Shown: piece by piece, positions 1 through 64,000 of the stretch | Position numbering within the stretch: position 1 is the stretch's first letter | Layout of the letters: every line of letters begins with the position of its first letter | Source: Yuukianura sp. NJ FZ-2021 | Taxonomy: Eukaryota | NCBI GenBank assembly: GCA_046563655.1 | Contig: CM102290.1 | Coordinates: 5,394,001-5,458,000 of the forward strand | DNA: 64,000 nucleotides | Direction of reading: 5' to 3' | Notes under the pieces: generated by a model | Databases searched by the model: none | Told to the model about the DNA's origin: nothing | The model's input: the letters and a program-made list of their open reading frames with translations, nothing else | Position numbers and translations under genes: made by a program

Positions 1-3000
1 AGTTCCAACGGACTCCAAGGACCTTTCAATTCCACTGAAATCTAAAAACATATTTAATTAAAGTCAAATTTATATTGAATTCAACAAGTAAAGCATAACG
101 AATGATTTACCCTTGCGCGGTCCTGCGGAGGAGGAACCATGTAAATGATGTCGTTCATTTTTTCAATTTGTGCTTCGTTATGTGCCTTCATTCGTGTTGT
201 GTCTCCGTTTCTCATTATGTTTGCCGCTTGTTTCCGAACGTCGTTATTTTGCTACATAAAAATTCAAATACAACAAAAATGGAAAATCCAAGTACGATTG
301 CAATTGATTCAGGCAAAATTAATGACGTTGGTTCCATGTAGTAACTCCTTCAGCATTTAAATTAATTTTGGTCCAGGCCCATTAATGTCGAAAAACGCCT
401 CTTGTGATGTTGTGTCTACAAAGTTAATTTACTTTGAACAGGAATCTGCACTTCTCCATGCGTCTTACCATGCACTCAGGATTCTCTTGAACAATTTCTG
501 CAAAACCATCCTCCACTAATCTTCGATTTACGTTATGCAACTGAGGTGGGCCATTCGGATTCAAAGCATTCGGGCTCACTCCATACAATGTCCCGGCAAT
601 TACGGATCGTGTAACGCTGAAAATCTGTCGGAGTTAGTGTAGAAAAAGCATATCAAATTCAATTCAACTCAATTGAACAGCATTCTTTGAAGATGAGCTT
701 ACTTCCATCTTCTTTGGAATTGGATTCTTCACGAACTCTTTCATATTCCGGATGACGGAATCATGCCAAACAGATCCATACAACACGGCTGGTTTGATAT
801 CAGCCAGGCGGCATTCAACAGCCTATAAAATCCAAATATCTCAATATCATATTTAACTCAATATCATATTTAAGTTGATTAAAATATCAATTATCGATTC
901 CGATTTAGATTCACACTTGTTGAGTGGATTAACATACCATACAAAGTTCCGTCAGAACTCCATGTCTCCTGTGCACCTCATTGAAGTCGTAGAGGTCTCT
1001 GGTAGGCAGCCACTCGGAATTTCCGTAATCCACAAAGTACACCTAGTAGATCCAACACCAATTACTGTTCAACTTTTTAAAATTTTGATAAAATAGAATT
1101 TATTCGTGGAATATGGTCAAAGAGAAGAACCAACCAGTGCTTTCCTTTGCCTGCCAAGAGCACAATCAACGGACCGAATTCTGGCTCTGTAGAAAAGCGT
1201 AATGCTTCCTCCATTGTCAGTCGTAGTAAATGGAGCAAGACACAATGCTCCCGGCCCAATTTGCTCATCTCTCAATGGAATTCGTCTTTCCATGTTCGTG
1301 TTGATGATCTCACTCACTTCGTTCAACCTCTGCTCATTTCTGGTGTACACAACCCAGAACTGGCTTGGACTTTCCATCTGTAAACATAACTGGTTAACGT
1401 GAAATGTTTCCAAAAATAAAAACATTGAAATCAGATCGTTACGTGTGTCAAAATCAGCGGAAACTCTTTGACGAAGATCGGAGGAAGTTCAACTTGATCT
1501 GGACACTTTATATACTTTGCTGATCGATCCCGTAACAAACGTTCCTGTTTAGCCAAGTAGTCGTACTCATCCTGTTTCCTAAATTAAATCAATTAATTGA
1601 ACAACTGGACACTATTCACTGGTGATTTATGAACGAAAATGACAAAGTCTTACGAAAGGACTTTAAATGACATCCTCTCCCTCAACTGCCGTTTTTTGAC
1701 AGCAGTGTACACACTTTTACTGATTGGTCCAATCTTCTCTGTGGATCCGTCAAATTCTACAAGAACTTTCTGCCCATCAAACGTCACTTTCGGAATGCCA
1801 GCTCCAAAGGCATACTTTTCCGCAATGATTCCCCCGTATCTGACATAAAAATTAGTAATAATAATAATAATAATTATAATAATTAAATAAGTAGTTAGGA
1901 TATACAACACAAACTTACAATGTTTTGCAGTGGTCTCCAGTGAACCCCTTAAAAAACACGGTATTAAATAAGTTCCCGCCGTGGATTTCCCTGTACCTCT
2001 CACGTTCGTAGTCTTGGCGAGGACGCTGGCGATGAAAGTAGTTGGGATAAAAGGCTCCGGCAATTGCAATCTAACATAAAAGCATAAAATCAAAGTCATC
2101 AAATCCACAAGCACACATTCATTTCTATTCTGTAGTTCTAACAATTTCACTTACTTTGATCACCGAAAGTTGTTCCTTTGTCAATTCACCTGGAGTAGCA
2201 GAAGCAGTTCCAAAGGAAAATGGAAAAGCGCGGACGTTAGCCCCTTTGAGTCTGTTGTTCAGTTCGTCTATCAGCGTCTTCATTTCCCTAAACAATTGAG
2301 AGGAATACAGATTAGTGTTGGACATCTCACGAATGTTAGGGGCGAGTAAACTCACTTCAGACCAGCAATATGAACGTTACTCATTTTGGCCCAAGACCGT
2401 TCAGAGGGCCCTCGTCTCTGACTATTGAACTTGGAATCCCATTCCTAGTTCAAACACAAACGAATTAGTGCATCTATCTCCCAGTGAGAAGTAGGACGCA
2501 AAGTATTGGACACAAAGCATTGCTTAGTTGTGTTCTTACGTTGTACAAATGCAGAATAGCGAGACAATCCGAGTAGCCTTTTTTAGACCAAGCGAACTTC
2601 GTGTGGTAAGAAGCAAGTTTATGATGGAACGACGTAGAAAATGGACTCTTCACACTCAGGCCAGCAGCTGCATTTCAATTAAAAACAAAACAGGAATTAC
2701 CTAAGTCAATCTAAAAATTTTGAAAATGAGCTTACCAATGATGACACACTCCTTCAAAACGCAGAAAGCATGGCCCAGCATTATGAGTCTCACGCACTGA
2801 TGGGGTATTGGCAGTTGACTCATCAATTTCCCAAGGAACGTCAAGTCTCCGTCAAAAATGTCATAGCGACGCTCGTTTGTAACTTTGTCAGTCACTTCCA
2901 TAGTGAGTCCACCCAACTACAAAGAAATTCCAAGTGTTGATGCATTAATTACTTTAGTAATAATAATAATAATTATTATATATTAATTATTATCTGTGTA

Positions 3001-6000
3001 CTAATGACTTACTTCTTTGAGATTCACAATTGCACGTTCGATTCCAGCGGACTGCGGAGCATCAATAGACAGAGAAAGCATGTGTTGGGGGTTGCCCATG
3101 TCGAAGGATTTAACTCGCACAATGACAGTTTCCAGACCAGCCCTCAGCATTTCCGGCACGGTGTCTTTTTCCATTTTCTGTAGAACAAAGAAACAAAATT
3201 TTAAACAGAATCTATTCAAATTCTATTCCAAATTGATACTTTACCAAATAGAAACTCTTGGGAACAAGTCTAAAAACGTAGCCTTGCCCCACACGACCAG
3301 TTCTTCCTTTACGTTGTATACATTGACTCAAACTGGCCCAAACCGTTCGCAAGCAACTGAAGTTCGTTCTAGAATCCAAGTCCTGAGATTTCGTAAGACA
3401 GAAGTCGATTACTGCAAAAGAAAAAATAATGATAGTGTTGCTTCCGGTAGACTATGCTCACTAATTGTAAATCGAAGTACCGTAAACAATGTCCGGAACT
3501 GTGATAGAGCTTTCGGCAATGTTCGTGGACAAAATGATTTTCCGAGATTGCTTTTCAGTAGGAGCAAAAGCTCTCTGTTGTTCTTCCGTCGTAATGGTCG
3601 AGTGTAAGGGAATGATAGTCCATTTTTCCATGTTCGGTTTCCCGTGTCTTGAAACAACAATTAGTTAGTTAACAACATTAGTTAAAGATTCACGATAATT
3701 AACAATAGCTTGTTATCCACCATTACTTGTTACTTTCTGCCTCCAGACGTTTGGCCATTGTGTCAATCTCGGCAAAACCAGGCAAGAACACAAGAACGGA
3801 ACCACGGTTATCCTACACAAGGACGCAAACAAATGAGTAACGATGAGCGAGCGATGAAACGCTAATTGAAGAGTTAATGATTTTAATTGAGTGCCTCTTA
3901 CCGGTTTCATATGAGCATAAATTTGACCTCTGGCATAACGTGGATCACACCGTCCAGTTTCCTTCGTTCTGTCGATCACATCCAAATTCACAATCGTTCT
4001 TACTGCCACGTCATAAATGCTGTTATGGAGCACGGCCTTTTCCCGAGTGAATTCCAGTTCCTTCATTTCCCTCTACAGAGCATAAATCATAAAAATAAGG
4101 AATATAAATATAAAGTGGAATATTTTTTCAGAAAGATGAATTTCATGACATTATTTTCCTTACATCATCCATTTGATCTTCCAAGAATTGTTCCTGGATA
4201 GCATGTGTAGCCAATTCCAATGGGATTTTGATGATCGGAGCTTTTTCGACTTCCCCATACTTACGACGCACAAGACTAAAGTACTGTGAGAACTTCTGAG
4301 CATTGAGTGTTGCCGACATGAGAATAATCTTCACATGTCGCTCTTGACCCGTTTTGTCTTCCATCAAAATCTTCTTGATGATGAGAAGTAGGAAGTCGGA
4401 CTCCAAGTCACGCTCATGAACTTCATCAATAACTATGTGAGTGAACTTCTTGAGAGAACGATCACTGATCAACTTCTGTAGCAGAACACCCGTCGTCATG
4501 TATGTTATCAATGTATCTCGTCCAATGTGTTTGTCCATCCCAACCTAATGAAAATAAGTTAAGTAAATGTCAGTTAATGCTAATCGATAAACGTAAAGGA
4601 TACATTGTGGAGTGGAAAAAGCGAATTTAGTTAGTACGTACTTGATAGCCCACGACGTCCCCCATGTTCCAACCTCTCTCTTCACAAACTCTTCTGCAAA
4701 CGGAAATTGTGGCAATTCGCCTTGGCTGGGTTACAACGATGTCACAGGCTTGTTGGTTCTGTACACAGTGGTCCATAATGAATTGTGGCACCTGAAATTA
4801 AGTGTCAAAGAAAAATATAATACAAATATAATATAATTTATAGCATGTAGCACACCTTCCAGGTAGCTCTGTCACTGTACATACTAAAAGTAAGCAAAAT
4901 TATCACGTCCTTACTTGAGTAGTTTTACCACAGCCAGTGAACCCTTCAACCACCACAATATGATTTTTGATAATCGCATCAAGAATCTGCAATCAAATTC
5001 ATAAACATTCAAAACGAGTTTAATTTTGATTAGTTTAGTGCTATGATTGGATCTTGGATGATTTGGAACCGTGTCTTTGTGTTGATAGACGGCCAACTTC
5101 TGGATATGCGGGTATTTGAAATACTTGAAGTCGTATTTTTGTGGTAATCCTCTCTGTTTGAAGTAACGTTGTTGCTTTTCAATAACAGGAGTCGTCGTGT
5201 TGTGGTCTTTGGGTGCTTCGTCTTCAGCGTCAGAATCTTCATGCTGGATAAGGAAAATGAATGAAGGAAAATCAATTTATGTTTAGAAACTAGTTAAAAG
5301 TATAAGAATTTTTAATGGATTGTGTTTGTGTACGTGGTAGACAATTGGTTGATGATGTCCAGTTCTAGGTTCGTCGCTGTGTCCAGGTTCTTCTTCTTCT
5401 TGTCCATCTCCTTCTTCTTGTCCTTCGTCATCTTCTTGTCGTCCGCCATCTTGTCTTCTTCCTGCTTCTTGTCCCTGTTCTGGTTGTCTTGCCTTCGGTT
5501 GTTCCATCAAAGTAACGTCCAGTTCTGCCTTGCTGTCTCGTTCAACAAGTGGCAGTGGCCGTGAAGACAAGTGAAACACGTTTGTAAGCGGCAGCTCCAC
5601 CGGGGATTCGTTGTCATTTTGTCTCGCCAGCTCTGAGTCAACTGAAGATGTTTGCTGTGACGTAGTAAAGGTATTGCCTTGTCCTTCTTCCTTATCATTA
5701 GCCATGTCACGATCTTCGATAGTCGGAGGTTGCATTCTTTTAGGAGGAGGCGGTTGGACAGTTGGAGGCGGAGGAGGCATTCTTTTAGGAGGTTGAATAG
5801 TTGGAGGCGGAGGAGGCATTCTTTTAGGAGGAGGTTGGACAGCTGGAGACGCAGGCTGCCTTCTTTTACTTTGTCTGATTTCCGGTTCTTGTTTCACGTA
5901 AACATCTTCATGCTCGTCCTCTGACGAATGACCAAAACGGGCTAGCGGTGATGACGGTGTGTAGATAGTTGGAGATCCGGCTAATACCCGTTCAGATCGC

Positions 6001-6521
6001 TGATTGCTAGTCGAAGGTTCTGGAGTCCTCTTTCTATAGGTTGGTGATGACGGCGTATACATGTGATCTTCAACTTCCTGATCCATGTCGTCGTCAGAAA
6101 TTTCATCATCGGTTGTAGGATTTGCGGGATGTTTATTCGTTGATGAAGAACGCAGATTGTAATCTTCATTTTGCTCTGGTTCTTCTGGTTCCTCCTTCAC
6201 ATTAATAGTTTCTTCCTCGTCCTCATGTGGATAAACAATGAGAGGTGATGATGGTGTGTAAATGGTGTCATCGTTTGCCATATCGAAACTATCATTCAAC
6301 GGAACAGGTTCTGCTGGTGGAGATGGTGGCGCATCCGGATCGTGTTTAACACGAATGTTCGGATCGTAAGGTATCGTGGTTCCGGAACCAGATGGAACGG
6401 CATCTGGATCTGCCTTGAAATGCGTTCTCAGCGGTCCCACATGCTCGTCAGGTTCATGTCTATGTTTCCGCTTCTTTGACTTGTGTCGGTCGTCTTTCTT
6501 CGATTTCTTTTCCTTTCCCAT
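1..6521 (-). CDS. spn-E: Spindle-E / TDRD9 DExH-box RNA helicase with Tudor domain (piRNA pathway); multi-exon, 3' end runs off the left edge
   Basis: Spliced exons give Walker A GFTGCGKTTQ (~4920-4950), YMTTGVLL, DEVHER, MSATL, STNIAESSITVPDI and QRKGRTGRV, an HA2-like region, then a Tudor exon (GALCLAPF...FYRARI, ~1170-1260) and LKGPWSPLE at the edge. Likely ATG at 6521 (MGKEKK). Confidence 0.93.
5729..5845 (-). repeat. ~39-bp coding tandem repeat (x3) encoding QPPPKRMPPPPPT in the Spn-E N-terminus
   Basis: Repeated GGAGGCGGAGGAGGCATTCTTTTAGGAGG units. Confidence 0.85.
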
Positions 6522-6879
6522 TATGTCTGGCTGTTTCCCGATGAAATCCAAGTAATCTATTTAGTCAACAACTGCAGTGACACAACGGTATTAACAAACT
6601 AATTGGAATTCAAATTTACCTTAGGTAGAACCTTATCTTCGTCCTGCAAGGTGTCAGATCATATGGAGTCTATACAAATGTATTGAGTTGAAGAAATCCC
6701 GTCAATCTCTGGATACAGAACCCAAAGTTTGTTAGGTCTGTACTCAATGGCTCAGAAGAATTTGTACTCCGAAGCAAAATATCGTTTATGGGGTCACTAG
6801 GTCTTACCCAAATTACTAATTAATCCTTCTTGTCTTAGACAAAGATCCAAATGGATGATGCGAAAACGCTACGCACTTC

Positions 6880-6888
6880 TATTTATAC
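6880..6888 (-). promoter_or_regulatory. Candidate TATA box for spn-E
   Basis: TATAAATA on the minus strand, upstream of apparent 5' UTR exons (donors near 6806 and 6619). Motif match only. Confidence 0.3.
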
Positions 6889-7573
6889 TCTTTTCAAAAC
6901 AAAAGAAGAAGAGAGAAACGAGGAGGGAGACGGCGAGGAGCCTTCAAAAACGAAACTGAAGAAATTTGTCTTTCGCGTCCTCCAGTTGAAGTAAAGACTA
7001 CACACCATACTTGTGACATTGTCTACCTTTTAACGACGCGAAGAATTACTGGATATATTGAAGTGATAGAAGCTAGATACAAATATAACGTTAGATTAAT
7101 AAGGCGTCGAGTACGTTAGTTAGGTTGTTTTGCAAAGCCGAGAGTTGTTGTACTAGGATATTATTTTATTTAATTCAATATTTAATTCAATTTAATTTAA
7201 TTAAATTTAAAGGCATTTTCTTAGTAGTAGAGTACAATAGTAGGTGAGGCTCCGTACTTCAACCGTTGTGTTACTTTTAATTTCTGGGTAAAAATAATAT
7301 CACACGTGTGACCTACACACTACTTAAATTGTGAAATCAAAACATTTTCGCACAATGGTAATTTATACGCAATGACGTACGTGGTGATGATGATGCACTT
7401 AAACCATCCCGTTTATCATCGATACATGTCCAGGTCCAGCTGAGAGGTGTAAGTCAGTGTGTCATTCCATTCAGCTACAGTAAATATTTCCTTTATCTTT
7501 GATTCTGATTTAATATCTTTGATTATATTTCTATTTGATTAAATTTAAGGTTCAGACTCATACATTGGGAAAT

Positions 7574-8539
7574 ATGCGAAGATGCGTGGTGAACTTATTC
7601 AATGTAACTACCAGACCGGGGATTGCTACAACTACAACTAATCAATGGCAACGCTTAATCCTGGTGAACCATTTTGGTACTGACACCAAGCAGTCTACTT
7701 TTAACAATGACCTTTACACCCCTCTGACACTTTTCCAACGAACTGTGCTGACTGTCGGCACAGGACTATCATCATTCTTGGATCCCACTCGGGCAGGTCA
7801 GAACCCCAACAATAAGTTTGCAGAGATTTCGAAACTTTGTTAGTCATTTCGGTGCTAATTTTAGTTGATACATTTTTAGAATCAATTGCTGTATTTGGGG
7901 AAGTTACGGCCGAACCAGCACTGAGAAGAATACACCAAGCGATGATGGCAGACCCCGAAGGAGTTGAAATACTTCGAGAGAAGCCACGAATCAATTCCAA
8001 AACAATCGACCTTCACAGACTATCGCAATTACCTCCAGAAACATTCGGGAGAACGTATTACGAGTATCTCAAAACCAACAAAGTCACTCCCGATACTCGA
8101 CTCCAAGTTCGTTTCATCCAAGATCCAGAACTTGCTTATGTGATGCAGAGGTATAGAGAAATTCATGACCTCGTTCACACACTGACAGGTCAACCCACAA
8201 ATATGCTAGGTAAACCCACCACATATTGTCTGTCTGTCACACAAACGTTGTTCCGACGTAATTAGTAAGTTGATTGATTTCTTAGGCGAAGTTGTGGTGA
8301 AGTGGATAGAAGGAATCCAGACTGGCCTTCCAATGTGCGTAACCGGCGGACTGTTTGGTGCAACTCGGCTCAAACCGAAACAGCGGCAGAAGTATATCCA
8401 AAGTCATCTTCCTTGGGCCATCCGTGTTGGTCTCGCCTCCCGTCCATTTTTAGGAATTTACTACGAAAGACATTGGGAAGACTCAGTCACAGAATTCAGA
8501 AATTCCATTTGTCCCCTATTGAACAAACCACCAGCTTAA
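7574..8539 (+). CDS. COQ4: Ubiquinone biosynthesis protein COQ4, mitochondrial (3 exons)
   Basis: [59 protein letters not shown] (HDxxH...E motif); GT-AG introns after 7796 and ~8209. Confidence 0.95.
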
Positions 8540-8755
8540 GTTTAGGCGAACAAAAACGGTAGTAATCATTTATTTGCGATCCGAATATTAAAATGTAAGT
8601 TACAACGTGGTTTGCTTAGTAATAAAGTTTCAGGTAAAAGTTAGGCCATCCAACCTAACATATAACTGCAGTGTTAAGAAATTGTTAAGTAAAATTGCTG
8701 GTACGGTCATTTAAAACAAAAAGCTATTGCAAGTTGTATCAGATTGTCACTTGGT

Positions 8756-11700
8756 TCACTGTACTGGTGGATTGAGAGCCCAAAGTGTCGCTGTCTTGTC
8801 AGCACTCGTTGATAGAAAACTGAATTCGGTGGGATGCCATCGTCCGGATATGACTCTGTCAGCATGAGAACCCACCACGATGGAACTCAATGGCAGAGAT
8901 AAGTCGCCTTGCAGGTCAGTGAGCATCAGGCGTTGATCATATCTAAAGAAAATCACAATTACTCAAATAACTCAATTAATCACATCAGCTTCTGTGTCTT
9001 TAGTACCCGGCAGACAGGAGATAGTATGCATTTGGTGAGAATCTGACCGACTTGACATCTGATCCATGCGGTTTGAATGTCTGGATTTGTCTGTTCCCGC
9101 GAATGTCGAACAGGACGATGGCTCCGTCTTCATGTCCAGACACGAGCAGTCTTCCGGTGGGATCCACCGCTACAGATCCAACGGCTGACTTGGTTGTCAA
9201 GGAATTGGGAGCAGTCAGTGGCGAAATCATGTTGACGCAGTCACGCGATCGCAAGTCCCACATACGAATCGTCTTGTCCTGCGATCCACTCGCGAACATC
9301 ACACCACCCCAGTTGTACAACGACAAGATCGGAGCTGGAATCAAAAACAACAATGTTTGGTTAATAATTAGCAGACCTGCCAAAAATATTTACTAAAAAC
9401 CAGCGAAGTATTTAAATAAATACAATATTTACTGAAAAAGTTCCAAATATTTACGAATTTAACATGAAACACAAATATATATTTATTAACGAAAAGACCC
9501 GAAATATTGATTTTGTTAACATTACAGACATGGGAACTAAATATTTTTGGCAGATCTGATAATTAGCCTAACCTAATCAAGTAATCTAACATTCTAATCT
9601 ACGGAAACAAGAAGATGAATCAAGAATTTGGTCCCACGCATGCGTAGGAGGTGTTTATGTGAAGGCGGGTGGTTTGGCCTGTTACTTCCTACTAATCGAA
9701 CCTAAGTGAACGATATGATGCCAATTACCTCGTTCACCTACAAGGATCCACCATGCTAACAGTAAACTCTGCACGTACTTCCTTCATTTACATAAAAATG
9801 TTAAACTACTAATTCCGCTCATTCTCTCTTTTGTCTTTTCAGACGTCGTTTCACTTCAATTCTTTCCATTAATTCATTAAAATGAGTCCAACGGCGCCAA
9901 ACACGTCAACATTTCCGGAAACTCGTCGCCATTTCTCTCAAAACATGTCATACTAAGAATGCGAAGGTCAGAGGTGTTTGTGCTACGGTTTCGTAAAATT
10001 TACGGCCTCAATTGAGAACGCGGTTGGGGTGACTATTCCTCAGAATCGTATGTTAGGTTTTGTAATCATCGCAATTCTGAGGATTAGACACTTTTTTCAC
10101 ACCTCGTTCTGAATTCGCGAACATGAAATGGACCAATGAGAAGGCAGCTTACCCGAGTGTCCAGTAAAAGCTTGGAAGGGAGTGGACGTCATGCAGTCGG
10201 TCACATAAATTTTGCAGTCTCCCGCCCCACCACTCACTAGGAGCGACGCCTTGTTGCTCAAATCCTGCAAGCATCAACAAAAATTAGTCCGGAAAAGTAC
10301 TTTTGGAAGTACTTTTTGGTACTGGCAAGCCTTGGAAGTACTTGGACAGAGAATGTGCTGCGGCATAAGACTAAAAATGACGTACCTCGATGAAGCAAAG
10401 GTCACGCACAGTTCCATCGTGCATAGTCAACTCAATTTCGTCTGAACTGCCAAACTCCTTGCGCGTGTCATCGAATCTCGTCAATTTTACTGTCTTATCG
10501 TTACTGCCGGTCGCAAGCAGATTTCCGTCTGGTGCCCATCCCAAGCAGTAGATTGATCCCTACGCTCACAAAAAAAGAGAGAATTTTAAGTACCAGATTC
10601 AAAATTTTCAAAAAAGAAAAAATTTCAAAGTTTTTGAATTTTACCCTGTGGTGCTTGTTTCTCTTAAATAGAACCAAGGGTTCATGGGCGACATGTCCTT
10701 TGGCAATGTGTTGCGTGTCTGGATATGCACAGACGCGAAGAGTCTTTGAATTGGATCCAACTGCGTAGACATGCCCTCTTGGGTGGAATTCAGCACAGCG
10801 AATGGCCTGGACATCCTCCAGCGTCGTCACGGCCAGGAATTTCGGCTTCCCATTCTGATTTCCAGGTACTTCATTCTAAAAAAAAACAAATTTCAAAAAT
10901 CCTCTTTTTCATAAATGAACAATAGACATTTCAAGGTCACTCGTCAGTTTGACAGTAGAGGTCAACAGTGATTTGAAAAGAGAAGATTGGAGAAGCGTGT
11001 GAAAAGGAGAGTTAACGATGCGTGTGATGATTCCATTGACTCTGCATCAATCAAATGATGATGATGATGATGATGATGCACGAGTATGAAGTGCGACTCA
11101 GCGGGAAGCGTGACATGAGGATGACATTTGAGCCGTGTCATTTCCATCAGAAACTGAAGATGGCTGAGGCATGCGCAGTAGTAGCGCGTCCATTTAGCAA
11201 TTAATTGTGGATCTAACCATCCTAACAATGGATTCATGTAGAGCGGAAAGCGACATACAAAAAAAAAGTCGTGAGTGAGACCAATTTCAAAATTTCATTT
11301 TTAGCCGCCACTTTCAAAATTTCAACATTCAACTTTCAGATGGCGAAACCAAAGGAAACGGAAAGTAAACAATGACAAACAATTTGCATTCGTGCTTAAA
11401 CTAATTCTCAAATAAAAGTTGTCAGGGTCAAGGGCCCCCTGTGATGGCCAAGGGATCTGTCACTGTCAATACCACTTCTACTTTTGTACGACGCAAAAAG
11501 CTGTGCGTATTTGTACTAATTTCGTGTAATATGCGCAGGGTCATAAAAACACTTCCAAATATGGTCTGATTTTGGCCCCATTTTTGTTAATGAGGCCTCA
11601 ACAATGAGTGTGATTAGTTCCTTTGTTACTTTGCTGTAGACAATATGCTTGTTTTTTGCTGTAGGCAAAGAAACAAGCAAATTGATTAATCGATTAGTTT

Positions 11701-14277
11701 ACCCAAGGTAAAAGCTTCAATCTTTCGTATCAGTTTACCCCATTCGAAAACAAACAAATGAATAAAAGCTTTTGGGAATTAAATGGGGCCGAATTCGGTA
11801 AACGGGTTTAGCAAAGGGGGTTTACCCTAATCTTGATTAGGAAGAGAGTAAATTAGAATTAGAGTTAAAAAAAGGCAAGGTTAGATTTAAAAAAAAACTA
11901 AATGCGATATCTACAAACAAAATCGTGAAAAAAGTAAGGTTAGATTTTTAAAAAAAGAGTAATATTAGGCGTTAGATTTTGAAAAAAAAGGGTGTTGGAT
12001 TTAAAAAAAAAGGCTATTTTGAAGAATGAAGATAGATTTTGAAAAAAAAAGTTAGGCTAACAAAGTTTAAAATTACACGAAACAGCTTCCTGACATCAAT
12101 TTTGGATTTTAGAACGTGTCCGCCAGTGATTCCAAGCGTTTCTTGAGATCGATTGACCGGTTTAGTGCCTTGTTTTGTGCTGTTATGACCTTGGCTGTGA
12201 CTTTTGTGACCTTTGTTAGTAGAGTCACAGCAGCAGTAGCAACAGCAAGTGGATGAAAAATGGGTCAATGTGAAGCTTTCCGGATGTCTCGGCATTTGGC
12301 AGTTGCACACACCAGAAGTCAGCCGTGTTGCTGGGGTCGCTACTTTCCGGGTATTAGGGTTTCTGCTAAACTGGACACTCATAGGTCGGTTTGGGGGAAG
12401 TGGGGGCCTCCACCCACCCCGGTGACCTTGTCCTTGGTACCTCGCAGGGGGTACCACTCTCTGGGTACCCAAAAAAGCTGGGTAAGCCAGGGGTACCAGT
12501 TGAACCCCACTGGGCAACAGGGTTTTAGTGCCCAGGTCAGTCATGGGTCTGACGTTAGCCCAAACTATAGGTGGACCACTGGATGGTGCGATACTTTGCC
12601 TCCGGCCACTTCCCAAGTTACTTGACCTCGTCATCATGTCAAAACACTCATATTTCAAGGATCTGCCAATTCTCACTTTTAGTCACAATCTTAAGTCACA
12701 GAAACACTACATCGCTTACTACCCAACCCCCAAAAATGTGCTAACTGGTTAAATCTACATATGGAAAATGGCGACTAATAATCAGACTTAACTGAAGTTA
12801 CACTTAAGTATGGCCTCACTAAAATGAGGAATGTGCTGCTGAGGATTGAGCTTCCTACTGTCCCAAAGTGTGTCAACTCTAAATACTTTTACAATTGTAA
12901 AAATGGGAACATACCAAAACTTAACCGGGGATTCACTCAACTCAGACGCAAAGATGCGACTGAAACCAAAATGACAAAAGTGACGTTCAAAATGAGAACA
13001 AAAGCATCATCACCAGGCACAAAAGCGGAACAATCACAACAAAGATGAGAAATTTTAGAAAATTGAGCAAAAAAAGCATCATCATCATCATCACGACAGG
13101 AACCTCCTAGAATGGAAAGTCCACTTAACACTTTTAAGTAAAAGTGACGCATTAAGTTTATCTCTGCACAGTCTCAGTTTAACTCCAGTTCTGATCATTG
13201 GTCATCCCCTGTTTGCTAATCAAATAAACCTGAACTGTAATTACTTTCTCAGGTAATTTAACATCAACCTACACAATCATCATCTTCAACTCTTATTTTT
13301 AAACGGTGATTACTGCCTAACCTTAGTCACTTAATAGCCTATAGGCATAGACTATGCAACATAACATAATGTAAGACGTAGGCGGACAACTTTATGCCAA
13401 AGTCAAGTCCAAAACACCTCAATTAATTTACCCACCTAAAAAAGTTTCCTCAAACTAAAAAAAGTTAAAAAAAAGTGCAAGTCATAAGTTAGGATCAAAA
13501 TTTTGATTTACACTTTTTTTCTTAATTTAGTACCAAGATTGAGTTGAATGCGGCCCCACCTAAACCATTTCCAACAACACCCACGCTCATTGTCACTCTT
13601 TTTTGCTCCTCCAGAAGTTTATGCGTCTCACTTTCTGGATGAGACTGAGTCAGTAGGAACGGAAATGAGTTATGGGCCAAGGTCAAAGTTAGGTTAGGCT
13701 AAAATAGGCTAAAGTTAGGCTAAAATTAGGTTGTTAGGTTAAAGTTGCTTACCTCTTCCTCCATGATGACTGTTTCTCTGTTGGTGGAGTTCCAGTTGCG
13801 TTGATTACCCACTGGTTCGTTGAGGTCAATTGAATCCTGAGAGAACTTGCGCAGTTCCTTCTTGGGGAAGAGGAGAATGTCGCCTGGAGTGGAGCCACGA
13901 CGAGTCATGTCAGGACCCACAGAAGCCATAGAGTGATGATGATGATGACCCGGGGGAGAGTGACCATAAGATGAAGAGGGAGAGGGGGAAAGTGCCTTCT
14001 TCCACAGGATATTTCCTGTTGATCCTCTCCGTTCTGTTGAGATTCCTGTTGGGAGATGGACTTGACACGACGACCGAGGACCAGGGGAGCCCTCACGATA
14101 TGGAACAGCAAGGGAGCTCGTCATTCCGCCCATGCCAGTGTGTGGTTGAGGGTAGATGACATTGGGGGTCAAGTGAAACGTTTTCGGAGCAGAGGATTCA
14201 CTGGTGCGACGTTGTCGCTGAGACGTCAAATCCACGTTTCGAAAAAGGCGGGAGATTCGATCCACGTCGGCAGACAT
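8756..14277 (-). CDS. WDR47: WD repeat-containing protein 47 (C-terminal WD40 propeller with a low-complexity N-terminus)
   Basis: Exons 14277-13753, 10875-10645, 10559-10386, 10264-10153, 9334-9007 and 8942-8756 join in frame. They encode LEDVQAIRCAEFHP..YAVGSNSKTLRVCAYP, GSIYCLGW..LATGSNDK, MHDGTVRDLCF and ASGSQDKTIRMWDLR. Confidence 0.88.
9372..9558. mobile_element. hAT-type MITE in a WDR47 intron
   Basis: TIRs CAGACCTGCCAAAAATATTTA / TAAATATTTTTGGCAGATCTG with a perfect 8-bp TSD ATAATTAG (9364-9371 and 9559-9566). Confidence 0.85.
9729..9737 (-). other. Putative 9-nt microexon of WDR47
   Basis: cttgtag|GTGAACGAG|gtaatt on the minus strand, inside an 818-nt phase-1 intron; preserves the frame. 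Confidence 0.55.
12077..12637 (-). CDS. Putative alternative first coding exon of WDR47
   Basis: 187-codon open exon from ATG 12637 ending CGT|gtaatt. Phase 0, compatible with the acceptor at 10875. Confidence 0.5.
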
Positions 14278-14671
14278 TTTAAGTGGACTTGAAGTATGTT
14301 TGTGGTGCCTTGGAGTGGCTGTAGAATTTGAATGTTTGGAGTGGAGATGTGTAATTAGAGAGTGCGAAGTTGTAACTGAGGTGGTGGTGATCTGTGGTGG
14401 TTTGATTTTGTGTTAAGGTGGAGGTGTCGGTGGTGATTTCCTTATAAGTCCATATCAATTCTTGATGAAGATGATGCCATTCTTCCCTCGTACAAAGTCC
14501 AACAACATGGAAATTCTGACAATCATTGTCAAAATTATGATTCTCTCACAACCACCTCAAAAACACAGCACAACAACCACAAATCGCTTTAGAAGTAGAA
14601 AAATGCGATGGAAATGATTTTGGGATGTTTACTGAACAACACTGTAGATTGTAGAATTTGTAGTTCCGATT

Positions 14672-15621
14672 CTAGTTCTTGTCGCGTATGCGTCGACAGT
14701 CCTTAAAAAAGACTTCTTTCGATGCAAAACTTTGAACACAGACGTCCCTGTCTAACTGTTGGACAAAGGCCGTGATGAAGTTGGCGGACATCTCGTCACT
14801 AACCAAAAATGAGTGCTGTCGCTAACGTGAAAAGACAAATCAAATTGTACGTCAACTAAAAACCAAGAAATGACTAGCATAAGTAGAAATTGTGAATACG
14901 AATGTCTTACATTGTGCCTGTAGACTATAAAATTTGACTTCTCCGTATAACTGTCCATGTTGAGTATAGTCACTCTCGTGTCTGCACATCTACCTCCATC
15001 GCCACTTTCCCAAAAGGCAAAGTAGTCTCCAGTTTTAATCAGTTGATGAAGGAGTTGTCCCAAATCGGAAAAAGCGACAAATTCCCTTAGTCGTTTCCCT
15101 TGTTCCTTGGCAGTTTCGGCCACACGTACTTCTTGAGTATATATAATCGCGTTATTATCACTACCCCTTTGACATCCAAGGACTTTCATCACACGGACCT
15201 GAATAAGAACATCATTTTACTTTTCATAATGTAATTGTGAATGACAGTTGTCGATTTACAGTACTACCTTAATGAAATTTTCGGCTGTTGGATTGCGAAA
15301 TCTGATATCTTTGTCCCAGAGTCCCAGTTGATTCAAGAATAATTTTGAAAGACTGAGGTATGATTGTTGCTGGTGGTGTGACTCAATATGCTCCTCCAAT
15401 GATCGACACAAGGAGCGCGAGAAGACTCTTGACACCGTCCATCGTCTGCTGTCCACGGTGCGTCGTAGATGTCGAGTGGGAGGACTCGACTCAAAACGAA
15501 CTTGCTTTGACTTGGGTCGTGCAACTCTTTCCCCTCTATTAAGGACGATGATTGGACGGACAGGTCGTGGTGAATTATTTGACCTCGATGACCCCGCCAT
15601 TCCTGATCCTGACCCAACCAT
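14672..15621 (-). CDS. Uncharacterised ~263-aa protein, 3 exons
   Basis: Exons 15621-15268, 15198-14911 and 14821-14672 are joined by phase-0 GT-AG introns into one ORF ending DKN-TAG. No family recognised. Confidence 0.7.
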
Positions 15622-15971
15622 TTTTAACAGAGTTAACAAAAACCGACAAACTTCCACTCAACGGCCCGAGTAAATCCTAGTTTCTTGAAAGGTTGATGAG
15701 AGAGAGGAGGCACAAAACAAAACAAAAAAAGACACGACTAGTTCCCGCGCTTTTTCAAGAGGGAAACCTCTCCTCCGCAGACATTTGTCGCACCTTACAT
15801 TCTGCCTTTCAATTTTAGGTTAATTTAAAACAATAGGCTGCTTGTTGGGTTTTAATTATTATTAATGTCTCTCTAAAAACTCAAGACCCTTTGTTTAGGT
15901 AGTACGCAAGGTAGAATAGTACTAGGTAGTGCGAATGGAAAATTTGTTTGGTTGCCATGTGGAAAAAAAAA

Positions 15972-16110
15972 TGACGTCACCCGCTGAAAATACCGGAATT
16001 CTGCCAATTATTGGTGGTGTCCTATAGAAACCCGTAAGACACATCTTGTTTACATAAATGCCAGCGGGTTCCAATTTCACGATTACGGTATTTTTCAGCT
16101 GGTGACGTCA
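15972..16110. repeat. Inverted repeat (MITE-like), each arm carrying a TGACGTCA palindrome
   Basis: TGACGTCACCCGCTGAAAATACCG ... CGGTATTTTTCAGCTGGTGACGTCA. Confidence 0.6.
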
Positions 16111-16337
16111 CAAACAAAAAATTGCGTTGGTTGCTATGGGCGCCATTTGCAGGGGGCTGGGTAGTACGTAAATTTCTCTGATTTTTTAGGTGTTTTGCCA
16201 TACGTTACTGAATTATTTTGCAAGGTTGAATACAATCTGCGCTACACCATTTGTAACCACTAATCATCCGAATTTAAATCATGATTGAATTGATAAAAAC
16301 TCAGCGCTACTCTAACTTTTAGACGTTGTATAGGTAT

Positions 16338-16760
16338 TTCTGCAGAATTCCAAAAATTCCAAATTATTGTTTTTTTTTTCAAACACCATCACATCTTCTA
16401 ACACTCTAGCTATTAACTTTTTGGAAAACAGTGCATTTTCAAAACTTATGCAGAATTTAAAAAATTCCAAAATATTGTTTTTTTCAAACGCCATCACACC
16501 TTCTAACTTTCTAGCTTTTTACTTTTTGGAAAACAGTGCATTTTCAAAACTTATGCAGAATTTAAAAAATTCCAAAATATTGTTTTTTTTTCAAAGGTCA
16601 TCACACCTTCTAACTGTCTAGCTTTTTACTTTTTGGAAAACAGTGCATTTTCAAAACTTATGCAGAATTTAAAAAATTCCAAAATATTGTTTTTTTCAAA
16701 CACCATCACACCTTCTAACTGTCTAGCTTTTTACTTTTTTGAGAAAAGCGTATTTTCATA
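16338..16760. repeat. Tandem repeat, ~106-bp unit x ~4
   Basis: Recurring TTTTGGAAAACAGTGCATTTTCAAAACTTATGCAGAATTTAAAAAATTCCAAAATATTG. Confidence 0.9.
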
Positions 16761-16877
16761 ATTTAATGGTTAATTGATTAAAAGTATGGAAAATAAGGTC
16801 AAAGGTCAACAAGTATACTCCTGTGATTACAAAGAGTGTGGACTAATGAAACATGGACACTGGAATGGAGCACCAAC

Positions 16878-19410
16878 TTAGTCGAACATGGACATCGGGA
16901 GTCCCGTTTGTGTAAGTCGGTACTCGATTGGCGGAATGAAGGCGCACTTCTGCTTGGACCAAATGCTCGAATCCGGATGCACTTCGGCGAAAATGACCCG
17001 TTGAAAGGGATGTTCCCAGCGATGATGTTCCATGGCCAGTCGCTTCTTCTCCGCCCGACCACAAAGTGTGCACTTGTAAGTCATGTCGGTCGGCACGAAC
17101 TTCCGAAGTTCCGGTGCTTTGTGTGCCGGGTCCGGACCGGTCCAAATCCCAATCACTTCGCCGTCGTCTTGCCGTTGTTGTGCTGGTGTCGACTGGACTT
17201 CGGGAAGAGTCAAGTCCACGTCCCAAAATCGCACCACTCCGCGCATGACCAGGGCCGTTGACGTCCCTGGCCGGGTTAAGTCAACTCCTTTGATCTTAGC
17301 AGCGTCAGTCCCAACTTCAGTTTCTATGAAAAATCAAAAAAAAAAAACTGTAAAAGCTATGAAAGTATGAAAATGGAGTTTGATTTTTGAAATTTTGACT
17401 TTTGAAGTTCGTGGTGCGGTTTGATCCATTGGAATCCCGATTGACAGAAGCAAATGCCGTTTCGTAGTCGAAATTCAAGTAGTCATTGGACAGTTCCTCT
17501 GCATTCTCCTCTGTGTCAAAAGTTGACATCAATTTTTTTTTTTTAAATTCAAAATTTTAAATTTTTTTTTCAAAATTTTCAAATTGACTTTGGATTGTTT
17601 TCTGGTAGACTAACCTTGTTGAACTTGCGCAGCGGCTGCTTGATTTGGTGACTGCGCAGTCGCCACTTCCTGCTTCAGAGGAACATCAGCCTGGACACTG
17701 GCGAATTGTTGAATAGCACGCGTTGCCATCGGGTAGCTCAAGTTGTCCCAGATTCCTTTTCAGAAAAAAATAACGTTTTTTGAAACATTTTTTTTTGAAA
17801 TTTTTAATTTTTGAATGGACTAATACCTCCGTTTGTGGAGTGCTTGATGACTGGCGTGGGAATGGAGCGAGGGCGACATTTGGAGCAAGAATGTCGCCCT
17901 TGAACTTGGACTTCCGGCCCAACTCCAACCTGTGGCAACATTTGCCCAGTTTCAAAAGCATGTTGTTGCCTGAAACGTCGCTCAAATTCCAAAACGGCGT
18001 AGAGACTGTTGGAATTGAACGGTGAAAAGCGTCCAGTGTTTCCCTCCCGGGCACAGATCTCTCGCACCTCACGTTCATATGCGGCTGCAATAGCTAGTGG
18101 ACACGGCGGTATGTACGGCAGCGTTCCATTTTTCATTCCATTCTGCATTCCATTTTGCATTCCACTTTGGATTGCATTTTGGGTTCCATTTGCAATTCCG
18201 TTTTGCATTCCACTTTGGCTTCCATTTGCAATTCCGTTTTGACGTCCATTTTGAATTCCATTGGCAAATTCCTTTTGGCTTCCATTTTTCATTCCATTCT
18301 GCATTCCATTCACAATTCCATTTTGCATTCCACTTTGGCTGCCATTTGCAATTCCGCTTTGCATTCCATTTGCAATTCTGTTTGTACTTCCATTTTGCAA
18401 TCCATTTGCACTTCCGTTTTGGCTTCTACTTGGCATTCCATTTGCATTTCCGTTTTGTCTTCCATTTACAATTCCGTTTTGGCTTCCATTTTGCATTCCA
18501 TTTGCAATTCCGTTTTGGCTTCCATTTTGCATTCCATTTGCAATTCCGTTTTGGCTTCCATTTTGCATTCCATTTGCAATTCCTGCTATTCCGTTCTGGC
18601 TTCCATTTCGCAATCCATTTTGGCTTCCAAAATTTTTAGCTCCGCCCAGTAGATAGCCGCAGGGCATCGCCAACGGAGTCAAAGGTCTCGAAATCTGCTG
18701 TACCAAAAGTGGATTTTGAGCGAGAATGGATGGATTGGATCCATTTGGAAAAGTGGATCGAATGGAACTGGAGCTGCATCCACCTCCGCTGCTTCTGCCA
18801 ACCACGCCCTTCTGCTCCGGAATGCGGCAGTATGTAGCCAATCCCTTTGCTGTAGGCAAAGGATGCCTCGGCTGTGCTGCAAAACGGCAAAAAAGGCATC
18901 AAAAGTATTTTTTTTAAATGACCCCGCTGACATTTAAGTTAACATCAAACGAAATTTGGACTTTGATGAATATAAATTTTCAGTAATTGCAAGGTACATT
19001 TTGACTGTTTAAATTTTAGAGCCACTTTAAATTTTGTAAATGTGTAAACATTTTGTGTAAAGTGGAATTGTTTACCTGCTTTCCTCGTGTTCCCTCTTCG
19101 AATCATACTTAATTGTTTACGTTTAGACTTTTTAGAAGGTTCTGGTCCGTTCAAGTGCTATTGTTGAAGTGGAATTGAATTTTAGCAAAACTGCTAGTTA
19201 AGTTTATACTGAAATTTAATTTGTTGGACAGGAGCCAACTTCCAGCCTCCAACAATTGAAAGAGGGAAGGGGACGCTTTGAAAGTGTCAATCGGAACATG
19301 GTTTCTCCTATTTCAGCCTCATAAACTGAAATTCCATTATGGCAATTTGATGGGAGTGACAATCGAACCCTGTCTGGAACGACCAATTGGTCATTCTTGG
19401 TCATCAACAT
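16878..19410 (-). CDS. Uncharacterised protein with an N-G-x-Q/A repeat tract and one C-terminal C2H2-like finger; 5' exons uncertain
   Basis: Phase-compatible exons ~19157-19076, 18877-17827, 17755-17614, ~17510-17399 and 17323-16878. The last encodes YKCTLCGRAEKKRLAMEHHRWEH. The start at 19410 depends on a weak donor. Confidence 0.6.
18125..18630 (-). repeat. 12-bp-period coding minisatellite (NG[MSIR][QA])n
   Basis: About 40 degenerate units of the TTCCATTTTGCA type. Confidence 0.9.
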
Positions 19411-19639
19411 GTTCCATTGTGGTCAAATGACCTGACATGACCTGCTAAAACTGACAACAGATCATGACCAAAAGTGTTTTGACATCAAGACTTCATGTTT
19501 TGTTTGGATTTTATTGAGTAAATGTGTTAGGACCTGCCAGAGTAAAAGTCAATTTCTGCACTTCTGATATTCCGGGAGTCAAATTACAAAGAGGAATCCA
19601 ATTCAGTCGAAATACTCCACTTGACACTTCCATTGTGTT

Positions 19640-20227
19640 TTAGTAGCCGCCGTCTGACCAAGTGATTTCATAGGCTGGGTATGATTTTTGTAGTAATGAC
19701 TTGGTCAACGAGTGATCCGCTTTCCCATACCCCTGAGATTGGAATCAATTAAAAAGAGCAATTAAAAAGTTCAATAAAACTGTGAATCATTGAACTTTGT
19801 TGCTAAAAGAAAATGAGTAATTTTACCTGCGAATAACCGTAAATGTGTAACTTATTCTTTTCGTGTCGAATCCGTCCGCCACCGATACATTCCAAAACGA
19901 ATCCCTTGATATGCAGCATCTCCTTCTTTTCTACTTCTTCGAAAATGTCGGCTTAAAATTGAACCACATTGTTAGTTAAAAGCTTAGTTAGTGTTTTAGT
20001 ACACTTTTAGTGAAGATTTTTCTAATGTTTGGTAACTTACCGTGGTATTCACATCGGGCGTAACCGCGTACCAGCGTTTTTGTGGCGTAGTTTGGAGCCG
20101 ATTGGTCCCCATTCTTGGGTTCTACTTTGATGAGGATGTACTTGAATGTTTTACCTTCGCCGTCAATGTCACATAGTTTGACATTGGTCAAGAGAGCTCC
20201 GTAGTCCTTTTCTGTGTTGGCAGCCAT
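19640..20227 (-). CDS. PHPT1: 14-kDa phosphohistidine phosphatase / janus-A family (3 exons)
   Basis: DID.EG.TFKYILI, LVRGYARCEYH|ADIF, ECIGGGRI, IYGYSQ|GYGKADH, ITWSDGGY-stop. Confidence 0.93.
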
Positions 20228-20650
20228 CGTACGTAACCGTGGTCCAAGGTCAACCTACAAATTTAAATTTTGTTCATGAATTAAAAAATTACGGTAACTA
20301 AAAATCTTTCGGTGGGACATGACCATCCACCTTTATTTTTTTCTTACCCAAACAGACCGAATGATGTTAAAAATTCGGAAAAATTGAGCAATGATTCAGC
20401 AACTGCAATTAAAATGAAATTACAATAAATGCTTACCGTAAAAAATGTTCATGGTAGATTTTAGTTTTTTGAGAAAAAAAAACGAAATTATGACGAAAAT
20501 TACCCCGACGTGACGGTGTTCCAAAGATCTCAAACAAACTCAAGTGTAATAGTAAATTAACAATAACAACCTAATTAGCAATTACGATTAGTAATTCCTA
20601 ATTGCAATTTTAGGAACAAAAAGTTGTTATCCGCTCCGCCGGTGATTTTC

Positions 20651-20800
20651 TTCAAAAATTTTATGAAATGCGAAATTTCGCACCCATAATTTTGAATTTG
20701 ACTCAAAAAGGATTTGAGACTTTTTTGAAACAAAAACTGCGCCAAAACATGCTCCAGGTTTACATCAACTGTCAATGTCACCCGAAAAAGCACATGTTTT
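20651..20800. repeat. Direct repeat copy 1 (upstream of the MAD1-like gene)
   Basis: About 100 bp similar to 24326-24428, plus CCGAAAAAGCACATGTTT shared with ~24677-24694. Confidence 0.8.
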
Positions 20801-21138
20801 CACCTTTGCTACTGCTGCAAAAATAAACTAATTGAATGTTGATCGTCGAATTAAACCAATACCAAGTTGCTCGATTAATCTAAGTACTAAGTGTGTTCTG
20901 TTTGCTGTTTCAGTTATAATAAAGCGATCTGGTCTGTGTTTAGTCATGTTTTGTGTTGTGAATGTCATCAGTCATGCCACTTGGAAAAAGAATTCTAAGT
21001 AAAACAGACTAGATCGCTTTTACTATAACCCAAGTTTGCTAAGTTACATAATCATACCTTCTTTGAATTTGTTTTGATTTATACCATACGTAATTCACCT
21101 TGCCTATTTTTACGTTTGAAGGTCGTTAATCCAGAGTT

Positions 21139-24100
21139 ATGGACTGTAATTCTAAGGAAGCAACAATAATTGGAACCGCCCTGTGTCCAACGTCCACTCC
21201 AGGAGGAATTCCTTTCATTTCAGCAACTGGTCAAGATACAACTGCTCAACCACAAACGAACGTTCGCTTTTATGAAACACTGTACCTTATTCCCGCTGAA
21301 GACGAATTCATTCTGCGCATGTCATCACCCTCAACCAGTGCTTTCGTTGGAAAGAAACGACGTCCGACGGTAGGAACTGTAGGAACTTAATTGATAAATC
21401 GTGTTCAGAATATTTGTCAAAAAAGTTATCATTCTTTTCAGGCCGACAGCATGGAAAAGCAACGTTCGAAATTTCAACGTAAAGATGATGATGGTACACT
21501 ACGTTTTCAGACTCAACTTACGTACCAAAATACCAATCTGGAACTAACAATTTCCGAACTTCAAAAGGAAAATCAATCGCTCCAAATGAAGTTGACGGAA
21601 CAATCTAAAACCGAGGAGAAATCGGTTCAACAATTTCAGCAAAGAGCAGAACAGGCAGAAAAACGTGTTGCCAAAGCTAAGAAAAAAGCGGCAAAACGTC
21701 GACATCAATTAAAAACTAAGACTGGGATGGTCGACTCACTCTTCTGCAAAGTTTCCAAACTGGACGCAACAATTTTGGAGCTAGAAAAGAAAAATGATGT
21801 GCTTCAGCTCAAATTGACGGAACAATCCCAAACCGAGGAGAAATCGGTTAAACAATTTCAGCTAAGAGCAGAAGAGGCAGAAGAAGGAGCTGCCAAAGCG
21901 AAGGAAGAAGCGACAAATCTACAAAATCAATTGACAAATACTGAGAATCGGCTGGCCAAGTCAGAAGCTGAATTGGCAACTGCAAAGAATGAAGCAGTTC
22001 AGAAGAATGAAACTTACAAAAGAGATTTGGAAGCTGCAAGACAAGCCCAAGAGAATTCTAGTAACGAATTAATCACACTTCAGAAAAATCTTAGCAAGGA
22101 GCAAACCAAGTGCCAGAATTTGACCAAAGAGTGCGGAAAGCTCAAAGCCACCCTCAAGTAAGATTTTTTTTTGCAATTAATTTCTTTTTTAAAAAAAAAG
22201 TTTCGGTTGAAGTAAATTTAGAGAAAACGTAAATTTGTTGTTTGACCTCAGGTCAACTGAACAGCGAGAGCGTCTTTTGAAGAAGCAGTTGCAATCATTG
22301 GAGATACAAATTTCAGAATTGAAAGATCAACTTCGAGAAAAACTAGACGTCGAAAGGGAACTGGTGCAACTAAAACGTGACAACTCCAATTTGAAACACA
22401 CGTAAGCTAAACTTAATTCTTTGAAGCAATTCAATTTTTCGAAACCAATATTTCAATATTTGTATTATTTTTTTAGAACTGAAATTAATGAGAAGAAGAT
22501 CAAAATTTTGGAAGTGGATGTGAACAAAGCTAAGGGATGTGTTCAAACCTTGACCTCTGACGAAGTAAAAGTAGAAGCAGAACTAATGAAACTGAAACGT
22601 GACAACTCCAATTTGAGACACATGTAAGTTAAACTTAATTCTTTGAAGCAATTCAATTTTTCGAAACCAATGTTTCAATATTTGTATTGTTTTTTTAGAA
22701 TTGAAAACAATGATCAGAAGTTAAAAAATTTGGAGCTTGAAGTATTCAAGAGTAAGGACTGTGCTGAAGCATTGGTTTCTGAAAATGAGAAAATGAACTT
22801 GGAGCTGAAACAAGTCACGTGGCGATTGCGTCGGGCAATTTTTCAGGTAACTTAACAGGTTTCGGTAACTAAGTTGGTTAATTAACTTAATTAATTGTCA
22901 TTTGTCCAGGATCATGATTTGTTGCGACGATTTGTGGAATCGTATGAGAGTGACATGAGAGAGACTTTTCCATTGGAGACTAATTTACTGAAACGGAGTA
23001 TTTCCGAATTGGAGGAGCTTGTTTCACACTACGAGGGATGTGTGGCGGCGGAACCTGAATTGCGAAACTCTTGTGAAAACTGTGAACGATATTGTGCAAC
23101 TATCCACACGCTCCAGACAGAGTAAGTTTTTCAGAAAAATCAAAATTTGAAGTTTACTTCAAAAGTGCACACAACTTGTTTCAATACTTGTTTTTTTTTG
23201 TGAAACGCAGATTGGAGAGTTTAGGAAAAGAATCAACAATGTTACGAATCCTGGCCGAACACGCTGATCCAAACGCTTACTTTTCAACTTCCAGAAAAAA
23301 TTTGAGACTGCTCAAGTCTAAGTTGAAGGACTTCATAGTTCATGTCTGCTCAATGGTAGAAATAGTAGCTCCTCGCCTAGACGTCCACAGTAGTTCCACT
23401 CTCTCAGTGATGGCACGGGATTACGATCGCTGCCCATCGGCCAGTACTCTAATTCGACATATAAGTAGTAAGTTTCAAAGTTTCTTCTCAGAAAAAAACG
23501 TTTTTGTTTTCTTGAAATTTCATTTTTTGAACTTTTGCAATTTTTAGAACTCGAAGATGAGCAGTTAGAACTGCGACGTCGTTACAGTTCTCAGCCGTAC
23601 CTCCAGTGTAAAGTAACTAAGGATAAGGAATTCCAAAAGATTTGTACAGAATTGCTCGGTTACTACATTAAGTTCAGCAAAAGCTGGAAATTTGATCAAC
23701 ATCGTCGTCTACTCACTCACGGTTCAGTCTTCACTGTACATCACATCAACTCTAACGGACCAGACGAAACTTTTACCTTTGAGGTTAGTTTTTCAATTTT
23801 TCCAAACCACTTATGAAAAGTTTTAATTTTTGACAATCGTGTCTCTCGTGTACACAGGACAAATATGATAATGAGATATGGGTGGACACTCCATTCGTAG
23901 AACAGTTTCAAAAAGACATTGACGAGTTTCTGCGACGAGAGCCTCTCTCCGCCCAAGCTCTCGCTGCAAAGGTGTTTGTGGACAAAGCGTACGACACAGA
24001 CGAAAGTGATGACGAGACAGACATATTGATACCGGAAATCTTGGCGGAAGATACTGTTTCTGCAAAGGTGTTTGTGGACAAAGCGTACGACACAGACGAA

Positions 24101-24178
24101 AGTGATGACGAGACAGACATACCGGAAATCTTGGCGGAAGATACTGTTTATCATGAAGACACTGAAGATACTGTTTGA
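21139..24178 (+). CDS. Long coiled-coil protein with a MAD1-like C-terminal domain (divergent MAD1 paralogue), ~9 exons
   Basis: Heptad-rich exons followed by KEFQKICTELLGYYI...ETFTFE...DTPFVEQFQKDIDEFLRRE, resembling MAD1 EFRKACYTLTGYQI...ETEFSHTVGELIEVHLRRQ. Splice phases are consistent. Confidence 0.7.
22365..22720 (+). repeat. 222-bp tandem exon+intron duplication in the MAD1-like gene
   Basis: AAACGTGACAACTCCAATTTG...GTAAG...CAATTCAATTTTTCGAAACCAAT...TTTTAGAA occurs twice, 222 bp apart. Confidence 0.9.
23964..24176 (+). repeat. ~96-bp coding duplication giving an acidic tail (AKVFVDKAYDTDESDDETDI..PEILAEDTV x2)
   Basis: Near-identical direct copies. Confidence 0.9.
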
Positions 24179-24325
24179 GCTTGGGGTGGTTCAGTCAGTG
24201 GTGAGGTGGGGAGGAGTCGCCAATCATTTCTTCCAAACCTTCATCCGTATTGACGCAAAGCAGTGGATTTTCAGAGGCTCGAAGGCATCGGATCGGAATC
24301 GGACTCTGTCAAAGATTATTTTTTG

Positions 24326-24694
24326 TTCAAAATTTTTATGAAATGCGACATTTCATACTTTAATAACTTTGAATTCGACTCAAAACGGATTTGAGACTTT
24401 TTTGAAACAAAAACCCCGTCAAAAACATAAACAAATTTTTTGACTTTACCGAAGAAGCGGTTGGGGTAAACCAAAATTCCATCTGTTGTGACCATACCAT
24501 GTATGTAACTCCCGGCGCCATGTTTTCATTCGCCCAATGGTTAAAATCCTTGGTTACCCCAGGTTGGGTATTTCTAAAGTCAAAAGCAGCTGTGGCAGTG
24601 ACAGGGTGGTTACAAATAGTGGCAGTAGTTAGTTACACTGTGTGGTCACAACTGGTGAGACTTATTTTTACTGTAACCGAAAAAGCACATGTTT
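24326..24694. repeat. Direct repeat copy 2 (upstream of WDR46), interrupted by ~0.2 kb of extra sequence
   Basis: Matches 20651-20750 and 20782-20799. Confidence 0.7.
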
Positions 24695-24777
24695 ACTTTT
24701 TCATTTTATCAGCTATCTCGTTGGAGTTAATTAGTACTTAGATTCTCCAATTAATTGGTTCGATTAATTAGTGTAAA

Positions 24778-27120
24778 ATGGGGAAAGCTCAACGCTATTT
24801 TGACACCGTGAAATCAGACGAAGCCGAAGACCGTGCCAAACTTGACAAGGGTAAACCACGTACAACTGTAGGAAAGAGCAAGGATGGACAAGAAGTCATC
24901 ACAGTCGTTGCAAAAACGAAATCCAAAAAACAATGGTTGACGAGGAAGGAGAAGCGTACTGCTACTGGATCTACTCCGAAGAAAAAGAAGACCAAGATGG
25001 TGGCCATACCTAAACCTTCGAAACAACAATTACAAAAGTACTCCCGTGGTGCTGGACTAGACAAAGACAAGATCTCGGAAGACCAAATTCGCACTGGAGT
25101 CCGGCGAACCCAAATCCTGAAGCGAGATACAAAAATCCAGGCTGGGATAGAACAGGCCGCTGGAGCTGAAATTCTGTTGCTGGAATCTCATGGGTTTGTC
25201 GTTATCTTTTGTAGTCACTTTTTAGTCCAATCCTTCAATCAGTTAAGTTTAATTGGTTTGTTTTGTACAGTGGGATTGACGTGGACGAGGGAGAGTCATC
25301 GCTGAGTCTGAACCAGAGTGACATTGTGAAGCATGTGGATGTTGCCGCAGCTACCAAAAGTTTTCACCTTACGTTGGACCAATTCGCTCCGTACCAAGTA
25401 GATTACACGTTGAACGGGAGACATTTGGCTCTTGGAGGAAGGAAAGGACATGTAGCTGCTTTTGATTGGATCACCAAGAAACTTCTGTGCGAATTCAATG
25501 TCATGGAAAGTGTCCATGATGTCAAGTAAGTCACAAATCACAGTCACTACAATGTACTATCTATCGAAACGTCGAAAATTCGTCGTTGAAACGTTTGTCT
25601 TTTTCAGATGGCTTCACAATGAAACGTTGTTTGCAGTGGCTCAGAAGCAGTGGACCTATGTTTATGACAATCAAGGTATAGAAGTTCACTGTTTGAAGAA
25701 AATGGACAGAGTGATGAAGTTGGAGTTCTTACCATATCATTTTCTTCTGGTCGGTGGACATGAATCAGGTAACTTTACAGATTCGGAAGAAATGATTTTG
25801 AAACGTTTGGACACTAAAATTAGAATTTACGTTGTCTTTCCACAGGTTTCCTCAGTTGGGTTGACGTCTCTATGGGTAAAGTTGTTGCTCAATTTGGAGC
25901 ACGACATGGTCCCCTGGGAGTGTTGACTTCGAATCCATCCAATGCAATTATTCACTGTGGACATTCTAACGGAACTGTCACACTTTGGTCACCTAATGTC
26001 AAAACTTCTCTTGCGTCAATCCTGTGTCACGGTGCAGCCGTATCAGCTGTCGCAGTGGACAACACCGGACGGTATTTTAAAAAAAAATCCAATTTCGACT
26101 CTTTTCTTCCAATTTTTTTTTTTTTTTCGAAATTTTCAATTTTTCAAGTTTGATTTTGGCCCACAGGATGATGGCAACTGGTGCGATGGATGGGAAACTT
26201 CGTATTTGGGATTTACGCAACTCATTCGCACCTCTCACTTCCGTTGCCTATGGAACTCCCACGGCCATTTCTTTCAGTCAAACTGGACTTCTAGCCTATT
26301 CCTGCTCAAATACGACCCGGGTAAACTTAAAAACTCAATTTTTTTTCAAAAAAAACTCTCAACATTTTCATAATTTGATTACTTTTGGCCGTTTTCAGGT
26401 TTATTCCGAAGTTGGACACAACAAAAAACCGTTTTTGAAGCACGTGAGTCATGGAAATGTGACGTCATCCAGGTTCTGTCCATTCGAAGATGTGTTGGGA
26501 CTTGGAACTGCCAGAGGATTTGACTCATGTCTTGTACCTGGTAAACTTTTTTTGAAAAAATAAGAATTCTTAAAAAAAAAAAGATTTTTTTCGTAAAAAA
26601 ATCCCGAATTTTTCAAATTAACTTTTGCAGGGGCCGGTGAGCCTAACTTTGACGCGTTGGAGAGAAATCCATTCCAGACGAAGAAACAAAGAAGAGAAGC
26701 TGAAGTGAAGGCGTTGTTAGAAAAAGTTCGTAAAACTTTCTACAAAATTCTGAAATTTTGAAATTGAAAAACCAAATCTCACCAAAATTTTATTTTTTTT
26801 CCTTCCAGATTCAGCCTGAACTGATAGCTCTGGATAACAAACTGCTCGGAGACGTTGACACGGAGTCTCTGCAGAAATCAGTGGAAGAAAAACCAAAGTA
26901 CATCAAAAAAGCAGAAATCGAGTTGACTCATCGTCGGAAACGGAAATCTGCCAAAATCCCTCAAGCCAAACAAAGTCTCCAGTCGGAACTAAACTTGCGC
27001 AGTGTGCGTGAACTCTCGCAGTATCACAAAATGAAGGACCATCATCCCACTACGACTAAGGAACCACAACTGGAGGTTGACGATCCCCTCAATCGCTTTG
27101 TCCGCAAAAGAAAGCAGTGA
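24778..27120 (+). CDS. WDR46: WD repeat-containing protein 46 (Utp7/BING4; SSU processome)
   Basis: [96 protein letters not shown]. Confidence 0.95.
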
Positions 27121-27696
27121 CTAGGACAGACACTGGAAACTTTTTATGTAAGTACTAATTAAGAAATTTTTATTATTATTACTATTATTTTAATTATTAT
27201 AAGTTCAATTAAGGTAGGAGATTTCAGATTATATTTCTTTTGTTTCCAATTTTCAATGAGAAATTGTGTCTTGACTGTGTTAATTTTTGACCTTTTGACC
27301 TCTAGACTAGGAGTTTAGCGGGAGTAAGTTGAAATTGGAAATTAGGGATAATCAATGTGAGCATGGCTGTTGCTGAGAGATTTGGAGGTTGAAGGGGGAT
27401 GTGGGTTTGTTATGACTTGGTTTTTGGTCTAACCATAACTAATGTGAGTATTAAAATTAGGGTGATTAAGATTTATCTGAATGTTTATGCATGTGGCCTT
27501 CGGTAGTCAATGAGCATAAGATCACTGGACCAACTTCCAAACGTCTTCTGCCTTGTGCCATGCACACAAGGCCTTCTCCTTCAGTTTCATCTTAACATCC
27601 ACCCTTTACTTAACTAGTAGTTAGGAGTTTAGTCAGAAGTGATCTAGTCAAGGTGTAGCATAATTCAAGGGAATCAGAGCAGGTCAAGGGTCAACA

Positions 27697-30600
27697 ATGT
27701 CTCCAACCCGGCACGAAGGGTCCTTTGTGGTGCGCTACATGGGTTCGTCCATGCTGGACAGCCGAATAGTCTACACCTACACGCACCAAATGGTCCCTTG
27801 GATCATCTCAGAAATACTCACATTCTCCGAAGATGAACAGGTAATTATAATCACTTTTCCATTTTTGAAGGGAACCTTTTTTGTACGTACTGCAAAGAAC
27901 TTTGTTTGCGGTAACCGCAAAGAACCTTTTTTGAAAGTACCGCAAATAACCTTTTTTGAAAGTACCGCAAATAACACTTTTTGCACGTACTGCAAAGAAT
28001 CTTTTTATATGTACTGCACGGAACCTTTTTATACGTACTGCAAGGAACCTTTTCATACGTAATCCAAAGAACCTTTTTTATAAGACCCTTTTTTATACGT
28101 AACTGCAAACAACGGTTTTACTGCAAACAACTTTTTTAGCACATAGTGCAAAGAACCTTTTTTATACGTACTGCAAAGAATCTTTTTGCTCGTACTGCAA
28201 AGAACCTTTTTTGCTCGTACTAGATGGAAGTTTTTTTTTTTTGTTCTTTTTATTAATTGTTGATTCGCAAATGGTGTTAATTGTCTCATTGTCTACAGAC
28301 GAACAATGAGAAAAAGTTTTATGGTCCACTAAATTATTGTGAGGGGAGTTATTTGGTGAGGAGAAATCACATTGACCATAATTTGAGCGATTGGAATCTT
28401 CGCTAGCTCCTCATTCATTTCAGTTTAATTGATTTGTGATTCCAAGATCTAGAAACGCTTTTGATTCCCACGCCCCTCTTAGGCTACCTAACAGCCTCTA
28501 TTTCCAATGAACTGTTTTTGATTTGATTCCAGGTCATTCTACAGATTCGGAACTCTGTCCTTTCTGTCCACTCTACCAAGCAGTTCCAGAACGTAAAGAT
28601 ACTGGACATTCCAGTGAGAGACTGTGTGAGACACTTCCAAGTGGGCACCATCACTGGCCAAGGTTCTCAACCCGGTCAAACGGCCTACTTCGGAGTCATC
28701 GCCAGATCTAGCGCCGCCTATCACCACGTTAGACTCTTCGCTGCCAAAGCAACTCAGGTAGCACTTCATTTTTTCCTTATTTTTAGCTTATGAATAGGCA
28801 TGTCAAAAATATTTAGTCTCCATGCCCGTAATGTTAACAAAAAATATTTCCGCGTTTTTCATTACGAAATATTTATTTATATTTATATGTTGTTTAGTCT
28901 CCATGCCCTTAATGTTAAATAAGTAAATATTAGGTCAGGGAGGCTAAATCGGGGAAAGCAGAGGGATACCCCGATAGAATAACGCTGTTTTTCTAGGAGA
29001 GACTGAAATATGCCATATAGCGCATGCTCAGCGTGGGCCTCACTATCCTAATCAATAGGTAGTGAGCCCCCTCTTATAAACATATATATATAAATATTTG
29101 GGCGATTGAAGAAAATATTTTGTGTCCAAATTTCATGGTTTTAGCACATATTTTTGACAACCCTGTTTATGAATAAGTCGAGATTGTACTGGGGTCAATG
29201 ACGATGCTGCAAAGTGGGCGGGGTCAAATACTTTGCTGGGAAGAGGGCGGGGGTCAATGACCTTTCATGTTAGACTCGACGGAGATTGACACGCTTGATG
29301 CGTCCATGTCAAAGTTTTGTGTTTTTGGCAAAGTTTTTAGTAAAAGTAGAAACTACACAGTTTGAGTTGGAGAGGACAAATGGAGATTCACGTGTTGTTT
29401 TTGCATCTCTTTTCTGTTTTCTCCGAAAAGTCCGAATGCGGGTAACTTATTTGTGCTTTTCCTTGGCGTATTCATCCAAGTTATTTTTAAGCATTTGCAC
29501 ACAGTCCTCTGTTCGGATTCTGCAAGCGTGCAGTCCAGAGTCGAAGGTTTTTCCAACCCAACCAGCATCCGTCACCCAGCATCGTGTCAGTCTCTCCTTG
29601 ACTGTTTCCCAACAAACATCTACAAAATAAGCAAAGTTGTTCTAAAAAGTAGGTTTTGGGTCAAAGGTCAAAGGTCAGGTCAAACCTCGCCATGATCACT
29701 GTCCCTGTGACCACTTTTTCGCCTTACCATAGAGATGAACCCTACCGCGTCCCCAGAGCGTCCACGCCAGGTCAAGAGTCACTCTCCTCGGGGGGTCGCT
29801 ACTCTCGACGGAGGTGGAAACAATCTAAAGCCAATTCGGTAAATTTCAAAAAATTTGATTCAAAATTTCATTCTTTGTCACTACTCAATTTTGGTTGGAA
29901 CGTTTTTAAAAAGAGAAACATTTTTTGAGCGTTTTGATTTAGAAAAGGCTGAAATCTCCGTTTTTCTGATTTTTTTAAAATTTTCAAAGCATGTCAAGTT
30001 TTTTTTTTCTTTCCCGTGTTTATGCAAATGCATGACCTTTGAGTTTTATTTGTCTTTTTTTTCTGCAGGTTGCAGAAATCAGCTCCACTTTTTCGGAAGC
30101 GTCGAAGTTAGCTGACACTGCTACTTCTGTAGGCATGAGTCCGGGAACAGTGGACAACAGTGATGCTATTTCGTTTGAGGTATCTCTCCAACCGGTTCCA
30201 GGTAATTTGGTCGGAATTGGATTGGTCGAAAACGCAGAGGTCGGCAAACCTAACCTACCCCTAGCATTAGAAAGATTAAGCAAACCTAACCTAAATCCCA
30301 TATACGCCTGCCGACCTCTGCCATTCCGACCAATTCACTTCCGACCAAATTACCTGCTACGCTCCAACCATAATTTTCGAAATCAATTACTCAATTAATC
30401 AATTAATTAACTGAATTAATTGAGTTGTTCATTTTTTGTAGGTGCTCTACATAGGTAAACTGCGCATGTACATTAGAAGAGCTCCGTCCACGTTTGTCGA
30501 TGAAGGGCTGGACAGGATTCGGGAGTTAATGCAAGCAACTGCTCACGAAAGCAGCAGCAGAGGACACAGCAGCTCAAGAGTAAAATCTAAAATCAAAATT

Positions 30601-33600
30601 TAAATTTAACTTAACGTATTCGTTTTCCATCATTATGGAGTGAAAAGTGCTAAAAAAAATTAATATCTCCCAGTATTTCCCACTACCCTGGGAAATATTA
30701 AAATTTAGTGGGAAATATTAAGATTTAGTGGGAAATATTCAGATTTAATGGGAAATATCGAACCCTGCTCCATATCGTGTAAAGTGAATTTTCATATTCT
30801 CGTTTTTTATGATTTTTTTAGGAGTCGAGTGACACTGGAAGCGTGGGACGCACTTTGAAAAAAATTGAGGAGCCAGATTCTTCTTCCGACAGAAAAGTTC
30901 GGAGTAATCCGACTTTGGTTTTACGAAAAGCGGAAAATGGGCGGGAAGATTTGATTATTCCGAAAACCGGGTTTTCACATCCACTGGAAGATGTGACCTA
31001 CTCAAGTAATAATCCAGAACGAACTAGAACTTCCAGTGGAGACAGTGCACTGGTCAAGAGTCTGTCACTGCCAGTGGAACCACCCAGGAACAGGGCTCTT
31101 TCTACTGGAAATGACCCACGTGACACACCCTCAACTCCGGTGGCCACTTCCGGTGGCAACGGAACGAGGACAGCCACCTCTGGTGGCAACAGAACCATGA
31201 TACTGATTCTGGTCAATGGAGAAGTGCGGATCATCAGTCCAGATGCCAAGACGACACTTTTGCACAAAAACGCTAAGAGTATTGTGCAATTGGGCAGAGG
31301 AAGGGAAAAAGACAATCTGGATTGTTTTGGATTCGTATGTAGAGAAGTATCGCCTGATGGACCTTGTTGTGTGGGATTCATCTTCAGATGCGAATCGGTC
31401 AAACTCTGCACTGACATTCTTCAAAGTATGGATTAATTAATATTTATTTAATTAATTAATTGATTTATTTATTTATTTATTTTAATAGCTTTGGGCCGAG
31501 TTGTGGCTCCAGACAAGAACGAAGTCTACTGTGATCATTGCCCGATGCTTTGGTTCCACCAAATCTGCGTCGATATTGAAGGTAAGCAATGGTATCACGC
31601 CATTGTTCCGAAAAAAATCTTCCGAAACCAATTGCTCCGAAAGGTACATTGTTCCTAAGACAAGGAGTGATATGCCATTCGGAGGAATTGGATTCGTCGC
31701 AATTCGTTTCGGAGGAATTCATTCGAACAATGGCGTACAACCTAAAGCAATCATGAATTTTTTTTCTTTGAATCTTGAGAATTTTTGGAATGATTTTTTT
31801 TAAAGAACTATTAATTTTTTTTTAATTTTGATTTTTTTTTAATTTTTAGGGCTAACTGATGAGCGAATCAAGACGGTGATTTTGAAGCGAATTGAGGAGC
31901 TGAGTGCTGAGGAAAGACTTAGTTTTTGGACAAAGTTCAAGGGCGCAGATACGCCTAACTTGGAAGCCCAGATTGAGCTGATGATGATGTTGATCCGAGC
32001 ACATTGCGAGACTAAACAGCTCAACCATGTCCATGACACTCCAGAAAATCGGTGAGTTACGCTTCCGGTACAGTTGAGTTTGAATAATTCAAACTTTGTT
32101 TTCCTCATGTGGTTCAAATATTTGCGGATGTGGTGGGTGAAGTGATTGTTTTGGCATAACCTGAAAGTTAATGTTAAATTTCCATAGTTAAGCTGGAATT
32201 GAGTGGAATCTCATGTTGGATCTCCCAATTGTGCAAAAGACTATAACAATAGACTAAAAAGGAGAGAGTGGCAGGTGAATTCCTCCCCCTGTGATGTCTC
32301 CCCTACTTCATCCTATCTTCATAACGTAAATCTCCCTCTGTGTCCAATTGCAGAACAATCTCATCCTTGTCAATCGGAACAGGTTAGGTTTAGCCTCAAA
32401 GTAGGTGGATTCTGCCACTCAGCAGTTCAGTTCCACCCGACTGTCAACTGGGTCAGCAGAATCTGTGTTTTAGTCTGACCTCATCAAAAGTCTGCACTTT
32501 TTGAGTGGGTCAGTGACCTCTGAGTGAATTTGTGACATTTTAGTTTAACGTAGGTGCTGGAATTAAGGTAGAGTTGAAAGTTAGAGTAGGTGCTACCATA
32601 AGGGGGAGAAGTGAGTGGGTTATTGTTCCGGGAGAAAGTGACGTCACTGGGTGATTGTTTGTTGATTGATTAGTCATGAGTTCCTCCAATCGTACCTGGG
32701 AGGAGGTGCCATTTTTATGAAGGCCAAGCGATCACTCACCAGCTCATTTGATCAGTTTCTCAAACGGAAGGAACTTAAGGGCTCCTCTGCTGGTCCAAGG
32801 TTCAACGCCATCCTGCCACAGCATGTCATTCGCCAGGGAAAGGTAACACCATAACATAAACATAACATAAAAACAACATAAACTTAAAGATGTAGCAAAA
32901 CTTCAAACAACTTGGCTCTTAAGTACCCCCTTCAGAGAACCCTTCAACCCCTCTCACCTCGGGGCATTAACAACTTAAAAAAAAAGTTGTAGAGTTGAAC
33001 AAAATTTAGAAGAAAAGGGACAGAATTTGAAGAATTTGTTCGTTTTGTTTTGGATTTTGAAAAGTGAAAGTTGAAATGCCGGGAATTGAGGTGAAGGTTT
33101 TCTCTTGGGAATTTGGCCTTGTTTCAACCTGTTGAATGTGTGAAATAATTTAGTGTTTGATAGGAAATGAGTCCTGACCAAGACAAGAAGTTGCATGACT
33201 CGGATATGACCTGCAGTGACTCTCCCTTGGACAGCAACTTTCGCAAAAGGTCATCCACTCTCGGCGCAGTCGCATCGGCCAAGCTCATCTCTGAACTCAA
33301 AAACTCCCGCCGTGGGTCACACGCCTCTCCTTTGTCCACAGTCGGTGACCAAGGGCCCACCCCCAACAGACTCGTCACCCCTACAGAACGAAACCCAAGT
33401 CCCATGATGAACATGTAAGAAGCTACCAAAAAATGGAAAAGTGGCCACATTTTTTGTTGGTTCCGCCTCTTTTCGACACAATTTGAGTGACAATTGAATT
33501 CAAAAAAAATTCAAGTTCAAATTTTGTAAATATGAGCCAAAAAAATTGAAGGTTGTTTGTGTATTTTTGTGTTGAGGGAATCGATATAGCACATTCAACG

Positions 33601-36321
33601 TTGGAACGAATCGATGCTGGTGAAGGACAATTTTTTAGTGTGGTGTTTGTGAAGCTCCTCATCACTATAATTACGCAAACCTCATTTCAAAAAAGCATCA
33701 CTTTTGTCACATTTTGTGAAATTGTCACAAAATTTCAGAAAAGGAAATACTGTCACTTCAAATTTGGTCAAAGTCGGCACTTTCGTTTGTGAAATCTTTG
33801 TGTTTGCAGAGAAAAGGAGAAGATTTTTAAAATTTTTGCATTTTTTTAGATTTATGAAAGTTGGGGCCCAGCAGTCTGGCATGACCCCAACTGGATCCGG
33901 AATGCCGCATCGCAAGGGATCCTGGCGACAAGCTATTTTCAAGCGTGTGGTGTCGCCGTCAACTGGTCGCGAGACGACGGTCGCCACGAATCCACAGACG
34001 GCGACCACCGTCTCCACTCCACTTTCTTCCCGAAAGGGCTCCTTCCGTCCAAAGAAAACCAAGCAACAAGTCCAAGATCTCTGGCGATCAGCAATCAAGC
34101 AGCAAATTCTCCTCAATCGAATGGACAGACAAAACAACATGCTCAAGAGTACGCTTAAACTTTTAACTCCAACTTTTCAACTTTTAACTCCAACTTTTAA
34201 CTTCAAGTTTTAACTTCCGCTTTTAACTTCCAGTTTTCAAATAGTTTTCAACTTCAACTTTTACCTTGAATTTTTCAAGTTTTAACTTCCTGCCTTTAAC
34301 GTTCTAACTTTCAACTTCAAGCTTTTAACATAGTGTGAAATTGGCCTTTTAACTTCAAGTTTGAGTAATTAAACTTTTTCATACTTTGTGTGAAATTGGC
34401 CAAGTAATTGTGAAAAAATGTATTTTTTTTAATTTTTAGCTCTTGAAGAAGAAGCGAGTGTGAAACGGAACAAACTTTCGTACAGTGAAATGTGCAGCAG
34501 CGGTGACACTGAAAACCGTGTAATCGATGTATTGATGAGCACAGCTGACAAAGGGCTCCTGTGCGACACTTCAGTCTTCCGAGCCATTTGTATCACAGGT
34601 TAGGTCAATCATGTCACAGTCAATTGTTACAGTTATGACTAAAATTGTTAACACTTTGACCTTGGTTGTTCTAGGAATTCCGAAGTACAGACGAGGTCAA
34701 GTGTGGCAAGTATTTCTGGAGCAGTTTTTACTGCGGGCGAAGGACGAGGCAGAAGCCAACTTTAGTCCCAATGGCACCAAAGTCCTCAACTGCAATCCGT
34801 CCCCCACCACTCCCTACGACCAACTACTCCGCACACTCACGTCTCACCAGCACGCCATTCTCATTGATCTAGGTACGTTTCAAAATTTGGCGCCATTTTT
34901 CAAATTTTTGGAAAATTTTGAAAAATTTTGACTGTTTTTTTTGTGGTTTGCAGGCAGAACTTTTCCGAATCATCCGTACTTTAGTCGCCCCTTAGGCGCA
35001 GGTCAACTGGCTCTTTTTAACCTGCTCAAGGCCTACTCTCTCTTGGATCCGGAAGTGGGCTACTGTCAAGGGCTCAGTTTTTTGGCAGGTCTTCTCCTCA
35101 TGCACGTAAGAAACCAAAAGTTGAAGTAAGGATTAACGCCCTTCATTGTAGCCACATGGCATCTTAGTGGCTACACCTGAGTGGCAACTTAAGTAGCCAC
35201 TTCAATCTTACCTGAAGTGACAACACAAGTTGCCGCACAGTGTAGCCACTAAAGATGGCCTGTGTGGCTACAACGACGGTCGTTAAACCTTACCCCAACC
35301 AAAAATTTTATAAAAGATGTGAGGTTTTTTTTTTTTGGAAAAACTGAGTTTTTAAAATTTATTTTTGCTTACAGTTGGAGGAGGAGGAGGCGTTTCGAGT
35401 TCTGAAGCACTTTATGTTTGAAATGGGCGGGAGAGAGTACTACCAGCCAGACATGTCCGGTCTCCAGCTCAAGCTCTACCAACTCAACCGACTCATCCAT
35501 GAAGAAGATGCAGATCTCCATCTTCTGCTCTATCACAACGACGTCCTCCCATCACTCTACGCAGCCCCCTGGTTCCTAACTATGTTTGCTTCTCAGTTTC
35601 CCATCGGATTCGCCGTTAGAGTCATGGGTACAAACACAAATACTTCGCCTTACTTCAACCAGAGTCTCATATTTTGTCCGTTCTGTGTAGATTTGGCCCT
35701 AGTCCAAGGTCCCGATGTCATGGTCAAGTTTGCTCTTCTCCTCATCCTGGACCACAAGCAGCAACTCATGGAGTGTTACGGCCTGGAACAAATCATGGAG
35801 TGCTTCAAAAATGTTGTTACCCAAATTACTCCTGCCAAAGTGGACGAATATGTCAAAAAGGCAAGTGAATTAACCTATGAAATACTTTGAATTAGTTCGG
35901 TAATTACAGTAATTACTAATTACTTTGTCTATTTCAATATTTTCAATAGGCTTTTGACATGAACATCAAGCGTCAGATGCTTGTGTATGGAATCGAGTAC
36001 AGTGTGATGAAAGATGAGACTTTCTTGGCCTACTTGTCAGACCCCAAGAACCAGTTGCCCAGGAGACACCAAAGTGTCAAGGGGTCCAACCACTTTGGAA
36101 ATGAGTCACCCACGCCCTCTGGCGGCTCTGACGAAGACACTTTTGAGTCCACCGACACTGTCCAGGCCCTTGCGTCCTACGCTGCTTCGCTCGAAGACAA
36201 GCTAAGGGCCCTTGGACACTGTCCAGTCCGTCCTCCGTCTCTTGTCAAAGTACTGGAGAGAAGTGGCCCAGTGACAGCCGTTCCCCTGGTGACAGAGTCC
36301 GGTGGAGACGGAAGTGACTAG
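27697..36321 (+). CDS. TBC1D1: TBC1D1/TBC1D4 (AS160, pollux-like) Rab-GAP: PTB domains plus TBC domain
   Basis: PTB-like exons ([31 protein letters not shown]), [31 protein letters not shown] and VGYCQGLSF (R and Q fingers), [16 protein letters not shown]. Confidence 0.92.
27870..28220. repeat. Intronic minisatellite, ~24-bp degenerate unit (AAAGAACCTTTTTTATACGTACTGC)
   Basis: More than 10 degenerate copies visible. Confidence 0.85.
28795..29165. mobile_element. hAT-like MITE in a TBC1D1 intron
   Basis: Imperfect TIRs TAGGCATGTCAAAAATAT / ATATTTTTGACAACCCTG; flanks CTTATGAA / TTTATGAA (7/8 TSD match). Confidence 0.6.
29692..29838 (+). CDS. Putative alternative first coding exon of TBC1D1
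   Basis: GCCATG start, 49 codons, TCG|gtaaat phase-0 donor compatible with the acceptor at 30069. Confidence 0.55.
30199..30356. mobile_element. MITE-like inverted-repeat element
   Basis: CAGGTAATTTGGTCGGAA...GCAGAGGTCGGCA / TGCCGACCTCTGC...TTCCGACCAAATTACCTG, with internal AACCTAACCT. Confidence 0.75.
31591..31742. mobile_element. MITE-like inverted-repeat element
   Basis: GGTATCACGCCATTGTTCCG / TCGAACAATGGCGTACAACC. No clear TSD. Confidence 0.6.
35130..35289. mobile_element. Palindromic MITE, possibly Tourist/PIF-Harbinger type
   Basis: Long imperfect inverted arms (GGATTAACG..TTGTAGCCACA..AGTGGCTACAC / TGTAGCCACT..TGTGGCTACAA..CGTTAAACC) flanked by TAA / TTA. Confidence 0.7.
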
Positions 36322-36335
36322 TCCAGTAGTACAGC

Positions 36336-36655
36336 AGTTTCTGAATTCTGGATGACTTTAGTCCAGTAGTTTCTGGATGCTGGATGACTTTAGTCCAGTA
36401 GTTTCTGGATGCTGGATGACTTTTGGCCAAAGCCTTTCATAAATTATACTTTGAAATTGTTACTATTATCTCCTTGACTTCCTAGCTGAATCTCCCGCCA
36501 CTTTTTTGCCCAAACTCCGATTCGGGAAATAAAGCCGCCAATTTCGTATATCATGAAACGTTTTCAGCCAGTCGTAAAACGTTTTCAGCCAATCATGAAA
36601 CGTTTTCAGCCAGTCGTAAAACGTTTTCAGCCAATCATGAAACGTTTTCAGCCAA
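36336..36655. repeat. Two short minisatellites (~32-bp and 21-bp units) between the convergent TBC1D1 and CNDP2 stops
   Basis: GGATGACTTTAGTCCAGTAGTTTCTGGATGCT repeats; AAACGTTTTCAGCCA x5. Confidence 0.85.
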
Positions 36656-36780
36656 TCAATTAATTTTTCAAGAAATGGAAGGAGTTTATTGGTCCGATTT
36701 TGGAATTTGAGGAAGATTCGTTTCAAGTTCGTTTTTTTTAAGTTGCCGCATTTGAAGAAAATTTTGAATTTGGTGGGATT

Positions 36781-39391
36781 TTAAGCAGCGTCTTTGATTT
36801 TGCCCAATTCAAACAGGTATGACGCCATCAGCTTGGTCTGGAATTTAAAACGTAAAATTCAACCTTTTCTTTTCAAAATTTCGAAAACTTTTTCTTTTGA
36901 ATTTTTGATTTACTCCTTCGATGTAGTTGCGAATGTCCAATTTTTCGTTTTGGGAGTGAGCTCCATCGTCACTGGCCCCCATTGGCAGCAGAAGGACGTT
37001 CTTCTTGGTCGCTTCCTAAAAATCAGTCAAAATTTAAAAAAAACTTATAAAACTTTTTGAATTTGGCGGGAAAAGCAGAAGCGAAAGAGCAATGGGAGGA
37101 AAGTGACATGCGCAAACATGTTTCAAATAAAGAATGTCATGCGCAGGTAGGAACCTGGAGGATGATGACATGGCGGATGAAGCCACCTTCACGAATCAGG
37201 TCAGGTTGGACACCATACACATTCTGCGTGGCCTGTTTGGCCGCTTCGTAGTTTTTGTCATTCGTGACCCCGACCCAGTGCATACATCCATCGTCAGCCA
37301 TGTACACCTAAGCAGCACAAGCGATGTAAGCTCAAAGAAAAAAAAATAAAACCTGGAGAATGAGGGTGATGGGAATCGATCCCCCTTCTCGCGTCAACAG
37401 CGGTTCATGCCCGTAGACCAATCGAGTAGCAGCCGCTGCTGCCCGGTAGTTGCCATGGTTGTGGTCAGCCACCCATGGCTTACCACCATGACCAGAAGTT
37501 ACCTTACAGTTGATCATTTTCAACAAAAATTTTCAAATTTCGAACACACTTTTTCAAAATTTTGGAAAACTTGTATCATTTTTTGATTTTACCAGCAACT
37601 TGTTGGGAGAGTTGCGTTCGGCGAACTTCCGAGTGAGGTGATCCGTCACGGTTCGCTCAACTGTTTCTACGGTTTGGTCTGGAACGAGCCGAACAGAAAA
37701 TTTTCCAATGACTTTCCGTGGAATGACGGTTTTGGCTCCCGGGTCACTAAAACTGTTTTGAAAAACTTTTTTAAAAAATGTTTCAAAATTTTGAAAAAAC
37801 TTTTACAAAAAAATTTTCTCACCAGCCCTGGATTCCATGGATGGACAGAGACGGGTAGCGCCAGCGGCTCATGAGCGTCTTGGTCTAAACGAAACAAAAC
37901 ATAAATTAATTAATTAAACTAAATTAATTAAAGTATAAATTAATTAATTAATGTATAAATTAATTAAGTACAAAGTCCTCTGGGTGACGGAGTTTGTGCA
38001 CTCCTGCGTCGAGTCTGAACTCTTCGTTGTCGAATTTGAGTGCCTTGTAAGTGTCTGCCTCCTCCTGTGTCAGTGGAGCCACTTCGTCGGTCAGTCCGGG
38101 TACCAAAATCTTTCCATCCGCATCCACCAACGAGTTCATCAGAAAAATCAAGTCCGGCATCGCCTCAACCCTGAAATTCAAGATTTCAATTTCAAAACAA
38201 GTTTTTTGCCTTTTGAAAAACTTTTTAGAAAATGGCTTACACTGAGCCCCCGAACACTCCCGAGTGCAGATCCTTTGAGCCGCATTCCACTTCGACGAAA
38301 AAGTAGCAGAGACCGCGGAGGCCGTAGGTCAAGCAAGGATGGTCACGGCCCAACCAGTAGTTGTCAGAGATACAAACAAAGTCAATGTCCTGAAATTTCA
38401 AAAAATTTGTTTTAAAAAAGTTTGTTTCAAAAACGTTTTTCAACGTTTTCCTCCCATTTTGAAATTTTTGTGGGAATTTTGAATTACGGCCAAAAAGGAG
38501 TCGGCAGAGCAGCGGAGAAGAGCTTCCAGTCCTTCCGATCCACTTTCTTCCATGGCCTCCAGGCAAAACTAAAAATGTTAAAACAATGTGAGTTAAAACA
38601 GTTAAAAAGTGAGTTAAAACTTAGTTAAAACTTGGTTAAAAACTTGTTTTACTTTGATGTTGACAGGAATTTCAACTCGACTTTGATGGTAGGCTTCGAT
38701 GGCATGGATCCATCCAAGGACCGGTCCTTTGTCGTCCGTCGCTCCACGGCCAAACATCTTTCCGTCGAATTCAGTCAAGCTGAATGGCTCCGTGTCCCAC
38801 CCATCTTCCTAAATTTTCAAAATTTCGAAAAACACATTTCAAAATTTTGAGTTAAAAGTTCAGTTGAAAAGTTTTTTGAAGTTACAATTTTGGCTGGCTG
38901 GACATCGAGATGGCCGTAGATGAGGACAGTTTTCTTGCTGGGGTCTTGTCCAATGTGTCCAAAGATGACCGGCGGAAGAGGAATGACTTCGCCCTCGCAA
39001 GTAGTCTGCCATTAATCGACAAATAATCAATTAATCGATTAATTCACAAATAGTCTTGGTTTGTATTCTTACTTGTTCTCCGATCTTGCGCAGTTCCACG
39101 GTGACCCCGATGTCAGTCAACTTCTGAGCAGTCCACTTGACCATGCGCACAACTTCGGCTCGAGCTTCGGGAAGAGCCGAAACGGACCGAATCGAAACTG
39201 CTTCTCGGAGGGTCTCGATGTAGCGCGGCTTGTTGGCCTGGATGTGCCTACAAACACAAATTAATATATTAAAATTAATTAATATAACAATAAAAGCAAT
39301 TTTCAAGGTCAAAGGTCACTCACATGAAAACTTTCTTCATCTCCGGATCGAGTTCCTTGGGCATGACAGGAGCATCAGCTGGACTGGCCAT
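36781..39391 (-). CDS. CNDP2: Cytosolic non-specific dipeptidase (peptidase M20A)
   Basis: [63 protein letters not shown]. Confidence 0.95.
37155..37307 (-). CDS. Duplicated (putative mutually exclusive) CNDP2 exon B
   Basis: tgcttag|GTG...CTCCAG|gttcct; 51 open codons, phase 0/0; homologous to exon A (37502-37353). Confidence 0.8.
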
Positions 39392-40126
39392 GTTGGATGA
39401 TCAAAGTGAAACTTTGGCACTGGAAATTTTGAAAACAAATTTTGAAAAGAATTGAAATTTTGAGTAATTGACGAAATTTGGAGAGGAGAGGAAATGCGGA
39501 TAATTGATGTTTCCTGTGTGGAGGTCAGAATGCAACTGAGAGGCGTAACCTTGAATTTTTCTTGAGCTAAACTGACTCACTCGAGTGATAAACAACAGAT
39601 GACTAAAACCGCCTCCCGCGTCGCCATAGCAACAAAATCTCCACAAATTTCAAAATTTCGAAAGAGTTTATGCGAAAAAGGGAAAATTGGAGCTTACCTT
39701 GGAGGGAGTAACTATGTGTGTTGAATGAAATCCTGGCGAGGGCGTGGCGTGACCGTGCATTTAAGAGTCATTGACACTCGAATGTGCTGGAATCACAAAA
39801 CAAACTGATAATCATTTTTGCTAATCTCATTCCAATTGTGCTTTGTGTTTCGGCCAAAAGATAATTTTTTGCCAATACGTCGCTGAAATAACTAAAAGAT
39901 AAATTTCTAAAGATAAATTGAATGAAATTGAAATTGAAGTGCTTTGTTGCACTTTTATTACAAACGACTCTCCTTGCAAAACGTAAAAAGTGCAATTAAA
40001 TTCTCCAGAAAGCGAACTTAAGGATTAACGACCGACAAGAAATCATCAAAAAAGTGTGTAACATGAGTTAATTCTTTTGAATTAAGAATCACTTTGTAAT
40101 CGTTTGTCCTGCCCTACTGCCAAGAC

Positions 40127-42452
40127 ATGGACTACATTCCAAATGAGGTAGCATCAACTTACTTAATTTACTTAAGTTTTTTCTAATTTAACTATTCCTA
40201 AAACAAATTATTCATATTTGATGTGATCCTCACTTGGAAAATTTAATGACTAAATTTCGAAATTCCCGCCCGAAAAACCAAACACGAACCAGAAACCTAA
40301 CCGAAAGTCTGCGCATGCGAAGTCACTTAATGAGCAATTTGAGAAGTAAAGTTAGTAGTTTTCAAAGTCAGTCGTTTGAGGGCTCGATGTGATCAAAAAC
40401 TTGTTTTTCAGACACTACTTCAAATCATTGGTTGTCTGGAGAAGGAAGAGATTCCAAAGATGCGTCTCGTCAGTAACCGCTTCAATGTCCTAGCAACGGA
40501 ATGTGTACAAAAATCGTGTCTAGTCAAGTTAACAACTGACTCTGACATTGCCAAATTTGTGACAATGTTTGAAAAGAAGGCGGTTGTTCCGTTTCAAAAG
40601 TTTGTGTTTACTGAAACTGTTCTGGCGTATGGCCAGCCCTTAGAGCAATTCTGTCTCCAGTTTGGGAAACTTGTTAAACGCTGGGACATTTTTCGTAGCA
40701 GTCGCCAGGAAGTGCTAGGAGAGAATTCCGTTTCCAAAAACATACTAATCCTACTGGAAAACTGCGTCAACGTGGAGGAAATCCGCTACTTAATTGGTAT
40801 TGATGTGAAAGAAATTGGCAAGTTTAATAACATTCCGACACTCGGAAATTTGAAAACCATCGTAATCGGGTGGTTGGATGTCGAGAACAAAGAATTTCTT
40901 CTCCTTCTGCATCAAATTTATCAAAAAGCTCCAAATCTGCGGACCGTTGAAATCAGGAATCTGATAGACCACAGTTGGTCCGTTGCGTATCTCGCAAACA
41001 CTTTAAATCAACTGGCCAACATGAACGCAACAGTCCAACTACAGGAGTTGGACAGCTCACTTGTCCTTCCGACCACGAATGTTGGTGACCTCGAAAAGTT
41101 GTTTCCAATTTCAACACAATTCGGAATAGTTGATTTGAGATTGGAGTTAACTGTACGTCATCGCGATCCTGAACAATTACCTCAACAACTAGAAATTTTG
41201 TCAAAATGGAATCAAAAGCTAAGTTCTGTCCGCACACTTTCTATGTCGTATCATGACATGTACGATCCGAATAATCGTGAGCGGCCTAATGTTCCAATTC
41301 CTCTGCCGCTCCATGCCGTACCGAATCTTGAATGCTTGAAGTTGAAAGTAATAAATGTAGAAGTATACATTCCTGTTGATGTAGATCAGCAGACGGAATT
41401 TCCAGCTCTGAAATCGCTCATCTGCAACCTACTTCAGGCAAAAGCCAATAACTTCATTTTTTCTGGATGTGTTTTTCCAAACGTCAGATTTGCAGAAATA
41501 TGTTTAAAAACGGAAGAAGAGTGTGAACAGTGGCCATGCGTATTACCAAATGTTGAGGAATTGTTCGTCATTACTAAAACGTTGAAGGGGATTTTCCGAT
41601 TTCCAAAGTTGAGGAAACTGGACATCTCCTTTTATACTGGATTGAATCGTCCTGATTATCGTCAGGTTTGTAGGCAACACTGGACACACCTTACAGGAGG
41701 AGCTGCATATGTTCCGAAGGTACAGAATTTTCAGTTTTCCTGTAAACACTCCGAAGAAGACGTCGGATTCGATTGAGTCATTTCGGAATTTGCCGCGTGA
41801 GTGTCTAGCTTTTATAACTGCTTGTTATTATAAATTTTGAATTCAATTCCGAAGAATTTATCTAATAAAATTTGGTTCATTTTTAGTACTAACGCATTTA
41901 AGGTTTACCGACGAAACCGCTGAGTGCTGGAAGGGAATTGTTTACGCAAGTAGAACTGGACAACTAGGACGCCTTCGAAAACTTACCTTCAATTTTCGGG
42001 ATTTTGACGAGGTTAGTTCTCAGTTGATAGCAATGTACCTAAACAACAAAATAGTTTTTTTCTTTAACAGATTTGGCAATGACCTAACTTTTTAAATTTT
42101 ATTAAAAAATTAGCAAAACTAGGTTCACCGTTCTCTTCTATGGCAAGGAGTTGTATGTAATCGGAGGAAAAAAAGTCTTGGCAGCGAAATTTTTAGATAA
42201 TCGTACTGATTGCCTAATCTGTTAAAGAAAAACTAATTTCGTTGTTATAGGAACCTTGGCTAATACTGGTGTTGCAAGAAAAGTCAAATGTTAGATACAA
42301 AAATTATGATGAATTTGGAGTAAAAATTATTGAATTAGAACATGTACAATGTAAATGTTCTATTTCAGGAGGAGTCGTATGTCGCAGAATTGCTGAAGTA
42401 CCACGACGTTTTAGTCGTTGGTGATGAAAATGATGATTTATCGGATTCTTAA
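40127..42452 (+). CDS. F-box protein with degenerate LRR-like repeats; 3' structure uncertain
   Basis: MDYIPNE|TLLQIIGCL...MRLVSNRFN F-box pattern, LxxLxxL repeats (PNLRTVEI, PNLECLKL, PALKSL, PKLRKLDI); further exons at 41887-42011 and 42369-42452. Confidence 0.65.
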
Positions 42453-42720
42453 GATATTCTTACTAACGCTTACTAATGCTTAAGATTAGCATCAGCACAG
42501 CAATATCAAAGTGCACTTACGTTACTTGGGCCCAATTCTACTCAATTGACTCACAAATTCAAACATTGGAAATATCATACCCAAAATAAAAATAGACATA
42601 GCATTCGCAAAATTCAATGAATTTTAAAACTGAAACACTCTTTTTTACTTACTTTTTACTTACTTGCTTAACTTTTCAGTTTATTTTTTAGTAAATTATG
42701 ATTTATTATATTTAAATTAT

Positions 42721-44724
42721 TTAAATTTCCTGTTGTTGTGTGGTGTGGATCTTAAGGGTCCATGCCCACTTGGAAGTGCTCCTGAGTGGATCAGGGAAAG
42801 TGACTCTGATGCCTGGACTTGCATCTTCCCAGGCCAAAGTCCCCTCCCCCTCCGCCCCCAGCAGGGTCACTGACCCCACTTGCACTCCATCCACCACTGC
42901 TAGCTCCAAAACAGACTCAGATGGCCAATCCAATGCTATGGCATACACTAGGCTCTCAGCAGGCTTCGAAGTGAACCTAGCATTTCAATCAATGGAAATT
43001 AATTAATTGTTAGTTAATCGTTAATTAACTTAATTGTGACCCACCATACTCCAGAGGTCAAAGTGTCATTTTGGAATATCCATGGTACAGTGTCGTATAT
43101 GGCTTCTCCGTTGATGTCCAGCCACTCACCGAGTTGCAGCAGTCGCTCTTCCTGGATGGGCACGATTATCCCCTCCTTCGTCGGACCGACGTTGATCAAG
43201 GCGTTTCCTCAAAAAACATTCAAATTCTTACTTTCAAAACTTCATGTTCAAGTTTTCAAAATTTTGAAAAAAATTTACCTCCACAAGCGACCGTTTCTGT
43301 GATGGTTTTGATCATTTCGTCTGGTGTGAGGTAGTCTTCGATTTGAGCGTTTCTGCGATAGCCCCATGAAGTCTTGTCCAACGTAAAGCAATTCTCCCAT
43401 TTATGGGGCTGTAGCGTACCTAGCATTTACAAAACCAAAATTTTGAAAAAAAGTCAAAAATTTTTAAAAACAAAAAGTGAAAATTTTTGAAAACAAAACT
43501 CATTGTTCAACTCCACAACTGGCGGGATGTACTCACCAGGATTGTAGCGATCGGAACAAGTGCTGAAATAAAAAATGGAAATCAGTGATTTGATTCGTTG
43601 AAAATGGGAGTATGTGATTGGCCGAAAAATGGAAGTCAGTGATTGGTGGAAAATGGACGTCAGTGATTGGCTGAAGGTTAGGTTATGTTGACCTAATGTC
43701 GTAATTAACTTAGTTTAGTAGTTACTAGTATCCTCCATGAGTGCAGAGTGTATCGTGACCCCATCGGTCATTGGTGACCACTGTGTCCTTGACTGGACTG
43801 TCGTTGTACAGCCATGCCAAGAATTCCTTAGACTGCCAATAGGTGTCAGGAGCCTCCCATTCTCCATCGGACCAAAAGATCTCCGGTTGATAAGTGTTGA
43901 CAAGTTCGTACATTTCCGGAAGCGTTTTGAACTGCACGAACTCATCCGAAGTCAAGTTGTTGTCTCTGTTGTGCATCCACAGCGGATTGAACCACTCGTA
44001 CAAACTGTGGTACAGACCGAACTTCAGGTCGGATTCTGCTTTTACGGCATTCGCCAGCTCACCTACCATATAGAATTCATACTTCTAAAAAAAAAGTTTT
44101 TCAAAATTTTGAGAAATTTGAAATTTGAGTTTTTTAAAAACTCACCTAGCAAGTCTCGATGAGCTCCGACGTCCACGGCGTTCCAACTGTATGAAAATTT
44201 CGATGGCCAGAGTGTGTAGCCCTCGTGATGCTTGCTCGTCAGCACGACGTATCTGGAACGTTTTAAAATTTAAAATTTGAACTTCCCCCGCCGCCGAAAT
44301 TCAAATTTTCTCACCTTGCCCCAGACTTTTTGAAAAGTTGAGTCCACTGACTTGCATTGTAGAACTCTGCCGTGAACTGCTCTCCAAAATCCTGATAAGT
44401 GAATCCTGGTCGGTAGTTTTTGGTCATGAATTCAATGATGGCTGGATTCTGTGATGTTTTCCACCCATGCCAGAACCACTCTGAGCTGAATCCGGGTACG
44501 CTAAATACTCCCCAGTGAATGAAGATCCCGATTTTGCTTTGGTCGTACCACGAAGGCAATGGTCGGGCATCTAAACTCTCCCAGGTTGGGTCATACGCTA
44601 ACGGTTTCGTCACGGCCACGGTCTCGCTACGCGTCTGCGTTTTGCTCAGAGTTGCGAAACTGCCGGTCCAGAGCAAAATGGCGCCAAGGAGCACGGAAAC
44701 GAAAAAATGTCGTTTGCTGTCCAT
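42721..44724 (-). CDS. FUCA: Alpha-L-fucosidase (GH29) with signal peptide
   Basis: [58 protein letters not shown] nucleophile motif, VVTNDRWG. Confidence 0.96.
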
Positions 44725-45827
44725 CGCAGCAAATTTTTGACGTTTGCTGTCCGTCGCAGCAAATTTTTAGTGGCGTATTTTGGAATTTTAGTGTTGTTTC
44801 GTCCGAACGCCGGCAGTTCTTTATTTATATTCTAATCTTCGTAGCCCCAGAAATGATAAAACTTAAGTTTGGTGGGTCGGAATTACGTTAACATTATAGT
44901 GGGTGACACTTTGGAGTTAGAGTTAAAGTGAATGTGATCTGGGGGTGGAAGGGTGGGGTGGATGGATGATGGCGTAATTTGTGAATGGGGTGGATTGAAA
45001 ACAAACTACTCTGGATATGGGGTGAAAGAGGTCAAAGATAATGCTTGCTAGCAACTGATGTTTTGGAAGTCAATGGCTTTTGGACACTAAAAACTTCTAT
45101 TTCAAAATGTTTTTAAAAAGTTATGTTTTTTAAACACTCTAGATTACAGTTAAAAAAACAATGAAGAATTCTGCACTGTCAACACTTGGTGCAGATCTTT
45201 TATCTGCAGATTCCTAGCATGGATCTCTTGTTGTCAATTGAGTTTAAAGTGGATGGCCTAAATACCGGGTGATGTCGAGGTCAGGTCAAGGTCATTCCGT
45301 TTTGAAACACACTTTTGGTATTGGCATTGCATCGTGTTCCAAAAGCATTTCCAAATAAATTTTTCGCATTTTTCGAACGTTTTCTATGAGAGGAATTACT
45401 TGAGTCATGTAATTAGCAATTCCAATTGATGAATTTCCTAATTCGGGAATGCGAATTACAAATTTTAAATTTGAAAATTCATGGTTTCTATCGTGCTAAA
45501 CATATTTGGAAATTGTTATTGTTTCAAACAATTTTGGAAAATTCACCCGCGAAACTCATAATTCAAAATCATAAAAGAAAGTTTGTCGTAATTTGGGGAT
45601 TGGAAAATTGACAAGATGTGATTGATTGATTTGTTAATTAATTCACATCTTAACTAAATTAAGTAATTAGTATTTGCTTCCAAATTTCAAATTCTTTTCA
45701 AATTGAGTAGTGATCTGATCCAATATTAAGGCAATCGTAAGTCTAAAGTTACAATTCATAAATGACAAAGTGACATACGTTCCAGCATTTCCAGTTATCC
45801 AGCTTCTAATTACTAATTGATTAACAG

Positions 45828-48618
45828 ATGTCGAAAGCAGAGAAGAAGGAGTTGCGGAAGGCAAGCAAGGCCCTCAACATTATATCTCGCATGCTCAATG
45901 TCACCCGAAGTGTAGAGCCAGAACCGGTTAGAATCCACAGATCATGCCGAAGAGAACGAATCAGTTTTAGTGAATCTAATTGACCTTTGACCTTTGTTTT
46001 TGTAGTGGGTGATGGTATGGGGTGCTGGATTAGGAATGGGAACTCCCAAGATCGCCCTCTTCAACTTCCTTCAACCTGGACCGGTCGAAATTCGCTACTA
46101 CGACAAGCAGCCATTCTGTACTGCCCGTTTTGAAACGACAAGTCAAGCTATTGCAGCCAAAACTGCTAAACACGGAAAGTCATTCCCCGGAATGCTGCCA
46201 ATCTACATTGACTACTTGGCCGAAGGTATGACAGAAGGGAATGTTCTTGACCAACTTAAGAATGGACATGGTCATACTTAGATTTACATTCACTGAGCAA
46301 TTGTTGCTTACAGAACCGCCACCGGAGGATGAATCCGTTCTTAGTTCGTTCGCAAATCCTTGGCCCAAAGGACTCACACTACTGGAAAACTTTATCACTG
46401 AAGAAGAAGAGAAGTTTTATCTGCAACAGCTGTTTCCGCCGGTTGCCGATGATGATATTGTGAGAGATCCGGAACAGAATTCTGACACCGTCCCAGTGGC
46501 CGCCTTAATTCGTAAGTCTACTAAACGATACCAAAACGTTGAATCATTTCAAGCTTATTCGTTATTTTCCAGCTCCACCGAACACGAAATTGAAACATCG
46601 GCTGGTCCGACACTACGGGTACGAATTCCGGTACAAGACGAACGACGTCGATTTTGACAGCCCCAATGCTCCGGAGATGCCACGGTACTTGATCAAGTTT
46701 TTCTCAAAGATGATGGAATACAACATCATTCAACGGAAACCGGAACAACTCACTATGAATTGCTACACGCCGGGCCAAGGTACTAAAAACTAAAGTCAAC
46801 TTTCGAAAATTCAATTTCCCGCTCATTTTTTATATTCGTTTTAGGCATTCCGCCGCATGTCGATGCTCATTCGTCCTTTGAACAACCAATCATGTCACTC
46901 AGTCTGGGTGCTCCGGTTGTCATGGACTTCCGAAATGGCAAGAAACATGTCTCCGTTTTTCTACCTTCCCGATCTCTTCTCGTCATGAACGACGAGGCAC
47001 GGTACGTTGCTATCATTTCATGTTTCTACTTTTTCAAAATTTCGTTTTACTTTTGATTTGAAATTTTGAAACTTATGCTTAGGTACCTCTGGACACACGG
47101 AATTGCTCATCATCGACAGGACATCGTACGTGATCCAAGTGAAATGAACTTTGGAGTTGACGTCCTCCCGCGTCGTGTTCGCGTTTCTTTGACGTTTCGC
47201 CTTCTCAATGAAAGTCGTGTTTGTCACTGCAAGTAAGTCGTCAATTTTGCCAAAAACGTACAAAATACGTCAATTCGCTCCAAAAACTGTACAAAATACG
47301 TCAATTCTCTTATGTTTTACTTGGTTTTGTTTCTAAGGTTTCCTCAGATGTGTGACTCACAAAGAGGAAAACTGTCAGTCGAAATTGCTCCCAAAATTGA
47401 AAGAGACCTTGTGCACAAGGTAACGTTTTATTTTCGAAACAAAGTGGAAAGACTTTAATTTATATTTAATATATTATTATAGTTATATTAATTGATTCAA
47501 TTTGTTTTTGTTACTGAAGGTGTACGACCAGATTGCAGATCACTTCAGCAGCACCAGACACACTCCATGGCCCAGAGTCAAGGATTTCCTGGACGAAGTT
47601 GCCAAGGGCCAGTCAGTGCTGGACGTTGGGTGTGGGAATGGAAAGTACTTTAACTTAACAGACTACATCTACCAGGTTACTAACATTTAAATAATTTAAT
47701 TAAGTTAATTTAATTTAATTAATTAAGTTTCAATTTAAGTATTTCCTAAGGTTGGAATGGACATGAGCAAAGCCTTGCTCAAAATTGCCCGGGAGCAGAA
47801 GAATGTTGATGGCGTTCGAGCAAATTGTCTTCGCCTTCCGTTCAAAGACGAGTCATTTGATGCTGTGATATGCATAGCCGTTTTGCATCACCTTTCTACC
47901 AAAGTAAAACAAATCTAAGCTCAATTTTGAAATTTTGGATTTTGATTGGAATTTTTCAATTTTTAAAATATTTTGCGTTGCTTAGGAACGGCGACTGGAA
48001 GCTTTGTGTGAAATCTACCGAATCCTGAGTCCGGGCGGTCGAGCTCTCATCTACGTCTGGGCCAAAGATCAGAAGTTTAAGGAGATGAAATCCTGCTATG
48101 CTCAGCAAATGGCACTCAAAGCAGACAAGGATGCTGATGAGAATTTGAAAAGTTGTGCTCCGAGAGACTACTCCTTTCTGCCAGTGCATCTGCATGAAGA
48201 GAACTTTGTGTTCAATGACATGTTGGTCCCTTGGCTCAAAGGAAGTGCCGTCCATCATCGCTTCTACCACGTCTTTCAGCGGGGAGAACTGGAAGAACTC
48301 ATTGCCGAAATTCCAGCTGATCCGGCTCCACGCGTCATCGACTCGTACTATGACCAGGTAGCCATACTTCAACTAACTTCAACTTACCCGATCAATTACT
48401 TAGCCAATTAATGTCGTTTCCAGGGTAACTGGTGCGTCGTGATTCAAAAAGACGACTACATGGACGCCAACCATTTACTACCCTACCCACGCATTCCCCC
48501 GGCCGCCCTCCACTATAACACGCCTGTGTCAACAGCCTCAACTTCCCAGGCATCCATCCCATCCATCACAGAAGACAAAACGCTAACTTTTCAACCCGAA
48601 CTCTATTTCGGCTACTAA
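45828..48618 (+). CDS. ALKBH8: Alkylated DNA repair protein alkB homolog 8 (RRM + AlkB + Zn + tRNA methyltransferase)
   Basis: LKHRLVRHYGYEFRY, GIPPHVDAH, WTHGI, RVSLTFR, CHCKFPQMCDSQ, VYDQIADHFSSTRHTPWP, LDVGCGNGKY, DQGNWCV. Confidence 0.95.
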
Positions 48619-49414
48619 CTAAAAATAAACGCTGTATGGAAGTAGCGAAATGGACGAAGTTAAGGCTAAGCTCATGCAGAAGTTAGGAGCAGGTCAAAGG
48701 TCAAAGTCACCACAACAAAAGTTGACTACTTCAATGAGATGAACTACTTTTGTAGGTGTCATTCTTGAAATTGCGGTGCAAAAAATATTTTGACCTTGAC
48801 CTTGACTGTGATCAGCAGAGAGACGGACGGACAGACAGACATGTGCAAAAACACAAAGTATCTAAATCACAACTGATTCAAATCGTTCAGAAAAATACGT
48901 TTTTTACTTCTTGAAATCGTTCCTTTATGTTCAGTTGTTGAAGAGCTCACGATGAGCAGATTCAGACTTGAGGGTTTGCAAACAGAGGAAAGATGAAGGG
49001 GTTCGAAGGGATTAATTTCAAAAATATTCAAAAACGAAATAGTAACTACTCTAAAACTAAACCGTTGCATAACAAATTTACATAATACTTAAATAAAATA
49101 ATATAATTTATAATTATTTATATAAATAGTCAAAGTGAGGGAAGAAACTGTAGAAAACAAAAGATCCCTGCTCTGTTTCGATTGGAAAAGGGTATAGTTT
49201 GGGGTTTGAAGTGTGGGGGTTCGGAACCCCCGATTCGGGGGTATACAAATACTGAAAGACATTTTGTGGATACTGGTTATTGTGATGTGGTCGTCCTGGA
49301 CGCTTTGCGTACAAGAATAATTACTTTGTAATTAGATAAACATACTACCCCTATTGTATTAAAATCATCGTCTGACCTTTGACCTTTAAGGTCACCAAGG
49401 TACTTGGGAGAAGT

Positions 49415-51260
49415 CTAAAGATCCAAGTAAGCGACATCGAGCTGCGGGTGAAGTTGTCCGTCTTCGGCATACTCCATGCCTTCTTCCTCGTCACTTCTGA
49501 CCTCCTCCATGTCGAAGTCTTCGTATCCGTCTCCGATGTAGCCTTCTGCCTCTTCTTCCTTGAATTCAACTGGAAATTGTTCAGTTCCGTTCATGTTCCA
49601 TTCCGAACACTCTTCGTCCACCTCGTTCCGTACTTCGCATTCCTGATTTAGGGGAGGAGTTTGATGAGATTGACCGCCAGTGGCCGATTCGTGTGCCTTC
49701 TTGATGTGCTTCTGCATAAGGAACTTCCGAGTGAACGTGGCGCTACACTCACTGCACTTGAATGGTCGTTCACCTTAAAATGAAAAAAAATCACAGAAAT
49801 TATAGGAAAAAAATGAAATTTATGAACTATTTATGCTTTTTCTTTTTATGTTTTTATGCCGAAGGATTTTATAAACTGACCAGTGTGAATGAGTGTATGG
49901 CGCTTGAGGTCCGTACTCCAGCAAAACTTCTTGTCACAGAAATTGCATTTGTATTTACGTCTAAGAGAGTCTTCTGGAACTGGAGCCTTCCCAACTTGGA
50001 GTGAAACCTTGAAATAAACAACATACGGATTAGGTTGTCATGTCATGGTCAACATTGTTTAATAAGTGATAGACTTACCTCTAGGAACTTCATTGGGTCA
50101 AACTGGAAGCAATCAAGCTGCTCGTCACCTTCGCCCTCAAAACTCTGCTCCGGTGGGACAGGTTTGGCAGCAATTCGTTTTTTCTTCTTCGAGTTTCGTT
50201 TTGATTGGACCTTGACAATCCTAATACCGTCAGACTTCGGTTCAGGAGGAGGAAGAGATGAACAGCTGATTTCGGATTCCGATAAAATACTGCCCAGTGG
50301 CTTCCGATTCCGGTGAGATTTGTTAACTTGCTTCGGAACCTCAACAATACTGGGTGTAGGCTTCTTCAATACCGTAGTGAACGATTTCACTTGTCCAGAA
50401 GTCATTTTGTCATACGTCGCAGTACTTCCGTTTATAGTCGGTAGTTTCGGTGTCTGTGGCAAAGAGATATCTGTGGATCCGGATACCGACAAGTGGGCCA
50501 GTTCCAGTAGTCGCTTGGCAAAAGGAAAAGTGTCCCATTCCTCAACGTTGGCCAGGGGAACGTATGGTCTTGAAGGCAGATCACCATTACCGTTACATGT
50601 CTCAGCAGTGCCATTGTCAATGACAAACTCATTTTTCACTCTGTCACCACCACTAATGTGTCCAGCATCTTCTTTTACCTGTGAAATCGTTACGGAACCA
50701 GTCTTGACGAGTCTCTTGAGTGCCACATCCTTCTCCATCATCAATCGAACATACTCTGGTAATTCGTCGTCACTCTCCGATTGTTTTGGAAAGTAGTCTC
50801 CACAGGGAGAACTGAAGACAGTGAGTAGATTTGGGTCGGATGTGAACCCGTTCAGTCTTTTGTTATACAACGCAGATGAATGAGGTAGTACTGGAGACTG
50901 TGCTTGGCTAAAACCAGTAGTACCACCACGGTCATCCTCTTCACACTTTATCACAAAACGTTCATTCGACGACACAAATTCATCAATCGACCCTCCTGAT
51001 TCTGTAACTTCTTCTGTACATTCCGGTTTTATGAAACTGTGTTCCGGTGACAATTCGAAATCTTCGGTGCAAGATATCGACTGATTCTGTCCCAGTATAC
51101 TGCTGTCCATGTCTTGTGCCAACTGAGCTTCCTCTGCGTCAGCTGAAATGGCCAAATCAATCAGTTTGTTAGAAAAGGCAGTGGAGTACTTGTTTGGATG
51201 TCGACGACGGTTCGGGTTCTTCCCGTCTTCAGATTTGCTTTCTCTAGAATTTGTTGCCAT
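49415..51260 (-). CDS. C2H2 zinc-finger protein (two fingers), 3 coding exons
   Basis: YKCNFCDKKFCWSTDLKRHTLIHT|GERPFKCSECSATFTRKFLMQKHIKKAH, following a ~394-aa first exon. Confidence 0.88.
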
Positions 51261-53500
51261 TGTCAGTTCCTAAGCTCCGTTAACCTACAAAAGATATTCA
51301 AAAGTCGACCTTAATTTGTCTTTATGGCCCCTGGATTCCACGTAAGTAATTGATTAGTCAGCGTTTGTTGTTCCCAATTACTTTTAAGTTAAAAAGTTAG
51401 TAGTACTTACATAATAACTTAATCCACCCGTAAACTGTAAACACAATCTCCTACGTACTAGTCTAGGAACTGAAGTGTAATGTAAATCGTTTGATGTGCG
51501 TTAGGGTGTTAGAGATGAGATCACGAGTAGTTTGGAAACGATGTCCGGAACTGATTTGCCACAGGTTCCTGCAGATCAAGTTAAACAATCAAAATTTAAC
51601 GAAAGTAACGTAGAGCTTTAACATTCAAATTAACTTATTAGAGCCGTACTTTTTCTGTACACATGGAAAGAGACAAATTGAAGTGGTAAATATCCTGCGG
51701 TTTTCGGATATGTGAGTTGAGGTACGTACCTTGATATGGGTCGAGTGGGATGACAATAGCCTTGTGACACGACATGGTTTTAGAAATGGGTTGATGACGA
51801 TGGGACGGGAGGTATTAGGGCAGGTAGACAGGAGCAGAAGGGCAAAGGAAAGGTGACGAGAGGAGCCGCTTGTGCTAAGTGGAAGGAATGAATTGGTGTG
51901 AATTCGATTACTGCTGTAGTACTATGTTCGTTGTGTGCTGGGTCGAAGGTGAGGAGGCAGAGTTAGTACGAGAGGCAGAAGAGGATGAACTAGAGAGTGA
52001 ACCAAAGTAATCAAGGAGTCAATTACTACAATTACTAAATGAATCGACGTAAGAGTGGGATGATAACGTACACTTAAGACTCTCGTAGTAGTAGTGCCCA
52101 GCTCTGATCCAAATTCCAGAAGAGACATCATACCCGAATCTACGGTTGATGCTTGTTGTTATGATAGTCTCTTCCTCATTGCTTCACAGGAAACAAGGCC
52201 GTTCTCACTTGAACTATTCCATTGAAAAACAAAGAATGGTCAATTAATCGATTAATCACCTACATAGTTATAGAAGTTAAGTTGTCTTACGGAAGTGGGG
52301 AAGCTTCGTGTCACCCTGTCCATGTTACTGCCCGATCGATGGTAAGTTACCGTTGAAATTAAAAGTTGTAAAAATGGTTTTCCCTCCCGGTCTGGACTAT
52401 ATTCGGAGAAAAAGATTCAATGGCTGGCATATCTCTTTGTTCACTTAACGTCCACAACGTAGTAATATGCACCTACAGATTAAATAAATATGAATATATA
52501 TTATATATTACATTTAAATATGTAAATAAATCGAAACAGAACGCCCTTACGCTTGTGTCATCAATCGGGAAATCGGTATGTGTCAACCGTTGGCGCCCGC
52601 TCCATGAATGACTCAGGAATATCTTTGTTTACAGGTGGGTGCTGTGCTGATGGTGATGCATGGTGGTCAAAGGGCATTTCTAAGATGAAACTAATTAATT
52701 GAACGATTAATTAGCCTTTGGATTCTGAATACTCATCTACAAGCATACAGATACGTTTATTTCATACTCAACCTCCGGTAATAACATTGGACAAACTTAC
52801 GATAGTTTTTGGTAAGGTCAGTTGACTGGATTTGCTGTGGTTCGGTTCGTAGTTACATCAGGTCTTAGGTCAATCGATCGTCATTTTCAATTACTCCCGT
52901 AACGTTTAACACTCTTCCTTATGTAGTTACTCCCTCCGCTCCATTCGCTTTTGCAGCGATTTCCTTTGTTGTTTCTGCTCACATGACTGGACGTGGACGT
53001 GGACGTGAGTTGTGTAGTCCAAGTCTTTTCCACAGCCCGCCAAGAAGCTGGCGCCCAATTTGTGGCGCCTTTTCTTCAAAGAGCGTCATTCATTCATTAT
53101 CCCGCGTTCATTGTCTCCTCCCGCCCTTAGCTTTGCCATGTCCAGCATCCCACTGCCTTGTCCATTGTTCATGGTCCACAGTCAGTCTCTGGTTGACCTT
53201 CGTCCACTCTTGTAGCTAACCTTCTTAACATATTCTCCTCAACTTTAATCTAAGACTATCGCAGGTAATTCATAGTGTAATTCGGAAATTAATTAATCGA
53301 TGAATTCTGACGTATCTAAATTGTTTTTTTTCCAGGCACTTCTGAAAATCATTGACCTGACCTTGCCCTTGCCAATTCCTGTTTCGATTTGTTGACGATC
53401 CTGTTGAAAGGTGAGCATGAACAACACGAAAGGACAGAATGGGTTGCGTTTTAATTGATTTAAAGTATTGATTTTTCCGTATTTTGTTTCTGTTACAGAC

Positions 53501-56500
53501 ATGGAGCAATTGGAAGGTGATGAACGAAAGAATGTCGAAGTTCAAGAAAGGAAGAACGTCGAAGTAATAGACTTATGCGGTGACTCGTACTCCGAGTACA
53601 TCGACGACTGTGAAGAACCCTTGACCTCGTCCGAGGATCCTGATGATGACACGGACAGTCTCTTTGACTACAGAAATCCCTATGAAGACATGGTAATGAA
53701 GGAAACTTCTGCATAATACGTATTGTCTAATCATCAGAGGAATCATCAGAATGACGTGTCTGATTTTCTGTCCTGATTATTTTCCATAGCCCACACTTGA
53801 GAACATGATGACCACTGCCCAACTGGATCTACGTGCATCAATTGGTCGTGATAACACTGCTGAGAGCATTTTCGTCACACTGGCTCGCTACTCCTTTCCT
53901 GGCTCACCCGAAATTTTGCTTCCTGGTATTTCGGCCGAGGCGATTTTTAGTACAGTAAGATCAATTAAATTGGGTTTATGGTTTCATGTTCTTACCTTTA
54001 AAGTTTTTAACGTCATGTATTAATGCTGACAAAGAGTGACGTGAAGTTTCATACTGCTACGTCAATCTGCCTCTTACTTCCTAGTTAATTGGCACCAGAC
54101 TTCCACAGATTCTGATTTTTGATTCCAATATTCCCACAATTTAGCACTGACTTGATGATAGTCGTCACCTTTCTGCGTTAAAATGAGACAACAATCATTT
54201 TAAGTTACTAACTACTCTGTTTGGTTTTTTAGTGCAAGCATTTGGTGCCCCGATGGATGGACTGTGCTGAAATTGCTCTGACGACTGCCGAACAGGAGTT
54301 TCTGGATTCCCTTTGTCTCAAAGGTAAGTTCAAAGTTCCGGAAGAAATGTGTAATTTGGATACACATTTTGAAATTAAACTTACTTCTTTTCATTTCACA
54401 GAAGTCGACGCAATTGACATGTCGGAGTGGGAACAACTACGTTGTATTTACACAGCTCGTGATGCTTGGTTTGCTCGTCAGAGGGACACAGAGGACTACA
54501 ATTCCAATGTCACCGTGAGAGTACTGCCCTCAAAGACCAAACTTTTTCCACACCTCCCGCCCTGCTCGTCACCTACCCAAGCAAAGGCAATGATGTTCAA
54601 CTACGTCTCGGTTGTCAATCTTGGTGTCCCGGTTGATTCAACTTCTCAGCCGTTACCGTTCAAATCAATGTCAAACAGAGAAGAGAATTTATACGACGAC
54701 GGTATGAACAACTCCTCTGCGTTGCGCCGATCGGTTCGACTTCAAAACAGATCTGACTGTATCGTAGAGGCTCTTCAGTACCAATTTAACTGTGGTGATG
54801 ACCTAACGAAAGTAGACGAGTGGCCATTTGACCTTGAGCAGCAAGTTGATTCCGGGTTTGACGAAGCTCAAGTTGATACTGACGTTAGTATTTTCCAATG
54901 TGCTGAAATTCGACACCTTGCTGGATTGGGAGACCACTTTCTGTATCCATCGGAACAGTTGACTTCAGATAGCGGATTGACGAGAATGGAGGAAGAAGCG
55001 TTTGAAGACCTTGAGCGACAACTGGAAACTTACTATGTTGTGCCCAGGCGGAAGCGATACAGAACCAAGGCCGCTAGGAATGCAGAGGCGCTGGAGAAAG
55101 GCTCAATCCTGACCAAGAAATCGTTTTCAGTTCCGAGTTCAACGGTTGCTAAGAGACGGTGGTCATGTGTCAGTGGGGACTCGTCACGTAAACTGCGAAG
55201 TTCCAGCCGTACTTCAACTGCTAGTGAACTGGAGATAATCTCAGAAGAGAAGGCCATCCTCACATCGCTTCGCATACCGTCCGAATATGCTGCCATTCCC
55301 TCTGCCAAGTTTTTAGCTGAACATGGTGGGCAGTACTTGCAAGAAAAAGACTTCGTCATTGACTACGACCAGACTGTGCCGTTTCCAGTAGATAAGCCAA
55401 TGACTATCTCTGATGAAGGACCATCTCTTCTCCAAAATCAACATGAGAAGTGTGTAAAAGAGCCTTGTTTACTTGGATGTGTCTGTCACTCACTTGGGGC
55501 AACGGTCAGAGTGACCAGAGATCACTGCGGTAAAGTCAAATGTATGTTCGAGTGTATCTGTGTTGCTAAAACACCGAAACCATCGCTTGGAATCCGCGAT
55601 ATTCGACTCAGTTTGCGTTCTGGAGTGAGGAAATGGAAACGACCAGCCAATGAAAACGTTGCTCCTAAGAAACGGAAGAGATCTTCGTCAGTGGTGAGTA
55701 ATTGAGTAACTAATTGAGTAGTTTTAAGTAATTGAGTGGCTTATACATTGATTACTACTGTTTTTGTTTTAAGAATACTGATGAAGTGAGGAAGAGGAAG
55801 CGATTTGGCCCTGAAAAGGCTCAGTACATCAACACTCATTCGGATGGAGAAGACAATTACATGGGAGATATCGACCGAACAGAAACCTCAAGTGACGAAG
55901 GATCTCTCAAGTGTGTGTCTCCGTCACTTCATAAACCTCACCCAGAAGTTATTACGCTGGACAGTGACAGTGACGAGGAAGATGATCTGGGCGAATTCGA
56001 AATCATTGAGGTTGATGGATCTTGTCTCACTGAAGGCGACTACTCGCAGTGCAACAGTTTGTCTCCCACGGAAGTCCATCAACGGAAGGTCGAAGGTGAC
56101 GAGGTTAAGGATGATGACGTTGACGTCGTACAGCTTCGCTGGTATGCAAAACATGTTTTTTTACTTTTGTACATTTTGAACTTTATCGACTTTTTTCGAT
56201 AATTTTTTATCCTTTATCTCCAGGAGCCGTATGATTAGCGAGATGGACGAAGAGAACCCGGATTCTGAGGAGGATGAACCCACCGATAGACCGCTTTATA
56301 GCCCTTTGCCACTTGAATGTAAAAGAAATAACTTTGAGAATTTCGATTGAGATTTTGGAAATTTGAAATTCCCGCCTCTTGTTTTTTGTAGTTATAAATG
56401 CAGAAAACGAAGAAACAACGTTTTGTGTGGTAAACGTTGAGGAAAGTCATAACGTTTTGATTCGTTGGCGTGAAGACTGTGATTTGCCGAGAGCCGATGC

Positions 56501-57311
56501 ATCGAAGAAGGAAATCGGTTCTGTCAGCATCAACAGTGTTCTGACTCTGCCGTTCCCCCCAATTGATGATACTTTTTACCTGTTCAAACTTCCGGCTGTG
56601 ACGGACGGTGACATTCGACTCCACATGCTGGACATGCGTTTTTGTCTGCCACTGGATGAACTGGAGAGAGCGAGAGTGAAAGGGGCTGGACAGCCCACTC
56701 GCCAGATTCAACTGCTCACGCCAGATCAAGAGAGACTTTATGCTGCTGCCGGCCATCCTTGTAACCCCACACACTTTTTCTTCAAAATTTTGGCGCCACG
56801 AGACAATTTTTTAAATGTTTATGGATTTTGATGTTAGGTGATGTTTATGTGTTTCCTGATCTTCCTCAACTGCTGGTCATTGGGCCGTATCAAACTGGCC
56901 CTGATGAAGATTCAGATCTACAAGGGGAGTATACAATTACGGCTTCTGCTAAACCTTGGTCAAGTGATCCACCCGAACCTGCTCCTCAGGTACAAAACAT
57001 GATTAAAACACTAGTAATGTAATGATGTAACTATGTAATTATGTAAATAATGTAATCCTGTTCGTTACTTTAGCTCTAAAGTATTTTTTTTTAATTTTCA
57101 GGAACCGACTCAATGGAACAACGGAGATGGAGATCGTATCCCAACCGACTATCTGGAGAAGTGCATTGACGACTTCATGATTGAGGTGAGATACGTCATG
57201 AGTAAAGTTTTAGCGGGAAAATTTGAAATTCGAAATGTGAGAAATGCGTTTTCATTTTAGTTTCCCGCCGTGGGAGAATGGAAGCCCGGTTTCTTTCAAA
57301 CGAAAGTCTAG
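53501..57311 (+). CDS. MGA conserved-domain (Cys-rich) protein, ocm-like; multi-exon
   Basis: CVKEPCLLGCVCHSL...HCGKVKCMFECIC (~55450-55562) matches the MGA CxxxxCxLGCVCxSL...HCxxxxCMFxCxC signature. Last exon ends TKV-TAG at 57311. Confidence 0.75.
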
Positions 57312-58271
57312 AAAGTGTCCAGTACTAATTTTTAAACTAGAATTGACATTGTCGCTGCTGGAATTTTTGGACGTCTGCTGGAATCAACACTTCTCGATGT
57401 TGCATCAATTGCTAAGTATTAATTAATTTCATGTACTCTATTTTGTATATATTGACATTCCCGAGTTCACTCTTGTATCCTAATTAATTTATCTCTCGAT
57501 ATCGATATCGAAATAGTTCTATATCTCTTGTACCATGTTTCACTTATCTCTCGATATCGAAATAGTTGTATCTTTTGTATCTCCTCCGGGATTGATCGAG
57601 TATTTTTGCTAGATAGTTTTTGACTTCCGATAATGAAATAGGCAGATTAGTTTAATTAATTGTGACTAATTAGTTTGAGTAAGTCATCCTTACTGTCGAG
57701 TAGGAAGATAGAATTAATTGTTGTTAAACTAATCAATTGTTCATGTCACAAATGTTGAAATGTTCGTGTAAGAATACAAGAATTGCTGCAAATTTGGTCC
57801 AGAGTAGAAACTAATTTATTTAATTGAGTTAATTTTAACAAAAGTTAATTAATTTAAATGTGGGACTAGAGTCTTGTTAATTTCCTCTTTGGATAACTTA
57901 TCCTTAGCACAGCCTCTGCTGCTCATTTGGAAAAACCGGTCAATCGACATCTAAAGCTTAAACTTTTCTACCTTAGCTAACTTTACATTAAAATTCTTTC
58001 AAAATTTTTAATTTTTTTGAAAAAAAGAGAATTTTAAAAAGTTGAAAAATTGTTTTTTCGAAGGCACGTAATGAGTCCCTGAATTGCTACTTTTTGTACA
58101 AAGTGATCCAAAGTCCAAATCCCTTTGAGATCAGTTTCTGGACAAGACGAGATGCTTGACGTATAAGATGGACATGACTGTACTAAAGTTTACGTTAATC
58201 AAGAACTTAATTCAAAGTAACTCTTCAATTAATTAACCTAACTTAATTAATTAAGAAGTTGTTTTCCTATG

Positions 58272-61200
58272 CTAACATCGGATGTCCTGTAAATCTGAGG
58301 GTGTGAATTGGTTTGTGGAGTTGTTGAAGTGCCCCCCTGCACAAGAGTGACCTTGACCCCCGAATTTCCCCTGAGTGGGGGAGGGTAGCGGAGTGGTACT
58401 CTTGACGGATGGTTTTTCGAGCAGCGTGTGTTCGATTCCCGCCAGCTCCGTGGAAATTACTTCCTCGATGCAATGGACCATGGCCACTAGGTCAGTCACT
58501 GGCACTTCAGCCATCGATGCCAACGTTACTGCACAGGCCGTGTCTTGGCGGAGGCCCTTAAGGGCTGTGTAGATGGCCCCTGCAGCAATTACGGAAGGAC
58601 GCATCGTCGCAAATCTCGGTTCTGCAATATACAAAAAAATGTAATGTATATTAGGGAATTTGCGGTTTCCTTAAATTATGGAAAGTATAGAAATTATAGA
58701 ATTTATAAAGCCCCGCCTCTACGCGTTTTGTAACGGCTTCCGCGATTGGTAGAATTTTAAATCTGTGACGTCACTGTCGAAACTTTTCTCTTTTATGGAA
58801 ATTATAAGTCGTGTTTATAAAATAGATAAAGCTGAAAAGTTTGAAAACTGACGTCACGCCTGCCATAAATTCTATAATTTCTACCAATTCCAGATAAATT
58901 CTATAATTTCTATAAATTCTGTATAAATTCTATAATTTCTATAAATTGTATAATTTTTACAAGCGGGATCGTAAGGTAAAAAACCCGATTATGTTTCAAG
59001 TCCCCACCTGGCCCCTGATAGAGTTAACTTGTACAATAAACAAAAGAGAAAGTACCCACGAGCCCTTTGAATTCTTAAAAAAAAAACAAGTTGTGTGCAC
59101 ATGTCTAATTTTTCTAAAATAGAGTGCCGATGACCAACGGTTGTACAAAATCCTTAAGGGTTGTTGCACTGACCAATGACATTTTCAGCAGCAGTCTGCT
59201 GGCTTCCTGCAAGTCTAAAAAGGAGCCCTTAAGGGCTCCAATTCAGCCGAGGAAGCAGCTCATTACTACACCTGTCAATAGACGACAATGTCTATTTTTA
59301 GGAACATAATAAAATTCCATTTTGCACACATTTTTTGAATGTTCCCTCCGGAAACATGATTCTCGCAGTGCCCCAATCAAAGTTTTGCTTCAGTTCGTGC
59401 CAAATGTAAAAAAAAATTTGTACAGTGGAAGGGGTACTTGAGTACCCCTGGTAGCAAACTTGCTCCATTTAATCCCAGAGTCCAGGTGGAACAGAGGCCC
59501 TTCTGCGTCGTCTCAGTTCAAAGGGGGACCCTTACAATAGGATTTGAGTCCGCACTAAACGTATTGTTAGGCTATGAATAGCGGAATCCCTTGAACTATG
59601 ATTCATGTTAGGTTAAGTCCCCCCTATGACAGAGGAAGTGTCCACAATGGTCCTGGAAGTGCGAGGACTTGGACACCTGAACGAAGGGTCCCCTTAGACA
59701 GCACAGGGACCCCTTCGACAGCATCTCTCGCGTGCCACGATCTCTGATTCAGCTTCACAGGATATCCGATATCCAACTCCGCTCCGGACAATCATTTCAA
59801 CTCTTGAGCAATCAAAAAATAATCCAAGCCTTCCAGCTCTAACCTAACTAAAGGGCCCCCCTACTTAGCATGGAGTAGATAAGGGGCCCTTGGCATGACT
59901 CACAAGGACCCTTGGCTTGATCTAAGGAATTCCAGTTTCTGGAAGTCGGTCAAACCCGGAAGGAATTTGGGATTTATTGATCTTCTCCGATGAAAATCCT
60001 GCCCTCCAACGAATAACTGTTCTGAGGTCAAAACCCATGTCTTCACACATTTGAACAAGGAGCCCTTAAGGGCCCACTTTTCAAAAAAACATTTTCAAGA
60101 TCACTTCAATGTTTCTGACAAATATGAAGCCGCTTCAAATCATGTGAACCATTTCCACCACAATTTCTCGAAAAGTGGAAAAAATTGGAAAGATTTTGGA
60201 TGAGAAGAGGAAAACTGTGATTTTATGGGAACTTGACATGGGTCGTGTGCCTAGGGGGCCCCTTGATCTGTTCTAAGGGTCTCTTCACTTCAACTCAAAA
60301 CGTCTTGGAAACTTTTGTTTGAACAAACTTGTTCTGTTTGAACAAAACTTTTGTTGAGAAAGTCCACATTTACTATTCTCCACAAAACACCGAATCAACA
60401 AACACAGCAACGCAATGCAAAATTCACAAATTTCACCCCCTCCCCCTGTGTTATCCAATTCAAATTTTACCGCAATTTTCAATTCAAATTTTCAAAATTT
60501 ACCGCAATTGTCAACTTTTCAAATTTTACCACAATTTTTGTCTCAGGTTTTGAAACAAACAGCAAGGATTATTGTCGATTCGCTCAAATTTTGAAAATTT
60601 CTTTCAAGTTTCAATTTTTTCTACCTTGTCGCTCCTTTTCTTAGAAAAACGAAGAATTTGTTTTTTTTTTTTTCAAAAAAACGAACAATTTTTTTTAAAT
60701 GGGCGTGGGATTTGAAGTGAAAATTCATAATTTACCGAAGATCCCTTAAAGTGACAAAGGGACCCTTAGCAGCTGAAGTCTCTGTGTCCCTGTTCAGCCT
60801 AATTTTTGAATTTTGATTTTGATTTTGGAAAAGTGTGGTCCAGTTCTTTGGTCGTTTGTTCCCAGGGCCCCTTTGTGTTTAAGGGCCTCTGATTTTTTTG
60901 AGCCCTTAGTTCACACCCCTCGTTTGAGTAACAAAAGAAAGGAAATTCGTGCATGGAAAAAGTTCCAGTTCAATTTCCAAAGAAGAAAACGTGAGAACTG
61001 AAGGAATGAGAGTGTCCTGGTGAATCAAAGGGCTCATGGAGGTACTTAAGGGCTCCCTTAAGGTCAAAACTGTTAAAATTACCTGTGCAACACATGGAGA
61101 TGAACGTAATGGCATGTCGTCTGATGAGTTCCGTGTCCTTGTGAGTGGCCACTTCTGAGGGGCAAGGGGTCCTTGCCAGGAGAAAGTCCACGAAGTCCGT

Positions 61201-63959
61201 AGGGGTCACTATGTTCACGTCCCAGTTCAGCTGAGACAGTACCATCAACTCCCAAGTCTGAAAATTCAAAATTGTGAAAGTTTTCAAAAAAAAATTCGAA
61301 ATTTTCCAAAAAAAAAAAATACTAAATTTTTGTATTTAAATTTGCTAGGGGTAAAAATGAATGAAGTGAAAGCGGAAGGAAGCTTTTTTTTCCTTAAAGG
61401 TTGAGTGATTCCTTGCGGATGAGCTAAGAAGTGTCCTGTGTCAAGGGTGAGTGGACTCAAGGGAGGGGCCCTTAATCGTCATAATCCTACGATATGATAT
61501 GCATATGTTAAGGGCCAAGGATGGACTTCCTTCCAGGACGATCCACTTCCTCTCGATACATTCTAAGCTAAAAGGGGGCCCTTAAGGAGCCCTTAGAAGG
61601 AAACCAGGTGTGCCGTCCTAATTAGCTTGATTTCCTCTTCATTTCGCTTCCAGTCCATCATTGCATGTCGACTCCCAACAACTCCGCAGTCATCACACCG
61701 TGACCTGTCTTCTTATAATCCGTCCATGGACGACAAACTCCCGTCCTTTTCCGTCCATGGACGACAAACCACCGTCCTTTTCCGTCCAGTGGACAGGTCA
61801 TGTGGACATGCGAAAAAAAACTCCTTTCACCTAACTTCTGAGACCATTGTCCTAGGTCTTCTCAGGCCGATTAGGGAAGATGTGAAGGTAAACTGTGTAC
61901 TGCGTGAAAGGGAGGGGGGCCCTTGGGAAATCCCTTGCAAGGGCCCCTTTTTCCCAACACTGTCAACTGGAACAACGACTTCAGACGGTACAAAAAACAG
62001 ATCCTATTCAGTTGAACTGATTTCAATTGATTCCGAATTCTAAGAGTAAACGTGGGAACCAAAAAATTAGTCCGAGATTTAGTCAACCCCCAGGAAAAAA
62101 AAAACTAAAATTCTCCGGGACTTTCTCAGGTCAAAACATTTTCAAAAAAATCTTAAAAACTAAATTTTGAAAAAAAGTCATTTTTTTTTGTTTTTGATGA
62201 ACATGTGGGTGAATTTGAAAGTTATGTTTTCGTGCTAGCGTTAACATTGAGTCTAATCTGATGATCTCCTCATCATATCCTGCTCCACTGACTCCATCCC
62301 CCTCCCCAAGAAAAGTGAGAGTTGTTCTTTGTTGTGTTTGAGAAAGTGAGAGAATCCGACGATTCGGATGTTTAGTCACTCTCAACTTCCGGTCAACGGC
62401 TCAACACACGAGACTTTAGTGGAATGAATGAAGGCGGATGACCCCATTACCTCATGACTCCGTTACCGTAAAACTTCTAAATAAATCCCCGGGCTGTATT
62501 CAAAATCTGCACTTTTACTGCCGGCGTTTAACTGAGACAGGCGTGTATTAGAAGTTTTAGGGTAACTTAACCTGTAGTAATCGTGGCCAGTGGACCGTGG
62601 CTATCACCCATCACAGCTCCACTGGAAATAAGTACTTCCAGGCAGCTGCTTCCTTCCAGGAATTGGACTCACACTCCATCTGTGTCTCTGTCCAAGTTCA
62701 TTACACTTGAAAACATCAATTACAACTCAGGTTGAGCATTCAGGAGCATGTAAACCTTTGTCTCCAATCAAAAATTACAAAAAAAAAGAGAGTAATTTTT
62801 CTTGGATTTGCAGGGAATAACTATTTTTTCTCAGTCTTTGACAGAGTGACTGTCTTTTTCGGTCTTCGGAGGGAGTAACTATGTTTTTCAGCCTTTTGGA
62901 AAAAGTAGCTACATTTTTTGGTTTTTGGAGGAAGTAACTATGTTTTTGAGTTTTTGGAGGGAGTAACTATGTTTTTCAGTTTTTGGAGGGAGTAACTATG
63001 TTTTTCAGTTTTTGGAGAGAGTAATTATGTTTTCCAGTTTTTGGAGGGAGAAACTATGTTTTTTGGATTTCGGAGGGAGTAACTGTCATCTTTGGTCTTT
63101 GGAGGGAGTAACTATTTTCCTTTGGCTAATTTCTTCCTTCCGACTGGGTGGAAATGCAGAAGATGAGGGGAATTGGGTGATGAATATCGCTGACGCATGC
63201 CAAGGAAAGAAGCGGAAAGTGTAATTGGGAAAAGGGTTCCCAGCACCACTTGCACTTTAAGTTACGCTACTTAAGTTAGAAACTAAAGTAGAATATAACT
63301 ACTCAAGAATTAGTAAATTTCAAAAACTGTTTTACCATGAGTGTTTGTAGTGAGACGCTGTTCTCCGTGTACCAAGACAGAAGTTGGAGAGAAAAGTGAC
63401 TTTCTTGTCTAGTTTTAGAAGCGAGCAGAAGACAAACGCAGGCGACGAGCTGCAATTGCTGGGCTTTAATTTTAGAACAGCCAAGAAACTGATCCAAAAT
63501 GGCCACTGACAGAGGAAACACAGTGTCCTCGCAACTCTGCTCCTCGCACACCTTCAAAATTCAAAATTTTAAAAAATTTTGAAAAAAACGTTAGTGTTTT
63601 TGTGCCTGGTTCTAAAAAGTGAAAGTGTGAAGAAGAAGGTGTGAAAGTGACAGTTGCTGTACCTCGAGCATCCACATGGAGACTACTTTCCTCATGTGAG
63701 GCAGAATGTGCTGGTTGGGTGGCTGGAAGTAGTCGTTTGGCTGTCTAGTTTCACGTTCCAGAACCTTGAGTTGCTCCAGCACTTGGGGATGGTGGAGCAC
63801 TGCTGGGTCAAAGTACGACTCAACCGAAGTTCCGCTCGATTCCGAGGATTCGTCAACCTCTTCCGACGATTCGTCAACCTCCTCCATCGGAGACTCCGAG
63901 CACAGCAACTCTGACAACACTCCCATTTCTTCTCTGTGCAAAGCCACTTCCGGTTGCAT
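58272..63959 (-). CDS. CycD: G1/S-specific cyclin D (4 exons)
   Basis: LxCxE (LLCSE), PHMRKVVSMWMLE|VCEEQ, LQLVACVCLLLASK, WELMVLSQLNWD..VTPTDF, C-terminal TPSDLQDI degron. Start is ATG 63959 or 63926. Confidence 0.95.
58680..58890. repeat. Intronic inverted repeat (MITE-like) with two TGACGTCA sites
   Basis: TAGAAATTATAGAATTTAT / ATAAATTCTATAATTTCTA arms. Confidence 0.6.
62860..63115. repeat. Intronic minisatellite, ~29-30-bp unit (GGAGGGAGTAACTATGTTTTTCAGTTTTT)
   Basis: About 8 degenerate copies; a single copy also lies at ~39700. Confidence 0.85.
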
Positions 63960-64000
63960 TTTCACTTGGCCTTTGACACTTTTTATACTTGACCTTTGAC

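Follow-up and report, generated by a model that had tools for sequence, protein, structure and literature searches.

Tandemly duplicated exons that are spliced in a mutually exclusive manner are a known phenomenon, and the exon pair described here, in a gene for a predicted CNDP2-type dipeptidase, is most likely an added case. Exons 2 and 3 of alpha-tropomyosin form a mutually exclusive pair with a too-short intervening intron, and exons 9 and 10 of PKM provide enzyme isoforms from tandem-duplicated, mutually exclusive exons. Enzyme isoforms arise in the same manner from exons 7a/7b of ATE1 (PMC7797038) and exons 4a/4b of OGDH (PMC7969005). In C. elegans, five clusters of mutually exclusive exons with lengths in multiples of 3 nt (egl-15 5B/5A, let-2 9/10, bet-2, gly-5, and gly-6) have intervening introns that are too short to be excised (PMC4165533).

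The pair analysed here (exons A and B) lies in a minus-strand gene of the window, i.e., the whole stretch of 64,000 nt that was analysed (GC ~0.41), with the following features:

36781..39391, minus strand: CNDP2-like M20 dipeptidase gene, complete from ATG to stop; 13 exons if both A and B are counted
37593..37746, minus strand: constitutive exon 9, upstream of the A/B pair, phase 0 end, donor GTAAAA; carries T330 and R343 (human numbering)
37503..37592, minus strand: intron 9, 90 nt, with a weak, purine-rich acceptor for exon A
37353..37502, minus strand: exon A, 50 codons, the canonical version, donor GTTTTA; carries His380, E414, G415, G416, S417, I418, and P419 (human numbering)
37308..37352, minus strand: A–B spacer, 45 nt, with a T-run and one branch-like CTTAC
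37155..37307, minus strand: exon B, 51 codons, alternative version of the exon A segment, donor GTTCCT; carries Asp-Asp at 379-380 and Phe at 417, without Pro at 419
37016..37154, minus strand: intron 3' of exon B, 139 nt, the longest of the gene, starting GTTCCT
36914..37015, minus strand: constitutive exon 11, phase 0 start; carries the metal ligand His445

The gene model was built from ORF pieces, anchors, and splice sites, with the joined frames checked; the E6/E7 border was set by hand at 38241/38170. Minus-strand translation reproduced, letter for letter, the coordinates and peptides that an earlier note on this DNA had given for both exons (A, 150 nt; B, 153 nt), and its other structural claims were borne out in full: AG/GT borders, phase 0/0, open frames, a gap of 45 nt (37352-37308) shorter than the other introns of the gene, and flanking exons that end at 37593 (upstream) and start at 37015 (downstream). 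Of the 12 introns, none is shorter than this spacer; the remainder comprise ten of 67-98 nt and the 139-nt intron after exon B. Exons A and B share 23 of 48 residues (48%; BLASTP E 5e-13), so their likeness is not due to chance. No further copy of either exon was found in the whole window by tblastn (next match E 0.14), and an Rfam search of the window gave no match. The A-only isoform has 490 aa and the B-only isoform 491 aa, and in both the only stop is the terminal one.

We infer that A and B are tandem-duplicated alternative coding exons, and that a mature mRNA most likely includes just one of them (probability roughly 0.72). Exon 9 would be spliced to exon A, which would then skip exon B and join exon 11; alternatively, exon 9 would be spliced straight to exon B. 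On the best reading, the short length of the spacer would prevent its removal by splicing and so keep A and B from being joined. This layout recurs at an orthologous locus on a metagenome contig (L001), where exon A (194-343) is followed by a 37-nt spacer, exon B (381-533), exon 11, and exon 12. The spacers of 45 nt (window) and 37 nt (L001) compare with other introns of 67-139 nt and 96-105 nt, respectively. As in the C. elegans clusters, homologous exons with lengths in multiples of three lie side by side across a very short spacer, which here may likewise put the donor too near the branch point, and in both systems NMD cannot police double inclusion because the lengths are multiples of 3 nt. 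Unlike the C. elegans clusters, for which spacers of 14 and 30 nt are named in that source, the spacers here are nearer the lower limit of real introns, which makes a steric block less certain; in addition, the C. elegans clusters are described there as verified by RT-PCR, whereas the CNDP2-like pair is known from genomic sequence.

The likeness to ATE1, OGDH, and PKM, as those systems are described, is that a single homologous stretch of the enzyme is exchanged around an unchanged catalytic core, and that the duplication is ancient, with both copies under selection. In contrast to the CNDP2-like pair, these are vertebrate genes with long introns, their regulation being ascribed to competition between RNA structures, to distant branch points, or to splicing factors. 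The swapped segment also differs, in that here it lines the substrate pocket of a predicted M20 metallopeptidase; a published case of mutually exclusive exons swapping an M20 metallopeptidase pocket segment was not found in a literature search.

The assignment to this family draws on several parts of the gene. Exon 4 alone matches Pfam PF01546 (Peptidase_M20) with 45 bits against a cut-off of 24.6 (E 1.6e-11), and PDB searches with seven exons returned a CNDP2 structure (4RUH or 2ZOF) first each time, before DUG1 and CNDP1. In alignments to human CNDP2 (4RUH), metal ligands H99, D132, D195, and H445 map to constitutive exons, as the earlier note had proposed. Judged by the Pfam score, the metal ligands, and the closest solved relatives, the gene probably encodes an M20A CNDP2-type dipeptidase. 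The residues E166/E167 were read in exon 5 (FCLEAMEES), numbered by exon length from residue 160 without a separate alignment. In CNDP2, the partner subunit contributes His228 and Thr330 to each active site in trans; the pocket positions H228, T330, and R343 likewise map to constitutive exons. For CNDP2, the two-metal ligands are His99, Asp132, Glu167, Asp195, and His445, with Glu166 as the catalytic residue (PMC6271292).

Exon A corresponds to human CNDP2 residues 376-425 (aligned to 4RUH over 378-425), with the GHGG His at 380 and the GGSIP Ser at 417; this alignment bears out the numbering that the earlier note had given. Docking and MD simulation of human CNDP2 name Ser417, Gly416, His380, Ile418, and Pro419 as ligand contacts (PMC12655758). 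The metal ligands and pocket residues are the same as in human and mouse CNDP2 (4RUH, 2ZOF) and exon A matches these enzymes, whereas exon B swaps Ser417 for Phe, and no second version of the exon A segment was seen in mammalian CNDP2. Among 24 segments used for column counts and for the tree (21 A-type, 3 B-type), nine alignment columns are invariant across all 21 A-type sequences. The B-type exons keep seven of these nine residues in 3/3 cases (W385, A396, A400, P409, R413, E414, and G415) and alter only I418 and S417, the latter to Phe in 3/3. Position 417 is the clean discriminator (Ser in 21/21 A-type, Phe in 3/3 B-type). The change from GHGG to ADDG is a weaker contrast than the earlier note had proposed: His380 is present in only 15/21 A-type sequences, and exon A of L001 has Ser there, which weakens this part of the pocket-switch reading.

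Both isoforms would keep the whole two-metal centre and the partner-contributed residues, and would differ in residues 376-425, which line one wall of the pocket for the substrate. Isoform A would present the family-invariant Ser417-Ile418-Pro419 loop, usually with His380; the B form would present Phe417, variable residues at 418-419, and Asp379-Asp380. Because the metal centre and partner residues are kept while this pocket wall differs, we expect the B form to fold as an enzyme whose substrate preference is altered, or whose activity is altered or lost.

The alternative that survives best, albeit an unlikely one, is that exon B is conserved and coding but not strictly exclusive with exon A: both exons might be included (541 aa), B might be a rare cassette, or the B donor might go unused and leave a read-through tail. 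The reading frame allows this, since A only, B only, A+B, and neither all give open frames, and NMD therefore cannot enforce exclusivity. Introns of C. elegans reach down to ~40 nt (PMC4165533), so that the 45-nt spacer of the window might still be removed as an intron; the 37 nt of L001, however, falls below even that minimum. The spacer is the shortest intron at both loci (of three introns at L001), which argues against joint inclusion, as does the branch-point geometry: in the window spacer, 26 nt separate the CTTAC from the donor and 19 nt separate it from the acceptor, and in L001 the sole branch-like motif is at most 21 nt from the donor. Joint inclusion would also repeat residues 376-425, putting two copies of a segment with nine invariant residues into one catalytic domain, and exon B substitutes for precisely the pocket loop of exon A rather than adding a module. 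Read-through past the B donor would meet a stop after 5 codons in the window, 11 in L001, and 3 in P0003 (a protein fragment with a B-type exon, from another assembly), giving a product without His445; early stops past a donor are, however, normal for any intron.

The splice sites of the pair differ from those of the other exons. The donors of A and B begin GTT in both the window and L001 (4/4), whereas constitutive donors have GT followed by a purine (10/10 in the window and 1/1 in L001), and the exon A acceptor has a pyrimidine share of 0.41, the lowest among the 12 acceptors of the gene. The U12 donor consensus is GTATCCTT; a U12-type intron at the GTTCCT donor was rejected by eye on account of an indel relative to this consensus.

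Conservation of exon B is read from one orthologous DNA locus (L001) and one protein fragment (P0003). The same convergent neighbour gene flanks L001 and the window locus (39% identity, E 8e-17), and exon lengths and splice-site positions are unchanged between them for both A and B. Exon B is 55% identical at the protein level between window and L001 over 51 codons, without indel or stop, and the B-type exon of P0003 is 61% identical to that of the window. Identity by codon position is 0.69/0.65/0.41, the third position being lowest (Fisher p 0.003). For exon B, pN is 0.33 against pS 0.71 (dN 0.44, dS ~2.2), which suggests a dN/dS of ~0.2, a rough value because dS is saturated; for exon A, pN is 0.19 and pS 0.83 (dN 0.22). 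At non-synonymous sites the rate for exon B is about double that for exon A, and so constraint on exon B is weaker. Synonymous sites and ordinary introns are saturated between the window species and L001: two ordinary introns have identities at shuffle level (0.51 vs. a mean of 0.45, and 0.54 vs. 0.49). The spacer is the only intron conserved above that level (65% identity between 45 and 37 nt, against a maximum of 0.64 in 200 shuffles). The post-B intron opens with GTTCCT in both the window and L001, and beyond these six bases its identity is at shuffle level.

The raised identity of the spacer would fit a very improbable alternative, in which the B region is maintained chiefly for a role as RNA, e.g., as a decoy exon or as a structure that regulates the splicing of exon A, rather than for an encoded protein. 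Pairings of the spacer with the region just upstream of exon A occur in both species (pairs I6 and I2), and in the window a 13-nt pairing joins the two ends of exon B (pair I5). However, the pairings between spacer and upstream region are low-complexity A-run/T-run matches, and the pairing within exon B was not found in L001; for the same reason, competing RNA structures as the basis of exclusivity were considered and found unconvincing. Within exon B, third codon positions are the least conserved, and conservation follows the family-invariant residues, which is the signature of selection at the protein level.

The tree resolves the age of the duplication. L006 (segment the same as L004), L011 (near-identical to L008), L012-L016 (in which the segment is split by an intron), and P0010 (in which the frame exits the family after REGG) were left out. 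The three B exons cluster with 97/97 support, and exon A of the window clusters with exon A of L001 with 96/96 support; a single clade of window A and window B was rejected (p-AU 0.002). The grouping of the three B-type exons indicates that the duplication predates the species split.

The weakest alternative, that exon B is a decaying or dead duplicate, open by luck and never part of a functional mRNA, is scarcely credible: it could call on the absence of B from all full-length proteins retrieved, the faster evolution of B, and a GTTCCT donor that matches constitutive-exon donors poorly, but exon A, certainly used, has an equally odd GTT donor, both B splice sites and the donor hexamer are kept in L001, the codon-position pattern and 51-codon frame persist despite saturation elsewhere, a third species has an open B-type frame, and all three B exons keep seven of the nine family-invariant residues. 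The earlier note had named stops, frameshifts, or dN/dS near 1 at orthologous loci as the marks of such a duplicate, and the frames at L001 are intact, with fewer changes at non-synonymous than at synonymous sites. Exon B is very probably not a dead copy, and both exons are retained under purifying selection in the second species.

Searches for further B-type sequences covered several collections. A metagenome scan gave 16 loci, one of which (L001) has a B exon, and B-type loci were not found in the genome-contig and viral-contig collections searched. Representative protein searches gave 18 matches at E <= 1e-3, of which 12 were examined (2 B-type, 10 A-type); the other six (P0004, P0005, P0007, P0012, P0014, and P0016; 516-3667 aa, mostly with several matched stretches) were presumed, unchecked, to be repeats or low-complexity sequences. 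A search for close relatives of exon B yielded only the fragments P0003 and P0008 among three candidates. Full-length proteins with a B-type segment were not found in a single-sequence search (0/5 candidates scored) or in a profile search (2/445 candidates passed, both A-type). The searched protein databases are clustered at 90% or 50% identity, at which a 50-residue isoform difference could be masked; isoforms may be merged into clusters, and the absence of a full-length B protein therefore counts neither way.

If the pair is used as alternative exons, the B isoform might be a functionally different protein, with its pocket re-aimed at other substrates, or a weak subunit that heterodimerises with A; we hold this reading tentatively and think it rather doubtful. 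A re-aimed pocket could reflect Asp-Asp at 379-380, Phe in place of the invariant Ser417, and a remodelled 417-419 loop, and could accept another substrate class, e.g., basic dipeptides or N-acyl amino acids. An A/B heterodimer could tune activity because CNDP2 sites are completed in trans by the partner residues. CNDP2 has been studied as a Cys-Gly dipeptidase of glutathione turnover and as an enzyme that makes N-lactoyl-phenylalanine; were the B form functionally different, splicing would switch the metabolism of dipeptides, Cys-Gly, or N-lactoyl amino acids in this lineage. The locus would provide a natural, selection-kept isoform pair with one metal centre and a different Ser417 loop and position 380, i.e., a ready-made experiment on what determines which substrates M20A enzymes accept. 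For steric short-spacer exclusivity the locus is likewise a compact candidate, its layout being shared by two distant species. Annotation can easily miss an exon such as B; in the searched protein databases exon B is present only as prokaryote-style ORF fragments.

The CNDP2-like dipeptidase gene comprises 13 exons on the minus strand, from an ATG at 39391 to a stop at 36781, in a model assembled from stop-to-stop ORF pieces with splice-site anchoring and a frame check (the border between exons 6 and 7 was corrected by hand). Exon 4 by itself clears the Pfam cut-off for Peptidase_M20, and human or mouse CNDP2 (4RUH, 2ZOF) is the top match among PDB sequences for all seven exons searched. Residues 376-425 (human numbering) are encoded by exon A and likewise by exon B.

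Exon pair in the window
37502-37353, minus strand: exon A, 50 residues, stop-free
37307-37155, minus strand: exon B, 51 residues, stop-free

Other key residues in the gene model (human CNDP2 numbering)
exon 3: His99
exon 4: Asp132
exon 5: Glu166, Glu167 (placed by exon length, without separate alignment)
exon 6: Asp195, His228
exon 9: Thr330, Arg343
exon 11: His445

Both translations are identical to those in the earlier note, and the borders it described were recovered, with AG before and GT after each exon and 45 nt between them; its placement of the metal ligands in constitutive exons also holds, as His99, Asp132, Asp195 and His445 map to exons 3, 4, 6 and 11. Exons A and B share 23 of 48 residues (BLASTP, E 5e-13), and tblastn with both queries found only these two copies of the segment in the whole 64-kb window (next match E 0.14); the pair is thus a genuine, one-time tandem duplication of a single exon.

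A phmmer search with exon B returned 18 matches at E <= 1e-3 among 1.84 billion representative proteins. Twelve were retrieved (the remaining six are proteins of 516-3667 aa, mostly with multiple matched stretches), and ten of these are CNDP2 pieces of the usual A type. The other two, the short ORF fragments P0003 (Logan contig, 4204 nt) and P0008 (JGI contig, 5221 nt), carry the exon B peculiarities (xDDG, REGGF, and ILQ followed by VP), with 61% and 53% identity to exon B, respectively. Scanning of metagenome contigs with the B alignment yielded 16 loci, 15 with a single A-type segment; the other, L001, is the locus of P0008 and contains both exons.

Exon pair in L001
194-343: exon A, 50 codons
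381-533: exon B, 51 codons

L001 repeats the architecture of the window: a 37-nt spacer separates exon A from exon B, an intron of 105 nt follows before exon 11, and one of 96 nt before exon 12. A homolog of the window's convergent neighboring gene lies downstream on the opposite strand (39% identity, E 8e-17). Given this shared architecture and neighbor, L001 is the orthologous locus from a different species.

The two species are far apart: synonymous differences between the window and L001 have reached saturation in each exon (pS 0.71-0.95), and two ordinary introns match no more closely than shuffled sequence does, with identities of 0.51 (shuffle mean 0.45, maximum 0.52) and 0.54 (shuffle mean 0.49, maximum 0.56). 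Against this background, exon B has retained exactly 51 codons with zero indels, zero stops, both splice sites at unchanged positions and 55% protein identity. Its pN is 0.33 and pS 0.71 (dN 0.44, dS about 2.2), giving a ratio near 0.2 that is rough because dS is saturated, and identity at codon positions 1, 2 and 3 is 0.69, 0.65 and 0.41 (Fisher, positions 1 and 2 versus 3, p 0.003). The earlier note had named stops, frameshifts or dN/dS near 1 in orthologous loci as marks of a dead duplicate; the intact L001 exon B and its low ratio instead fit the pattern of a translated exon. Constraint is tighter on exon A (76% identity, dN 0.22) and tightest of the three on exon 11 (94% identity).

In an IQ-TREE tree of 24 segments equivalent to this exon (21 of A type, 3 of B type; 51 columns), the three B exons grouped with support of 97/97 and the window and L001 A exons with 96/96. 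A constraint joining the A and B exons of the window as a single clade was rejected (p-AU 0.002); one that kept all five segments of this lineage together was not (p-AU 0.33). The grouping of B exons across species and the rejected clade place the duplication before the split of these species.

The 21 A-type sequences agree without exception at nine columns (W385, A396, A400, P409, R413, E414, G415, S417 and I418), and seven of these are retained in all three B exons, the departures being confined to S417 and I418. Position 417 is Phe in 3/3 B exons, and the contrast of GGSIP to GGFIR in the earlier note is well founded; position 418 is I, S or V, and Pro419 is present in 20/21 A-type but 0/3 B-type sequences. 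The companion contrast, GHGG to ADDG, stands for B, where Asp-Asp occupies 379-380 in 3/3, but the A side is less uniform, with His380 in 15/21. The exceptions include L001 exon A, which has Ser at this position (ESGGKPW in place of GHGGKPW), so in this lineage the A form does not depend on His380. In a docking and molecular dynamics study of human CNDP2, His380 forms one ligand sub-pocket and Tyr197 and Gly416 the other, a hydrogen bond from Ser417 lasts throughout the simulation, and the ligand also contacts Ile418 and Pro419 (PMC12655758). Read against these residues, the B-defining changes lie in the pocket wall, with the structural scaffold of the segment retained.

Exon 9 ends and exon 11 begins in phase 0, and the frame check gives 490 aa with A only, 491 aa with B only, 541 aa with both and 440 aa with neither, all with the same stop. 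Because all four patterns are in frame, nonsense-mediated decay cannot be the safeguard against double inclusion, and the simplest mechanism would be a steric block, whereby the short spacer would prevent exons A and B from being joined in one mRNA. The 45-nt spacer is the shortest of 12 introns in the window (others 67-98 nt and 139 nt), and the 37-nt spacer is the shortest of three seen in L001 (others 105 and 96 nt). The spacer is also the sole intron above the best of 200 shuffles between the two loci (identity 0.65 versus 0.64), and the sole branch-like motifs able to serve the exon B acceptor are 26 nt from the exon A donor in the window and 21 nt from it in L001. In mammals and Caenorhabditis elegans, spliceosome assembly is held to be blocked when donor and branch point are this close, and five C. 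elegans clusters of mutually exclusive exons, each exon a multiple of 3 nt long, depend on unexcisably short introns (PMC4165533). An intron of 45 nt may still be spliceable in some animals.

The donors of exons A and B read GTT in the window and in L001 alike (4/4); a purine occupies +3 in all ten constitutive window donors and the one in L001. The exon A acceptor has the poorest pyrimidine tract in the gene (0.41), and these features fit regulated exons. No convincing competing RNA structure for the choice between exons A and B was found. The donor after exon B reads GTTCCT in the window (37149-37154) and L001 (534-539), with the remaining intron at shuffle-level identity, and the P0003 read-through residues VPP are consistent with this intron start; it seems to be an unusual, conserved donor.

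Mutually exclusive exons that arose by tandem duplication are well described; searches of the open full-text literature found no paper that reports them for a dipeptidase of the CNDP2 type. A Daphnia paper featuring both mutually exclusive exons and a dipeptidase was set aside, as it refers to an alpha-aspartyl dipeptidase with exon skipping. The exon A/B pair is well supported by comparative sequence evidence; the inclusion of exon B in mRNA, its exclusivity with exon A, and any tissue pattern or biochemical difference are inferences.

Other features in and near the gene
37552-37567, 37781-37796, 38815-38849, 36871-36886, 39648-39663, 43254-43269, 44099-44114: CAAAATTTTGAAA-type motif, example copies
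36327-36423 and 36550-36658: tandem-repeat arrays, one with a 32-nt unit in 3 copies, the other with a 21/42-nt unit (100% matches at period 42)
40343-41776, plus strand: uninterrupted open frame of 477 codons, just upstream of the dipeptidase gene

The open frame matched no Pfam family above the cut-off (best match E 0.025). Both arrays fall within the short stretch that separates the 3' end of the dipeptidase gene from that of its convergent neighbor. A palindromic motif around CAAAATTTTGAAA occurs in 34 copies in the window at <=1 mismatch, versus 1.25 expected; several copies are within introns of the dipeptidase gene, often inside short local repeats, and the motif may represent a small family of repeats or else a signal within introns. 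Intron 7 (37904-37967) is mostly an AATT/AATTAATTAAAGTATAAATT repeat.
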